64,000 nt of DNA, taken from NCBI GenBank assembly GCA_016933575.1, contig JAFGAR010000028.1:192001-256000 (forward strand). The letters run 5' to 3'. The notes under the pieces were generated by a model. The model made no database searches. It had not been told where the DNA came from and worked only from the letters and a program-made list of their open reading frames with translations. Every line of letters begins with the position of its first letter. Position 1 is the first letter of the stretch. A program made the position numbers and the translations under genes. The DNA is from Candidatus Thorarchaeota archaeon. GTDB lineage: Archaea; Asgardarchaeota; Thorarchaeia; Thorarchaeales; Thorarchaeaceae. Shown one piece after another: positions 1-64,000 of this stretch.

Positions 1-2
1 GT

Positions 3-923
3 GAACCAACACTTCGTATTCCACTTATTGTAGAGCTAATGGATACCTTTCCGAATGCACGATTTATGCTTCAGACAAATGCACTCCTCATGAATAATAT
101 CCCTAGAGAATATGTAAACAGGTTCCACTCGATACTTGTTTCAATTGACGGACCTGAAAATGTGACTGATGGATACAGATCCAAGGGAGTATACAAACGA
201 GTTCTTGAAAATGTAAGATGGTTGAGACGGTATAATTTTGCGGGGGATATTGTTGCCCGGATGGCAGTTTCGCAAGAGTCTGATATTTACAGAGATGTTC
301 GTCATCTATTAGAGCTAGGAGACCCATCGTTTGACCACGTCCATTGGCAATTGAATGCTATCTGGGCGGCTGATGAAAACTGGGTGGATTTTGATGGTTG
401 GATTGAAAAATCATACAATCCAGGAATTACCAGATTAGTAACTGAATGGATTGACCGAATGAGTGAGGGAATTGTCGAAGGGATTGTTCCATTCATTCCT
501 ATTGCTTATTCGCTTCTCACAGGTCAAGGGGCTTCTTTGAGATGCGGTTCGGGAATCGATACATTTGCTATCCATGTTGATGGCACTATTGGTGTCTGTC
601 CTATTTCTCCGGATTGGGATTTTTCACTTGTTGGAGATATCAGAAAAACAGATCCATCAAACTTACGCAGTATAATGAAGGTAGATGAACCATGTCCCTC
701 TTGTGATGTATTTGCTATCTGTGGAGGAAGATGTCTTTTTGCAAATAAGGAACGTCTCTGGGGTGACATAGGATTCGAGAGGGTCTGCGGGACAGTCAAA
801 CACATGATTAACGAAATTAGAGAAAGGATACCTATAATCAGGACGATGATAGATGGAGAAATTATAGCTCTTGAGGATTTTAAATATCCTGAATACAATA
901 ATGGGTGTGAAATCATCCCTTAA
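3..923 (+). CDS. Radical SAM/SPASM protein, AF0577 (TIGR04084)-like; 5' truncated by window edge
   Basis: Frame open from window start (..EPTLRIPL, end of the GGEP motif); SIDG motif; SPASM cysteines CGSG, CP, CPSCDVFAICGGRC; C-terminus NNGCEIIP. Confidence 0.85.
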   Translation, partial: EPTLRIPLIVELMDTFPNARFMLQTNALLMNNIPREYVNRFHSILVSIDGPENVTDGYRSKGVYKRVLENVRWLRRYNFAGDIVARMAVSQESDIYRDVRHLLELGDPSFDHVHWQLNAIWAADENWVDFDGWIEKSYNPGITRLVTEWIDRMSEGIVEGIVPFIPIAYSLLTGQGASLRCGSGIDTFAIHVDGTIGVCPISPDWDFSLVGDIRKTDPSNLRSIMKVDEPCPSCDVFAICGGRCLFANKERLWGDIGFERVCGTVKHMINEIRERIPIIRTMIDGEIIALEDFKYPEYNNGCEIIP

Positions 924-1417
924 ACATCATCATCTACTTGTTCATCAACAAGTTCCTTCTGCATAACCACAATTTCCTCGCCAAGACGTTCAAGACGCCC
1001 TGTTTCAGTATAGCCAATTCGTTCATAGAATGAAAGCTGCATCTCAACAGCGCCATACACTTCAATCTCAATAACAGTTGCACCCATATGGGACATGCGA
1101 TTCTCTGCGTACTCGACCAACATGGACCCAATTCTTCGTCCTCTGAAACTGCTTCGAACAGCAACTCGGGATATCACTCCTACATGTCCACTCAGTCTTA
1201 CTCGCATAGTACCTACTACATTATCACCGACCAATGCAACATATTGATCACCCATCTGAATGTGGCGTGCAATCTTACCAAGACCTTCTTCAAGAGCAGC
1301 AGGCATTCTAGAGAGCTGTTTCTTGACTGGTTCATAAGCTTCAGTGATTATCTCTTTGATGACGTCGACTTCGCTAAGATTTGCACGACGTATGGTGACT
1401 TCAGCATAGTTGTAAAT
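920..1417 (-). CDS. GNAT family N-acetyltransferase (ORF-track start 1306; frame extends to a probable ATT start at 1417)
   Basis: Motif A VAVRSSFRGRRIGS and FYERIGY; in-frame upstream EVTIRRANLSEVDVIKEIITEAY is the typical GNAT N-terminus; SD AGGAGG at 1431-1426. Confidence 0.85.
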   Translation of the reverse strand: MYNYAEVTIRRANLSEVDVIKEIITEAYEPVKKQLSRMPAALEEGLGKIARHIQMGDQYVALVGDNVVGTMRVRLSGHVGVISRVAVRSSFRGRRIGSMLVEYAENRMSHMGATVIEIEVYGAVEMQLSFYERIGYTETGRLERLGEEIVVMQKELVDEQVDDDV

Positions 1418-1544
1418 TGGAGATTCCTCCTAATAGATGCAATTCTATTAATTGCAGTTATTAATCATAAATTATTTGGAGCCGGAACAATTTTCTTATT
1501 CTGGTCTCAAGATTGAGCTAGAGATTGTATGGAGTGACTATGTT

Positions 1545-2030
1545 ATGACTATTACGATTAGACCAACACAAGAAGAAGATTGCGATTGGGTGACAGGAAT
1601 ATTGATTGACAACTGGGCTTCCAATATTGTAGTAACTAGGGGAATAAGCTACGAGGCTGATCGACTTCCTGGTCTAATCGCTGAAATTGGTGGCAAACCT
1701 GTTGGACTCCTCACGTACAGTATAAAGAAGAGTGAACTAGAAATCATTACGATGAACGCTCTCGAAAAGGGAAAGGGCGTAGGTACAGCCCTAATTGATG
1801 AGGTGGAGAAAATTGCCAAGCGGAATGAATGCCATCGAATCTGGTTAATCACTACCAATGACAATATTGACGCAATTAGATTCTACCAACGAAGGGGATT
1901 TGAAATTGCGAAGGTTCACAGATATGCCATTGAAGAATCCCGAAAATTGAAACCTCAACTGCCATCCGTTGGAAAATATGGGATTCCTATTCGAGATGAG
2001 ATTGAAATGGAAAGAAATCTCGAAGAGTGA
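1545..2030 (+). CDS. GNAT family N-acetyltransferase
   Basis: KGKGVGTAL, TTNDNIDAIRFYQRRGF; ATG 1545 downstream of GGAGTG. Confidence 0.9.
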   Translation: MTITIRPTQEEDCDWVTGILIDNWASNIVVTRGISYEADRLPGLIAEIGGKPVGLLTYSIKKSELEIITMNALEKGKGVGTALIDEVEKIAKRNECHRIWLITTNDNIDAIRFYQRRGFEIAKVHRYAIEESRKLKPQLPSVGKYGIPIRDEIEMERNLEE

Positions 2031-2083
2031 AGAAACGTACGTTTAAATTCCTCAAAGTCAAACGAGTGAGAGGAGGCCTTCTA

Positions 2084-2230
2084 ATGGCTGATGAAGAAAA
2101 AGATGATGTTGTCGAATCACAAAAACTCAGTAAGAAAGATAGAAGAGAGATTGAGGAAGGTGCATGTGTGAACTGTGCCTTAGCAAGTTTTATTGTGACG
2201 ATCTTGATGATGCTTGCAATGGTTCTGTAG
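2084..2230 (+). CDS. 48-aa microprotein: charged N-terminus, CxxC, C-terminal transmembrane helix
   Basis: TTTAAAT box at ~2042, SD AGGAGG at 2071-2076, ATG 2084; MADEEKDD...CVNC-ALASFIVTILMMLAMVL. Confidence 0.65.
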   Translation: MADEEKDDVVESQKLSKKDRREIEEGACVNCALASFIVTILMMLAMVL

Positions 2231-2241
2231 ATGGTTGAAAA

Positions 2242-2607
2242 ATGACATTTCTCATAGACCCCTTCCTTCTGATGGGATTCTCAATCATTTCATGTTGGAT
2301 AGAAAAGCGATTGAAAAATAAGACACAGAAACCAATAGGAACAATACTAGCAATATTTAGCCTCTGTGTCATCATTTTCACAAGTACATCACTATATCTC
2401 AACCTATGGTATATGGATTGGTTCTGGCTACCTTTCTCTCCGGTTATTACTTCTGGGAGAGACCTAATGATCAATTCGGGTCTCTTTACTTTTGAATCAG
2501 TTAATACAGCAGGACTGATTGATACTCTAGCAGCAATGCAAATCATTCTTTATCCGCTATGGACATACTTAGGTTTGAGAATTTGGAGAACTAGATACAG
2601 AGAATAA
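2242..2607 (+). CDS. Small membrane protein (about 3 TM), unknown function
   Basis: Hydrophobic segments; starts 11 nt after the microprotein stop. Confidence 0.75.
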   Translation: MTFLIDPFLLMGFSIISCWIEKRLKNKTQKPIGTILAIFSLCVIIFTSTSLYLNLWYMDWFWLPFSPVITSGRDLMINSGLFTFESVNTAGLIDTLAAMQIILYPLWTYLGLRIWRTRYRE

Positions 2608-2614
2608 AAGATTA

Positions 2615-2650
2615 GAAAAAAAGAGAAGAGAGAGGGTCGTATGGACCCTC
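2615..2650 (-). terminator. Hairpin plus pyrimidine/T tract after the 466-aa membrane gene
   Basis: GAGGGTC (2632-38)/GACCCTC (2644-50) followed on the minus strand by TCTCTTCTCTTTTTTT. Confidence 0.6.
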
Positions 2651-2661
2651 AATAGTATATT

Positions 2662-4062
2662 CTAATCCTCGTCCTCTTCATCTTCACCAAAACGCTTTGC
2701 TTTGCCTAAGCGTCTGCTTTTATCAATTGTAAGACGGTCTGAATCAGGGGCAGAGAGATCGTGTCCAGGTCGACCCTTCTCGATTCCCTCAGCTCGTTCG
2801 CTTGGCCAGGTCTTACCGGGTTCTGGAACTTTCTTGGAAATATCCTCATCAACTTCATCAGGTGTTAAGACCTTGCCTTCTGCCTTCGCTCTTTCAATAA
2901 TGCGTTCAGTTCGCTCATGAGTCAGATAATAAAGAGCTGTGAAGATTGCTGTAAGTGGGAAGGCAATTAATTTCGCAACGTCCCGGAATAGAAACAAGAC
3001 AAATGGGTCTGCGAGAATACCAGTCTGGAACCAACCACCAATTAGGGTGCCAGGTACTGCTGATACACTGATGATACTGTCAACAAAGAAGAATCCACTG
3101 GCTAGGAAGAATGTCAATAATGGACCAAAGTCACCAGTTCTTGCTCTAGATTCTTCAACTGAGTCAGTTACAGTTCTACCAATGCCACTCATTGCATAAG
3201 CTAAGAAGAACAAGGTCATGAAGATATCAACAGGACCGAGTCCAGACACTGCGGTTCTGCGCATTACATTGAATAGAAAATATCCTGCATAGATAGATAT
3301 GAAGATAGTTAGAATCGCAATGTTTAGGGCAGCTCCTCTACCAGAGTATCTGAGGAATGCTAATAGCATAACTACAGCAAATAAGCCCATTGCGGCATAA
3401 GCAATAAGCAGTGTTGTTGCCTGCAATTGAAGATTAGTAATTGCTTGACCAAGCATTGGTAGTCCTTGAACAATGGTTCCAATCCCTGCAATATCATAAG
3501 GAATTAGCCAGACTGCGGCTAAAGCTTCAACCGCGATGATTCCAACACCTATTAGCAATATAATGAAACTCCCAATCCCAAGCAGTACTCCTCCTTTCTT
3601 TGGTTCAGCAAGAGTTGCGACTCTGAGACTAGTCCGAGTAGACAGATATGCTTGGAACGCAATCCACCCAACCCAACAAAGCATAGCGAAGAAGAGAAGT
3701 GGAGCGGGACCTGCGAGAATTGATAAAAAGACAGAGATAGCAAAAGAAACTACCATCCAACTTAATCCTTTCATTTCTGTGACTCTACCACGTCCTCGGC
3801 GAGTTATCCAAAGCTTATCCAACTTCAAACCAATCAAGAAGCTTCCGAGTCCAAAATAGATTGTACCTGTGGAGCCGATATATGCGAAGAAATAGACTAA
3901 TGCCAATTCAAAATCGGTGCCAACAGTTATTGTCATCAACCACGAAACAAAAAGTGCAAGAAACGTGGTGGCTACGAACACAATAGTATAAGCAAGGTAT
4001 CTTCGAGTTCGAAAGAACACGCCGAGACCACTGATAATTCCTGAGAGAATAGGTATTTGCAA
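2662..4062 (-). CDS. Polytopic membrane protein (about 11 TM) with charged cytoplasmic tail
   Basis: Repeated hydrophobic helices; SD GGGAGG before TTG; acidic C-terminus. Confidence 0.85.
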   Translation of the reverse strand: MQIPILSGIISGLGVFFRTRRYLAYTIVFVATTFLALFVSWLMTITVGTDFELALVYFFAYIGSTGTIYFGLGSFLIGLKLDKLWITRRGRGRVTEMKGLSWMVVSFAISVFLSILAGPAPLLFFAMLCWVGWIAFQAYLSTRTSLRVATLAEPKKGGVLLGIGSFIILLIGVGIIAVEALAAVWLIPYDIAGIGTIVQGLPMLGQAITNLQLQATTLLIAYAAMGLFAVVMLLAFLRYSGRGAALNIAILTIFISIYAGYFLFNVMRRTAVSGLGPVDIFMTLFFLAYAMSGIGRTVTDSVEESRARTGDFGPLLTFFLASGFFFVDSIISVSAVPGTLIGGWFQTGILADPFVLFLFRDVAKLIAFPLTAIFTALYYLTHERTERIIERAKAEGKVLTPDEVDEDISKKVPEPGKTWPSERAEGIEKGRPGHDLSAPDSDRLTIDKSRRLGKAKRFGEDEEDED

Positions 4063-4201
4063 TACAGCAACCTCCCTTGTTAGTTCTCGTAAGTAGCTGG
4101 AAGGATTTAAGCCTTCGGAGAATATAGTTTCTATTTCTCTGGTGAAAGATAATAAGGTAATATTTCTATCAATAATAGCCTCATAGGGAGTTGAGCACCC
4201 A

Positions 4202-7200
4202 ATGGCTATACGAGTTCTGATGGTCGATGATGATACTGTTCATCTAGAATTGAGTGAACGATTTCTGAAGCGACAAAGTCCAGATTACGAGATTGTTTCT
4301 GTTGAAACTTCAGATGATGCAATAAGACTTCTTGAAGAAAATGGTTTTGATGCGGCTGTCTGTGATATTGATCTCGCGGAGCAGACCAAGACGGGTCTAA
4401 ATATTCTAGAACATGTTAGAAGTAGGAGTGATGATATTCCTTTCATTATCTTTACTGGAAAGAGCAGAGAGGAGTTTGCTATCCAAGCGCTCAACCTTGG
4501 GGCGGACTACTATATTCGAAAGAGCTCAACAAATATCGAGGGACTCTATGCAGAACTCTCCTATTACATCCTTACTGCGGTTGCAAAACGGCGGACAGAA
4601 CGAGCTCTGAGAGATTCAGAACAAAAATTACGCGAGAGTGAAGCAAGGCTTGCAGAAGCTCAACGTATCTCACACTCAGGTAGTTGGGTATGGAATATTG
4701 TAGAGAATAAGGAAATTTGGTCCGATGAGATCTACCGAATCTTTGGACTAGCTCCACAGGAATTCCTTGCGACATATGAAGCATTCTTGGAATCAGTACA
4801 CCCTGAAGATAGAGAACTGGTGAAGAATTCAGTAGAAGCAGCCATCAAAAATCAAGAACCCTATAGTATAGACCATAGAATAGTTAGACCAGATGGTGCA
4901 ATAAGACATGTGCATGAAGAGGGGGAGGTTACCTTTGATGCAGATGGTACAGCTGTCAGAATGATGGGAACGGTACAAGACACTACAGATCGGATCATAA
5001 TTGAAGAACTCCTCCGTGAAGAAAGAGACCGGGCTCGAAAATATCTGCAATTGACGAATACGATGATAGTGGCTCTTGATACGTCATTCAATGTGACTAT
5101 GATTAACCGAAAAGGCTGTGAAATTTTAGAATATACAGAGGAAGAGATTCTTGGTAAGAATTGGATTCAATTCTTTCTACCAGAGAGTGGACGAAATGAG
5201 GCAGAAGAGTATCTCAAGTCCCTGCTTGATTCAAATGGAAATATTGGACCGTGTTGTAGTTTCAAGATACTCACACGAACAGGAACAGAAAAAACAATCC
5301 TATGTCATGACACGGTTCTTTTTGATGATGAAGGAGATATATCCTCAATTCTCTGTTCAGCTCAGCTGATTCCTGAAACAGGAAACATCGACCAACCAGA
5401 GATTACACTCATAACTCAATCATTGCGAGCTAGAGAGGAATGGTGGCAAGGAGTATTTGATCACGCCCCAGGTGCTATTGGAATATTCAATTCAGAGGGC
5501 CTATTGATTGATGCAAATAAAGCAGCAGTAGAGATGCTTGGCGTAAAGAATCGAGAAACACTTCTCGGTCTAAGTCTCTTCAGGGATTCCAACTTGCCTA
5601 AGCACGTCCTTGAGAGTGTACAACGAGGAGAGGTTCATAGATTCGACTATAAATGGGACTTTGGATATGTGTCAAGAAGAGGAATCCTTCCAACAACAAG
5701 GACTGAAGTCATCTATATGGATGTCGTTCTGTCACCACTTCAGGATACTAATGGACAATCAAGAGGCTATGTCCTTCATGCAACCGATATGACACATCGT
5801 CGGCGTACAGAACAAGCACTGAAAGCAAATGAAGAAATGTTCCGGACAATATTTGATGAATCACCAATCTGTATCGAATTGTTCGACTCGGATGGTATAC
5901 AAATAGGAGCGAATAAAGCAAGCCTAGAACTCTTTGGTCAGGAGAGTATAGAAGATTCAATTGGCTTTGATCTATTTGGAGATCCCAACACACCAGATTT
6001 TGTTAAGGAACACCTTCGAAAAGGTGCTGCAGTGAAAGCACAGACTCGTTTTGATTTTTCGAAAGTTCATTTACATGACCTATACAAGACAAAGAAGACT
6101 GGGATTCTTCATCTCGACGCAGTTTTTTCCCCGCTTCATTATGGCTCAGAAGAGGGATTACAAGGATATATCATCCATATTCAGGATATTACAGATCGAC
6201 ATCTTGCAGAGCAAGCCTTGATGGAGAGCAGGGAGAGTTACAAGGAGTTATACAATAATGCACTAATTGGTCTATTTCGTGTTAGAATCTCAGATAGCAT
6301 GATTCTGGAGTGTAATGAATACTTTGCCAAAATCTTCAGTCATGATGACAGACAGTCGATTATTGACGGTATGAGCTTTTTCAAAGATTTCCTATTACGT
6401 CCTTCATTATGGAATGAACTCAAAGAAACTTTGAAGAAACAAGAGCGCGTTATCACAGAGCTTCAAGTGACTTCGAAAGATAGCAAAAAACTCTGGATGA
6501 GGTTCTCATTACGCATAGCGACTGAAAAGGGACATATCGAAGGTGTGATGTCAGATATCACACAACAAAAACTTGCACTTGAGATGCTTCGAAACCAAAA
6601 AGAGGAACTTAGTGAATTTGCGCATTCGATGAGTCACGATCTTAAGAATATCTTACACAACATGCAGGGTTTTCTAGAACTAGCTGAGGACGAGAATAAT
6701 CTAACTCACTTGAAGAGACTTCACAGTCTCATCAATGACACTATTGATCTGTTGAATCATTCAGTTCTTCTTGCAGATGCGGGACTTGTTGTAGAAGAAG
6801 ACCTAACGGACGTTAATCTTGATGTTCTTGTTAGAGATGTTGCGGAATCGATCATTCCAGACACTATTGGCTATAACCAGGACAGTCTACCAGTCGTCAA
6901 GGCTGATGTAACAAAAGTGAGTCAAATCTTCAGAAACCTATTCGATAATGCTGTGAAACATGGAAAACCGAGGACCATTGAAGTCAGAAGTTACATTCGA
7001 GAAGGTAACATCTGTGTTGCGGTTTCAAATGATGGAAAAGACATATCCGATGAAATTCGACCGAAATTATTCTCAAGGGGATTCACAACTAGCAAGACAG
7101 GTCAAGGGTTTGGATTATCTATCGTAAAACGTATTGCTGAGGCGCATAAATGGACCATTCATCTTGTTGACACTAAAAAGACGACTTTTGAGCTACGTAT

Positions 7201-7225
7201 GCCTATCAATAATTCAGGAATGTAG
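4202..7225 (+). CDS. Hybrid sensor histidine kinase (REC - multiple PAS - HisKA - HATPase)
   Basis: REC VLMVDDD..CDID..FTGK..YIRK; PAS repeats (SGSWVWN, VHPEDRE, DITDR); H-box SHDLKN; N-box NLFDNAVKH; G2 GQGFGLSIV. Confidence 0.95.
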   Translation: MAIRVLMVDDDTVHLELSERFLKRQSPDYEIVSVETSDDAIRLLEENGFDAAVCDIDLAEQTKTGLNILEHVRSRSDDIPFIIFTGKSREEFAIQALNLGADYYIRKSSTNIEGLYAELSYYILTAVAKRRTERALRDSEQKLRESEARLAEAQRISHSGSWVWNIVENKEIWSDEIYRIFGLAPQEFLATYEAFLESVHPEDRELVKNSVEAAIKNQEPYSIDHRIVRPDGAIRHVHEEGEVTFDADGTAVRMMGTVQDTTDRIIIEELLREERDRARKYLQLTNTMIVALDTSFNVTMINRKGCEILEYTEEEILGKNWIQFFLPESGRNEAEEYLKSLLDSNGNIGPCCSFKILTRTGTEKTILCHDTVLFDDEGDISSILCSAQLIPETGNIDQPEITLITQSLRAREEWWQGVFDHAPGAIGIFNSEGLLIDANKAAVEMLGVKNRETLLGLSLFRDSNLPKHVLESVQRGEVHRFDYKWDFGYVSRRGILPTTRTEVIYMDVVLSPLQDTNGQSRGYVLHATDMTHRRRTEQALKANEEMFRTIFDESPICIELFDSDGIQIGANKASLELFGQESIEDSIGFDLFGDPNTPDFVKEHLRKGAAVKAQTRFDFSKVHLHDLYKTKKTGILHLDAVFSPLHYGSEEGLQGYIIHIQDITDRHLAEQALMESRESYKELYNNALIGLFRVRISDSMILECNEYFAKIFSHDDRQSIIDGMSFFKDFLLRPSLWNELKETLKKQERVITELQVTSKDSKKLWMRFSLRIATEKGHIEGVMSDITQQKLALEMLRNQKEELSEFAHSMSHDLKNILHNMQGFLELAEDENNLTHLKRLHSLINDTIDLLNHSVLLADAGLVVEEDLTDVNLDVLVRDVAESIIPDTIGYNQDSLPVVKADVTKVSQIFRNLFDNAVKHGKPRTIEVRSYIREGNICVAVSNDGKDISDEIRPKLFSRGFTTSKTGQGFGLSIVKRIAEAHKWTIHLVDTKKTTFELRMPINNSGM

Positions 7226-7304
7226 CTGGGAGCGAAAAAAGAAGAACCATTCACTCGGATACACAATACAACATCCTTAATAGGTTAAAATGGAAAACAA
7301 CAAT

Positions 7305-7430
7305 TGTGGTCAGTGGAATGGTAGGGCTTCGTTTTGTAACATGCCCTCATTACATAACTCCCCCCCCTCCAGTGATGTGGAATGCCCATATCGCGGGGAA
7401 TACCACATAGCTCTACTGTCCCTGGCCACA
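7305..7430 (+). ncRNA. Candidate structured small RNA (~126 nt)
   Basis: ~22-bp terminal stem (7305-7328 with 7409-7430) whose non-Watson-Crick pairs are G-U on the + strand; two internal hairpins; C-rich linker; TTAATA box at 7277-7282. Confidence 0.6.
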
Positions 7431-7506
7431 CCTATTCTCAGAATTGATTCCAGTCGCGAAGATGTTATATCTTCCAATTATCTTGGAAAACATTGAATTA
7501 CTAAAA

Positions 7507-8172
7507 ATGCATTCAAAGGTTGGAAACTTGAAGAAAGCCACAATCATTCTCATTATGTTAGTTATCATTGGTGGTTTTGCAGTCGTTCTATATCAAATGC
7601 ATGAAATCAATGAAAATACCTTTGATACAGGAGGACGTTATGATCCAAGTGTCCTAGACTACATGGGAGTGATTTATGCCAACAGGTCTGACATCGAGGG
7701 TTTCAATGAAGGATACAGCGGATCTACTGCATGCCCATGGGGATTCGTCCACAATGGGATTGATTATTTCTACTTCAACAACTCTGATGTCATTGCAGCA
7801 GCACCGGGATTGGTTGAAAAGATAGAATTACATGATTGGGGATTAGAAGCACAGCATCGTTATACTATTAGTGTAGAAATCAGGTTCAATGCCTCTGTGA
7901 ACCTACTGTACAATTTTGAACCTTGGACAAACTCTACAGACGAGCAGGCCCAACAAGTAGAGATGTTCAATATCGAAGTTGGGAGCTGGGTAACTAAGGG
8001 TGATGTTATAGCAAAATTTCTCCATGCAGGAGAAGGAGCGCACATTCATTTTGGAATTTACCAAGATGGCGAGGCGAGAGATCCAACTTTGTACCTATCA
8101 ACTGATGGATACAATGAACTCTTAGAAATGATCCATGATTTCCATCCGACATGGGAGATTAGTTATCCATAA
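7507..8172 (+). CDS. Membrane-anchored M23 family metallopeptidase
   Basis: N-terminal TM; HNGID (HxxxD), VIAAAPGLV, VTKGDVI, HIHF (HxH), DPTLYL; start uncertain (7507 or 7528). Confidence 0.75.
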   Translation: MHSKVGNLKKATIILIMLVIIGGFAVVLYQMHEINENTFDTGGRYDPSVLDYMGVIYANRSDIEGFNEGYSGSTACPWGFVHNGIDYFYFNNSDVIAAAPGLVEKIELHDWGLEAQHRYTISVEIRFNASVNLLYNFEPWTNSTDEQAQQVEMFNIEVGSWVTKGDVIAKFLHAGEGAHIHFGIYQDGEARDPTLYLSTDGYNELLEMIHDFHPTWEISYP

Positions 8173-8294
8173 TCAGATTCATATTTTCATGATCAGGAAT
8201 TTTGATGGAATGTGCTATCACTGACCATACCTTTGAGCATTTCCCCTCTTTTGCTTAGTTCTAAATCTTATAATTTGGAATTCCAAGTCCTTTC

Positions 8295-8744
8295 TTGATA
8301 AAAATGGAAAGTAGATCTTTGTTCAATTACAGAATCAGGATTATCATAATTATCATCAGTATGATCATTGTCTTCATTTTGCCCTATGGGTACCATGTCG
8401 ACCTTGGTCCAGGGCCTAATGGATTCATGTCAATCACATGGGAATGTCCTGAAACGGAAAGCAGTCCGATTCCATTTTCTGCCCTTGAGTATTTCATCTA
8501 CTACCTCTACCGTCTTGTAGTATTAAATGCAATTTTGAAATTCTCACACGGACAGATGAACATGAAAAGGCTCATTCAGCATGGAATTGTTGGAGAGATT
8601 ATTCCAATACTCATTTCTATTCCTGGCATTTTGTTTCTCAATGAAGAAGGAGAGAACTATATTCCAATTATGATTCCAATACCATTTCTGTTGTTATTTA
8701 CCCTATTGTTGGCACTGTACAAATACAAGGTTAGAAATTATTGA
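8295..8744 (+). CDS. Hypothetical membrane protein
   Basis: About 4 hydrophobic segments; CTTATAA box upstream. Confidence 0.7.
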   Translation: MIKMESRSLFNYRIRIIIIIISMIIVFILPYGYHVDLGPGPNGFMSITWECPETESSPIPFSALEYFIYYLYRLVVLNAILKFSHGQMNMKRLIQHGIVGEIIPILISIPGILFLNEEGENYIPIMIPIPFLLLFTLLLALYKYKVRNY

Positions 8745-8812
8745 TAATCCTGCAGGAATAAACCAAATCTCATGTAGCTTTAATCGAGAGATCTTTCAAT
8801 AGAAACCAAAGG

Positions 8813-10051
8813 TCATAGGTTGGTTTGGCTATCTCTGCCTTTTACAAAGAAGAGATAAAACAATACGATGCTGGCAGAATATAAGATACCAGCCAACACA
8901 AATGGAAGATTCAAGAAACCAGCAGCTAATAGAACTCCACCGATGTTCAATCCGAACGCTCTTGATAGAGAATCACCAGCATTGATGACACCCATTGCAG
9001 TGGACCTTTCTTCTTTATTCAAGCCCTCCATGAAAAATACATCCATCACCGGCCATGCAATATTCATGAATAGGGCTCTCATCACAAATCCAATTGCTGC
9101 AATAGACAGCATTGGAGACCAAGACAACAAGAAAAGGAAAGGAACAGAGAGTGCTTGAAACCAGATGATAGTACCTAATTTCCCAAATCTGTCAACAATT
9201 GCTGGAGACACAAAATTACCAGAGGCCATTACTAATGTGTTAATAGCAAAAATGATACCAATAGTGATTTCATCAGCTTGAAAGGCTCTGTTAAAGAAGA
9301 CATTGACAAATTGGATGAACAACCCTGCTCCAAATCCAGATATTGCCCAAGCAAGAGTGTATTTGCCAATAAAACCACGATTGTGGATATTAGAAAACTT
9401 CAGAGATATTTTTTGAACTTCTATGGGTTTATCGACTGCTAGTGGAATAATTGACAATGCAGCAAGCCCAAGGGGTATTAACGCAATCCAAAGAGAGAGT
9501 CGGTAAGCTGAGAGTAGATCAATTGCGACACCTAATCGAGACCATAGTGTTGGTAAGAAACCCCCAGCCAAAGAGCCTAAGAGACTGGCAATTAGAAAGA
9601 AAGCATAACGAATGCTGAACACATGTACACGCTCTTCATTGGATGTAATGTGAGCTGTGTACGGTTGCCAGCAGACATTTGTGAAACCAAAACCCAAGCC
9701 ATAGAGAATCTGTGACAATAGAAGGAATAATGGTTCTAAAGTTGTGTATTGAATCAGAACTCCGATAAAAATAACGATGTATCCTCCAAGTAGTATTTTC
9801 TTCCTTGAGAATCTATCAGCAATTAACCCTGCAAAGATTGCGAGTCCTCCAGCTATGAACATTGATATCGAGAGGAAAAAACCAAGAAAGTCTTCACTAA
9901 ATCCAGCCTCTAAGAGATATAGATTGAAAATTACATCGCTTATTCCAAAAGCAAAGGCGGAGAACATCCAGCTTACAATGGTCAAGCGGGCGTCTCTATT
10001 AATGAGTCTGACCTTATCGAAATAATTCAAACGTACAGACCCAGACGACAT
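8813..10051 (-). CDS. MFS transporter
   Basis: GLIADRFSRKK motif A, IVDRFGK, about 12 TM. Confidence 0.92.
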   Translation of the reverse strand: MSSGSVRLNYFDKVRLINRDARLTIVSWMFSAFAFGISDVIFNLYLLEAGFSEDFLGFFLSISMFIAGGLAIFAGLIADRFSRKKILLGGYIVIFIGVLIQYTTLEPLFLLLSQILYGLGFGFTNVCWQPYTAHITSNEERVHVFSIRYAFFLIASLLGSLAGGFLPTLWSRLGVAIDLLSAYRLSLWIALIPLGLAALSIIPLAVDKPIEVQKISLKFSNIHNRGFIGKYTLAWAISGFGAGLFIQFVNVFFNRAFQADEITIGIIFAINTLVMASGNFVSPAIVDRFGKLGTIIWFQALSVPFLFLLSWSPMLSIAAIGFVMRALFMNIAWPVMDVFFMEGLNKEERSTAMGVINAGDSLSRAFGLNIGGVLLAAGFLNLPFVLAGILYSASIVLFYLFFVKGRDSQTNL

Positions 10052-10139
10052 ACACGAATCGATTCAATGGGAACTTTTGTCTGTTTTGAATTGAGTAGAA
10101 AATTTATACTAATTTAAACCCGCGATGTAACTCATGGAT

Positions 10140-11039
10140 CTAGTGCGCGATGAACTTTAAGACCGAGCCAGCACCAATGGATTTGAAAATACTCTCAAAA
10201 CCGTACATAAGTGCAGCTTGGCCTTTCAATCCAGTACAATGACAAGGAGCAAGGGTGGTGAGTGGATATTTAGATAGGTGTTCTACCGTCTTGGATAACC
10301 GCTCCTTTGAAGCATCATGTAAATGCAGACCACCAACTATTCCAGTGATGGATCTAGAACTTATAAGATTGGAAACATGCTTTGCAGTATTGACTATGCC
10401 TGAATGACAACATCCTGCGAGAATTACGATTGAATCATCTTTCAAATGAAATGCGAGAGATAGGTCATCATCGATCAAGTCTGGTATTCTCTTTCCATCT
10501 TTGAGGGTCTGTATCTCAGTTAAGCGACCTGTCAACTTCTCAAAATCGTTAGTTCGAGGTACTTCACCGGTTGTCATGACTCCAGTAGTGATAGTGTAAG
10601 GTTCTGTTGATGTAATGACATCAGTTCGATTCTCGAGTTCTGAGAGTTTGAAATAGTTATGAATCCCAATCTGATGTTCCTTGCCAGCTTTGTCTTGGAT
10701 TATCTTTGGACTGAGAGCTTGAGGGTGGCATAATACTGGAGTTTGTTTGCCAATCATATTGAGAATCTCCATGACACCTCCCACATGGTCCCAGTGTCCA
10801 TGACTCAAGACTATCATCTCAATTGTCGTTGGATCGACCTCAGCAATACGAAGATTATGACGAAGAGCTGGTGTAGAACTTGCAGTATCAAATAGAATGC
10901 GTTTCTTGCTAGAGTCATCATATACTATATCCACTAGAGCTGAGAAACCAGCCTCCCCTAGATACTCGCTTAAGTCCACTTTACCGTCAGCAAGAATTGT
11001 GATTGTTATCTCTTCTATTCCTCTTTTCATCACTAACAA
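10140..11039 (-). CDS. MBL-fold metallo-hydrolase (COG1237-like)
   Basis: LSHGHWDHVGG, GCCHSG, GGLHL, PCHCTG. Confidence 0.9.
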   Translation of the reverse strand: MLVMKRGIEEITITILADGKVDLSEYLGEAGFSALVDIVYDDSSKKRILFDTASSTPALRHNLRIAEVDPTTIEMIVLSHGHWDHVGGVMEILNMIGKQTPVLCHPQALSPKIIQDKAGKEHQIGIHNYFKLSELENRTDVITSTEPYTITTGVMTTGEVPRTNDFEKLTGRLTEIQTLKDGKRIPDLIDDDLSLAFHLKDDSIVILAGCCHSGIVNTAKHVSNLISSRSITGIVGGLHLHDASKERLSKTVEHLSKYPLTTLAPCHCTGLKGQAALMYGFESIFKSIGAGSVLKFIAH

Positions 11040-11144
11040 TTCCAGGAAGTTCTCAGGTATATTGGAATATTGATAGTATTTACATTATTCGTAAAATAGC
11101 AATTAGAGGGAATTTATTAAGCGAAAGGGAGAGTCAAGATAGAT

Positions 11145-12161
11145 ATGAGAGAAACCAATGTCCTGTTCATCTGGGAAGTAAGAGAGGAACTTCAAAAATA
11201 TCTTCGCCAGGGACTACAAGAAGTGGAGGGTGTTAATCTTATCTTTCCAACAGACACCTCCAATGAAGCACTTCTTCATTTAGCACCTAGAGCTGACATT
11301 CTCATTGGATGGAGACCAGCACGAGAACTTCTGGATGCAGCTACACGCTTTCAGCTATTCATCAATCCAGGAGTTGGAGTCCAGCATCTTATCAACACCT
11401 TTAGAGAACTTGCTGAAACTCGAGATATTGTCTTGATTAATGGACATGGGAATACATACTTTACTGCACAACATGCAGTAGCTATGCTACTTGCTCTCAC
11501 GAATAAAATAATTCCACATCATAATTGGATGAAACAGGGGCTTTGGAGAAAAGGAGATGAAGATGCAAAGTCAAAGCCTCTTAGAGACCTACGAATTGGA
11601 CTTCTTGGGTATGGGGCAGTGAATCAGAAGGTGCATAGATTTCTCTCAGGATTCAATGTCGAATTTCTCATCCTTAGAAGATCAAAGAGCGGAAGAAGAA
11701 GACTACCAACTAAGGTAAAACAATATTCTACTAATGAATTAGATATGTTTCTGAAAGAAACAGACATTCTGTTTGTTGCGGTTCCGCAGACTGAAGAAAC
11801 TGTTGGTATGATTGGTAGGAAGGAATTCGAACTTCTTGGGAGAGATAGTTTAGTTGTGAATATTGCTAGAGGCGTGGTCATTGATGAAGAAACATTCTTT
11901 GAAGCTCTTTCAAAGAAAATCATTGCGGGAGCTGCAATTGATGTCTGGTATGACTATAATCCTGAGGTAGATTCAGAGGGTCGTAAGTTCCCATCAAGAT
12001 TTCCGTTTCATTCATTAGAGAATGTGGTGCTATCGCCGCATCGCGGCGCGTCACCTATGGATGACCTGAAAAGATGGGATGAAGTGGTTGTGAACATCCG
12101 CAAATTCGCAGAGGAACAGTATGACTTCATCAATATCGTTCAATTAGACAGAGGCTATTAG
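11145..12161 (+). CDS. D-isomer-specific 2-hydroxyacid dehydrogenase
   Basis: GLLGYGAV Rossmann motif, VNIARGVVIDE, AIDVW, SPHRG. Confidence 0.92.
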   Translation: MRETNVLFIWEVREELQKYLRQGLQEVEGVNLIFPTDTSNEALLHLAPRADILIGWRPARELLDAATRFQLFINPGVGVQHLINTFRELAETRDIVLINGHGNTYFTAQHAVAMLLALTNKIIPHHNWMKQGLWRKGDEDAKSKPLRDLRIGLLGYGAVNQKVHRFLSGFNVEFLILRRSKSGRRRLPTKVKQYSTNELDMFLKETDILFVAVPQTEETVGMIGRKEFELLGRDSLVVNIARGVVIDEETFFEALSKKIIAGAAIDVWYDYNPEVDSEGRKFPSRFPFHSLENVVLSPHRGASPMDDLKRWDEVVVNIRKFAEEQYDFINIVQLDRGY

Positions 12162-13045
12162 ACTTCCTCCAATTCATCAAGCTTAAGTGTTAACTTTCGA
12201 GGGTTTGCTAGTAGACTGATTTCATATCTGTGCAATGTAGGGTTTTTCTTATCCTTCTTCCAGAGATGGAAGCCTTTGTTTATCTTCTCTCTAATCTTTC
12301 CTCTATAAGCTATCATAATCGAGAAGCATTGGAGTACTCGGCAGAACCACTCGTTTTCAGCGAGTACTGGATCCTTTATCTTGACTGAGAACTCGCCACC
12401 AAAATCACCAAATTTACTATCAATGCTTGCCACAGTTTCATGCCCATTCAGTCTGATGATATTAAAATCATCACCAAGAGTAGCACGCGCTCCTTCAATC
12501 CTAAAGGCCTCAAATGTATTCTTGGGTCCTAGTATATAGAAAGCATAATTCTCTGTGGAGAGACCTCCTCGCCTGAATTGCTTGACCCAGGTGATAATCT
12601 CAGTATCTTTCGTTATCACTGTGAAGGCGATGAGTGGTTCATCTGAAGCAAAACTTGAAGCATATTCTTCCGCAAGCATTTCCTCCATAGAAGCAATCCA
12701 GCCACCACTATTTGAAAAGAGTTTGACGACCAATCGCTTGTCTAAATCATCAACCTCAGACCACAGGGACTGTCGTAATATGATAAAACCAATCTTCTCT
12801 AATGATGTCAGCTTTTCTTTTTCATCGGTCCGTTTGGTCTCCATGATTTCACCGACAATATCAGCATCCCTTGAGAATTGCCGACTCTTTGAACGCCACA
12901 TCTCATCCTGACGATATCCAATTTCCTCTCCGTGGAAACCTGTTGAGTATAGGTCTTGTGAGAACACCCGATAGATTGGACCAACTTTTCGCTCATTCTT
13001 ATTCTTGGACAACTCAATCACACATCTTCTGATTATAACAATCAA
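12158..13045 (-). CDS. Hypothetical protein, possible Tubby-C/LURP-one-like fold
   Basis: GDDFNIIRLNGHETVASIDSKFGDFGGEFSVKI pattern; true start probably TTG at MSKNK. Confidence 0.6.
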   Translation of the reverse strand: MIVIIRRCVIELSKNKNERKVGPIYRVFSQDLYSTGFHGEEIGYRQDEMWRSKSRQFSRDADIVGEIMETKRTDEKEKLTSLEKIGFIILRQSLWSEVDDLDKRLVVKLFSNSGGWIASMEEMLAEEYASSFASDEPLIAFTVITKDTEIITWVKQFRRGGLSTENYAFYILGPKNTFEAFRIEGARATLGDDFNIIRLNGHETVASIDSKFGDFGGEFSVKIKDPVLAENEWFCRVLQCFSIMIAYRGKIREKINKGFHLWKKDKKNPTLHRYEISLLANPRKLTLKLDELEEV

Positions 13046-13239
13046 TGATAAGTCTTAGTTTCTGCTTATGTCTAAGGATTCAGTAAGATGCCCGACCCAC
13101 CAAATCCAATGTCTGTTCGATCCCCATGAGATACAGTAGACAATGAGAGGAATAGCCCTTAGGGCAATTCCTTCAACTATTATGCGAACATATGCAACCC
13201 AGAACCTTCATATGTAGCATGTGCTGACAGCGGCACCCG

Positions 13240-14856
13240 TTGGACATGATAGCTGAACTCACTATTGTCTTTCAGATAATCGGCGGTCTTGCCCTCTTCA
13301 TGTATGGCGTGACCCTTCTTAGGGAAACACTAGGTAAGATATCAGGAAGACGTGTAGTGAGAATATTAGAAAAAGTGAGTGATGACCCTATCAGAGGAAT
13401 GGGAGCAGGGACTGCAGCAACTGTCATGACTCAAAGCTCAAGCATTACAGTGTTGACACTCATTGGTTTTGTCAATGCAGGTATGATGACCTTTAGGCAA
13501 TCGGTCAATGTCATGCTGGGATCAGAGATAGGCACAACAGTGACAGCTCAGCTTGTTTCATTTGATATAGGTGGCATATTTTGGCCATTGGTTGCTATTG
13601 GATTTTTCATGAAGATGTTCTCAAAGAGGGAGAGAATAAAGCTAATTGGAACAGTTGTCTTTAGCTTAGGACTATTATTCCTAGCAATGGATTTCATGAA
13701 ACAAGGAGCAGCTCCTCTGACAACAGACTATCCCTTCTTTAGAAGTCTCATAAATGATTATGGAGCAATACCAATTTTAGGAATTCTAATTGGTGCACTT
13801 ATTGCTGGAGTCACTCAGAGTAGTTCTGCAACCACCAGTCTCGTCATTGCAATGGGAGCTGTTGGTGCTATCGATTTAGGACCAGGAATTGCACTAGTTA
13901 TGGGGGCAAATATTGGAACCTGTTTTCTAGAACTATTTGCAGGTATCGGTGCAACAACCCCAGCAAAGCGGACAGCAGTAGCGCAAGCCATTATCAATGT
14001 TATAGGAGTAAGTATATTCCTGCCATTCTTAGAGCCCTTTTCAAACGTAGTTCTAGCGACTTCTCCAGATCTTCCACATCAGATCGCTAATGCCCATACG
14101 ATATTCAATGTGATTGTAAGCCTAATCTTCATTCCACTTGTTGGGTGCCTGGTCAAGTTTTGCGAGAGAATCATTCCAGACAAAGAGGGAGAGGTCATTG
14201 GAAAGCATTTCTTTGACGATGAGATGTTGCATCTTCCTCAGGCGGCATTACTAGAATCTGAACGCGAAACGATTAGAACTGCTGAAAAAACGATTGACAT
14301 GATTGCATTAAGTAAGAGTGCTTTACTAACCAAGAATATCGATGACGCTAGAAAGGTAATGCAGTACGAAGATGAAGTTGATGTAAGTTGTCGTGATACC
14401 GAAGACTTCATAGATAAAATTCGAGAGGAAGAACTCAATAATGAAGATATAATCTGGAGAATCAAGCTTCTTGCTATTCTCACTGATATAGAACGAGTAG
14501 GAGACCTAGCATCGAACATCGGTGAGTTTGTAATTGATAAATTGAAGAACGGAATCATCTTCTCCAAACAAGGGATAAAAGATCTTGCAGAGATGTTTGA
14601 TCTCGTTATTGAAACCTACACGACTGCCATTAGTTCATTGAAGACCAAGAACAAGGATCTTGCCAAAACTGCTGAGAAACTTGAAGATGAAGTTGATATC
14701 TTGGAAAGAAAATTGAAGGCATCCCATGTCAAACGTGTAAGTGAGGGAATTTGCGACCCTCAAGCTGACCAAATTTTTGTAGAAACCTTGAGGAATCTAG
14801 AAAGAATTAGTGATCATGCAGACAATATTGCCTATGATGTCATTATGGACACATGA
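13240..14856 (+). CDS. Na+/Pi cotransporter (NptA/SLC34-like) with C-terminal PhoU domains
   Basis: Two QSSS motifs, GSEIGTT/GANIGT, IANAHTIFN; PhoU repeats DIERVGD and LERISDHADNIA. Confidence 0.93.
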   Translation: MDMIAELTIVFQIIGGLALFMYGVTLLRETLGKISGRRVVRILEKVSDDPIRGMGAGTAATVMTQSSSITVLTLIGFVNAGMMTFRQSVNVMLGSEIGTTVTAQLVSFDIGGIFWPLVAIGFFMKMFSKRERIKLIGTVVFSLGLLFLAMDFMKQGAAPLTTDYPFFRSLINDYGAIPILGILIGALIAGVTQSSSATTSLVIAMGAVGAIDLGPGIALVMGANIGTCFLELFAGIGATTPAKRTAVAQAIINVIGVSIFLPFLEPFSNVVLATSPDLPHQIANAHTIFNVIVSLIFIPLVGCLVKFCERIIPDKEGEVIGKHFFDDEMLHLPQAALLESERETIRTAEKTIDMIALSKSALLTKNIDDARKVMQYEDEVDVSCRDTEDFIDKIREEELNNEDIIWRIKLLAILTDIERVGDLASNIGEFVIDKLKNGIIFSKQGIKDLAEMFDLVIETYTTAISSLKTKNKDLAKTAEKLEDEVDILERKLKASHVKRVSEGICDPQADQIFVETLRNLERISDHADNIAYDVIMDT

Positions 14857-14860
14857 ATGT

Positions 14861-16312
14861 CTATTCACTCTTATCCTGCTCAGAAATCTTTCTTCGTTCC
14901 AATATTCCAGCATGTGTCATTCGTTTTGGAGAGAGTGCTAGATCTAGCCACTCCTCATCCATTAGACCCTCTTCAAGTATAATTTCTCGAATTGGTCTTC
15001 CTGTAAAGAGTGCAGTCTTGGCCACTCTGGAAGCCGCCTTATACCCAATGATTGGATTTAGAGCAGTGACTAGACCCACACTGCGATGTACAATGTCTAA
15101 TCCTGTATGATTGGGTTCAATCCCACGAATACAACGTTCAGTGAGAATAGGAATGCAGTTCTTTAGAACCTTCAATGCCTGAAAGAAATTGTATGCGATC
15201 ACAGGTTCAAAGGCATTCAATTCTAATTGACCAGATTGTGAAGCAACCGTTATCACAAGATCATGTCCCATGACCTGAAAGGCAACTTGTGTGACCATCT
15301 CAGGAATGACCGGATTCACTTTACCAGGCATTATTGATGATCCAGGTTGGACTGGTGGTAAGGTTATTTCATGAAATCCACCAATAGGACCTGAGGATAG
15401 AAGAATTAGGTCACCACAAATCTTCCCTAAATTAGTCGCTAACACTCGGAGAAGGCCTGAAGCATGCACAAACTCATCAGAATTTTGAGTGTCATCGATC
15501 AGATTCTCAGCTGTGGTCAATTCAGCAATACCAGTCACTTCGATGAGATGCTTTTCTGCAAGGTCGATATAATCCGGATCAGCGTTGAGTGATGTGCCAA
15601 TGGCTGTGGCTCCAATGTTATGGGTCTTCAGAACATTGATGGCAGATGTTATACGGGTAAGGTCTCTTTTCAAAGCTGCGGACCATGCTCCAAACTCCTG
15701 ACCAAGAGTGATAGGAACTGCATCCTGCATTTCAGTTCGTCCGAGTTTTAGAATGTCCTTGAACTTCTCTGCTTTCTCATCTAGAGCATCAATGAGGTTA
15801 TTGAGATTGATAGATAATTCTCTAAGCCCAAAGATAGTTGCAATCTTGATTGCTGTTGGATAGACGTCATTAGTTGATTGGGAGAGATTCACGTGGTCAT
15901 GGGCAGAGATTGGACTCGTTGAATTTCTTGCTTCCCCAAGAATCTCATTTGCTCTGGAAGCAATGACCTCGTTGGCACACATATTAGTTGATGTACCTGC
16001 ACCGCCTTGAAGCATATCAACTTTGAATTGACCTTCTAGCTCTCCAGAGATTATTTCATCACATGCCTGTATTATTGCCTTAGCATATTCTGAATCAAGA
16101 TGACCTAGGTCGAGATTTGCCATAGCACAAGCTTTCTTCACCATCGCAAGAGCTCTGATTAATGTTGGATAGTTATAGAGATGAACGAGTGAAACTCCAA
16201 AATTTTCCTGAGCTCTGAGAGTCTGAATTCCCCAGTATGCATCTTTGGGAATTAGTCGGACTCCAAGAAGGTCACTCTCTTCCCGATATTCCATTTCTTC
16301 CATGATGACCAA
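14861..16312 (-). CDS. aspA: Aspartate ammonia-lyase
   Basis: YWGIQTLRA.ENF, QGGAGTSTNM, SQSTNDVYPTA, GRTEMQDA, GSSIMPGKVNPVIPE. Confidence 0.9.
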   Translation of the reverse strand: MVIMEEMEYREESDLLGVRLIPKDAYWGIQTLRAQENFGVSLVHLYNYPTLIRALAMVKKACAMANLDLGHLDSEYAKAIIQACDEIISGELEGQFKVDMLQGGAGTSTNMCANEVIASRANEILGEARNSTSPISAHDHVNLSQSTNDVYPTAIKIATIFGLRELSINLNNLIDALDEKAEKFKDILKLGRTEMQDAVPITLGQEFGAWSAALKRDLTRITSAINVLKTHNIGATAIGTSLNADPDYIDLAEKHLIEVTGIAELTTAENLIDDTQNSDEFVHASGLLRVLATNLGKICGDLILLSSGPIGGFHEITLPPVQPGSSIMPGKVNPVIPEMVTQVAFQVMGHDLVITVASQSGQLELNAFEPVIAYNFFQALKVLKNCIPILTERCIRGIEPNHTGLDIVHRSVGLVTALNPIIGYKAASRVAKTALFTGRPIREIILEEGLMDEEWLDLALSPKRMTHAGILERRKISEQDKSE

Positions 16313-16370
16313 GCTCCAATCAAGGTGTCTAGAGGTATGACGTTTGATTGATTAATGCCTTGGTTAATCA

Positions 16371-17957
16371 TTAAAAACCTGCAGCTTGTCCATCCTTCCG
16401 ATAATCAGAACCTGCAATCCAAGCATCTTCCAATCTAAGGATTGCCTGTCCACCACCAAATCCTGATGCAGTTTCGTGAATTAACACATGGCCCATTCTT
16501 CGAAGCTGACCTTGAACTTCAGGTGGAATCCCATTTTCAAGTGCGACCAGGTTCCGTTCATGATCATGGTCAAATCGCGGGTAATCAAGAGCTTCCTGTG
16601 GACCCATGTGATAATCCGCAAGATTACTTACAAATTGGGCATGCGCTTGAGCTTGGTGAGAGCCTCCCATAATACCAAATACCCCTTGGATATTGCCATC
16701 TTGATATAATGCGCCAGGAATTATCGTATGAAAAGGTAATTTCTTTGGTGCAAAGCAATTTGGATGGGTAGGGTCAAGTGAAAACAGACATCCTCGATTT
16801 TGTAGCTTGATGCCATATCTGGGAACAACAAGGCCACTCCCAAAACCCAAGTATAGGCTGTTTATGAATGACACAGCTCCACCAGCTCCATCAGCTGTCG
16901 CGAGATATACGGTATCACTATCAGTGGGAATACCAGAAGGATATTCAGTCATAGCCCGGTTTCGATTAATGAGCTTTGTACGTTCCACTGCATACTCCTT
17001 GGAAAGAAGTGCTTCTAGAGGAATCTCATAGAATGACGGATCTGTATTATGCTGATGCAAATCGCCATAGGCTAGTTTCTTTGCCTCAATCATTAGATGG
17101 TATCGTTCTGCTGTAAGAGATGAGCTTGTGGGAAAATCAAATTGCTCCATCAAATTGAGCATGATAAGTGCAGCAAAACCTTGGCCATTTGGAGGATGCT
17201 CAAAGACGTCCAATCCTCTATAATTGGTTGACACAGCTACGGTCTCCACAGTTTTATGTGATTCAAGATCATCCATCGTGAGAAAACCATCATGTTCTTG
17301 AACAGTCTTTACAATAGATGCACCAATATTCCCACCATAGAACACGTGGGGACCATCAGATGCAACCATCTCAAATACTTCAGCAAGACCAGGATTCTTC
17401 AATATCTCGCCAACTCGGGGAGAACGACCATCAATCGTATAGATTCGTTTTGCTTCATCATTTATGAGAGAATGGACTGCCAAAGGCCAAACTTGCGCAA
17501 TAATCGGAGAAACAGGGAATCCATTCCGTGCATAGTAAATTGCAGGTTCAAGAACCTCACTGAATTCAAGAGATCCATATTTTTCTACTAGATAATACCA
17601 CATATGCATTGCACCGGGTACTGATACAGAGGCACCCCCACGAACAGGCATGGAGGTCCAGCCTCTTTCTAGTAAATCGTCAAGTGTGATAAGAGAACCC
17701 GATCTTCCAGAACCATTGATGCTGACGGGTCGGCTTTTCCCTGGAAGGTGAACAAGAGCAAATGCATCACCACCACAACCTGTACTAAAAGGTTCTACAA
17801 TATCCAATACAGCAGCAGTTGCAACTGCTGCATCAATACTATTCCCCCCTTTACGGAGTATCTTCAAGCCAGCTTGTGTTGCTAACGGCTGTGAGGACGC
17901 GACAACACCATGTTGCGCTATGACATCAGACCTACCTGTTGACCTCCGCCAGAACAT
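16371..17957 (-). CDS. ggt: Gamma-glutamyltransferase
   Basis: GGNSIDAAVA, EHPPNGQG, nucleophile DTVYL, LQNRG, PFHTIIP, GIMGG, GSDYRKDG. Confidence 0.92.
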   Translation of the reverse strand: MFWRRSTGRSDVIAQHGVVASSQPLATQAGLKILRKGGNSIDAAVATAAVLDIVEPFSTGCGGDAFALVHLPGKSRPVSINGSGRSGSLITLDDLLERGWTSMPVRGGASVSVPGAMHMWYYLVEKYGSLEFSEVLEPAIYYARNGFPVSPIIAQVWPLAVHSLINDEAKRIYTIDGRSPRVGEILKNPGLAEVFEMVASDGPHVFYGGNIGASIVKTVQEHDGFLTMDDLESHKTVETVAVSTNYRGLDVFEHPPNGQGFAALIMLNLMEQFDFPTSSSLTAERYHLMIEAKKLAYGDLHQHNTDPSFYEIPLEALLSKEYAVERTKLINRNRAMTEYPSGIPTDSDTVYLATADGAGGAVSFINSLYLGFGSGLVVPRYGIKLQNRGCLFSLDPTHPNCFAPKKLPFHTIIPGALYQDGNIQGVFGIMGGSHQAQAHAQFVSNLADYHMGPQEALDYPRFDHDHERNLVALENGIPPEVQGQLRRMGHVLIHETASGFGGGQAILRLEDAWIAGSDYRKDGQAAGF

Positions 17958-17960
17958 CTC

Positions 17961-19352
17961 TTAGACCTCCGTTGGATAACCTTTCGATACCCAACCTTTG
18001 TATCCTTCAATTGGAACTGCAATATCGGTGAAACCATTTCTATGTAAGATACTTGCTGCAGCAGTTCCACGGAATCCTGAGGGGCAAAGTGGTGCAATCG
18101 AAACGTTTCCGTCAATCGATGTTGCAGTTTCATCCAAAAGTGTCAGAGGAGATGAGATGGCACCGGGGATGTGATTTTGACTGAATTCATGGGGTTCTCG
18201 TACATCAACCACTCGAATCGAGTTTGTATCAACTCTCTTCTTCAATTCTTCAGTAGAGAGAGTTCTTATAGATTCTACTGGTCGTCCGCTCTGTATCCAA
18301 GTATCAATTCCATTTTTCAAGAAACCTACTATATCATCGAGACCAACTCGTACAAGATAACTCCAAGCTTGTCCAAGGTCCTTGCGATTTCCTAAAATCA
18401 AAGAGAACGTCTGTTCTGCCTTCAATGTCCATCCTGCTAATAGACCCATGTTTGTTAGACTCAAGTTTATAGTTCTAGGGATGAACTGCATCAAAAATTC
18501 TTTGGCTTGACGAGTATCTATTCCACGATGATTATCATCTTCAATGTTATTCGCAAGAGATACTGCATCAAGTTCCTGTGGAGGGCTTCTGGTGTTTAAA
18601 AGGAGAGGACCTATTGTATTCAATTTTTCACAGCGTTTGAAATATGAAGTCCGTGTCAGTCTCTGTGCTGTCTTTGCTGAAACAAACTCTTCCTCATCCA
18701 TCTTAAGCCACATGTTATTTGATCTCTCAAATCCGATTGTTGAAAATTCTCTATCCCCAATTGCGCCACCACAGACTGAACCAGCACCATGACCAGGATG
18801 AATTATTACTCCATCTCCAATAGGGAGCAGCTTTTCGTGTAAACTACGAAAGAGCTTACGCGACATTTCTTCGTGTTTGTTGATATCGACAAGATCAGTT
18901 CTTCCAACTTCGTTAACAAAGAGTGTATCTCCAGTGAATGCAATTATGGGATCAGGTCCTGAGGATTTGTCGGATACAACATAGCATATACTATCATCAG
19001 TATGACCAGGTGTATTCAAACAGGTGATGTGCATTTTTCCAGCGTTAAAGGTTTCACCGTCAGCAATAGCATGTTCACCAAACTTGAAAGATATAGCATT
19101 ACTATGGCCAATCTCAACGTCAGGAACCAAGGATTGGAGCTCAAGAGAACCTATCACATAATCCTCGTTCCTGTGAGTCTCGAAAACATAACGGATATCA
19201 ACGCCTTCTCTCAATGCAAGCTCAGCATAGATAGAAGCATCTCGTCGAGGATCTATCACGACTGCTTCTCCATCAGAGCTCACAAAATAAGAGAGAGCTG
19301 CTAGTCCTTCAGACCTAACTGTGGTTATCCTCATTAGACAGATCACTATCAA
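17961..19352 (-). CDS. MBL-fold hydrolase fused to two rhodanese domains (persulfide dioxygenase/CstB-like architecture)
   Basis: VIDPRRD, ETHRNEDY, TPGHT, FTGDTLFV..VGRTDL, PGHGAGSVCG; DVREPHEF..HIPGA, LCPSGFRG. Confidence 0.88.
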   Translation of the reverse strand: MIVICLMRITTVRSEGLAALSYFVSSDGEAVVIDPRRDASIYAELALREGVDIRYVFETHRNEDYVIGSLELQSLVPDVEIGHSNAISFKFGEHAIADGETFNAGKMHITCLNTPGHTDDSICYVVSDKSSGPDPIIAFTGDTLFVNEVGRTDLVDINKHEEMSRKLFRSLHEKLLPIGDGVIIHPGHGAGSVCGGAIGDREFSTIGFERSNNMWLKMDEEEFVSAKTAQRLTRTSYFKRCEKLNTIGPLLLNTRSPPQELDAVSLANNIEDDNHRGIDTRQAKEFLMQFIPRTINLSLTNMGLLAGWTLKAEQTFSLILGNRKDLGQAWSYLVRVGLDDIVGFLKNGIDTWIQSGRPVESIRTLSTEELKKRVDTNSIRVVDVREPHEFSQNHIPGAISSPLTLLDETATSIDGNVSIAPLCPSGFRGTAAASILHRNGFTDIAVPIEGYKGWVSKGYPTEV

Positions 19353-19462
19353 AGATTCTATCTTCCCTCCTTTAAGTTATGAGGTATAATACGAGTTGTG
19401 AGAAATGTTCCAAAGGACAAAGATTAAACATGACATTAACTGAGAAATCATGGTGTTCGGTA

Positions 19463-19942
19463 ATGGGAGATAATCCTGAAGCTAGGAGAACCAATAACGA
19501 TGAGGGTATAATTGTCCAAGCATCGCTAGATATCCTCAGGAAAGCAGCTGGAAAGGTGTTGTTTGAATTCAATGAGATGCTAGTTTCCTTCGACGGTGAA
19601 GAAAAATCGATAGAGGAAGAAATCGGAATAGGAGATACAATTCTTTTTGAAGAGGATATTAGTCCTTGTCCCGCACAGATTGCTGTAACAAAAATCACTG
19701 AGGAACTTTGGTACATTATCTCTACTTCAGAGATTCCTCAAGGTGGATATCCCTCTGGTCGAGATGCAATGCGAGCAGCTCAAGCAGAAGAGAAGAGAAT
19801 TCAACTATTCAAGGATTTCCTGCAAAAAACTGCAGGAGTGAAGAAGGTTGAAGATGTCCGGAATTGGCAACCAGATATGCGTGCTGAAGCTGCTGATGTA
19901 CTAGATATAATCAACACAGCATCTAGAAAATGGGCTCACTGA
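19463..19942 (+). CDS. Hypothetical protein
   Basis: Open frame with normal composition; start uncertain (19379-19463). Confidence 0.7.
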   Translation: MGDNPEARRTNNDEGIIVQASLDILRKAAGKVLFEFNEMLVSFDGEEKSIEEEIGIGDTILFEEDISPCPAQIAVTKITEELWYIISTSEIPQGGYPSGRDAMRAAQAEEKRIQLFKDFLQKTAGVKKVEDVRNWQPDMRAEAADVLDIINTASRKWAH

Positions 19943-20000
19943 CACATTCTTCGTCACTTTTATTACGTTAAGAAATCAGCAGAGAATAGGAGTCTATCTC

Positions 20001-20567
20001 ATGGAGACCGCACGTCAAGCATTGAAGTGGAATCAAAGGTCTGAACTAGTTAAGACAGTTTTTGTCATTCTTATTATAGTTGGAGCTACACTTAGTGCGT
20101 TTGGCATATTCACTATCGCAATGGGAACCTCAAATCCATTAGTTGTTGTAGAGAGTGAATCCATGATACCGAACCTTAACAGAGGGGATCTCTTAGTTCT
20201 GCAGTCTCGAGCACCTGAAGACATCAATGTTGGTGATATTGTGGTCTACAATGCATACTGGCATGACAAACCTATTGTACATCGAGTTGTCCAAAGAGTG
20301 CTTGTAGGAGATGAATATCATTACTATACTCAGGGGGATAACAATAGTCTAATGGATCCTGAGTATCGCGTCTATGAGGATATCATTGGAGTTGTGATCC
20401 TTGCAATTCCCCTTATCGGTCATGTTACTCTGTTTCTTCATGAACCATATGGATTGGCAATAGTGATTGTCATCTTTGTTGCCCTTCTTATTTTACCGGA
20501 ATTTGTCTTCAAAGAGAAGGAAGACGAAGAAGAGATGCCTTCTGAAGAACAATCACCCAATGCCTGA
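20001..20567 (+). CDS. sec11: Signal peptidase I, ER/archaeal Sec11 type
   Basis: VVESESMIP (Ser), GDL, PIVHRV (His), TQGDNN. Confidence 0.92.
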   Translation: METARQALKWNQRSELVKTVFVILIIVGATLSAFGIFTIAMGTSNPLVVVESESMIPNLNRGDLLVLQSRAPEDINVGDIVVYNAYWHDKPIVHRVVQRVLVGDEYHYYTQGDNNSLMDPEYRVYEDIIGVVILAIPLIGHVTLFLHEPYGLAIVIVIFVALLILPEFVFKEKEDEEEMPSEEQSPNA

Positions 20568-20627
20568 AAGGGAGTTTGTTAGAAAAAATGGCCAAGGGAG
20601 TCATGTGGTTCTAGCTAGAAGTCTAGT

Positions 20628-22238
20628 TCATTCTCCAAATAATCCATCAATCAAACCTGTAATGGACTCAGAGTATCCATGTGGAAGTCTTCCTTCACTT
20701 GCGTCCTTAACAAGTTTCGTTGCTGAATCTGTATTCATTCTGAGGATTAGTTGACGTGATCCAATCTCTTCAGATAGAGCATCAAACTTCGCGCCTTTCG
20801 TATCAGCTGGCACTGCAATTATTGCTGATTCAATAGCGCCACTATCAATTAAACTCTTCAGACGTTTCTCAGCATAATACGCAGCAACCCCCCCACTGCG
20901 GTTCCAGTCCTTAATATTTGGAATGTCAATGCCGATTCTTTTTGTAACATCAGTCTTGGTAAGTTCTACAAGTACTGCTTTCTGTGCTAGGTCCCCATCT
21001 GAACCTATCTGAAGTTGTACCGCAATTCCAAGTGGCGCACCTGCAAGTTTTAGTGTTTCGACAATAGAATTGGACACAACGTTTGCAGTCAGCTTAATCA
21101 CATAGTCATCTTGCTCTGCAACTTCTTCAATAGGTTTGTCGAATAGAATAGTGTCCAGTCTTGGAATTAGATGTTTGATTGCCTCTCTAGGAATACCAGT
21201 GGAGTGCTGGAATGCTGCATCAATGTCACTCTCGCTGAAAGGAAACAACAAATCTGGAGGAGGTTCTACATTTTGTTGTTGCCAATATTTGCTCATACTT
21301 TCATTTACAAAAGCAAATACATCTTCTCTCGAGAATTTCGCTAACTCTACAGGAGTTTCCATACGAGACCTAGTAGGTCCATCAGCAAGGTTGTAGATTC
21401 TGTCCCACACATCAGTCAGACAAGAAGCCACGATTACGATATTCTTTGATTCATTGTAGATTCGTTTTAACACTTCTAGAAAATGGCGTTCACCATCTTC
21501 ACCATACGTATTGTACGGTCCCTCCATCTCATCAACAAACAACAAGAGAGGAACTTCTGAACCCTCTGCAAGTAGTTTGATTGTTGCCAGGGTGACATCA
21601 TCCTCTTCCAGAATAGTTCGTACGCCCAAACGATCCAATTCGCTATCGTTGAGAGCATCTCCTAGTAACCACCTTCGAGCTAAATCGTGTGTTGAAGGAT
21701 CAAGACGATATCGAAGAAGAACCTTGACAACATCAGAAGAGATTCCAGGGTAATCAACAATTAAACGCTCGAGAGCATATGTATAGTCGTACATCTCATG
21801 TGTAACGCCTTTCAAACCCCCGAACTTTGTTATTAGCATGTCAACAGCTTGTTCGAATAGTCTATCACCTGCTTCATCAACTATGCAGGCATGAAGATGC
21901 AGAGGAACTCGTACAGGAGAAGGTGGAGAGGGAACATAGACTGCAAGGAATCTGCCAGCAGCGAAATATTCCTCTTGGTCTTTCATTACCCAAAATAAGT
22001 GTGTCTTCCCAATCCCTGCCCCACCTAAGATTGGTTGGAATCGTGGCGTGGAATCATGCATTGTAAATCGTACTACTCGGAAGATTGCACGATCTGCATT
22101 CTTGTGAGGATTCGGAACATCAATATCATCCTTAATATCACCACGAGAAACGAATCGCTTTAGTGGTGGATTCTCTCTTAGAATATCAAGATACATATTC
22201 TTATCAAAAGTTTCCGAAAATTCCGATGGTGGATTAAT
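20628..22238 (-). CDS. P-loop ATPase (BrxD/AAA-like) with extra C-terminal alpha/beta domain; ORF-track start 22196, probable ATT start 22238
   Basis: Walker A GGAGIGKT, Walker B LFVDEME, LARRWLLG, GIPRE; SD AGGAGG 22253-22248. Confidence 0.82.
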   Translation of the reverse strand: MNPPSEFSETFDKNMYLDILRENPPLKRFVSRGDIKDDIDVPNPHKNADRAIFRVVRFTMHDSTPRFQPILGGAGIGKTHLFWVMKDQEEYFAAGRFLAVYVPSPPSPVRVPLHLHACIVDEAGDRLFEQAVDMLITKFGGLKGVTHEMYDYTYALERLIVDYPGISSDVVKVLLRYRLDPSTHDLARRWLLGDALNDSELDRLGVRTILEEDDVTLATIKLLAEGSEVPLLLFVDEMEGPYNTYGEDGERHFLEVLKRIYNESKNIVIVASCLTDVWDRIYNLADGPTRSRMETPVELAKFSREDVFAFVNESMSKYWQQQNVEPPPDLLFPFSESDIDAAFQHSTGIPREAIKHLIPRLDTILFDKPIEEVAEQDDYVIKLTANVVSNSIVETLKLAGAPLGIAVQLQIGSDGDLAQKAVLVELTKTDVTKRIGIDIPNIKDWNRSGGVAAYYAEKRLKSLIDSGAIESAIIAVPADTKGAKFDALSEEIGSRQLILRMNTDSATKLVKDASEGRLPHGYSESITGLIDGLFGE

Positions 22239-22364
22239 TGTAAACTACCTCCTAACTATCTCACAGATGAAGCTACACAGATTTGAATGTACCGAAGCTC
22301 CTGACATGATACCAGCAAAATTATCTGATTGAATCATGCTTAAACAGGATGGTGACGCTTTTAA

Positions 22365-22733
22365 TTGATTGATTCAAACCTTATGAACAATGTCCTTGAT
22401 AATCTAAATGTTGGAATAGTGATTATAGACACCAAAGATACCATCATTCTCTTTAACAAAAAAGCAGGAGAAATGCTCCAACAAGATCCTAAGACTAGAA
22501 TTGGTACATCAATCCTAAGATGCCATGGTGAAGTTTCTGAACAACCTGTATTGAAGATGATAGGCGATCTCAAGGAAAAGATCATGCCTCACTATGAGGG
22601 ATGGGTGAACTTCAAAGGTCGTATGCTCTATGAATATATCTACCCGATCTGGGGGCCAGATGGTACCTTTCAGGGTATTGTTGAGGAGCTTCATGATGCA
22701 GCTGAAAAAGCAGGTTATTTGAAGATGAGGTGA
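22365..22733 (+). CDS. Stand-alone PAS domain protein (possibly truncated; frame continues past TGA to 22805)
   Basis: VLDNLNVGIVIID..IILFNKKA..RIGTSILRCH. Confidence 0.8.
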   Translation: MIDSNLMNNVLDNLNVGIVIIDTKDTIILFNKKAGEMLQQDPKTRIGTSILRCHGEVSEQPVLKMIGDLKEKIMPHYEGWVNFKGRMLYEYIYPIWGPDGTFQGIVEELHDAAEKAGYLKMR

Positions 22734-22884
22734 GAGTGGAAGGAAATACACATTTCGGGTCTTGGAGAAAAAGCTCCACGAAGCCCACACGAACACATCA
22801 TGTAGTTTCCTTAAAAATTCCTTACTGAAACAGTTATGAATACCTCAACTATCAGCACCCTTAGCTCAGGATAGTGAATGAATC

Positions 22885-24189
22885 TTGGAACGTGAACCAG
22901 ATTGGGACTTTGAGAATGGTATCTCAGACAGTTCTAAGATAATTGGACTATCAGTCCTTACAGCCCTCAGCAGATTGAGTAATTCCTTCCGTGAAATAGT
23001 CCTTTTCCTCTTTGTCGCGTTCATCTTCAATAGTACGGATGTGAACATAGATGCATTCTATGGGTTTATTGTAGCGATTGCAGGGTATGTCCAAGCTATA
23101 GCCCTCTTTCCAGCTGGATCTTTGAGTGACAAAATGGGGAGAGGCTTAGCTATTCTAATCGGAGGTGTAGTATCTGGTGTAGGACTCATCCTGATGCCAT
23201 TTGCTTTAGACACGACTTCAATACTCCTACTCTATGCATTGACTGGTGTCGGTTCAGGTTTCACAATGACCTCGATTAAGACTCTGGTTGCAGACTATAC
23301 GGAGAGAGGAGAGGAGCGGACACGCTCATACGGAATCACAATGGCCGCTGGCACAATGGCTGCAGTTGTAGGACCTCTCATCGCAGGATTCATTCTTGAT
23401 CCAATTGCACTACCAGGTATCAATCCAGAGATGGTGAGATACACTATCACATTTTTCATGTGGGGTATCTTGAGAATTGCTACTGGAATTGCGGGTCTAG
23501 TCACAGAACGGTGGTTAAAGAAAAATATCATTCGTAAGAGAGTTGCAACTACAATCATAATTGAAGAGAAACCAAAGAATATTCCTGATGCAAGAAATGA
23601 TACTGTGACTTCATCACTCTTTGGAATCAGCCGTTTGATTATGGGTTTTAGCTCTGGCATGGTTGTGCCATATATCATACCTTGGATATACGACTCATTC
23701 AATCCGAGTGAGATTGTTCTGGGAAGTCTTCCTGCAATATCAAATATCACTCTGGCATCAGGCGCTCTGCTTGTTGGTCTGTCGAGTGAGAGAGTTGGCA
23801 AAGTCAAAATGATAACAATTCTCTATACACTTGCTCCTATCCTAACAATAGGGCTTGTCTATTCACCTTTCTTATTGATGGCTGTGTTCTATGTAGCACG
23901 AATGGGCGTAGCAAACATGGCTCAACCCGCATTTGATTCATTATTTATGGGTGAAATCAGCCAAACTCGAAGGGGAAGGTCATTGGCACTAACAAGGGTA
24001 ATGTGGACATTCCCACGTCAAACAGGTACTCTTGCTTCGTCATTCTTGTTAGCAATTGGGCTTCTCGGAACAACAGCACAATTTGGAGTAATCGTCTTTC
24101 CATTGGCAATGGCATTGTATCCTCTCAGTGTCATACCGATGTACGCTGCTGTAAGACGTAACAAACGATTGAACAATTATGGCGATTGA
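22885..24189 (+). CDS. MFS transporter
   Basis: GSLSDKMGRG motif A, SERVGK, about 12 TM. Confidence 0.9.
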   Translation: MEREPDWDFENGISDSSKIIGLSVLTALSRLSNSFREIVLFLFVAFIFNSTDVNIDAFYGFIVAIAGYVQAIALFPAGSLSDKMGRGLAILIGGVVSGVGLILMPFALDTTSILLLYALTGVGSGFTMTSIKTLVADYTERGEERTRSYGITMAAGTMAAVVGPLIAGFILDPIALPGINPEMVRYTITFFMWGILRIATGIAGLVTERWLKKNIIRKRVATTIIIEEKPKNIPDARNDTVTSSLFGISRLIMGFSSGMVVPYIIPWIYDSFNPSEIVLGSLPAISNITLASGALLVGLSSERVGKVKMITILYTLAPILTIGLVYSPFLLMAVFYVARMGVANMAQPAFDSLFMGEISQTRRGRSLALTRVMWTFPRQTGTLASSFLLAIGLLGTTAQFGVIVFPLAMALYPLSVIPMYAAVRRNKRLNNYGD

Positions 24190-24764
24190 ATTTTCATTTG
24201 TACTGTGAATTCAGGATTCGCTTCTTGAAATTCATATCGCAAAATATCCATGAACAACAGATTAGTGTATCTTCCATCTAAGAACTCAGACTCACGAAAC
24301 AGACCTATGCGCTTAAACCCAACCTTCTCGTATACATGTATTGCACGAGCATTTTCCTCCATCGTATCAAGGTAGATACTGTGAAGACCCAGAATATTGA
24401 ATCCGACCCATAGAATCACTCTGATAGCATCTGTGCCATACCCTCTAGAGAGATGCTCAGGATTATGAATCGATATACCCATCTCAGCTCTATTGTGTGG
24501 TTTTTTGATGTCTTCAAGATGAACAAAACCAAGAAATTCGTCTGTATATTTATCAGCAATAGAAAGTTCAAGAAGACCATCTTTCCATGGATCAGAGGAG
24601 CCACGCTTCATTATCCAATCCTCAAGATAGACCCGAGATCTTGGAATAGGAGCCCCAAGAAAACGGCGAATCTCAAGAGCGTTGAAATATTTCACTAGTA
24701 GGTCGAAATCAGATTCTTGGACAGCCCTAAGGCACACAAGATTTCCAAAGTACATGAGAATCAT
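24177..24764 (-). CDS. RimJ/RimL-type GNAT acetyltransferase
   Basis: LRAVQESD, AEMGISI, SRGYGTDA, LGLHSIYL, NARAIHVYEKVGF. Confidence 0.9.
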   Translation of the reverse strand: MILMYFGNLVCLRAVQESDFDLLVKYFNALEIRRFLGAPIPRSRVYLEDWIMKRGSSDPWKDGLLELSIADKYTDEFLGFVHLEDIKKPHNRAEMGISIHNPEHLSRGYGTDAIRVILWVGFNILGLHSIYLDTMEENARAIHVYEKVGFKRIGLFRESEFLDGRYTNLLFMDILRYEFQEANPEFTVQMKIQSP

Positions 24765-24785
24765 CTAATTCAAGAAACTTCACAC

Positions 24786-24900
24786 TGAAAAACAAATCTC
24801 TGCAGTCCGGTGAAGTTCGCTCCACCGGACTGTGAGGAGGGAGTGGGTAGTTGAATACAGTGATACTCCAGGATGACCCACTCACAATGTGAGAACAACC
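24786..24900 (-). ncRNA. Candidate structured small RNA or 5' leader/attenuator
   Basis: CTTATATT box at 24930-24923; stem GAGTGGGT/ACCCACTC; CUCCCUCC linker; 13-bp stem with CGAA loop (24832-24803); T-rich tail. Confidence 0.55.
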
Positions 24901-25019
24901 TGTGATATTATTATCACGAATGAATATAAGAGACAGGTTCAACGCCAAATTCAAACAATCATTTTATAAAATACCAGTATGAAATTTGCACTAGCTGTAA
25001 TCCTTATAAAATAACTATA

Positions 25020-25892
25020 GTGAATATGATGGAGAGAATAACGATGAATCAAATTCGTGGAATCAAGACTATCTTGCGAGGTAGAGAAACTAAGGATGGA
25101 GCTGGAGTACGCTTAACACGCATTTTCTCTAACAATGAGGTAGAGCTAACAGACCCTTTCCTTCTATTAGATTTCTTTGGATCGGACAATCCAGAAGAGT
25201 ACATAGCAGGATTTCCATGGCACCCTCATAGAGGTATTGAAACTATAACATACATGCTCAGCGGAGAAGTGAGACATGAAGATAGCCTCGGAAATAGTGG
25301 AGTAATTGAATCGGGGGACTGTCAATGGATGACAGCAGGAAGTGGCATAATCCATCAGGAAATGCCTCGTCTTACTGAAGGTATGATGAAGGGATTTCAG
25401 TTATGGGCTAATCTTCCCAAGTCAAACAAGATGATGAATCCACGTTACCGAGATATCAAGGAAAGTGATATTCCAGAAGTCCTTTTAGATAATGGAACAC
25501 AAATCAAAATAATTGCAGGGGAAGTAAATGGAATTCGAGGTCCAGTAGAAGAAATAGTTACTGAACCAGAATATCTTGATATTATACTATCTCCAAGAAC
25601 AGAATTCCAACACACAATAAAGAGAGGGCATAATGCATTTGTATATGTCTTTGAAGGTCAGGGATATTTCGATGAAGGAAAGAAGGTATCTGTTGAAACA
25701 AACAGGTTAGTGATCTTTGAAGATGGTGACATGGTTATTGCATCTTCTGGCGATTGTCATATGCGATTCCTCCTTATATCTGGAAAACCAATAGGTGAAC
25801 CGATTGCTTGGTACGGACCAATTGTTATGAATACGCGAGAAGAGCTTGATATTGCCTTTCGAGAATATCGTGATGGCAACTTCATCAAATAA
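25020..25892 (+). CDS. Pirin family protein
   Basis: DPFLLLD, GFPWHPHRGIETITY, QWMTAGSGIIHQE, FQLWANLP, YGPIVMN. Confidence 0.95.
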   Translation: MNMMERITMNQIRGIKTILRGRETKDGAGVRLTRIFSNNEVELTDPFLLLDFFGSDNPEEYIAGFPWHPHRGIETITYMLSGEVRHEDSLGNSGVIESGDCQWMTAGSGIIHQEMPRLTEGMMKGFQLWANLPKSNKMMNPRYRDIKESDIPEVLLDNGTQIKIIAGEVNGIRGPVEEIVTEPEYLDIILSPRTEFQHTIKRGHNAFVYVFEGQGYFDEGKKVSVETNRLVIFEDGDMVIASSGDCHMRFLLISGKPIGEPIAWYGPIVMNTREELDIAFREYRDGNFIK

Positions 25893-26550
25893 ATATGGAA
25901 AGAATGTGGTTCAATCGCGTCTGAATTCTATTCATTATATCATTGCGTCGAGACCAATAAGGCTCCTCAATTTGGTTTCGGCGAAATCGTTTTTGCATCA
26001 TAGGAAATGCATACTCAAGCTCCTTTTCTGCATCAGGATTATGGATATCACTAAGTGCAAGTAGAGTATAGAAATATGGAAATCCCTTCCAACTACCGTT
26101 TCCATCTCTGTGCTTAACAAGTTCAGATAGCAATCCCGCAAGTTTGGCCTGCGACTCTTTTGCAGACAAGTAGCGCATGTACGATACTGTGGAATGTTTG
26201 CACTCACCAGTCGAACAGAATTCTGAAAAGCATTGTCGCTGAATCCATTTGTCAACTCGGTGAATGCATTCAGAAACATAGTCAGCTCTGGACTTCGACA
26301 AAAGCAAGGCTCTCGCAGCCTCTAGAGTGAGAATATTCTTTGCGGCTAGTTGCGTCTGAATTTTTTCGCCCGTGTATAATCTGGATTTTAGACCACTCAC
26401 ATTTCTCGTTTCGATAAAGACTCCTTCATCTGAGCCATAGGCAAGTTGCTGGTTAATAATGAAACGGAGCACATTATCATTGTCGTTGGAAATTCCAGCT
26501 CGCCATGCTTCTTCTATAACGAGAATGGCTTCTGTCAAGCTATCAAACAT
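25885..26550 (-). CDS. Hypothetical protein (helical; prenyltransferase-repeat-like DGNGSW motif)
   Basis: HRDGNGSWKGFPYFYTLLALS. Confidence 0.7.
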   Translation of the reverse strand: MFDSLTEAILVIEEAWRAGISNDNDNVLRFIINQQLAYGSDEGVFIETRNVSGLKSRLYTGEKIQTQLAAKNILTLEAARALLLSKSRADYVSECIHRVDKWIQRQCFSEFCSTGECKHSTVSYMRYLSAKESQAKLAGLLSELVKHRDGNGSWKGFPYFYTLLALSDIHNPDAEKELEYAFPMMQKRFRRNQIEEPYWSRRNDIMNRIQTRLNHILSIFI

Positions 26551-26691
26551 ATCTAAGAATATAGTTGTATATCTATTATCGGTTTGACTCGGCCTGACCG
26601 AGTGTCATAATATGTTTTCAAGAATGCAATAATCCTTATCTTGTGTCCTGTCAAGACATACTTGGAGTTCGTACAAAGGACCGATGAGCGC

Positions 26692-27273
26692 ATGAATGCT
26701 AAATTGTTTGTAGAACCACAGGGAAAGGCCAGGGAGCAAGTTGTCTTAGAATCATGTGTCCCGCTTGATATGAAACTATTCCGACAGTGGATGAAATCAT
26801 GGATTCCAAATAAGGAGTTCAAGAAGTGGAATAAAGATTTGAGGTCGATAAAAGCGCTTGGTGAGATTAGACCAGGGAAAATTGTTGAAGCAACAAGACT
26901 CGATTCTGACGGGGCTTCTCAATTGAAAGGTGATTTCTTTGCGTGCCGCTCGTATATCACTGAAAGTACTGGCGCAAAGAAGAAACTCCCATTGGTGTTG
27001 ATTGTTCGACTCAAGACGATGATTGACTATGACTACTTTGCATCTAAAATGGCTCTAAATACTGACCAAGATGCTGAGATCAAGGAAGCTCTGAAAGAAG
27101 ATGTCTGGGCACCTATTGCGGTCTGGCATCCACAGACTGTTGATAGGAAACAGGTGATAAATGCTGTAGATGTTCTTGCTCATGCAATCCAATACACGAA
27201 GGCTCTATTTTTCCAAGATCTAAAGAGTGGGGATTTTTGTGAGTTCATTGAAACTGAGATACTCAAAAGATAA
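26692..27273 (+). CDS. Hypothetical protein
   Basis: Open frame; ATG 26692 (MNAKLFVE) preferred over TTG 26641. Confidence 0.7.
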   Translation: MNAKLFVEPQGKAREQVVLESCVPLDMKLFRQWMKSWIPNKEFKKWNKDLRSIKALGEIRPGKIVEATRLDSDGASQLKGDFFACRSYITESTGAKKKLPLVLIVRLKTMIDYDYFASKMALNTDQDAEIKEALKEDVWAPIAVWHPQTVDRKQVINAVDVLAHAIQYTKALFFQDLKSGDFCEFIETEILKR

Positions 27274-27326
27274 CCACTTTCCCAGAGAGGGTAAGTCTTT
27301 TCTGCAAGTAATGCATTTTTCATAGC

Positions 27327-29294
27327 TTGGTTTTTGAGATGGTGGAGGCTATGCAGATACCAGAGAACAAAGTTGGAATTCTGGTCGTATTATTCATCCT
27401 CTTTACAGTTTATTCAGCTAGTATCCACGGCGAAAGTGAAGGGAATTATGACAGCTCCACATTCGTACCAATCAATCTCCAATACAATGAGAAATCGGAA
27501 GTTGGCATCTTATCTGAAACTGGAAATGAGTTATTCGAGGATAACTTCACATCAATTCCACTGGGATTCAACATATCATTATGGAACATCTCGACGCAGA
27601 GTGATCCACCAATCATCTGGGAGGATGGAGAATGGTTGGTCTTGGAAGCCGAGCCTCTAACTTACTCGATTCTGAAATCAGTGACGAATGTGGGAAGTAA
27701 TGTAATAGCAGAATTCAATATTACGTATACAGAGGGCCTCTGTTACTTTGGTATTGGGTGGGGAGATAGATTAGTGGATTCTAGTAGCAATTGGAGATCG
27801 AATCTAAGACAATCAGAGAACGGTGTTTTCATCGATTATTGGGACAATGAGCTTTGCCTCGTAACATACTGCAATGGAGAGAGAGTAGCAGCACCAATCC
27901 ATAACTTGACTTTGAATCGAGAACATGTATTTACGATCGAGTGGCGCTCAACACTAGTTCGTCTGTTCATTGATAATCAAGTCAGAGGTACCATAAGTCG
28001 CAGGATACCTCAGAATCCCCTTCCATTTGTAATAACAACATCAGGTCATTATGAAACATCAAAGAAAGATCAATTGCGAATAAATTGCGTTAAAGTGTCA
28101 TATCTTACAATTCCCTGCTCAACTCGACCGAGTATTGAACTTGTGTGGCCTATGAACCAAAGTCAAATCACAACTCATGACTCAATCGATTTTGATGTGA
28201 TTAATTCTAATGGAGTTCTACTCTATTCATGGAATAAGCAAGATAATGCAACAACTAATTCACCTTGGGATATTCCAGTCATATCAAGCCTTGGGAGTGC
28301 TATTCTAGAGGTCTTTGTTGAGAGTGAATCAAGCATTTGGAATTCAATGACTCTTCAATATGAAATCGTTCATGATAAGTCAAGTTTCATGTGTCCCATG
28401 ATGAGACAGAATCCTATAATTGATGGGATAATAGATGTGAATGAGAAGCAACAAACCAATGAATTATTCTGCAAATGTATGAATGAAAATAGAGAGACAG
28501 AGGATATCACGATTCATTTTGGATTTCCAGAGGGATTGTTTTACATTGGAATTGACTCCGAGATTGCTGACAAGTGGAACTCACGAATATCAGTGTTGAT
28601 TGATGCGGACGGGGATAGTATCTGGGATGTTGATATATCCACACTCTTTCAAGATATTCGTATCTCCGTGGGAACACCGAGTGCATTTGCGGCATATACA
28701 GGAATCTACACGCCACTAGGTCAAGAATTATCTAATATCCAATTTCCAAGACTAACAATGGCTAGCTCTAACACAGTAGACGGACTATCTGCAGAGTTTA
28801 TTTTGAATCTGGAATGTCTAAATGGTAATGCAACCAGTGGAATCGGAATTGGCGTTATTCTGTCTAGAGGAGGTTACGATTCTGTTTATCCATCACATTT
28901 GAGCTATGGATGCTATTCGAATCTAATCCTGATACAAAACTCGGGTGTATATAATCCAGATTTCGTAAGTCAATTTATCATAGTGAGTGGGAGTACGATA
29001 ATAAGCTTAGTTGCTGTTTTTGGAGTAGTTAGAACAATCATTGCACAGAGGTCAATTTCACTTCATAGAAACCTTGATGATGAATATCTTGAGCGGATTA
29101 AGGTACTCCTCTACTCATATGATAGAATATCAATAGAAAGACTCACTCAACTCACAGGGATTGAGAAGAAAAAAGTCATCGAGTTGGTTCGGAAACTAAT
29201 TGATAGAGGTTTTGAAGATATCAATGTCATACAAGTTGAGCAAGATATCATACGAAATCTTACGGAAATCAAAAAGAAAGAAAAGGTAGGATGA
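27327..29294 (+). CDS. Single-pass surface protein: ConA/LamG-like + Ig-like + DOMON/CBM9-like + TM + cytoplasmic PCI/winged helix
   Basis: Signal peptide; HVFTIEW..VRLFIDN; PIIDGIIDVNE; TM FIIVSGSTIISLVAVFGVV; SYDRISIERLTQLTG..LIDRG. Confidence 0.75.
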   Translation: MVFEMVEAMQIPENKVGILVVLFILFTVYSASIHGESEGNYDSSTFVPINLQYNEKSEVGILSETGNELFEDNFTSIPLGFNISLWNISTQSDPPIIWEDGEWLVLEAEPLTYSILKSVTNVGSNVIAEFNITYTEGLCYFGIGWGDRLVDSSSNWRSNLRQSENGVFIDYWDNELCLVTYCNGERVAAPIHNLTLNREHVFTIEWRSTLVRLFIDNQVRGTISRRIPQNPLPFVITTSGHYETSKKDQLRINCVKVSYLTIPCSTRPSIELVWPMNQSQITTHDSIDFDVINSNGVLLYSWNKQDNATTNSPWDIPVISSLGSAILEVFVESESSIWNSMTLQYEIVHDKSSFMCPMMRQNPIIDGIIDVNEKQQTNELFCKCMNENRETEDITIHFGFPEGLFYIGIDSEIADKWNSRISVLIDADGDSIWDVDISTLFQDIRISVGTPSAFAAYTGIYTPLGQELSNIQFPRLTMASSNTVDGLSAEFILNLECLNGNATSGIGIGVILSRGGYDSVYPSHLSYGCYSNLILIQNSGVYNPDFVSQFIIVSGSTIISLVAVFGVVRTIIAQRSISLHRNLDDEYLERIKVLLYSYDRISIERLTQLTGIEKKKVIELVRKLIDRGFEDINVIQVEQDIIRNLTEIKKKEKVG

Positions 29295-29313
29295 GAATCC
29301 AAAAAGGAGAGGA

Positions 29314-31221
29314 GTGGTATTGAAAATATCGAGTAGAGTAATCATTTTTCTGACCATGATTTTGCTAATTGCACCTTCTGGTCTTAACAAAGCAATACCC
29401 CGGCCAAATCAAAGTGATACGATGATAGTATTTGAGACGTGCAATCAAAATCCTGTTTTTACCCACAGCTCTGAAGAACCAGTGCTCTATGATGGATTTG
29501 ATGAGTTTCCGGGTTATAATCAATCATTGTGGAACTTTGAATCCTATGGAGAGGGGTGTGTGAGTTGGTTAGTAGGCGATCAATTTGAGATGAATGCATC
29601 CAGACATTCATATCGAACACTATCATCAATCCAAACATTTGAGGTCGGTCATGAAGCTGTAATCCGGATGAAACTGCAAGAAGAGGAAGCTGTTGTCTGT
29701 GTAGGATGGACCAATCACACCGCAATTACTGAATGGAATTATCTGTTTGGTGGTGATTCAATTTTGCTTCAAGGCGCACTATCAACAGTCCTGTTAGAGA
29801 GAGTCGTGACAGAGTATTCCCAGCGAACATCCAGAATGTTATCTGGACTAGACCCATCTGTCTTTCATGATTATCGAATAGTATGGAATTCGTCAGTGAT
29901 TATTGCTTATGTTGATGATGTAAGATTGGGTGCAATAGGCGATACGATGCCTTCAGGACCGTTTCACTTCAAGATAGCAATCACAGAATTCAGGAATGTT
30001 ACAACGCAAGGTGGTGTGATAATCGATAGTGTAACAATTCGTGAACATCACTCGATGATATCAGAGTTTTCTCCGTTCATATCGCTTGGCAGTCCGGGTA
30101 ATAGCACAATCAATCTGGGAAGTGATGTAATCGACATAATTCCTGTTGGACATGATGGATTATTATATTGGTCATGGGACGGTGCCCTCAATAGCTCAAG
30201 TGAGAGCCCATATGATATTCGTCTGCCACTAGTTTCAGGTCAACATATTCTTGATGTCTATTGTCGTGATGGATATGGATATGATAATTGGGCTAGAGAG
30301 AGATTCGTTTTCATCACAATGGGAGATCCACCTGAATTAAATGCTGCTTGGATGTCTACTCCACCAACAATTGATGGTATTTTTCTAGAGAATGAATGGC
30401 CTGAAATCTCATTGATTATGCTAAACTTAGTTAGAACTGATGGTCTAATCATCGATGTCAATGTCATGATAGGAAGTGATGAGAGATTCATCTATTTTGG
30501 AATTGATTCACCAGTTGCATCAGGTCATGATTCACGTGCTGCTTTAATTATCGATGAAACCTTCGATGGAGTGTACAAAGGACATAATGGTACACCTACT
30601 AGGGCCATCTGGTATATCAAAGGCTCTCCAGATGCTTGGAAAGGTTATGATGAGATTCAAGTATTGAATCAATCAGCTCAAGGAGTAATATCTAATTTTA
30701 AACTTACACCAATTCCAAGTGGCTTTTTATCAGACTCTTCTGTAACATCTACTGGAGTACATTATGAATTTAGAGTACCCATGGAGGAATTTAATGCAGT
30801 TCCTGGTACATCTCTGGGAATTTCAGTAATGCTCTATCCTTCCGGGATGGGAGTTCATAATCTATTCTACCCACTCACATATCCATGGGAAAATGCATCA
30901 AGACTCGCCATACTGCATCTAGCGACAACTTTGGATATTTCAGTACTAATTGTGGGCAGTTCTTTAGGAATTGGATTTATAGCATTAGTAACCTATTTTG
31001 GATGGAGGAGAAGAGTCTCTGGTATATCGACATATATTGAGACCGAAGATTCAATGCGAATTGTTGAGTTAATCAAATCATACGATCAGATTACTTTAGA
31101 GAGATTGTCAAGGATGATAGGGACATCTGAGAATGAATTACGAAACAGGATTGGAGAGCTACAGAGTCAAAATGCTATTGATGTTAAAATTAGTGATAAT
31201 GGAACAATCAAGCGTAGATAA
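29314..31221 (+). CDS. Paralog of the preceding gene (lectin-like + DOMON/CBM9-like + TM + PCI/winged helix)
   Basis: FHDYRIVW..IAYVDD; PTIDGIFLENEW; HYEFRVP; TM followed by WRRR; SYDQITLERLSRMIG. Confidence 0.75.
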   Translation: MVLKISSRVIIFLTMILLIAPSGLNKAIPRPNQSDTMIVFETCNQNPVFTHSSEEPVLYDGFDEFPGYNQSLWNFESYGEGCVSWLVGDQFEMNASRHSYRTLSSIQTFEVGHEAVIRMKLQEEEAVVCVGWTNHTAITEWNYLFGGDSILLQGALSTVLLERVVTEYSQRTSRMLSGLDPSVFHDYRIVWNSSVIIAYVDDVRLGAIGDTMPSGPFHFKIAITEFRNVTTQGGVIIDSVTIREHHSMISEFSPFISLGSPGNSTINLGSDVIDIIPVGHDGLLYWSWDGALNSSSESPYDIRLPLVSGQHILDVYCRDGYGYDNWARERFVFITMGDPPELNAAWMSTPPTIDGIFLENEWPEISLIMLNLVRTDGLIIDVNVMIGSDERFIYFGIDSPVASGHDSRAALIIDETFDGVYKGHNGTPTRAIWYIKGSPDAWKGYDEIQVLNQSAQGVISNFKLTPIPSGFLSDSSVTSTGVHYEFRVPMEEFNAVPGTSLGISVMLYPSGMGVHNLFYPLTYPWENASRLAILHLATTLDISVLIVGSSLGIGFIALVTYFGWRRRVSGISTYIETEDSMRIVELIKSYDQITLERLSRMIGTSENELRNRIGELQSQNAIDVKISDNGTIKRR

Positions 31222-31235
31222 TTCATCCAAGATTC

Positions 31236-32486
31236 TTATTCATAGAATCGGCAAAGTTTGCATACAATAATTTCGGGTTCGTTAACTAAGCTTTTGAACA
31301 AATCAACAGGAGGGGTAGTAGGCAGGAGTTGCATCGGAGGTCTTCCGGGTTTTCTATTCTTACGAGAACCTGATAATTTGACAGGTGTTGGTTTAAAGTC
31401 ATTTGCTAGATTGACGATTCCAGAAAGATGTTCTCGCCAAGTCCTGTCACTGCCCAAACCAGCTAGTGGCTCATATCCACCATAGCCTGTAATCATATCG
31501 AGATACCCAGTGAGACCTCGAGCAGGATTGAAACAGATGACCAAGCCTGTTAGTATGATAGCACGAGAACAGTGGTCAGATACTCTTTGTCCAGTACAGC
31601 CAACTACCTCAAGACCTCTGCAGAAATCAAGGAACAACATTCTTGTTTTATCAGAATTGAAATCATCATCAATGTTGAGATGCTTTGAGAGTTCTGTGAA
31701 GCCTGTAAATCTTATGCCCTCATCTAGGTGATTCTCTATCTGATGAATTAGAGCATCTCTCCAGGAAAACTGGATTCGATGGTAATTATCAATTGATTTC
31801 CATTCAGCATCACTGACATAGATAATGATGTAAGGATCATCCAGATTCCCGTTCCATGAGGCTTTCCTGTTGACTAGATCAATAGCAACTGATACACGTT
31901 CATTACCAAGTGGAAAACTAGTTCTAAATCGTTCGGTCATAACACCTTGATAATCAACAAAGAACAGAATATCTTCATCACGTAAATTGGTATCAGTCTC
32001 CTTTGAAGTTAATTCAACGACCAATTGAGTTTGATTATCATCAATCCTAACGAGATGCCATGATACAGCAATCGCTTGATATTGCGGTAAAACCTTTCCA
32101 AGAGATGTTCCTTGGATAAGATAGAGAATTCCTGTGTGAATATTATCAATTGCACACCAAATATCAAGTGAGACTCGAGTCACTCCCTTGTTGACTGCTG
32201 AATCTAAAACCATTAGCACATATTTTGATTCTATCATTCCAGCAAGCCAAGAAGTCCTAGATGTTGAAGTATTTCGATCAAGTACGACACCCATCCTGAT
32301 CTCACTCAGGATTTCAACGAGCACCTCATCAAAGCTACTACTGACCTTTGCGTTATCAAGAATTATGGAATGTTTTAGAGTTGTTTGCTCATGTTGGAAT
32401 TCAGAAGGGGACATTACCCTTGTACAGATGTTCTTTACTAATTTGACTGATGTCTCTAGTTGGTTTTCAAAGGGATTAGATATCAT
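31236..32486 (-). CDS. Orphan hypothetical protein, AT-rich
   Basis: 416-aa open frame; no recognised motif; ends CKLC. Confidence 0.65.
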   Translation of the reverse strand: MISNPFENQLETSVKLVKNICTRVMSPSEFQHEQTTLKHSIILDNAKVSSSFDEVLVEILSEIRMGVVLDRNTSTSRTSWLAGMIESKYVLMVLDSAVNKGVTRVSLDIWCAIDNIHTGILYLIQGTSLGKVLPQYQAIAVSWHLVRIDDNQTQLVVELTSKETDTNLRDEDILFFVDYQGVMTERFRTSFPLGNERVSVAIDLVNRKASWNGNLDDPYIIIYVSDAEWKSIDNYHRIQFSWRDALIHQIENHLDEGIRFTGFTELSKHLNIDDDFNSDKTRMLFLDFCRGLEVVGCTGQRVSDHCSRAIILTGLVICFNPARGLTGYLDMITGYGGYEPLAGLGSDRTWREHLSGIVNLANDFKPTPVKLSGSRKNRKPGRPPMQLLPTTPPVDLFKSLVNEPEIIVCKLCRFYE

Positions 32487-32705
32487 TGTTTATTTCCTGT
32501 ACTCTATTTCTAATCAAATCTTTGCAAATACACGAGAAAATAGAATACGATATGCAACTCATTAATGATAGGGTTTGTCCCGTATTTGTTCAGTACTAAC
32601 ATCGGAATTTTGGCAACGAACTAAAACTCGACCGTAAAAAAATCTTATCATATCATTTTAACATTCATTTTTCGCTTGCGTGCATCACTTAGGATGGTGT
32701 AATGA

Positions 32706-33149
32706 TTGATTGATTTACCAATTCTAAGTATTGACTTAGAGGGAGCTCCAGTAGAATATCTCCTAGACCAAGTTCTATCGCCAACAGATGCAAGTATTAT
32801 AAATGCTGTGACTAAATTTAAGGAAAAGAAAAGTAAATTTCCTTCAGCAATGGAGATTCTTGAAGAATTATCTTCAACATCTAGCTTGAAGAAAACACAA
32901 CTATATGATAGACTTAGTAGGCTTTCTGCTAGAGGATTCATTACTGTAAAACTACTACCTAGACCACGACGGTATCAAGTCAATCTTGAAACTATCATAG
33001 GTGGCGTAAAGAACTGGGTAGAAGAACAAAGGGTTTCCTTAGAAGGCATAACAAATGAGTTGCAATCAATTCAAAATTTCCTGAATCAGATGGATACCAA
33101 AATCTTAGCTTGTGCAATAGCAGAAAAGCTATCTGTTAGAAATACCTAG
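32706..33149 (+). CDS. TrmB-like helix-turn-helix transcriptional regulator
   Basis: SAMEI..KKTQLYDRLSRLSARGFI..PRPRRYQV followed by a coiled coil. Confidence 0.8.
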   Translation: MIDLPILSIDLEGAPVEYLLDQVLSPTDASIINAVTKFKEKKSKFPSAMEILEELSSTSSLKKTQLYDRLSRLSARGFITVKLLPRPRRYQVNLETIIGGVKNWVEEQRVSLEGITNELQSIQNFLNQMDTKILACAIAEKLSVRNT

Positions 33150-33187
33150 TACCTTGGGGGCAAGGAGAACAAGACTTCTGTCTGGTT

Positions 33188-33211
33188 GGAAAGGAGGGGG
33201 GGACCCCTCCT
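33188..33211 (-). terminator. GC-rich hairpin just downstream of the giant gene
   Basis: AGGAGGGG (33192-99)/CCCCTCCT (33204-11), between convergent genes. Confidence 0.55.
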
Positions 33212-33226
33212 CAATATTTGAACAAA

Positions 33227-36200
33227 CTACTCTTCTTTCTCAAGGTGAATTGCTATGTTACCTCCTCCTAAATAGCCAATGGGGGCAAAACCTATCTCAT
33301 GGAATACGAGTCCATTTTTGTCCAAGACACGAATCTGATAGACATCAATACCACCGGATTCATCAACATCCCAGACATCTACTCGAAACTGATAATTCCC
33401 GACATCCCAGAGAAGTTCTCCGGTTTCAGAGTTGTACTTCTGAATAGTACATCTACCTTCAAAGAATGCATGGTCCTCCTCAATTGCCATTCCAATCCAT
33501 GCATTACTCTTGATGATTGATAGCCAATCCCCTTCTCGGAAGGTGTAGATGGATTGACCCTTAGGAAGACCTTTCTTTGTATACTTCACATTAAAGCCAA
33601 AGTTACTCTTACTACCAGAGGGTCCAATAATCCATCCACCTCCTGTAACGAAATCTCCAGTTGGTTCAAAGATTGTCAAAATTACAGGATCCGAATCTGG
33701 TCCGTTATAGTAGGGATTATCACCAGATTCAATTGACACAATGATAATGTAACCATTCTCAGATAGATTGTCAATCTCGAGTGTGATAACTCCTACACCA
33801 TCCACACTACTCTCCTCCAAGTACACTGGTCCGAAAACCAAGACTGGAGCATTCAAATCAATTGGCACATTGTAGATTCTGAATGTCACCTGTATCCTTG
33901 TGATATCCCCATAGAAACCGTCATCCTCATCGAAGACAGTGACTCTGATTGTTATCTCATCAGAAGTAGTAGGAACAACTGTTGAGCCAGTGTACTCTGG
34001 AATAGCAGTCTCTTTCTCTATTGTGTAAGATGCGGAATCATCACAGAACGAAAATTCAGAATCTGCATTGAATGTAGAAACCACAGTATAGACTCCTGCT
34101 GGTTGATTGATGATCATAGATGCCGTGGCAATTCCAAATTCATCTGTTACAGCAGAGGTAGATTGGGCACCCAGAATGAAGTAGATGACCTTTCCAGAAA
34201 TTAGCTCTTGAGTCGCTATATCAACTAGTTGTGCCTGTAACTGAGTTGGGTCAGAATAGTCTCCTACAACTTCTCCGATGTAGGTGAGTTCCACTGCATT
34301 GACAATCACGTCAAAGCTATGATAGTCTTCCAGATTACCAGCAACATCTATACTGCGATAGTTTATAGTGTGATAACCGAATTCAGTGATATAGAATGGA
34401 ATTAAATATTCAATCCAGACTCCCATGTTAATTCGATACTCTGTTCTTGCAACTCCTGCAAGATTATCAACAGCCTCCAATGTGATTGGAGTGACTGTCT
34501 TGATATAGGTTGGATCGATACTGAACTTCGGTTCACAAATAGAGTGAGATGTAATGGGAGATGTCTGATCAAGTGTGAAAGAAACTGATTGTGTTGATTC
34601 TTGGTTTCCTGCAAAATCACTAGACCAGAACTCCAATAGATACACTCCGTCCTCGATAAATGACAATCCTGATTCGTATTTGATCCACGCAGCACCATTC
34701 ACACGGTAATATGTTTCACAGACGCCAGAAGTATCATCACTGAAGGAGAGAACAACACCAATCGGTGAGATGTACCAGTTAGCCAATCCATTTGGTATTG
34801 CGGGTGTAAGACTGGCAATTGATTCAGGTGCAACTGTATCAATCTTGAAGTCTGCAGATTTTTGTGGAGCTTCTACATTTCCAAGGTTATCAACTACCCA
34901 GTATTCAAGATTATGGAATCCCTCAACCGTCACATCAAATGATCCGACATATTCTGTTGCAGGACCAGCATCCAATGAATAGAAGATTGCTGATACTCCG
35001 CTACCTGCATCACTTGATGAAAGCTCAACAGCTACAATTGAAACGAACCAGTCGTTATCACCCATATTACCAATGAAGGTATGGATGGATGAAGGAGCAG
35101 TGTTGTCTAAGATGTAGGTCTCTGAAATGATATCCTCTTGAGCACCAAGATAATCTACGCTGTAGTATTCAATAATGTATTGACCATCAGGACCAACAAG
35201 ATAGAATGATGATGAGTACAGCACCCAAGCACCCTCGTCTATTCTGTAGAAGATTGAGTCAACTCCAACCCCCTCGTCAATCGCACTTAAACTGAGTGAA
35301 GTTGCAGAGGTGATGTAAGAATTGAATATTGGGCTTCCTTCAATAATCGAGGTCACTGGTGAAGTATCGTCAACAACAAATTGCTCAGTCACTGATGTTT
35401 CCATATTACCAAGATTATCGATTCCATAGTAGGATATTGAATGCAATCCATCAACAGAGGGTAGTGTGAATGGACCAATATATGGAACATAGAGTCCAGA
35501 ATCAATACTATAGAATAACGCAGCCACGCCAGAGCCGCCATCAGCAACATTGATTGAAATCTCAGTGAACGATGTCAGATATGGATCTGAGTAGGGTGTT
35601 CCAATCACTAGAGATGATATCGGTGCAGAGTTATCGAGATTGATTACAATGGAGAGCACATCTTCTGTGTTACCTAAGTAATCAATGCTATAGTACTCGA
35701 TCAGATACGTATCATCGGGACCAAGAACTGTAAATGAACCACTATAGGTCTCCCATCCACCACCGTTGATACAATAGAAAATCGAATCAACGCCAACACC
35801 CAAACCATCATTTGCAGCAAGTGAGATTGGAGTAACTGATGTGATGTAATCGCCAGATATGGGTTCACCAAAGCTCAAGACGGTTTCAGGGGGTGTATTA
35901 TCCAGCCTGTGTACTTGTGACTGGAAAATCTCCTCATTCGCCACGAAGTCAACTGAGTAAAACTCGATAGTGTATTCACCATCAGGTCCAAGTAGGCTAA
36001 ATGGATCGCTATACTCTATCCAGGAACCACCATTAATACGATAGAAAGTCCAAAAGTACCCAATACCAGCATCAACACTTGTGAGAGCGAACACTGTTTC
36101 AGTTGTCACAAATTCACCAACGGTTGGAGAACCAATAGATTTCGTAGTAACAGGAGCAGTATTGTCCAAGAAGAACCATACTGTTGTTTCTAGTTCACAG

Positions 36201-39200
36201 TTGCCAGCTGTATCAATTGAGTAGAATCCTAGTGTGTGATATCCATCAGACCCAAAGATGTAGAATGGATCATCGTATTCAATCCAAGATCCTCCATCAA
36301 TTCGATAAAATGATAACGAAACTCCGGAAATGTCATCTGAGAAAGTAAGATAGAATTCAGACCAGGAGGTAATATAGAATTCGAAAATAGGACCCCCTGT
36401 TAAGTAGTAAGTGAATGGGCAACTCTTGTCAATGTAGATATCAATCTGATTTATAGTTTCAATATTCTCTGCAATGTCAATAGAATAGAAGTAGAATGTT
36501 GTGAGACCTTCATTCTGAATCAATTCTGGTGAAGTATAGGTAAACCATGTGACTCCATCAACACTGTAGTATATGTTTTCGATTTCTGAAACCGTGTCAA
36601 CTGCAGTCAGTTCAACGAAGACATCAGACACAAACCAACCATTCAATCCTTCAGTACCACTCAAACTATGATGAGTTGTTGGAGGTGCATTATCCTCCAT
36701 GGCTCCAAATATCGAGAGATGAGTGACCTCTCCATAGATGATATTGTTGACTTCATCAACCCAGGTCGTACAGTCCTGCCAACCAGCAGGTTCAGCCCAA
36801 TGCCAGAGTTTGAGATTCTTCTCAAGACCATGAACTAGAGTCGCATCGTATGGTAGTGCCACTATAATCACACCATCAAATACAGCAGTTGTAGTGATGT
36901 TGTAATAGAGCCCCATTAATCTGAAATCATCAGGTGGATGTGGACCAGTTTCAGTAATCTCAACTTCAGTTGTTCCGGGAACCGAGGTTTCATCAAAGGT
37001 CAATGAAATTCCAGTTTCAGGATCTATGACTTCAATGTCAGAGCCAGCAGGAGTGTTTCCTTCAACGGTTAGCCATGCTGTATCTGAAGCCTGATTTCCA
37101 TAAGCATCGAACGCTACGAAAGTGAAGTTATAGGTTCCAGGATTGAGCAAGTCTACACTGATACTAATGTCAGAACCAATCCAAAGTCCAGAATCAACTT
37201 GAGTGCCATTTCTCAAGATGATATAGGAATCCGGATAGAGATCTGAAAAGCTCCAAGTTAATGAGTGGCCAGGTACGCCAGCCTCATAGACAAGGTCATC
37301 AGGACCTATGATATCAGGAGGTGTCGTATCTTCAACAATAACAGTCACTTGATGTGAACCAGCATTGTTGAATACATCCCAACAAGTCAGGATGTAGTAA
37401 TACGTTCCAGGATCATTACCATCAATGTTGTAACTGATAGTGGTTCCACCCCATAGACCCAATCGAACAGGTACACCATTGAGTGAAATCTCATAATCGA
37501 ATGGATGCAGATCAAATACATCCCAGACGATTTGATTTCCAGTACTACCAGCCTCATAGATGATTTCAGAGGGTCCGCTGACCGATGGTGGTGTAGTGTC
37601 CTCAACAATTACTGTTACTTGATGTGATGCTGAATTGCCAGATTCATCATAACATATCAGAGTGTAGTGGTATGTTCCAGCTGTGTGTCCATCGATATTG
37701 TATTCAATTGTACCGCTGGTCCAATCATCCGAAAATACAGGACCACCATTGAGGGTAACCTCATAGGTAGTTGGGTACAGATCGGTTGCAGTCCAGACAA
37801 TTGTATGCCCGGTAGTACCATCTTCATAGACAATCTCTAACGGTCCATCAATGGATGGTGGAGTAGTATCTACAATGTATACCCATACAGAATCGGATGC
37901 CCAATTGCTGTTTGCATCAAAGAATGTTATCGAGTGATTGTATGCACCAACACCTCGATCGATAATCGTGATCGTCAATGAGGTGCCAGTCCAAGGTCCT
38001 TCTCTTGTTTCCACACCATCCCAGAGGATATACCTGTCAGGATATAGATCGAAACAATACCATGTGATTGTATTTCCTGAAGAGCCAGCTTCGACATAGA
38101 TATCATCTAGAGGTGATGTGATCAATGGTTTGGTTGTGTCTTCTACAACTACAGTTACTTCGTGCGACCCTTCATTATTGAAAACATCCCAACAGGTTAG
38201 AGTGTAATAATAGGTCCCTGGATTATGGCCATCAATATTGCGTTGTATATCGTTGCCGCTCCACAGACCAAGAACTATTGGTTCACCATCGAGAGAAATC
38301 ATATACCGTAGAGGATGAGGTTCAGAAGCAGTCCAGAATATCTGATTACCCAAACTACCTGCTTCATATTCGATTTGGGTTGGTCCATCAACTGCTGGCG
38401 GAGTGGTATCCACAACTATTGCAGTTACCTGATGTGATGCTGAATTACCAGAGGTATCATAACAAGTCACTGTGTAGTAATAGGTACCAGGGCTATGTCC
38501 ATCGATACTGTATTCGATAGTGTTTCCAACCCATAAATCTGCAAATACAGGTACGCCATTAAGAGTAATCTCGTAGTTAGATTGGAATAAATCTGTTGCA
38601 GTCCAAACGATTACATTTCCAGTACTTCCTTCCTCGTAAGTAATCGATGATATCCCATCAACATCTGGATTAACTGTATCCACAACTGTAATTGTGAACT
38701 CAGTGTAAGCAACATTGTCGTAAGCATCATAGCAATAGAACTCGTAAGTGAAGACTCCAACCAGAGAAGCATCAAAAATGAATTGAATTGGTGTTATGCC
38801 ATCCCACTCACCTGAAGCGACTAATCCACCTTCATAATAGATCTCATATGTTCCAGGATAGAGGTCAAATGGTTGGATTTCACCAACATTGCCTATACTT
38901 CCACCCTCAGCATTAAATGAAATCCCAGGTAGAACAGGAGGAGTAAGATCAACTACAGTCACTATGACAGTGCTAGATGATGATAGTCCTACTTGGTCAT
39001 AGACTTGTATTCTAAATTCGTAGACACCGGGGTCAAGACCATCAATGGCTATAGTAATTGTACCACCAAACCAATCACCAGACGTATATTCCACATTGTC
39101 AAGATAGACTATGAATGAGATTGGACAGAAATCATCAGGAGACCATGTGATAGTATGCCCTGTGGTTCCTGCTTCATATGGATCAACTATCGGATTATCG

Positions 39201-42200
39201 ATAGAAGGTGGTGTTGCAGGTTCGACGATTACGACAACAGCATCTGCAATCCAGTTGTTGTATATATCAAAGACTTGAATGATGAAGTAGTAATTACCAG
39301 CGACTAAGCCATCGAGCGAAACTTCAACTGGACCTCCACTCCAGCTACTAACTTCAAACAATGCTCCGTCTAAGAATATCTTGTAGTATTGAGGATTTGC
39401 CTCAACGGGAGCCCACACTATATTCTCACCAGTTATTCCTTCTTCAAATATGATGTCTTCAGGATTATCAATACTGGGTGGCAGGTACTCCCTAACCACA
39501 TCAATATATTCGTCATTACTCCAATAGCTATGTGAACCAGTGTCGTCGATAGCCCGCACTCTGAGGTAACATTCTCCATATGGTAGTGCAGTCAGTGATA
39601 TTTGCAAGTCTGTTGTAGTAAACTCACCCTGTATTATCGAAAATATCGGACTTGCACTATATTGGACTTGGTAGTATGAGATGCTTCCCAGAGAAGATAC
39701 ACTTAAGGTCCAAGACAATGAAACACTCCCATCAGTACTTATTGTGCCAGGATTATTCAAAACTGGTCGAGTGACATAGACTACCAAAGGAGTTGGATTA
39801 AATATAGTGACACCAGTAGAGTATACTACCATACTACCAGCTGAAAATCCTGCATGATATCCAACTGCAAAATCTGCGATACCATTAAAATCAAAATCGC
39901 CATAGTAGAAAGATATTACGGAATTTGTGGATGTCCTTTGGAAAATAATACTATTAGTTTCCCAATCTATTATTTGGAATTCCCCGGTCCATGCACCATT
40001 AGCATAACCAATACCTACTGCAATCTCAAAATTCTGATCAGAATCGAAGTTTGCAGCTTTTACGATATTCGGGCAGATATTAGTGCCTAATGTATATGAC
40101 CACAATAGATCCAAATTGTTATCATACATATTCACATAGTTGATAGTAGCATCTTGTTCTCTTAATCCTGCAATAATACGCAAACTACCATTTGACGCAA
40201 TTGTTGCAGTTTGTATTGATGTGACTAGAAACGGACCTAATGATATGGAATCTTGGACTTCATGAGAAGCTCCATCTACAATGAAGAGAGTTCCTTCGAA
40301 GGGTGCATAAAGAGAATCTCTGCTACCAAAAATAAGTTCTAACGCCGGATCGGAATCGATATTCGCAAGACTATGATAGCCGCCTAAACAGAGCCCATAT
40401 TCTGAAGATCGCCACTCTTCCGAATGTGTCTTTCCATTATACACGAGGACGAGTCCGTTAATCATATTACTGCCATCCCGTTCAAAATCCGTGATGCCAA
40501 TGATTTCTTGTTCACCATCTGCGTCTATATCTTCGACCCAGAGACTATACACACCATTATTGATAGGACTCAACCATTCTAGTGCACCGGTTAATCCATT
40601 ATAGACAGCAATACCAGCAATAGGACCAGTTTGCCACCATCCGCATGTACCAACTAATATCTCAATCTGTCCATCTTCATCAGGATCACCCAAGGCAACA
40701 ACGCGGGCATATCCAGCACTTAGATAGATTGTCCGTTCTAAAGAGTGAGTTATCCCATTGTATATCTGAATGTAACCTGTCGAACCATATCCTGGTTCTA
40801 TTGCAACTATGGTTTCAGGTACACCATCAGCATCAACATCACCAGATACGATATCATGAACGATTCCAATATTCCCAGTTTCCCAGAGGAATTCCAACGA
40901 GGGATTCGTGGGTGCTGGAACCCCAGTATCATACACTTCCATACAACCCGAGGAAAATCCTGCATGATATCCAATTGCTAGTTCTGTAAATCCATCTCCG
41001 TTGATATCCTCCACACATACCACCAGACCGGCATTCTTGTTCGGTCTTGTGTATAGCAGCGACTGGGATACAGCATCAATGATTCGAAAATGCCCGTACC
41101 AATTCCCTGAAGCATCAGCAATACCTGCAGCGATTTCAAGCGTTGGATCAGTATCAAGGTTAGCCATTGTGATACTGTAGGAATAGAGACCAGTACCAAT
41201 GAAATATTCCCAATTGAAATTCAAACTTGTATCATAAGCACGGAGAAAGCCTGTGCCAGCCGCTTGGTCTATGAATCCAACTACGAGATCGAGAGAACCA
41301 TCAATATCATAATCAGCAGCATCGAAACACATAGTGTGCAGTGCGCCAACTACAAGTGAGTCCTGAACGGTATGAGTAGCACCATCTACAATCCAGATTG
41401 TGTTGGTATATGGTAGGTCGTTAGCGGTACGACCACCGAAAACTAACTCCAATGCCGGATCATCGTCGAGGTTCCCTATCCAACTATAGTCACCAATTCC
41501 AAACCCGAAGCTACTGGTTTCCCATTCTATTGCCTTCGTTTGACCATCAATTATCATTACAGTTCCAGGAGTCCTGATGTTGTTTACACGTTCAGTGATC
41601 ACCATTCCAATGATTTCCATTGCACCATCCGCATCGATATCTTCAACTCCAACTGTATGGAACGCTTCATGCCGCACAGTTTCCCACTCTAACGCGCCAG
41701 TCGTTCCAGAAAAGACTCTGATCCTCCCGATAGGTCCTGATTGCCAAGTACCCACAGTTCCAACCACAATTTCTATTGTTCCATCATGATCACAATCACC
41801 TAGGGCAAGGCTTCTTGCGTAACCATCAGCCATATAGATGATTCTCTCGAGTGAATGAGTCAGTCCATCGTATACACGTACATGGCCTACACCATAGGAT
41901 GATTCGATGGCAAGAACGATTTCATTTCGCCCGTCAGCATCAACATCGCCAACACGGATATCATGTACGATTCCGATATTGCCAGTGTCCCAAGTCAATG
42001 ATAGTGAAACTGGACCAGATTCATAGTTTATCACTTCAAATTCTATGCTTTGGACTACTTCACAATTACCAGCCATATCTACAGAATAGCATTCGAATAG
42101 ATAGAAACCAGATTGAGCAATTGTGAGAGTTTGATCATACCGGTGCCATGGACCACCATTTAGACGATATTCAACATAGTTCGGTCCGCTTTCTTGATCC

Positions 42201-45200
42201 TCGCAGGATAGAGAGATATCAATAGATTCTATGTACTGCCCATTAAGATTCTGTGTTCCACCTCTGGAAATGCTTGTTGATGGTCGAGTCTTATCGATTG
42301 AGAATATCAGATGTTTTTCCAACGACGGATTACCAAGATTGTCCACTCCATAATATCGGATATCATAGGAATACTCATACTCCAAAGTGAACATCTCAAG
42401 GTAAGTGCAATATGTTACTCCATCTAAACTATACATGATGTAATCGAGACCTGTAGGCAAATCAAACCCCCATATGACCACATCTACTGAACTGAGGTAG
42501 TAGTTATTCTGACCGACTACACCAAGAGCTGAAGCATAGACATTAGGCAATGTGTCATCAATCCTGAATGCACCAATATGGTACGCACTGAATGCCCAAT
42601 TTCCTGCAACATCACTAGTCCTAATATGAAGATACCAGATTCCTGATTCGAGAGTTGTAGTGAGACTTGTTGAGGTCGTATCGAGAATTGTATCTGGAAG
42701 AGTATCAATTTCGTGGCTCCACTCGTACGAATATCCATACACTCCACTGAACGCATCCGATGCACCAAACCATTCAATGAACACTTCATCAATGGATGAC
42801 CATGTATTGACAATGTGGGTAGAAGTGAAACTAATCGGATTCTGTGGGAACGGTGAAGGTTGATCAATAAGAATCTCGATTGGTGGATTAGTTTCGACAT
42901 TGCCATTTCGGTCTGTAGATCTATAGTAGAACCAATTCTGACCATTATTGTGGATTGTTACTGGTATGGAATACTCAATCCAGGTCACACCGTCAAAGCT
43001 GAATTCTGTAGAATAAATACCAGAGAACTCATCATTAACTTCCAAGGAAATAGTAACGGGAGAGGTGTACCAAGGTGCATTTACGACATCACCAGATGGA
43101 AAAGCCTCTGTAATCGGAGCAGTCGTATCAATCTTAATGGTAATTATCTGGTAGGGTTCAATATTTCCAGCATTGTCGATTGATCGATAGTACAATATGT
43201 TAATTCCATTAGCAGAAACCACAATGGGATTCGAGTAGGTAATCCAGTCTATTCCATCATAGCTGTATTCAATTCTAGCGACACCAGACACATCATCGAT
43301 CGCATTAAGACTGAATTCGACATAGGTGCTATACCAGTCATCAAAACCAATTGTACCATCAAGAGTTACAGTGGTCTGAGGATATGGTTGATCCACATGT
43401 TTAAACATTGACCAGTAGTATGCCTCAATTCCAGGAACATCACCAATTTTTGTCAGGGTTCCATCATACGATGCTTTCATTAGATTCATATTTTTATCTA
43501 CGAAAATGAGGTCCCTCTTTCCATCACCATCATAGTCAATGAACTGATTCAGATTATCATAGCAGTCCTCCGAATAATACAATCGTCGTGATACATCATA
43601 GGTCCAAAGATTGGTCCCGGTTGCTAGATCCCAAAGATGGATGCGTGCATTCGTCTCAGTCCAATCATATAGTGCAACCTCGTAGAATCCATCACCATTT
43701 AGGTCGAAAATATCAATTGTGAATGAACCCCGACCCCAGAGTGGAAGTGGTGGGAGGACATCAGCGCCCGTTGTCATGTTAATATAATAAGCGTAGAGAG
43801 TTACTTCGGAATATGAAGTGGTACAAACTATTCCTGTACCGAGTGATATGAGACCAAGGTACGTCTTTATGTTTCTATCAGCATTTCCTCCAGGGAAACT
43901 TCTTTGCCACAAAAATGTACCATCGTGATCATAAGCAACGACTGGAGGTCCCCATCCCGCCACAAAGAATTCCGGTTGTGGATCTGCATCTATATTCACT
44001 ACTTCAAAATCTGTCATTCCTCCACTATAAGAGTCTTGGAAGTAAAGTAATTGTGTCATAGCGAAGTTTCGTAAATCAACAACTTGTACTCGTGGTTGTC
44101 CTTGAGGATAGATTGCTGCACCAGCCATCAAGTATGCATCACGTACTCCATCGCCATTATAGTCTGCAAGGAAACCTCTATCGACTCGCCATCCAGGATT
44201 GTACTGAGCAAGAAGATTTCCATCACTATCATGAATGAATAATGTAGGTGCAACTTGTCTTGGTAGATGTTGAGTTACAATCTCCTTTATTCCATCATTA
44301 TTGAGATCCTCAAAATACATCCCAAAAATGAAGGCACAGCTCACCTCAGCAGGAACCTGCCATGACCAGAGAAGACTTCCATCTTCATAGTCGAATCTCA
44401 TAAGTCTGATGTAGGTTTCATATCCAGACACATACAATTCCAAATGGCCATCATTGTTTGTATCATTTAAAGCGAAAGTATGGAAGATGTATGCGGGCAT
44501 GTAGGTGTCCCAAATCAAATCGAAAGCACCAGTTATGGGATTGTAGTCCTGTCTCATCACGTGACCATCACGTGTGGTGATGATTAGAGCATTATCTGAA
44601 TCTGTATACGGGAGATCAATCTTGAAATCATCTGATTTTGTAACCTCTGGATTACCTGCTACATCTGTAGCATTGAAGTAGATTGTGAATTCACCCTGCT
44701 CAGAGAATGTGAAGGGGCCAGTATACTCAATCCAGTTGACTTCATCAAAGCTGTATGCAATTGTTTCAACACCCAATCCTTCATCGGTGGATGTGAGGGT
44801 TATAGTGACTCCAGAAGTGAACCAATCATTATCTCCCGGGGTTCCATCAATATCGATAACAGTTACTGGTGGAGTATCGTCTTCAAGTACAGCAAACCAT
44901 GAAAGTGAATTGACTTCACCGTATGCAATATTATTTACTACATCAATCCAAAGTGTAACATCGATCCATTCACCATTCTCTAAGTGTTTGAGCTTCAGAT
45001 TGGATTCTCCGGCATCATTTTGTTTGCCTTCATATGGAAGTGCAATTGTGATTGTTCCTATGTATGTTGCAGTAGTTGTAATGTCGTAGTAGTAATTACC
45101 ACCAAGTTTGAAACCGGTATGTGGATGTGGTGGTGTTGTACTTGCGATGATAGTAGTTATGCCAGCTGTCAAAGTTTCATCAAATACTATAGAAACTCCA

Positions 45201-48200
45201 GTTTCGGAATCAACAACCTCCACATCAATTCCATACGGAGTATTTCCGAAAACCTCCACAGTAACATCCATGCTACTAGGATTGTTATAAGCATCATTAG
45301 CCCAAAGAGTAAATACATACAAACCTGGATTTAGTCCATCAATTGCGATACTGATGGTTTCAGATTCGATTTGACCTGAATAAATAGGATTCCCATCTTT
45401 GAGAATTTCATAGGTTCCAGGATAGGGTTCAATGATATTCCAATCGAGGAAATGACCTAGTGTTCCAGCATCATATGGATAGTAAATTTGTCCAGATATT
45501 TGAGGTCCAATGTCGTCATAGATTTCCAAAGAAATGATTTCACTAATTGCACTCCAATATTGTGGATCTCCATCCCATCTCGAACGAATATAGTAAGTTC
45601 CCGGATCATAAATCCATGATGCAATGAATTTACCATTTGAACCTGTATTGCCAGCTGAAATCTCCTGCCAATCCAGACCATCAACAGAGTACTCGATGAC
45701 AACATACTTCAAATCAAGAATGGGACTAATTGTAACATTAATTGTCGCACTTGTATCGTATCGAATTGAGGTAGAAGAAATCTCTGTTATCAATGTTGTC
45801 GGATATCTCTCACTTATAGTTAATTCAAGATGATTACTGATACTGCCATAATAATGAGCATCACCAAAATAGACACACATTATATAGTAATCTCCAGAAA
45901 GTGTGGGAGTCCAGTCAATTGTAAAAACTCCATTTGAGCTAATGGCTTCACCAAATTTCTGCCATGATTCATCATCGTAGCTCCAGTAGAATTCTGCTAT
46001 ATGATTATCAAGTGAAGGTGTTAACCAACCATTAATCAAGACAGTATCATCCAATATCAAGAAACTTGTTGATGAAACAATAGATAGTTGAGTTTGTATT
46101 TTATCGACTTCCAATTCGATTTCATCACTTGTACCTGATTTGTAATTGGAATCACTTTCTATTATTGCTCTTAGATAATAATTACCTGGCTCTGGACTCA
46201 GAAGATTGTACTGAATTGCACCTAAAACAGTATTGTCAGAGAAAAGCTCAATCCAAGTTACACCGTCATTACTTATTTGTAGTATAATTTCTCTTCCATC
46301 AACAGCTGGAATGATGGTAGATGAAATAAGAACACTTTGAGGATACACGATTGAGGAATCTGAGATTGCAATAGTTAGGGTGACACTAATTCTATTATCG
46401 ATGGTAAATACACCTGTGAATTCTGATCCAGCTCCTCCATTATTATCATTAAAAGCGATAAGAACAATGCAATTGGTGCTTAATAGAATATCATCAGTAT
46501 GTATTGGTAGACCCAAAGAATGCCCTGTTGGAGAGCAAAGAAAATCAAACGACTGAAAGGATTCAACCCAAGTTAAACCGCCGTCAATCGATATGAAAAT
46601 TTTAAAATGAACCCAATCGTAATCATCATCAAAGCAATCAAAGAATAAACCAAAAACATCCTCACATATTTGACCCTCAATAGGTCCTGTTATTGAGATG
46701 ATTGGTTGTCGATTAGGGAGATTGTCAATCTCAAAAGTACCAGATACAATTACACCTGTTCCGCCCCATTCGTCATCATAATGAAGCCTAAACTTCATGT
46801 TTTTAGAATCAGGAAGATCAGTCGAATCGAAAAGATACTCATGATAATAACCTTTAGCGTATTCGTATGTTGTGAAAAATGGATACCAAGTCTGTCCCAA
46901 ATTAGGGGAATACTCAGCAGTATACCAAATTCTATCATAATTTGAATCACTTACATCCCAAATGAAATACCACTCACCCGAAATTACAAGTCCCTCAGAA
47001 GGTGTAATGATAGAAACAGATGGTTCGGAATTTACTTGATTTGGATGATGTAGGTAGTTGTGGAATCCCCAAACAAATTCATCCCACGAGTAAGTAATCG
47101 AACAATCAAGTCCATCATATGGCTTATTGTAGGAAATTACGTGTTGAGGGAAATAGATTGCAATCCCGTGGGAATCTGGGTGTGCGGATTTATAGCAATG
47201 ATTGATGTACGAAGCTGAATACGAGTCTAGCACAACCTGAATAGCATATTGAATCTCACTATTAGTAATCCTCAATTGGAGTTTTTCTAGGAAATCCACT
47301 AAATCCACACCACTCCCAGGATATTGGTCAGCAGTTATTCGTGCATCATATATCATAGATTCATATGAAGCGATGTTATCTAACAGTAATTGAGCTAAGT
47401 TATCTAAAGCTGGAACTAAATATTGTACGATCTCAAATATTTTGAACGCTCCCATTGTGGCGGTTGCCTCAGGGGCGAAAATATAATACTCATCAACCAT
47501 AAGTGATGCGAAATCTTGTGAACTGATAGTCCCACTTGTTTCAAGAGCTGTTTGTAAACCGCTTAGTATCAAATGGTAAGGCCAACCGCCCACATAATTG
47601 ATAAAAGGTGGTAATATTGATAGTTCTGGTCGTCCTTGTTCATTGTCTTCAGATGCTACAAGAATCTCCGCAGAGTTTCGTAATTGATATGCAATCTCAA
47701 CCATACCCATTATACAAGCATCAAACCCAACTATATCCAATTCAATCGCTGTGTCTTCCAGAGCTTGTCCAAATTCACTCACACTCATACCTATATTGTC
47801 ATTTGTACCATCTTGGAGAAGAATATTATCTGCTCCACCTCCATGATCCATAACGATAAGTGCGTAATGTTGAGCTTGAAATGTTGAAGCTGACCATTCC
47901 ACGAAATTAGTGAGTGTGCGTGGATTAGCCATATCAAGCTCCGATTCTAACCATGGCACATACAACGGATCTCCTTGGAAACTTGATGATGTTTCATATT
48001 CAATGTAATAATATACCCAGAGAAGATATTCTAATCCAATAAATATGCCAGGCATATAGAACCGGAGAAATGTATCACCATCGGACGCACCATCTTTGAG
48101 ACAGATAACACTCATTTCACTATTGGAACCTATCTGTCCGATTTCCTCAAGATCATTATCAGCGAAGACATCTAGATTATTGTCACCATCAAGATAGATA

Positions 48201-50731
48201 ATTACAGTCCATTCAGCAGCCCATATATATGGAGAGTATCCAGAATCTTGGTTATCTTCACCAGTCCCTATTCCACAAGTTGTTAGTTTATTAGCTTCAC
48301 CAACTTGCTGATAATAATCAACAATGATATCAATCGAATGCATTCCAATATTAGAAAACACAAAAGTTTCAGATATATGAAATGAAGTTCCTAATAGTGG
48401 TACATCCCTCAAAAGATATCTGCTATATCCTTCATCAACAATAATTGCGATAGTGTAGACCTGATCAATCCAGTAATCACCACCGTTTCGGACATCAAAT
48501 TCCAAAGTAAATGGCTGTCCAGAAGCTAATTTTCCAAAGAGATTATTGTAAACATCATATACTTTGATGTTTTCAAGAATAAGATCAGGACTTTTGAACC
48601 AATTTTTATCCCACCACCAATTTTGGTCTTCATCTGATTCAATTACCTCATCAGCACAATCTACATGTATCTCAAGAATATGATATCCAGGTCCTACATC
48701 ATCACAGGGATAATAGAAGTGATGATACCCACCTGCGACGATTGTCACATCTTGGATAGTATAAAGAAGGTTTAGAGCAATCAGTTGATTTTGATCATCC
48801 CTATAATCACTCCATATCTCGATATCAAAGTTGGATGCTACAGAACCTCCAACATTGAAAACATCGAATGAAATCGAAAAGGACTCCCATCCAATTAGAT
48901 TTGATGAGACCACAATATTGTCAATTGTCAAATCTGGCAGAGCAAGAATTTTCAGCGCATTATCTATCCATATAGAATCAACCTGTTGCCATATCCCATC
49001 CACCTGATACCAAAGTCCCCAAACGACACCATAATTGCCTGGACTAAGACCATTAAGATCGAAATATCGTTCTTGCCATTCCGGATAGCTTGGAATCCAG
49101 AGCGTAACATCATTTTCAGGGTCATCAAATGTACCGCTAGCATTGAAAAGAGATGCACCTAAACCAACGCAAATTGAAGAACCAAATGGGTTATTTATGT
49201 AGTAATTGAATTTTATGATTCCGCCTTCTACTGCAGATGTTGCATCAAGACTAACATCAAGCAAAGAGGGGAGAGGTGGATTCACTTTTACCTTGACTAC
49301 ACCACTCTCTCTTATGTTACCCCCTACATCCCAAACTTTCGCTTTAAAGAAATATACACCCTCCGTAAGGTCGCCAATAGGATAAGAAAATGATGATCCA
49401 TCCCAAGTAGTATCAATATCCTTTACATACCAAGGCTCGGTACTACTCGAACTCTCAAAAATCACGTATGTGCTAGGATACATATCATAAGCAGTCCAAA
49501 CAATCGAATAGGAACCAGAACCCTCAACGAATTCAATATCAGGAGGTGTAATTAGGATGGGAGGTGTAGTATCTGGAGGAACATCAAGATATTTCCAATC
49601 CCAGTTATTATCTTCTTCAACTTCCCATGAACTACCAGGTATCCATGGAGATCCGGGGGTATGATCAGCATGAATATCAAGTGAAGGAGTTCCACTTGGA
49701 ATAGAATATGTTACGAAATTACTACTCCAAGTTAGACCAGCTCCAAGATAACTCCTAGTCAAATCCTTTATGCATGACCCATAATCGCCATTTCTCCAGT
49801 TCTTCCAAAAAGAAAGATGAAAATTAGTTGCAGCCAAATTACCCATATTCTGAACTGAAAAGGAAACTGTTGTAGGACCACCCCCTACTGTTGTATTTAC
49901 TAAGAAAGCAGTAACCTTAAGGTCTGGACCTCTGATTGTTATTGGTTCATCCTCATAATCAAGAGCTGTGTATCCCTCAAAAGGACCATCCCATATTGCA
50001 AAGCGAATCATCTTAGATCCACCTATATTGTAGTTCTCTGGGTCGCCAAATTGGTCATATTGAACTCTAAATAATCTTGAATCAGTCGCTGCATCATTTG
50101 CGTGAATTATTATTGATAGCTTGTCGTGATCTGGATCACTAAGCCAAACTCCAGGATTAATCACAACCGAAGCGCCTAGCCATACTCGTATATCAAAGTC
50201 TTCATGATTAATAATACGATACCATATTGTGAAAGTTTCTCCGACTGCAACATCATTATCACTGATATAAGATAATGAATAGTCTAATTCAGCATCATAT
50301 AGTCCTTCACCATATTCTCCAGCATGATATCCATCTGGACTAGTAAGGGAAAATTCTTCGAGCTCGAACTGCGGGAAATCTTGATTATAATGAGTTATCA
50401 AGGCTGGATTTTTGTAATCACCTGATTTTGTATCAGAGTCGCTTGTGATTTGGAAAGGAGATAATACTTCATCTAGAGAAGGATAGGTAACAAGCATAGA
50501 TTCAGGTTGTGTATATAAACTTCTATCAATTGAGTTGATGATTTTATCACTCAGATATACTTCATCGTTATTCAAAATCGTAGATGATACAGGTATTTTA
50601 GAATCTTCTAAACTTTCCCAATCAACAATCTTCGACACATCGATTGCCACCGAAAACATCGGAGCAACCATCAGTACAATCATCACTACAGAAATAATTC
50701 GCATTCCCACTGACCTATTCATGACACCCAT
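33227..50731 (-). CDS. Giant secreted multidomain protein (5834 aa): CARDB, clostripain (C11), Ig-like, ZU5/GPS-like x2, FG-GAP propellers x3, FN3-like, Ig arrays, OmpL47-type arrays, C-terminal post-COAP-1-like domain
   Basis: Signal peptide; PDL CARDB starts; WTVIIYLDGDNNL..DHGGG..FDACIMG; DxDxDG repeats; DTTPP repeats; VTGGGW..NFGF..GGGNIAIH. Confidence 0.9.
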   Translation of the reverse strand: MGVMNRSVGMRIISVVMIVLMVAPMFSVAIDVSKIVDWESLEDSKIPVSSTILNNDEVYLSDKIINSIDRSLYTQPESMLVTYPSLDEVLSPFQITSDSDTKSGDYKNPALITHYNQDFPQFELEEFSLTSPDGYHAGEYGEGLYDAELDYSLSYISDNDVAVGETFTIWYRIINHEDFDIRVWLGASVVINPGVWLSDPDHDKLSIIIHANDAATDSRLFRVQYDQFGDPENYNIGGSKMIRFAIWDGPFEGYTALDYEDEPITIRGPDLKVTAFLVNTTVGGGPTTVSFSVQNMGNLAATNFHLSFWKNWRNGDYGSCIKDLTRSYLGAGLTWSSNFVTYSIPSGTPSLDIHADHTPGSPWIPGSSWEVEEDNNWDWKYLDVPPDTTPPILITPPDIEFVEGSGSYSIVWTAYDMYPSTYVIFESSSSTEPWYVKDIDTTWDGSSFSYPIGDLTEGVYFFKAKVWDVGGNIRESGVVKVKVNPPLPSLLDVSLDATSAVEGGIIKFNYYINNPFGSSICVGLGASLFNASGTFDDPENDVTLWIPSYPEWQERYFDLNGLSPGNYGVVWGLWYQVDGIWQQVDSIWIDNALKILALPDLTIDNIVVSSNLIGWESFSISFDVFNVGGSVASNFDIEIWSDYRDDQNQLIALNLLYTIQDVTIVAGGYHHFYYPCDDVGPGYHILEIHVDCADEVIESDEDQNWWWDKNWFKSPDLILENIKVYDVYNNLFGKLASGQPFTLEFDVRNGGDYWIDQVYTIAIIVDEGYSRYLLRDVPLLGTSFHISETFVFSNIGMHSIDIIVDYYQQVGEANKLTTCGIGTGEDNQDSGYSPYIWAAEWTVIIYLDGDNNLDVFADNDLEEIGQIGSNSEMSVICLKDGASDGDTFLRFYMPGIFIGLEYLLWVYYYIEYETSSSFQGDPLYVPWLESELDMANPRTLTNFVEWSASTFQAQHYALIVMDHGGGADNILLQDGTNDNIGMSVSEFGQALEDTAIELDIVGFDACIMGMVEIAYQLRNSAEILVASEDNEQGRPELSILPPFINYVGGWPYHLILSGLQTALETSGTISSQDFASLMVDEYYIFAPEATATMGAFKIFEIVQYLVPALDNLAQLLLDNIASYESMIYDARITADQYPGSGVDLVDFLEKLQLRITNSEIQYAIQVVLDSYSASYINHCYKSAHPDSHGIAIYFPQHVISYNKPYDGLDCSITYSWDEFVWGFHNYLHHPNQVNSEPSVSIITPSEGLVISGEWYFIWDVSDSNYDRIWYTAEYSPNLGQTWYPFFTTYEYAKGYYHEYLFDSTDLPDSKNMKFRLHYDDEWGGTGVIVSGTFEIDNLPNRQPIISITGPIEGQICEDVFGLFFDCFDDDYDWVHFKIFISIDGGLTWVESFQSFDFLCSPTGHSLGLPIHTDDILLSTNCIVLIAFNDNNGGAGSEFTGVFTIDNRISVTLTIAISDSSIVYPQSVLISSTIIPAVDGREIILQISNDGVTWIELFSDNTVLGAIQYNLLSPEPGNYYLRAIIESDSNYKSGTSDEIELEVDKIQTQLSIVSSTSFLILDDTVLINGWLTPSLDNHIAEFYWSYDDESWQKFGEAISSNGVFTIDWTPTLSGDYYIMCVYFGDAHYYGSISNHLELTISERYPTTLITEISSTSIRYDTSATINVTISPILDLKYVVIEYSVDGLDWQEISAGNTGSNGKFIASWIYDPGTYYIRSRWDGDPQYWSAISEIISLEIYDDIGPQISGQIYYPYDAGTLGHFLDWNIIEPYPGTYEILKDGNPIYSGQIESETISIAIDGLNPGLYVFTLWANDAYNNPSSMDVTVEVFGNTPYGIDVEVVDSETGVSIVFDETLTAGITTIIASTTPPHPHTGFKLGGNYYYDITTTATYIGTITIALPYEGKQNDAGESNLKLKHLENGEWIDVTLWIDVVNNIAYGEVNSLSWFAVLEDDTPPVTVIDIDGTPGDNDWFTSGVTITLTSTDEGLGVETIAYSFDEVNWIEYTGPFTFSEQGEFTIYFNATDVAGNPEVTKSDDFKIDLPYTDSDNALIITTRDGHVMRQDYNPITGAFDLIWDTYMPAYIFHTFALNDTNNDGHLELYVSGYETYIRLMRFDYEDGSLLWSWQVPAEVSCAFIFGMYFEDLNNDGIKEIVTQHLPRQVAPTLFIHDSDGNLLAQYNPGWRVDRGFLADYNGDGVRDAYLMAGAAIYPQGQPRVQVVDLRNFAMTQLLYFQDSYSGGMTDFEVVNIDADPQPEFFVAGWGPPVVAYDHDGTFLWQRSFPGGNADRNIKTYLGLISLGTGIVCTTSYSEVTLYAYYINMTTGADVLPPLPLWGRGSFTIDIFDLNGDGFYEVALYDWTETNARIHLWDLATGTNLWTYDVSRRLYYSEDCYDNLNQFIDYDGDGKRDLIFVDKNMNLMKASYDGTLTKIGDVPGIEAYYWSMFKHVDQPYPQTTVTLDGTIGFDDWYSTYVEFSLNAIDDVSGVARIEYSYDGIDWITYSNPIVVSANGINILYYRSIDNAGNIEPYQIITIKIDTTAPITEAFPSGDVVNAPWYTSPVTISLEVNDEFSGIYSTEFSFDGVTWIEYSIPVTIHNNGQNWFYYRSTDRNGNVETNPPIEILIDQPSPFPQNPISFTSTHIVNTWSSIDEVFIEWFGASDAFSGVYGYSYEWSHEIDTLPDTILDTTSTSLTTTLESGIWYLHIRTSDVAGNWAFSAYHIGAFRIDDTLPNVYASALGVVGQNNYYLSSVDVVIWGFDLPTGLDYIMYSLDGVTYCTYLEMFTLEYEYSYDIRYYGVDNLGNPSLEKHLIFSIDKTRPSTSISRGGTQNLNGQYIESIDISLSCEDQESGPNYVEYRLNGGPWHRYDQTLTIAQSGFYLFECYSVDMAGNCEVVQSIEFEVINYESGPVSLSLTWDTGNIGIVHDIRVGDVDADGRNEIVLAIESSYGVGHVRVYDGLTHSLERIIYMADGYARSLALGDCDHDGTIEIVVGTVGTWQSGPIGRIRVFSGTTGALEWETVRHEAFHTVGVEDIDADGAMEIIGMVITERVNNIRTPGTVMIIDGQTKAIEWETSSFGFGIGDYSWIGNLDDDPALELVFGGRTANDLPYTNTIWIVDGATHTVQDSLVVGALHTMCFDAADYDIDGSLDLVVGFIDQAAGTGFLRAYDTSLNFNWEYFIGTGLYSYSITMANLDTDPTLEIAAGIADASGNWYGHFRIIDAVSQSLLYTRPNKNAGLVVCVEDINGDGFTELAIGYHAGFSSGCMEVYDTGVPAPTNPSLEFLWETGNIGIVHDIVSGDVDADGVPETIVAIEPGYGSTGYIQIYNGITHSLERTIYLSAGYARVVALGDPDEDGQIEILVGTCGWWQTGPIAGIAVYNGLTGALEWLSPINNGVYSLWVEDIDADGEQEIIGITDFERDGSNMINGLVLVYNGKTHSEEWRSSEYGLCLGGYHSLANIDSDPALELIFGSRDSLYAPFEGTLFIVDGASHEVQDSISLGPFLVTSIQTATIASNGSLRIIAGLREQDATINYVNMYDNNLDLLWSYTLGTNICPNIVKAANFDSDQNFEIAVGIGYANGAWTGEFQIIDWETNSIIFQRTSTNSVISFYYGDFDFNGIADFAVGYHAGFSAGSMVVYSTGVTIFNPTPLVVYVTRPVLNNPGTISTDGSVSLSWTLSVSSLGSISYYQVQYSASPIFSIIQGEFTTTDLQISLTALPYGECYLRVRAIDDTGSHSYWSNDEYIDVVREYLPPSIDNPEDIIFEEGITGENIVWAPVEANPQYYKIFLDGALFEVSSWSGGPVEVSLDGLVAGNYYFIIQVFDIYNNWIADAVVVIVEPATPPSIDNPIVDPYEAGTTGHTITWSPDDFCPISFIVYLDNVEYTSGDWFGGTITIAIDGLDPGVYEFRIQVYDQVGLSSSSTVIVTVVDLTPPVLPGISFNAEGGSIGNVGEIQPFDLYPGTYEIYYEGGLVASGEWDGITPIQFIFDASLVGVFTYEFYCYDAYDNVAYTEFTITVVDTVNPDVDGISSITYEEGSTGNVIVWTATDLFQSNYEITLNGVPVFADLWVGNTIEYSIDGHSPGTYYYTVTCYDTSGNSASHQVTAIVVDTTPPAVDGPTQIEYEAGSLGNQIFWTASEPHPLRYMISLDGEPIVLGLWSGNDIQRNIDGHNPGTYYYTLTCWDVFNNEGSHEVTVVVEDTTKPLITSPLDDIYVEAGSSGNTITWYCFDLYPDRYILWDGVETREGPWTGTSLTITIIDRGVGAYNHSITFFDANSNWASDSVWVYIVDTTPPSIDGPLEIVYEDGTTGHTIVWTATDLYPTTYEVTLNGGPVFSDDWTSGTIEYNIDGHTAGTYHYTLICYDESGNSASHQVTVIVEDTTPPSVSGPSEIIYEAGSTGNQIVWDVFDLHPFDYEISLNGVPVRLGLWGGTTISYNIDGNDPGTYYYILTCWDVFNNAGSHQVTVIVEDTTPPDIIGPDDLVYEAGVPGHSLTWSFSDLYPDSYIILRNGTQVDSGLWIGSDISISVDLLNPGTYNFTFVAFDAYGNQASDTAWLTVEGNTPAGSDIEVIDPETGISLTFDETSVPGTTEVEITETGPHPPDDFRLMGLYYNITTTAVFDGVIIVALPYDATLVHGLEKNLKLWHWAEPAGWQDCTTWVDEVNNIIYGEVTHLSIFGAMEDNAPPTTHHSLSGTEGLNGWFVSDVFVELTAVDTVSEIENIYYSVDGVTWFTYTSPELIQNEGLTTFYFYSIDIAENIETINQIDIYIDKSCPFTYYLTGGPIFEFYITSWSEFYLTFSDDISGVSLSFYRIDGGSWIEYDDPFYIFGSDGYHTLGFYSIDTAGNCELETTVWFFLDNTAPVTTKSIGSPTVGEFVTTETVFALTSVDAGIGYFWTFYRINGGSWIEYSDPFSLLGPDGEYTIEFYSVDFVANEEIFQSQVHRLDNTPPETVLSFGEPISGDYITSVTPISLAANDGLGVGVDSIFYCINGGGWETYSGSFTVLGPDDTYLIEYYSIDYLGNTEDVLSIVINLDNSAPISSLVIGTPYSDPYLTSFTEISINVADGGSGVAALFYSIDSGLYVPYIGPFTLPSVDGLHSISYYGIDNLGNMETSVTEQFVVDDTSPVTSIIEGSPIFNSYITSATSLSLSAIDEGVGVDSIFYRIDEGAWVLYSSSFYLVGPDGQYIIEYYSVDYLGAQEDIISETYILDNTAPSSIHTFIGNMGDNDWFVSIVAVELSSSDAGSGVSAIFYSLDAGPATEYVGSFDVTVEGFHNLEYWVVDNLGNVEAPQKSADFKIDTVAPESIASLTPAIPNGLANWYISPIGVVLSFSDDTSGVCETYYRVNGAAWIKYESGLSFIEDGVYLLEFWSSDFAGNQESTQSVSFTLDQTSPITSHSICEPKFSIDPTYIKTVTPITLEAVDNLAGVARTEYRINMGVWIEYLIPFYITEFGYHTINYRSIDVAGNLEDYHSFDVIVNAVELTYIGEVVGDYSDPTQLQAQLVDIATQELISGKVIYFILGAQSTSAVTDEFGIATASMIINQPAGVYTVVSTFNADSEFSFCDDSASYTIEKETAIPEYTGSTVVPTTSDEITIRVTVFDEDDGFYGDITRIQVTFRIYNVPIDLNAPVLVFGPVYLEESSVDGVGVITLEIDNLSENGYIIIVSIESGDNPYYNGPDSDPVILTIFEPTGDFVTGGGWIIGPSGSKSNFGFNVKYTKKGLPKGQSIYTFREGDWLSIIKSNAWIGMAIEEDHAFFEGRCTIQKYNSETGELLWDVGNYQFRVDVWDVDESGGIDVYQIRVLDKNGLVFHEIGFAPIGYLGGGNIAIHLEKEE
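34290..36695 (-). repeat. Nine tandem OmpL47-type beta-sandwich repeats inside the giant protein
   Basis: DxxxPxT...SGV..IFY.IDGG.W..Y..PF...YYSVD..GN.E units of about 90 aa. Confidence 0.8.
37060..39490 (-). repeat. Nine tandem ~90-aa Ig-like repeats inside the giant protein
   Basis: PPxIxGP..I.YEAG..G..I.W...D..P..Y.I...G....W....IDG..PGTY.Y.L...D...N units. Confidence 0.85.
39810..42010 (-). repeat. Two tandem duplicated FG-GAP/VCBS beta-propellers
   Basis: WDTGNIGIVHDIRVGDVDADG vs WETGNIGIVHDIVSGDVDADG; both end GYHAGFS.G.M.VY.TGV. Confidence 0.8.
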
Positions 50732-50807
50732 CCTCTCATTCTCGAATTAGTAAACGAGATTCAATAGCGTCATAAGCGATTCAGAGGTAGAATAAGAACC
50801 GTCTGTT

Positions 50808-50829
50808 TTTCCGAGATATCTATCGGAAA
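50808..50829. promoter_or_regulatory. Palindromic operator candidate TTTCCGA-N8-TCGGAAA upstream of the giant gene
   Basis: Perfect 7-bp arms; lies just upstream of minus-strand CTTATT/CTTATG TATA-like boxes. Confidence 0.5.
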
Positions 50830-50971
50830 TCTGAAGTGCATGCAGAATTTTGCTCAAATGTGAATTTCCTGTCATCAACGAAGGCCATATATAGGCGAAA
50901 ATTCGCGGCCCAGAATAGACACGCCCTACACTTTGGGCGTTGAAAGACCGTTTTTGGTTACGGTGAAAATC

Positions 50972-52159
50972 ATGAGAGACCCAACAGGTTGGATGCGCGA
51001 CGAGTACAACACACTTGTCGAGCAGAATTTAAACTGGAGAATTCGAGAACTTCAGGGTCCCAGCACCCCGAAGGCAAAGATTGATGGCAAAGAGGTCATC
51101 ATGCTTTGCTCTAACAATTATCTGAACCTCAGTAATCACCCAAAACTGAAAGAGGCTGCTCTTAAGGCTATCAAATCACATGGCGTTGGTTCAGGCTCTG
51201 TCCGTGCCATTGCGGGTACCATGGACCTCCATTTAGAATTGGAACGACGTCTAGCTAAGTTCAAAGGAGCAGAGGCGTCACTTACCTATAGTGCTGGATT
51301 TACCTGCAATGAGGGACTCATCCCACAGCTTGTTGACAAAGAAGATGCTATCATCTCAGATGAATTGAATCACGGTTCTATCATCGATGGTGTTCGGCTT
51401 ACAAAGGCCACACGTTATGTCTACAAGCACAATGATGTCGCAGATCTTGAGAGAGTCCTCAAAGAGGCTGAGAAAGAGAAGCCTAGAAGGATGCTCCTTA
51501 TTACTGATGGTGTCTTTTCTATGGATGGAGACATTGCGCCTTTGGATGGTATCGTGAAAGCTGCAAAACCATATGGTGCAATGATTTATGTGGACGATGC
51601 TCACGGGGAGGCCGTCTTAGGAAAGGGCGGTCGAGGTATTGTTTCGCACTTCAATCTCACCCATAAGGATGTCCACTTCGAGATGGGTACTTTCTCAAAG
51701 GCTTTTGGAGTCATGGGAGGGCACGTGTCAGGAAGTCGTGACATGGTGAATTACGCATTGAACAAGAGCCGTTCCTGGTTGCTTAGCGCTTCGCACCCAC
51801 CAGCCACCGCAGCTGCCTGTATTGCAGCAATCGATGTCCTTGAGACCGAGGAGAAACATGTGAAAACACTCTGGGAGAATCGAGAGTATTTCATTAAGGG
51901 TCTCCAACAGATGGGATTTGACACTGGCAATAGCATGACACCAATTATTCCTGCAATGTGTGGTGAGAGCTCAAAGGCTGTTGCACTCAGTGATGGTCTT
52001 GTACAAGAGGGTATCCTCGCACTACCAATAGTCTTCCCAATGGTTTCCCGTGACAAAGCAAGAATCAGGAACATAATGAATTCTGGTCTAACAAAAGCCC
52101 AATTGGATACTGCTTTAGCAGCCTACGAGAAAGTCGGAAAACGAGCTAAAATCATCTAG
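50972..52159 (+). CDS. kbl: Glycine C-acetyltransferase (2-amino-3-ketobutyrate CoA ligase; class II PLP, BioF/Kbl family)
   Basis: CSNNYLNL, GSVRAIAGT, SDELNHGSIIDG, TDGVFSMDGD, DDAHG, GTFSKAFG, KARIR; SD GGTGA before ATG 50972. Confidence 0.85.
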   Translation: MRDPTGWMRDEYNTLVEQNLNWRIRELQGPSTPKAKIDGKEVIMLCSNNYLNLSNHPKLKEAALKAIKSHGVGSGSVRAIAGTMDLHLELERRLAKFKGAEASLTYSAGFTCNEGLIPQLVDKEDAIISDELNHGSIIDGVRLTKATRYVYKHNDVADLERVLKEAEKEKPRRMLLITDGVFSMDGDIAPLDGIVKAAKPYGAMIYVDDAHGEAVLGKGGRGIVSHFNLTHKDVHFEMGTFSKAFGVMGGHVSGSRDMVNYALNKSRSWLLSASHPPATAAACIAAIDVLETEEKHVKTLWENREYFIKGLQQMGFDTGNSMTPIIPAMCGESSKAVALSDGLVQEGILALPIVFPMVSRDKARIRNIMNSGLTKAQLDTALAAYEKVGKRAKII

Positions 52160-52171
52160 TGGATTATCCTA

Positions 52172-52212
52172 GGACATCTCGATATGAGATGTCCACTTCT
52201 CGTTTTTTCCTC
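52172..52212 (+). terminator. Hairpin plus T-rich tract after kbl
   Basis: GGACATCTC-GATAT-GAGATGTCC then ACTTCTCGTTTTTT. Confidence 0.7.
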
Positions 52213-52328
52213 TTTAATTTGTAAGATATCATATGTAGAAGAGTATGATGTACACGGTCCTACTTCTATCTCCTTTTTTGTCCTTCGAGAGCTAATGCTT
52301 ATCACTATCAATTACATTATGTAAGCCC

Positions 52329-52565
52329 ATGTCTGAAGTCCAGAAAGATTACACACTCAGAAGTATCTTGCAGAATGCATCAAAGAGTGGCGACCGTCTA
52401 AGATTTTTTGGACCAGGAATGATGATTGTAGCTGAAGGTCGTGTTGCTTTCGTTGGGAAAGAGGTTGTTGCCATCAGACATGGTGATACCGACGATCCTG
52501 ACGAATTCGTTAACCTAGAATGCATCATCAAGGTCCAGGTATTGGGTGAATACCGTCATTATTGA
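52329..52565 (+). CDS. 78-aa protein, possible Sm-like fold
   Basis: Helix followed by EGRVAFVGKEVVAI...FVNLECIIKV; CTTATCA box ~30 nt upstream (leaderless). Confidence 0.7.
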   Translation: MSEVQKDYTLRSILQNASKSGDRLRFFGPGMMIVAEGRVAFVGKEVVAIRHGDTDDPDEFVNLECIIKVQVLGEYRHY

Positions 52566-52588
52566 TGATAGTGCATCTTAGATGGTGA

Positions 52589-53758
52589 TCATATTCCACC
52601 ATAGACTAGTAGAATATAGAGCATCATCACGAACACTGCAATCATCGCGACTGACTCTAATGCATTGATCTTTGCATCATCTGTGATCATGACCCGTAGT
52701 ATGAACATTGTCGGGAAGGCAAAGAGCAACAAGACAACTGAATAGAGTTCAATGGGCAATATCTCAAGACCAAGATGCAGTGGGTCAAAGAAACCAATGA
52801 TACCGGATGCTATCATTGTAAACCCAAATATGACAAAGAATACCTGAACGATACCCCCAAAGGCATTACTTAGTGCAATCTCAAGCTCCTTCTTTCGATG
52901 ACTGCTTGCAACGATGATATATTCAGGGGTTCCACCGAAGATAACAAGCAAAAGAGCGGCATGGATGATAGGTAATCCAATCTCATCGATGGCAAAATGT
53001 GCAAATGATGAGAGTGCCTCACCCCCAAGCAGTGCACCGATAGAGGCAATGACTAGATAGACTCCGACAGTTGACTTTGGTAATTGTTCATGTTCAATCT
53101 CGCATGCAATATGAGGGTCTTGAGATGATGAATCGCAGTGCCCATAGTATTTGGTGATGCGATAGAGATAAGCGATGAAGACAACAACTAGACATACACC
53201 AAAGAGGAGTAACTCGCCGCTATCAAGAAATTGCGGAATTAAGATATTTGTTGATGACATTGGGAATAGGTGAACAAGCATCATCGACAGACCTACAGAG
53301 AGTGATATGACTGAACCCATGCTGAGTAGGTCTGATCCCACATGTTGAATTGCATCTGGAAGTTGATAGTTGCCATACTCATCCTTTGGAAGGACTAGTG
53401 TGTAGAGAGCAAATACGAGGGAGTTCGTAAAGATAGTTGCAAGAGCAAGAATCCAAGCCATTTCATACTGTCCGCTAAGGATCAGAAAAGTAAGCACAGA
53501 GAGTTCAGGGATGGTACTTGCGATGCTTGCGTAAATTCCTGAAACATAATCGGTCAAGTGCATGTTATGAGCAATGCCTTCAACAGATAAGACAAAAGCT
53601 TCGCAGGCTCCAGCAATTATCATGATACCTCCAATCAATTCAAGGTAGGGAACAATGGCTTCCGGAAGGATATGTAGACTAAGTGATTCGAGGAGGAGTA
53701 ATGGAGCTACAATAGCTATTCCAATGACATATGATAGTTGCCAGAGTTTGAGTTTCAC
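52589..53758 (-). CDS. Ca2+:cation antiporter (CaCA family)
   Basis: alpha-1 ASTIPEL and alpha-2 GGTPEY repeats, two TM bundles, His/acidic central loop. Confidence 0.8.
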   Translation of the reverse strand: MKLKLWQLSYVIGIAIVAPLLLLESLSLHILPEAIVPYLELIGGIMIIAGACEAFVLSVEGIAHNMHLTDYVSGIYASIASTIPELSVLTFLILSGQYEMAWILALATIFTNSLVFALYTLVLPKDEYGNYQLPDAIQHVGSDLLSMGSVISLSVGLSMMLVHLFPMSSTNILIPQFLDSGELLLFGVCLVVVFIAYLYRITKYYGHCDSSSQDPHIACEIEHEQLPKSTVGVYLVIASIGALLGGEALSSFAHFAIDEIGLPIIHAALLLVIFGGTPEYIIVASSHRKKELEIALSNAFGGIVQVFFVIFGFTMIASGIIGFFDPLHLGLEILPIELYSVVLLLFAFPTMFILRVMITDDAKINALESVAMIAVFVMMLYILLVYGGI

Positions 53759-53824
53759 AATCTCACACCAACTCTGAGGCGGGGATTACCCATAATTAAA
53801 CTTCACTCATGTTTCAATATTATT

Positions 53825-54403
53825 CTAAATATCCTCAGCAAGGACCTTACGAATTATGGTTGTTGCAGTCCTGCCTAGTGTAGCAATAATGACTTGAATC
53901 AAGAATGATATTATGAGAATCCCTAGAGATACTGCGATTCCAAAGAAGCTCAGAGAAGTAAGAGCCAATGCTGCAAAGAAGTATTTGTAGACAAGCCAAT
54001 AACCATACACACCCATTATCAGGATGAGTCCTACTGCAAGCCCATAGATTATTACGACCGTCTTTACTCCAGGTCGATTCAGGTCCACCTCTCCAATTCC
54101 TTCACCAATCACACTTTTGCCAATCTTCCTGTTGAATCGAACGAAAAATCCGATTGCGCCAAGAAAGAGAAAGAGTGTGAGCATCGCACCTCCAAGTAGA
54201 AGGAATACTGCTACATCAAACTCAATTGCATCAATAAGTCCAGAGCGACTGATTACATATGCTGCACCAGAACCTAGTAACATAATAGCTGCCACAATCT
54301 CACCTACTAGAGTAAGTGTGGCAGTCCCTCTGAAGAGAGAGCCAACATCGAGCATTTCTATATCTTCAGCAACATCTTCAGTTCTTGGAGTATCATCAGA
54401 CAT
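53825..54403 (-). CDS. Hypothetical membrane protein (4 TM)
   Basis: Four hydrophobic helices; SD GAGGG. Confidence 0.8.
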   Translation of the reverse strand: MSDDTPRTEDVAEDIEMLDVGSLFRGTATLTLVGEIVAAIMLLGSGAAYVISRSGLIDAIEFDVAVFLLLGGAMLTLFLFLGAIGFFVRFNRKIGKSVIGEGIGEVDLNRPGVKTVVIIYGLAVGLILIMGVYGYWLVYKYFFAALALTSLSFFGIAVSLGILIISFLIQVIIATLGRTATTIIRKVLAEDI

Positions 54404-54530
54404 ACATATTCCCTCTGCATCAATTTGTAAGTGATACTAAAAAGTGAGGCTCATAAAAGCTTGTAGTTTCATTATTTCAACATTGCGACAAATTCAAAAT
54501 GAATCTTTTAGGATTGGAACATGAAGTACA

Positions 54531-55052
54531 ATGCCAAACTACCTTAATGACCTGCCTTCAGGACCAAATCCACCAAGTGAAATCTATGTAATAGTAGAAT
54601 TAACAAGAGCTAGTAAGAATAAATACGAATATGATAGTGAGAAGAATGTATTCAAACTAGATAGAGTTCTCTACACATTTGCTCCCTTTGACTACGGATT
54701 CATACCTCGAACTCTTGACCAAGATGGCGATCCACTTGATGTAGTCCTTTTAATTTCAGAACCCACCTTTACAGGATGCCTTGTGAAAGCGAGACCAATT
54801 GGTGTGATGGAGATGGATGATTCAGGCCATATTGATGATAAGATAATTGCAGTTCCAATGAATGAGCCATATTACCGTGATGTCAAGAATCTCATGGATC
54901 TCCCTCGAAGTAGAATAGACGAACTCAAACACTTCTATGCGACCTATAAGATTCAAGAAGGTGGACATACAGAGATAAAGGAATTCAGAGAATTAGGAGA
55001 TGCGTACACGACAATAAATCGGTGTATCGCAGATTATGAGAAACAGGACTGA
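54531..55052 (+). CDS. ppa: Family I inorganic pyrophosphatase
   Basis: KYEYD, LDRVL, YGFIPRT, DGDPLD, DDKIIAV. Confidence 0.95.
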   Translation: MPNYLNDLPSGPNPPSEIYVIVELTRASKNKYEYDSEKNVFKLDRVLYTFAPFDYGFIPRTLDQDGDPLDVVLLISEPTFTGCLVKARPIGVMEMDDSGHIDDKIIAVPMNEPYYRDVKNLMDLPRSRIDELKHFYATYKIQEGGHTEIKEFRELGDAYTTINRCIADYEKQD

Positions 55053-55131
55053 TGCTCGAAGCAGCCGGACCAAAACTGTCTAAAGAGCTTTCAAAATTCC
55101 TTGGAGAACCAATTTGAATGAGTGATTTCAC

Positions 55132-55785
55132 ATGACTATGAAGATTAAATGCAGGGCAGTAATTTTTGATTTCGATGGAACATTAGCAGATAGCATGCCC
55201 TTCTTAGAGAGTATTGGCGTAGAGGTCATGATGAAGTACTTCAAGGTCTCAAGACAAGAAGCCACTGAGTGCTATAGGTCCACAACAGGTCTACCATATG
55301 AACATCAGATTAAGATGAACTTTCCAAATCACTCGAAAAATGTAGAAGCAATTGAAGAGTTCGAGAAGATGAAGATAGAGCGTATCTTCGAGCAGCAGTT
55401 ATTTCCGGATGCAATAGACACAGTCAAAGAACTGAATGCAAGAGGACTTGACATCTTTGTTTCTTCATCTACTTTCCAACCCACGATTGAGGAGTATTTC
55501 AGACGACGAGGCATTCTGGAATTATTCAGAGGCATACTAGGGTATAGACCGGGATTTGAGAAGGGAGCAGACCATTTCCGTCACATCGAAAAGGAATACA
55601 ATGTGCCATTCAAGGATATGGTATTTGTAGGTGACTCATTGAAAGACTATGAACGTTCGAAGGGATTCTGTAAATTCATTGCACTTAGTAGGATGTTCAC
55701 TCTAGAGGATTTCGAGAAACTGGGGTATAAGGGACCTGTTGTCTTTCAACTATCAGAAATTCCAAGCAACCTTCAAACAGGATAA
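55132..55785 (+). CDS. HAD superfamily hydrolase
   Basis: FDFDGTLADS, VSSS, K, FVGDSLKD. Confidence 0.9.
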   Translation: MTMKIKCRAVIFDFDGTLADSMPFLESIGVEVMMKYFKVSRQEATECYRSTTGLPYEHQIKMNFPNHSKNVEAIEEFEKMKIERIFEQQLFPDAIDTVKELNARGLDIFVSSSTFQPTIEEYFRRRGILELFRGILGYRPGFEKGADHFRHIEKEYNVPFKDMVFVGDSLKDYERSKGFCKFIALSRMFTLEDFEKLGYKGPVVFQLSEIPSNLQTG

Positions 55786-55899
55786 TTTAGGAAACTTATC
55801 TCAGAGCATCTAGATTGCTTCATTGCCTTATATTTCTTGGAACAGAGGGTTTTTCTTCATAAGCACCAATGATAGCTAGAATAATTTGGAGTCAGGCGG

Positions 55900-56760
55900 A
55901 TGATGCATTCCAAAGGAGTAATCCTTGGTGCTATGATTTTCCTCGCTGCAGTTGTTTCTTCACTATCACATGCACCAGCGGTTAGTGCAGACATGATTAT
56001 CATGACGAGTTTGTATGAGGGATCATCTATCCATAATGGTACTCATGTTTACATGCCTGAAGCCAATGTGAGTATTTTCATAAAGAACCAAGGTTCTATT
56101 TTCACAAATCTGCAAGCTGAATTTCAACTAGTGACGAACACGACTCAGAATGTAACTCTCGGATTTGTCCTTCCGCGAATATCAAGTTACACAGTTAATG
56201 GTCCGTCAAATCTCACAATAAGTGCAAATAGCACAGAGAGGTATTATACCGTCATGCAATGGGATGATCTGGTTTCAAGTCAAGGCTTTTCTACTGAGTG
56301 CATTGATATCTATGGAACATGGCTAGAGCAAGCAGAATTCGCTATCTTTAATCTAGAGATGGAAGCTGATCATACAGTTGTATTGACTGTTGTTTCGGAT
56401 ACAGAAATAACGCCTGAATATGCACATGTATTTGAGTATTCATACACAATAGCCAGTGCGCGAACATTTGAAAATGATACGCATGAAGTAGTCCATATAG
56501 AAGTGCTTGAGAACGAACCATTCCTAAATGTAACATTCAGTCCACAAAACTATCTCACGCTATCTAAGGAAGATATTCGATCTAATGCTCGTTGGGAGTT
56601 CGACGTATCAGATTTCAGTACTGATACTGTATCAATGTGGGCTACCATTAGAGAGTATCAACCTTGGGGATTAGGACCAAGAAACCTATCCTGGCTAATT
56701 TTTCCTGCTGTTGGTATTGTAGTAATTATCACAGCATTGGCAATAAAGAAATGGAGATAA
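55900..56760 (+). CDS. Secreted protein with C-terminal membrane anchor
   Basis: Signal peptide (VSA-D), many NxT/S sequons, C-terminal TM + KKWR. Confidence 0.8.
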   Translation: MMHSKGVILGAMIFLAAVVSSLSHAPAVSADMIIMTSLYEGSSIHNGTHVYMPEANVSIFIKNQGSIFTNLQAEFQLVTNTTQNVTLGFVLPRISSYTVNGPSNLTISANSTERYYTVMQWDDLVSSQGFSTECIDIYGTWLEQAEFAIFNLEMEADHTVVLTVVSDTEITPEYAHVFEYSYTIASARTFENDTHEVVHIEVLENEPFLNVTFSPQNYLTLSKEDIRSNARWEFDVSDFSTDTVSMWATIREYQPWGLGPRNLSWLIFPAVGIVVIITALAIKKWR

Positions 56761-56852
56761 TAACTCTAGAAATTGCACTTGGTGTAGTCACTATCTCGAT
56801 TTTCTAGTATGAATACTATCATTCTTTGATGAAATCAATGCAATTAAACGAG

Positions 56853-57821
56853 CTAACTAGCCTCAGCTGTAACTGCAGTAGCAGGACCTTGCCCCTTCAC
56901 CTTATTCATCTGCTCAAGTATCTGTCGAATGTGAGGTACATATTCTTCAGGTACAGTCACCAGATTCTCTTCAGGGCGTTCTTCCAATACATAAAGTATT
57001 TTTTCAAGAGTGTGCTTCTTCATCTGTCTGCACACTGCACCTTCGAAAATGGGAATGATCTTTTTGTCAGGATGGTTCTTCTGGAGCTGCTGAATCATAC
57101 CCATCTCAGTAGCAATTAGAATGACCTTAGACTTGGTCTCTGCTACGGTCTTCGCCATCATACCCGTCGAGCCAATCATGTCTGCAGCCGTTTGGACCTC
57201 AAGTGGACACTCTGGATGCGCGATTGCAAGTGAGTTGGGATATTTTGCTTTCAGCTCCTTCAACATGTCAGTGTCGAATTTGTCATGGACATAGCAGTGA
57301 CCTTCCTCATCAAGATCGATAATCTCCACATTGGTATGAGTACGAACATAATCAGCAAGATTTGCGTCTGGCCCAAAGATTACTCGATTCACGCCGAGCG
57401 ATTCTACGACTTCTACAGCACTTCCAGATGTACAGATGTAATCAGCCTCTGATTTCGCTGCAGCTGTAGTATTGACGTAGACTACGACAGGGACTCCAGG
57501 ATATTCTTTTTTCTTAGCACATATCTTCTCAGCATCAAGATAGGCAGCAAGAGGACAGAGTGCTCGGGGATCTGGAATATAGACAGGAACTTCAGGCGAG
57601 AGTATCGCTGCCATCTCAGCCATAAATTTGACACCTGCAAAGATAATCATTTCATAACCATTAGGTTCAGCAGATTTCCTTGCCAATTGTAGAGAATCAC
57701 CTACGAAGTCTGCAATCTCCTGAATGTCTATGGTCTGATAATTGTGAGCGAGGATGAGAGCTTTCTTCTCTTTCTTTAATCGAAGTATTTTCTTCTGAAG
57801 CTCGCTGAAGTTTTGGGTCAC
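56853..57821 (-). CDS. nadA: Quinolinate synthase
   Basis: ILAHNYQ, VGDSLQL, GVKFMAE, YVNT, CTS, AHPEC, three Fe-S cysteines (ALCPL, HCYVH, VCRQM). Confidence 0.95.
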   Translation of the reverse strand: MTQNFSELQKKILRLKKEKKALILAHNYQTIDIQEIADFVGDSLQLARKSAEPNGYEMIIFAGVKFMAEMAAILSPEVPVYIPDPRALCPLAAYLDAEKICAKKKEYPGVPVVVYVNTTAAAKSEADYICTSGSAVEVVESLGVNRVIFGPDANLADYVRTHTNVEIIDLDEEGHCYVHDKFDTDMLKELKAKYPNSLAIAHPECPLEVQTAADMIGSTGMMAKTVAETKSKVILIATEMGMIQQLQKNHPDKKIIPIFEGAVCRQMKKHTLEKILYVLEERPEENLVTVPEEYVPHIRQILEQMNKVKGQGPATAVTAEAS

Positions 57822-57985
57822 TATTCACACCTGCTCAAACGTCGAAAATACTACTTTTAATGAAAGCTTAATCGGCAAATAGCGACTTCCGTTCAAAGCG
57901 ATGGCAACTTTTGCCGTATTCACAGGCGGGTCATTTAAGTGGCCTAATAGTTTTTGAACACCATCTCAAATCAAAGGAGATACCA

Positions 57986-59038
57986 ATGACGAGAATAGGG
58001 GTTATGTCTGGTCAAGAGGCAGGTATGCTTGAAGATGCGCGAAGCATTGTAGATACTCTGAAGGCAAATGGTACCGACTATGTCATTGATGATAAGCTAG
58101 CTGATACCCTAGGTCAAAAAGGTATTCCAGTAAAAAAAATGGATGTAGAAATCCTTGCCATTGTTGGATCAGACAGATTCCTTCTCAAGACTCTCCTTGA
58201 ACTTGGACAGACAGATATTCCTATTCTCCCAGTGGCATCAAAAGGACAGCCAGATTTCCTATTTGATGTACTAGTGAATAATTTTGAAACTGTGATTGAT
58301 GACTTGATGGAAGGACATTGGACACGTGAAGAAAAGACTAGACTTGTCGCAGAGATATCAGGGAAAGATACTCCCCCTCTTCTGAATGATATTGGAATAT
58401 TTGCTAGACGTAGTGCTACTCTAATACGATACTCGCTCCTTATCGATGGTGAGCATTTTTGGAAAGATGGAAGCGATGGTCTTATTGTTGCAACTCCTAC
58501 CGGAAGCACTGCATATTCTCTAAGTGTTGGAGGTCCTATTGTTCTCAATTCTGCACCGGTCTTCTCAATAATACCAGTGAATAGTGTTAATCCTTCAAGA
58601 AGACCTCTAGTTGTACCTGAAGATCTGATATTAGAGATTCAGGAACTAACCAGTTCTGTAGCAATAGAAGCAGTGTTAGATGGGCAGATAAGAAAGAAGA
58701 TAGATAGCAAGCCAATTAAAATCCGCAAGGCAGATCAAAGTGCGGTCTTCGTAAAATTTGAACTTGAGCGAGTCGCTGCATTGAGAGGGAAATTGCTAAA
58801 GAAATCTGAAACCTCAGAGGACCAAGCTTACGAACTGCCGCCAAGTGCTAAACTTGTATTGAAAGTTCTTGAATATCAGGAACAACTAAGCCAAAAGGAA
58901 ATAATAGAGGAAACTATGCTGCCTGCTCGAACTGTACGCTATGCACTATCTCTCTTGATGAGCGAAGGACTCGTTATTAAACGTCTATCCTTAAGAGATA
59001 GTCGCCAGGGTATCTACCAAGTTAAAAAGAAGACATGA
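57986..59038 (+). CDS. NAD kinase-family protein with C-terminal winged HTH
   Basis: LLND, DGLIVATPTGSTAYSLSVGGP; GGDG motif reads GSDR; LPPSAKLVLKVL..LSQKEI..RTVRYALSLL..G; SD AAGGAG before ATG 57986. Confidence 0.88.
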   Translation: MTRIGVMSGQEAGMLEDARSIVDTLKANGTDYVIDDKLADTLGQKGIPVKKMDVEILAIVGSDRFLLKTLLELGQTDIPILPVASKGQPDFLFDVLVNNFETVIDDLMEGHWTREEKTRLVAEISGKDTPPLLNDIGIFARRSATLIRYSLLIDGEHFWKDGSDGLIVATPTGSTAYSLSVGGPIVLNSAPVFSIIPVNSVNPSRRPLVVPEDLILEIQELTSSVAIEAVLDGQIRKKIDSKPIKIRKADQSAVFVKFELERVAALRGKLLKKSETSEDQAYELPPSAKLVLKVLEYQEQLSQKEIIEETMLPARTVRYALSLLMSEGLVIKRLSLRDSRQGIYQVKKKT

Positions 59039-59068
59039 GTCATAATAACAGCTTACGCTAATAAAGGA

Positions 59069-61207
59069 GTGAATGTATTGAAAGGACCCCCAAAAACGAA
59101 ACATAAGGAAATCAAAGATATCTTTGACAAAGCATCCGAAGATTTGAAGAATTTATCCAAGGGAAAGAAGATATCTGCGGGAGAAGGTCCTTTTGGAGAA
59201 TCACAAGAATACATCATCTTTGAGTTGGCCAAGGCAACAAATCAATCGACTGAGAATCTAGCTATTGCTTCAATAGCCAATGACCTGCTCCTAGAAATCT
59301 ATAGAGATATTCGAGATGAACCCAAACCTGAGGATATTATTTCTGCAATGAACCTGTGTCTCTATGGTTTGATCTTTGGTAACTACGACGAGGAAGATTT
59401 CCGATATGTCTACAGATATTCACTGAGATATGTAAGAAATCAAGCTCCAATAGAGAAGTGGTTACGAAAAGCTTTGCTCTTCTTAGCAGCGGTCAATAAT
59501 GACGGGTTATCCGATATTCTCAAAGAGGCCCGTTTCTGGATTCAATTCCTCGGAGCGCCGCTATTTGGTACAGCGTCATTTGTTGAGCCAGGCTCCGAAC
59601 TCGGATTCGATATCCAATCAATAGTGGACTCAGAAGAATATCGGCTTGTTGATGCAGTAACTCGACATCCACAGTACCTCAAAGAAGCAATACAGAATAG
59701 GTCATTCTTTGATGCATATCAGGCTTTAGAAGAATGGGCACCTGATGTGATTCTCCAGCAACTCCTAAAAACCAAAAGAGAAGAAGTATACAGTAAGGGA
59801 CAGGATGATATCACTCCTGCTATGTCAGTAGAAGATGCAGTCAAATCAATGACCAAGGTATTTGAAAAAGAAGAATTCAGAACCAGCAAACAGACAGTCC
59901 TTCCAGTGAAACTACAAGAACTCTCGAAACCACCACCGGGAGAAGCTGTTGATCCTGTCATTTTCGAACTCATACCTCAAAAGCTCAGAATGGGATTGCT
60001 ACCAGCTGTAGCTTATTCAACGAAGACTAAACAGATCGAGATCATCTTTCTTGGAGGACCTCGAATAGGAAGAAGCGGGATTCTGATCAAAACAGACACG
60101 AGCGGCATATTGCTTGACTTTGGGCTCTCCGTTGCAAATCATCGAATTCCTGAATGGGTTCCCGAACTTGAGATGGTCGATACTATCTTGATAAGTCATG
60201 CACATCTTGATCATGTCGGTGGACTTCCGGTTCTGTACGAAGATTTCGTAGGAAAATGGTGCTCTGTGGGGCCAACTGGAGGAATCACAAAAGTCCTACT
60301 TGACGATGCTTTGAAAGTGGGTACTCCTTTTCCTCCGCGAAAACACAATCCTCTTGATCTCATTTCGAGATACAACGAAACCAATATACAGAAAGTGATG
60401 AAGAATCATGTCAAGCTTGAGTATGGAATAAGCAGTGAGGTAGGACCGGGGATTGTGGTCACTCCCATTGATGCATGTCATATTCCAGGTAGTGCAGTCT
60501 ATTCTATTGACATAGAAGGCGTTAAAATCCTATACACAGGTGATTTCAATATCGATAAGTCAATCTTGTTCTCTGGAGCAAATCTACCAACAGATGCAGA
60601 CTATGTCATCTTTGATGGAACATACTATGGCAGAGAGGACTTCAATAGAGAAAAAGTTGCAGACCGATTGAGTAAGACCATTGCAACACATGGTCCCATT
60701 GTCATCCCAAGCTTTGCGGTGGGAAGATCGCAAGAGATCCTGATGATACTAGATGAGCTTGGGATAACTAAGAATAGGAATGTTATGGTCACCGGTATGG
60801 CTGAACAGGTCACCAAATTAGTGGGGGTCTCTGGAAACTGGGACAGCATGAAGAAGAATCAGATTCATCTTGAAGATGATGATGTTCTAGTAGCAGGAGG
60901 CGGGATGATGAGTGGAGGGCTTGCAAGACAGCACTTCAATGAACAGCGAGACAATCCAAAAGCTGCGATCATTCTGTGTGGGTATCTAGCACCAAGAACA
61001 TCGGGATGGAATCTTCTCCATGGATATGAACCTCATGAGTGTGCTGTTGAATATGCTAGACTAAGCGCACATTCATCCTCATCAAATTTGGAGGCATATG
61101 TCGATTCTTGCAAAGGAAAACGCTACATGGTCCATACGCCAGTCTTTTCTCAACCAAAGGGAATTACTATTCCAGATTATAAAGAGAGAGTTGTTATACA
61201 AACTTGA
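59069..61207 (+). CDS. MBL/beta-CASP ribonuclease-like protein with ~320-aa N-terminal extension
   Basis: SHAHLDHVG, CHIPGS, YTGDF, PSFAVGRSQE, GMMSGG, CGYLA, LSAH, MVH. Confidence 0.87.
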   Translation: MNVLKGPPKTKHKEIKDIFDKASEDLKNLSKGKKISAGEGPFGESQEYIIFELAKATNQSTENLAIASIANDLLLEIYRDIRDEPKPEDIISAMNLCLYGLIFGNYDEEDFRYVYRYSLRYVRNQAPIEKWLRKALLFLAAVNNDGLSDILKEARFWIQFLGAPLFGTASFVEPGSELGFDIQSIVDSEEYRLVDAVTRHPQYLKEAIQNRSFFDAYQALEEWAPDVILQQLLKTKREEVYSKGQDDITPAMSVEDAVKSMTKVFEKEEFRTSKQTVLPVKLQELSKPPPGEAVDPVIFELIPQKLRMGLLPAVAYSTKTKQIEIIFLGGPRIGRSGILIKTDTSGILLDFGLSVANHRIPEWVPELEMVDTILISHAHLDHVGGLPVLYEDFVGKWCSVGPTGGITKVLLDDALKVGTPFPPRKHNPLDLISRYNETNIQKVMKNHVKLEYGISSEVGPGIVVTPIDACHIPGSAVYSIDIEGVKILYTGDFNIDKSILFSGANLPTDADYVIFDGTYYGREDFNREKVADRLSKTIATHGPIVIPSFAVGRSQEILMILDELGITKNRNVMVTGMAEQVTKLVGVSGNWDSMKKNQIHLEDDDVLVAGGGMMSGGLARQHFNEQRDNPKAAIILCGYLAPRTSGWNLLHGYEPHECAVEYARLSAHSSSSNLEAYVDSCKGKRYMVHTPVFSQPKGITIPDYKERVVIQT

Positions 61208-61219
61208 TTCAAGATTGGA

Positions 61220-63172
61220 TTAGGATACTATTTGGAGTACGCCATCTAGGACCAATTTTGTTGCAACAAATTTCATTGCAGGAAGACTGACATTAAGTTT
61301 CCTCACAACATCCTCCAGTGAGGTCAATCCATCACACAAGTCAACAAATTTTAAAACAACCGGTCCATAGGCTTTCTCGGTCTCTTCATCCACACGACCA
61401 ATCTTCTTGAGATAGCTCGTAGGTCCAATCTCGACTTTGAAATCAATCCAACCGTAAAAGTTTAGGATCTGAAGGCTTCCAATCACAGTTTCACGAGGAA
61501 GATCAAGACTACGTACTAGACCACCAACAGTATCGTTCTGTTCAATTGCGCTCTGAACTTCTACAACTGCAGACCCAACTTTTCGATTATTGAATGGCAA
61601 TGGTCTGCCAGCCTCACGCGCACGAACAATATAGTCAAGACTAACAGGGCGTAGAGGTACCTTTGATAGGACATCAAAGATGGACGACTCAAAGATGGAC
61701 TGGTCTCCATTCCAGGTCTCCCAAACATCATCAAACTGGTGTTCAATATCGATAAGCAGTGAATTCAAGATACTGCGTTGTTCTTTTTCCTCGCTGTCAT
61801 TAGTCACAATCAGAGCCATCACGAGATGCTTGGATTTCTCAACCATAACGAGATTTCCTTCATGTTCGATGGTCTCCAGCGCATTTGTTGAGATGCCATC
61901 AGTCTCTCTACCATCGATGCCACCAAAGGAGTCGAGTGCGGAGATAAGAGATGCAATAGCATTCTTGTCAATCTCCTCATCAGAATAATTGAGGTGATAT
62001 ACGACCTCTGGGAGACCTTCTTTTGTAACAATAAGCATTAGATGAAGGACCTCAGAATGCTCAGGTACGACTTCAGCTACAAGACCAGCATCAGTGGACA
62101 CCACAGTATCAGTGGTCGGATTGGTCTTGGTAGTTGTCTGTTTTGTTCCTTGTGCCATCTCTGTCGATGTGCTTCCGGGTTTTAGTCCTGTGGGATCGTA
62201 CGGTACATCTTCAAAACCAGTCTCTTGAGCCTGAGCTTGTTTCTCGGCTGTTCCGGGTTGCCCCATCTCCTCGGTACCCCTTCGGACTGTGATCATCTCA
62301 CTAATAGGTAGGTCAGGAAGAGTGACTCCAACGGTCTTTGCAGCAACTTCAAGCATTAACCTGATGAACTCTTCACGACGGGTCTTATCTGTTGCAACCA
62401 TCTGGAACGTTGGTGCTCCAAGCAGTCGTTTGATCTTCTCTGCCTTCATCGACTCAGGAAGGTCCTGTTTGTTCGCAATAATGAAGAGGGGTACTGCTGG
62501 TGCTTCTTTCTTGATATTTCGTAAGAGGGATTTGGTCTGCATGACATTTCTGAAGCTTGAATCAGTGACCAAGAAGATAACGTCAGTCCCAGAGAAGTAG
62601 AAACTCCAGAGATCTTGAAAAACAGCCTGTCCAGCGAAGTCCCAGATTGTTACAAGAAAAGTGCCGAACTGTATCGTTTCAGACGAGTCTACGGCCACAT
62701 TGATGGTGGGAGTGTATCCGCCGGGGGCTGGTTCTTTACCGAATAATAGACGTAGCAGAGTAGACTTGCCAACACCACCAGAGCCTACAAAGGATATCTT
62801 GAACCTTGTGAAGATGAGCTCTCCAAGGATGTCGTCAAGATTGTCGCGAATGTACCCAATACTGTTACCACGTAAAGCAATGGAGATTCTTGCAGCACCT
62901 TCGCGTACACGATGCTGTATGACTCGGTCCTCATCACGACCATCAGTGACAAAGAGAAGTAGCATCTCACCATCCACTTCAGCATGAAAGACCTTGTGTT
63001 TTTCAGCGACAAAGACAGGTATATCAGAAGCAAGACCTTCAGTAGTAGTAAGGTCTCGATAGCCTGCAAGGAAATCACTGATGTCATGTTCAAGAAAGTC
63101 GATCTTCCAGAACCTAGTTCGCACTACAACGTTGCCATCATCTTTGCCAATCAGCAATACGTTGTGAATCAT
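61220..63172 (-). CDS. Longin - small GTPase - linker - longin - tandem winged-helix (NPRL2-like) protein
   Basis: G1 GSGGVGKST, G2 YTPT, G3 WDFAGQ, G4 NKQD; longin patterns at both ends; C-terminal LQILNFYGWI and LCDGLTSLEDV. Confidence 0.88.
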   Translation of the reverse strand: MIHNVLLIGKDDGNVVVRTRFWKIDFLEHDISDFLAGYRDLTTTEGLASDIPVFVAEKHKVFHAEVDGEMLLLFVTDGRDEDRVIQHRVREGAARISIALRGNSIGYIRDNLDDILGELIFTRFKISFVGSGGVGKSTLLRLLFGKEPAPGGYTPTINVAVDSSETIQFGTFLVTIWDFAGQAVFQDLWSFYFSGTDVIFLVTDSSFRNVMQTKSLLRNIKKEAPAVPLFIIANKQDLPESMKAEKIKRLLGAPTFQMVATDKTRREEFIRLMLEVAAKTVGVTLPDLPISEMITVRRGTEEMGQPGTAEKQAQAQETGFEDVPYDPTGLKPGSTSTEMAQGTKQTTTKTNPTTDTVVSTDAGLVAEVVPEHSEVLHLMLIVTKEGLPEVVYHLNYSDEEIDKNAIASLISALDSFGGIDGRETDGISTNALETIEHEGNLVMVEKSKHLVMALIVTNDSEEKEQRSILNSLLIDIEHQFDDVWETWNGDQSIFESSIFDVLSKVPLRPVSLDYIVRAREAGRPLPFNNRKVGSAVVEVQSAIEQNDTVGGLVRSLDLPRETVIGSLQILNFYGWIDFKVEIGPTSYLKKIGRVDEETEKAYGPVVLKFVDLCDGLTSLEDVVRKLNVSLPAMKFVATKLVLDGVLQIVS

Positions 63173-63255
63173 CTATTTCTCACGCTCTATGTTCAAGAAT
63201 TCCTCATTATTCTAGGTTATCTATCTTTCTCGCTCGTTTCAAGCTTATTATGTTA

Positions 63256-63999
63256 TCATTTCTCCTTTAGAGAAACAAATCCTCGTTTATGCAACTCAGC
63301 GAAGACTTTGACAAGCACGCTGGGCTGCACTCCCATTGCATTTGATATACTCTGGATAGTTACTTCACCATCAACGAACTTCAATATTTCTTCTAGGTTG
63401 GCATAGAGTGCCAGTGTTTCTTCATCAGTCTCCTTGATTAATGTTGGTACGTCATCTATTGAAACTCTAAGCTGGCAATCGATTGCATCCAATCTCTTGA
63501 GAAGATGAATGGCTCCAAGGATTAATTCGGGACCTTTTCCAGGTGCCAGACGAGCCATCGTAATTGACCCATCCAATCGGGTCCACACAGCTTCGAGGAA
63601 ATCCCCAACAGAAGCGTGTTCAAACCTGTCCCAGACAAGAGCTCGTTTTTGCCGTGGGGCTACTCTTTTTGGTATGTCTTCTGGAGGAAGTGTTGCCAGT
63701 AATTTTATGGTGAAGAGAGGCGACCTGAACAGGTCAGTCGGATCTTCCGAGACCTCAGGAACCTCATCAGTGAACAACTCTGGGAGGAATGAGAATCGTG
63801 TACGAAGAGACTCTACATCAGCATCCTTTCCAGTGATTAGAGTAAAGACATATTCATCACGTTCAATCGTAATATAGCTCAGATCACCCGTTCTGAAGAC
63901 CGAGGTCTCTGCGGATTTAGAGGTATCAATCCTGAAGGAGGTTATAGCGGCGACAATGTTTGGGGACATTTCAAGAAATCGTGAACGCTCCTGATAGTA
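63256..63999 (-). CDS. Longin + tandem winged-helix (NPRL2/3-like) protein; 5' end beyond the window
   Basis: Frame open to window edge (YYQERSRFLEMSPN); IVAAITSF..YITIER..YVFTLIT longin; RLDGSITM and FVDGEVTIQSI..LHKRGFV winged helices. Confidence 0.8.
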   Translation of the reverse strand, partial: YYQERSRFLEMSPNIVAAITSFRIDTSKSAETSVFRTGDLSYITIERDEYVFTLITGKDADVESLRTRFSFLPELFTDEVPEVSEDPTDLFRSPLFTIKLLATLPPEDIPKRVAPRQKRALVWDRFEHASVGDFLEAVWTRLDGSITMARLAPGKGPELILGAIHLLKRLDAIDCQLRVSIDDVPTLIKETDEETLALYANLEEILKFVDGEVTIQSISNAMGVQPSVLVKVFAELHKRGFVSLKEK

Positions 64000-64000
64000 G

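Follow-up and report, generated by a model that had tools for sequence, protein, structure and literature searches.

Two complementary arms, at 7305-7328 and 7409-7430 of the window (the whole 64,000-nt stretch of Candidatus Thorarchaeota DNA analysed here), raise the question of whether this locus encodes an RNA and, if so, what its mature form is and how it acts. As set out below, 7305-7433 (+) almost certainly belongs to a genuine family of RNA genes. The complete reading, which combines a structured RNA gene, a BHB intron and action in trans on G-rich ribosome-binding sites, has in our estimate about an even chance of being right as a whole.

Structure and strand of the element

The stem arms, TTAATA, the TGTAA/TTACA hairpin and the C-tract described in the initial annotation were all located correctly. 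The + strand RNA of 7300-7435 has a folding energy of -53 kcal/mol, against a shuffle mean of -35.6 (z = -4.66; 0 of 200 shuffles equal it), whereas the reverse complement of the same segment gives z = -0.61. The strand asymmetry, previously inferred from G-U pairs and read as selection on RNA, is therefore real, and the same conclusion is borne out by covariation at 14 of 20 pairs of the stem (see below). The parts recognized outside the insertion at 7371-7400, which is treated separately, are as follows:

7275-7284 (+): BRE/TATA-like box CCTTAATAGG; TTAATAG begins 29 nt ahead of the first G of the stem
7305-7328 with 7409-7430 (+): closing stem, TGTGGTCAGTGGAATGGTAGGGCT paired with AGCTCTACTGTCCCTGGCCACA, from sequence and fold
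7305-7328 (+): 5' arm alone, comprising its strands of helices P1a and P1b, from the fold and from covariation at 14/20 pairs
7305-7370 (+): putative exon 1, with the 5' stem arm, U-tract, P2 and the beginning of the C-tract; its limit is taken from intron-less orthologues
7331-7358 (+): U-tract (7332-7335) and hairpin P2 (UGUAA/UUACA), from the fold of the spliced RNA
7340-7349 (+): cap loop of P2, CAUGCCCUCA, invariant in the alignment of family members
7359-7370 (+): exon 1 part of the C-rich single-stranded tract, UCCCCCCCCUCC, continuing as UACCACAU (7401-7408) once spliced
7401-7433 (+): putative exon 2, with the rest of the linker (UACCACAU), the 3' stem arm (7409-7430) and an ACC tail
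7431-7440 (+): pyrimidine/T-rich tail CCTATTCTC, a putative transcript end suggested by T-richness across members

Transcribed as a primary RNA of about 129 nt, the element would form a closing stem of about 22 bp and would thereby present some 45 nt of near-invariant loop, consisting of the U-tract, the hairpin showing CAUGCCCUCA, and the unpaired segment AACUCCCCCCCCUCC-UACCAC.

The gene would be read from its own BRE/TATA promoter at 7275-7284, in which TTAATA occupies 7277-7282. In 54 of the family's 61 aligned members, a TTAWWWR box begins 27-31 nt (mode 29) 5' of the stem, a fixed distance that agrees with the TATA box proposed earlier, and similar boxes, e.g. CCTTAAAA and CTTTATG, lie upstream of tRNA genes in the same genome. 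At the other end, at least 6 T residues are found within 14 nt after the stem in 35 of the 61 members. No contig matching 7200-7500 was found among those of three metatranscriptome runs from the same study. The covariation, the strand asymmetry and the constant spacing of the promoter box (54/61 members) support the view that the window element is a small structured non-coding RNA gene, selected at the RNA level and transcribed on its own.

A family of RNA genes in Thorarchaeales

A search for homologues and covariation in Asgard genomes, as the initial annotation had recommended, did reveal a family. BLAST with 7290-7445 as the query gave matches in 35 of 36 genomes of the same taxonomic family. 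A core motif, defined as AACATGCCCTCAT, 0-8 nt and AACTCCCCCC, was searched for by exact matching in GTDB species genomes and was found in 110 stretches; the 80 matches listed of these 110 all came from Thorarchaeota, Promethearchaeota or archaeal MAGs, except for one chance match in Micromonospora. Sixty-one distinct intron-less members were then aligned (alignment A2), and a covariance model (R1) built from A2 was run on 150 further Asgard genomes, sampled evenly. R1 matched all 26 Thorarchaeaceae (1-9 matches each) and, weakly, the single genome of a sister family (1/1; E = 2e-5), but none of the other 124 Asgard genomes of the sample. Among the genomes searched, the RNA family is limited to Thorarchaeales. 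A C-rich RNA of Odinarchaea was considered as a possible relative: R1 gave no match in three genomes of a genus with 1.4-Mb genomes, where the element upstream of hypC (L239:1935-2030) has no more than a loose grammar in common with the family and where no antisense target was prominent.

The element is not single-copy: in the window's genome, R1 identified three full copies, and a fourth, truncated copy lies at a contig edge:

C45:23862-23957 (-): full copy, 88.8 bits
7305-7433 (+) of the window: window copy, aligned over its full length, 64 bits
C148:840-933: full copy, 49.7 bits
C78:1-25: fourth, partial copy at a contig edge

A second candidate RNA in the window (24786-24900, - strand) was also tried as a family member; it is poorly conserved and was not matched by R1.

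The evidence for a conserved structure comes mainly from the closing stem. RNAalifold on A2 gave a stem of 20 bp in two helices with compensatory double changes at 14 pairs; 94.3% of the stem cells in the alignment are paired, 103 cells are changed on both sides, and none of 500 shuffles reaches any of five measures. When the 3' partner is slid by 1-3 columns, pairing falls to 28-48%. The closing stem of about 22 bp noted earlier is therefore well beyond chance. It begins with GUGG and ends with CCAC; A/C-C comes next and then, as a rule, a run rich in T. GUGG...CCAC and GGGC are the parts of the stem that are also conserved in sequence.

Within the stem, the parts of the loop follow in the order U4-5, Y, (N), GUAACAUGCCCUCA, a linker of 0-10 nt, and AACU-C(6-9)-UCCUACCA. 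This loop of about 45 nt is almost invariant across paralogues and genera, and AACUC(6-9)UCCUACCA is kept in all members. Three subtypes, A, B and C, are distinct in linker and stem, the window copy belonging to subtype A. Hairpin P2 forms in subtypes A and C, in which the linker permits it, and shows CAUGCCCUCA, whereas subtype B is without P2. The flanking genes show vertical synteny only, which extends across genera: the upstream neighbour is a PAS histidine kinase gene in subtype A and a divergent OsmC gene in subtype B.

A probable BHB intron in the window copy

In relatives, positions 16-77 and 112-151 of the BLAST query align back to back, the intervening insert being skipped, which indicates that the window copy has about 30 extra bases immediately after the C-tract. 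With 7371-7400 removed, the window copy reads ...CCCCUCC^UACCACAU... (the caret marks the junction), identical to the intron-less orthologues, which read ...CCCUCCUACCAC.... The closest orthologue, L007, is itself intron-less and has its upstream sequence in common with the window. The insert was examined under the BHB definition given in bioRxiv 10.64898/2026.10.13.758758 (section 4.8), in which the cut sites lie in two 3-nt bulges on opposite strands and at least one flanking helix, h (exon) or h' (intron), has 2 or more contiguous bp. The following parts were identified:

7371-7400 (+): 30-nt insertion AGUGAUGUGGAAUGCCCAUAUCGCGGGGAA, a probable BHB intron of the HBh' class, absent from orthologues and with the geometry at the exact junction
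7365-7368 (CCCU) with 7395-7398 (GGGG) (+): central helix H, 4/4 pairs, one of them G-U
7369-7371 (CCA) and 7399-7401 (AAU) (+): bulges of 3 nt each, a cut after the second base of each giving CUCC^UACCAC
7372-7380 (GUGAUGUGG) with 7386-7394 (CCAUAUCGC) (+): inner helix h', 9 contiguous bp
7381-7385 (+): intron loop AAUGC

The outer exon helix h has 0 pairs, so that the class is HBh' and not full hBHBh'. Shuffled inserts yield the BHB geometry at the window junction in 0.36% of cases.

Seven further members carry probable BHB introns of 30-32 nt, making eight in all, and these occupy three sites in the loop:

Site 1, GUAA^CAUG: L157, L158, L074 and L101; 30-31 nt
Site 2, CCCUCAU^AACUCC: L156; 32 nt
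Site 3 (the window's), CUCC^UACCAC (CUC^CUACCAC in L023): L023 (same genus) and L159 (another genus, subtype C); 30 nt

In each of the eight, the central pairs are complete (4/4) at the very junction that comparison with homologues dictates, whereas only 0.02-0.7% of shuffled inserts qualify. They share an architecture, namely an inner helix of 9 positions (6-9 of 9 paired) and a loop of 5-6 nt, in unrelated sequences; at site 3, the introns of the window, L023 and L159 have the same architecture with entirely different helix sequences. A metagenome scan for site-3 introns returned 31 pattern matches, one of which was a true member with the score and length of the copy in genome G017.

We therefore consider 7371-7400 to be, in all probability, a spliced BHB intron, judging from sequence and predicted geometry. 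Two EndA paralogues (188 and 213 aa) are encoded in the window's genome, at C57:215033-215281 and C16:35566-35823, which fits the heterotetrameric type of EndA; a passage in PMC5829648 describes this type as accepting relaxed motifs. RtcB gave no match in this 85%-complete genome and is present in 5 of 5 relatives, two of them of the same genus. The two EndA paralogues and an RtcB-type ligase would remove 7371-7400, leaving a mature form of about 99 nt that is colinear with those orthologues that lack the intron. The ~126-nt RNA with a three-way layout proposed in the initial annotation thus gives way to a predicted mature RNA of about 96-99 nt, one of the three arms being the probable intron. 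The two inner hairpins of that proposal fared differently: TGTAA/TTACA stands, while ATGTGG/CCACAT is better drawn as GUGAUGUGG/CCAUAUCGC, within the insertion that orthologues lack.

The alternative is that 7371-7400 stays unspliced, as a lineage-specific expansion hairpin in a mature RNA of 126-129 nt. Hairpin insertions that do not fit BHB do occur in or beside the loop of other members, L160/L162 having ones of 17-18 nt and the L102 group one of 23 nt (strict BHB geometry is lacking in these, in L114, which has a partial duplication, and in L029), so that the loop evidently tolerates extra hairpins. The outer BHB helix is also missing from the insert. However, the insert breaks an otherwise invariant tract; eight inserts have 4/4 central pairs and 3-nt bulges at a junction that restores the consensus, with the chance rate for each given above; their architecture is uniform in spite of unrelated sequences; and EndA paralogues are present in the genome. 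Retention of the hairpin is therefore unlikely in our judgement.

Known EndA substrates comprise tRNA, rRNA, cbf5 mRNA (PMC2738675) and the HVO_1309 5' UTR (PMC7714728). The insert shares with the BHB introns of these hosts the 4-bp central helix, the two 3-nt bulges and the intron helix, and is of the same size as tRNA introns of the window's genome, which are 30-33 nt and longer. It differs in that its host is a stand-alone small RNA, that three sites lie in one invariant single-stranded loop, and that there is no outer exon helix. A literature search found no publication on this Thorarchaeal RNA, and none that describes a stand-alone small RNA with a BHB intron. Asgard tRNA genes, which are heavily interrupted by introns (bioRxiv 10.64898/2026.10.13.758758), resemble the present genes in promoter style, in encoding a multi-copy stable RNA and in the sporadic occurrence of BHB introns between close relatives; here, in contrast, there is no cloverleaf or T-loop, and paralogues share one and the same loop, unlike tRNA isoacceptors, which differ from each other.

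Possible modes of action

Spliced in silico, the window RNA has 99 nt and a folding energy of -32.4 kcal/mol (z = -5.2), and its 20-nt tract UCCCCCCCCUCCUACCACAU is fully unpaired. The C-rich tract contains a C8 run at 7360-7367 followed by TCC (UCC as RNA), and its predicted unpaired probability in the spliced RNA is about 0.9-1.0, in keeping with the single-stranded state assigned to it in the initial annotation; CCUCC and CCCUC are both unpaired in the predicted fold. The motif CCCCCCCCUCCU ends in CCUCCU, as does the 3' end of Thorarchaeal 16S rRNA. No 5-mer is more enriched than GGAGG (8.9-fold) upstream of start codons in the window's genome, where it precedes about 9% of long ORFs, by a crude assignment of starts. 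The mature RNA may thus act in trans through its exposed CCCUC and CCCCCCCCUCCU, which are complementary to GGAGG-type ribosome-binding sites; these C-rich motifs would pair with G-rich translation-initiation regions, which would thereby be masked. Archaeal sRNAs that mask ribosome-binding sites are known, i.e. sRNA154 and sRNA41 of M. mazei (PMC5867862). We favour masking of SD sequences as the mode of action, though only tentatively and at rather less than even chances, on the basis of these complementarities.

Searches for more specific targets were of limited help. An extended antisense target was sought in the window's genome with blastn-short, and the matches were of 13 nt at most. Only about 17 genes of this genome have a GGAGGGG-type SD, and the best candidate for a G-extended SD, GGAGGGGG, codes for the C-terminal Gly-Gly-Gly of a ThiS/MoaD-like gene lying upstream, which makes a comparative test of G-extended SDs uninformative.

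The RNA resembles sRNA154 and sRNA41 of M. mazei (PMC5867862) and RoxS/RsaE of Firmicutes (PMC5419742) in being a stand-alone RNA with its own promoter and in having unpaired C-rich motifs, in a hairpin loop and a linker, that are complementary to GGAGG-type SD sequences. There is no likeness to them in sequence or by covariance model, and the resemblance is one of predicted working, not of homology. The Thorarchaeal RNA differs from them in its far longer conserved region (about 45 nt), in its several paralogues per genome and in its introns.

The extent of the conservation also bears on the mode of action. An invariance of about 45 nt, found in paralogues older than the genera, far exceeds what an antisense seed needs and points to a larger interface, for instance with the ribosome, with a protein or within a tertiary fold. 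The main rival to SD masking accordingly keeps the same gene and intron and takes the invariant loop as a protein-binding platform, i.e. an RNP scaffold or decoy. Besides the invariance of the whole loop across paralogues and genera, the sequence conservation of the stem parts GUGG...CCAC and GGGC and the conserved U4-5 tract adjoining the stem argue for it; Sm-like proteins could bind this U-tract. As an example of a decoy, the loop could mimic the single-stranded 3' end of 16S rRNA (through CCUCCU and, in subtype A, also UCGUAACA) and so titrate factors recognising that end, such as KH-domain aDim2/Pno1 with Nob1, or a/eIF2. Among the structures listed in PMC12127562 is that of aDim2p in complex with this end of 16S rRNA (PDB 3AEV; Jia et al. 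2010). In two genera, CCUCCUAC reproduces the 16S 3' end and the two trailer bases that follow it, and the collinear match of UCGUAACA and CCUCCUAC to the tail (subtype A against genome G035) is reached by 39 of 3000 shuffles. However, the likeness to the 16S tail was noticed post hoc; with subtypes B and C, or with the second genus, it is weak, 0.07-0.5 of shuffles doing as well. GUAACA is not kept in divergent members, which have GUUACA, GUACA or GAACA; the resemblance of subtype A to the 16S 3' tail is marginal. Nor is there a conserved gene for an RNA-binding protein nearby: no conserved RNP partner gene was found beside the RNA, the neighbours being genes for a histidine kinase, OsmC, a zinc-ribbon protein and a methyltransferase. 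On balance, we give a protein platform chances only slightly below those of SD masking. A more elaborate proposal, in which the RNA would be the core of a Thorarchaeales-specific RNP and, as tRNAs and rRNAs are, a stable RNA class habitually processed by the BHB machinery, its loop imitating the single-stranded 16S 3' end and controlling small-subunit maturation or translation initiation, seems to us decidedly improbable.

Other identities considered

Known RNA classes were also searched for. At gathering thresholds, Rfam 15 gave no match in the whole window, and scanning 7150-7550 at E values up to 10 gave noise only, such as SNORD56 on the other strand (15 bits, E = 2.6); the Rfam scan called for in the initial annotation thus assigned the RNA to no known family. 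ARAGORN found no tRNA or tmRNA in the window. These results uphold the earlier statement that the RNA matches no tRNA, 5S, SRP or C/D-box pattern. A tRNA was rejected on structural grounds too, the RNA being a single long stem and loop with no cloverleaf and no GTTCRA-type T-loop, and a C/D or H/ACA guide was rejected for having no conserved boxes in A2 and no Rfam match above noise, and because duplexes of the loop with 16S or 23S rRNA had energies no better than those of shuffled loops.

The locus might also be not an RNA gene but i) a DNA-level repeat (MITE), in view of its inverted-repeat ends and its multiple copies in a genome, ii) a cis-acting leader of the downstream peptidase-like gene, the element lying 10-75 nt upstream of an ORF on the same strand, or iii) part of a small ORF (7290-7496), whose 68 codons overlap it. 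For a MITE, the 3-4 copies have different, covarying stems, the orthologues are syntenic across genera, the G-U pairs are strand-specific, and the core motif, sought in viral contigs, was absent from them; MITE behaviour, which the initial annotation had named as a refuting sign, was thus lacking. As to a leader, the downstream genes vary among orthologues, and a conserved coding frame is excluded by the length of the C-tract, which varies from 6 to 9 among members and would shift any frame. All three possibilities are very remote.

A homologue of Y RNA working with a Ro60-type protein is likewise highly improbable. Y RNAs (RF00019) and bacterial Y-like RNAs are likewise about 100 nt long, with a long bulged end stem, in which the two ends form the closing stem, and a pyrimidine-rich internal loop, and there is a short likeness, UGGUC...GGUAG, to the stems of vertebrate Y RNAs. 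In the Thorarchaeal RNA conservation is highest in the loop, rather than in the stem, whereas the loop of Y RNAs is their least conserved part. The basal helix GUGGUCAG/CUGGCCAC is without the conserved bulged nucleotide of a Ro-binding helix, no Y_RNA or other Rfam match was obtained at E up to 10, and TROVE/Ro60 (PF05731) was found in none of 41 Thorarchaeal genomes (the window's and 40 others) in searches that detected the positive controls, in line with the earlier view that this is not a Y RNA.

Significance

As the host of a BHB intron, a small non-coding RNA that stands alone would represent a new class, such introns being unusual outside tRNA and rRNA, and would widen the range of known hosts. 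Since the introns are sporadic among congeneric species and occur at three sites, the family offers a compact natural system for intron gain and loss. Annotation of Thorarchaeal genomes by covariance model should cover the RNA family and permit introns. Its presence in all sampled Thorarchaeaceae, the strong constraint on it, its several paralogues and its absence from Rfam make this RNA a good candidate for an important lineage-specific function.

Other structured elements in the window and in related genomes

A second structured RNA candidate in the window, at 24786-24900 (-), is predicted to fold into two hairpins and a closing stem, with ACUCCCUCCU lying between the hairpins (MFE -48.4 kcal/mol, z = -3.86). 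It was not matched by the covariance model of the 7305-7433 RNA. Since a BLAST search of 24 same-genus genomes returned only two matches, both weak and partial, this candidate, judged from sequence matches, is not a conserved family, unlike the 7305-7433 RNA.

In an Asgard genus with a 1.4-Mb genome, a three-way RNA-like element divergent from hypC was observed at L239:1935-2030 (+), with the loop UUUUGCUUCUCCCCCUCUCCCCCCUCUAG. It has a loose grammar in common with the Thorarchaeal RNA family (U-tract, CCCUC and C-run-UCU) but is undetected by the family model, and a search for an antisense target in the same genus found none.

At 241937-241990 of contig C57 of G000, the genome containing the window, a ThiS/MoaD-like ORF with the C-terminus ...FPPVGGG* is followed by a 469-aa gene whose ribosome-binding site it overlaps. 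The SD-like GGAGGGGG at this position is created by the Gly codons of the ORF, and the overlap is kept across the family (orthologues L213-L236).

Insertions in the RNA family, tRNA genes and 16S rRNA

The bulge-helix-bulge (BHB) geometry of archaeal introns could not be fitted to the insertions found in some further members of the RNA family:

Insertions with no BHB fit
L160:101-216 and L162:99-213 (-), a 17-18-nt CCCGC/GCGGG hairpin 3' of CCCUCAU
L102:3405-3524 (-), a 23-nt hairpin ahead of the 3' stem arm
L114:2757-2912, one partial tandem duplication

The 23-nt hairpin of the L102 type is kept in four species, with covariation.

ARAGORN identified only 17 tRNA genes in the whole 3.47-Mb G000 genome, with introns called in about half of them, which suggests that many intron-interrupted tRNA genes were missed by the program. 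The 3' CCA is encoded in the tRNA genes of G000. A gene for the RNA ligase RtcB was not found in the 85%-complete G000 assembly; it is present in all five relatives checked (G001, G017, G035, G110 and G177), and its absence from G000 is probably an assembly gap.

The 16S rRNA of G110, from one Thorarchaeal genus, contains an insertion of about 100 nt within helix 45 (L171, about 1425-1530, -), consisting of three CACAUUUCGUG-type hairpins and absent from a second Thorarchaeal genus (compared at L172:3880-3910). A single rRNA intron, or several of them, in the 3' minor domain may account for this insertion.
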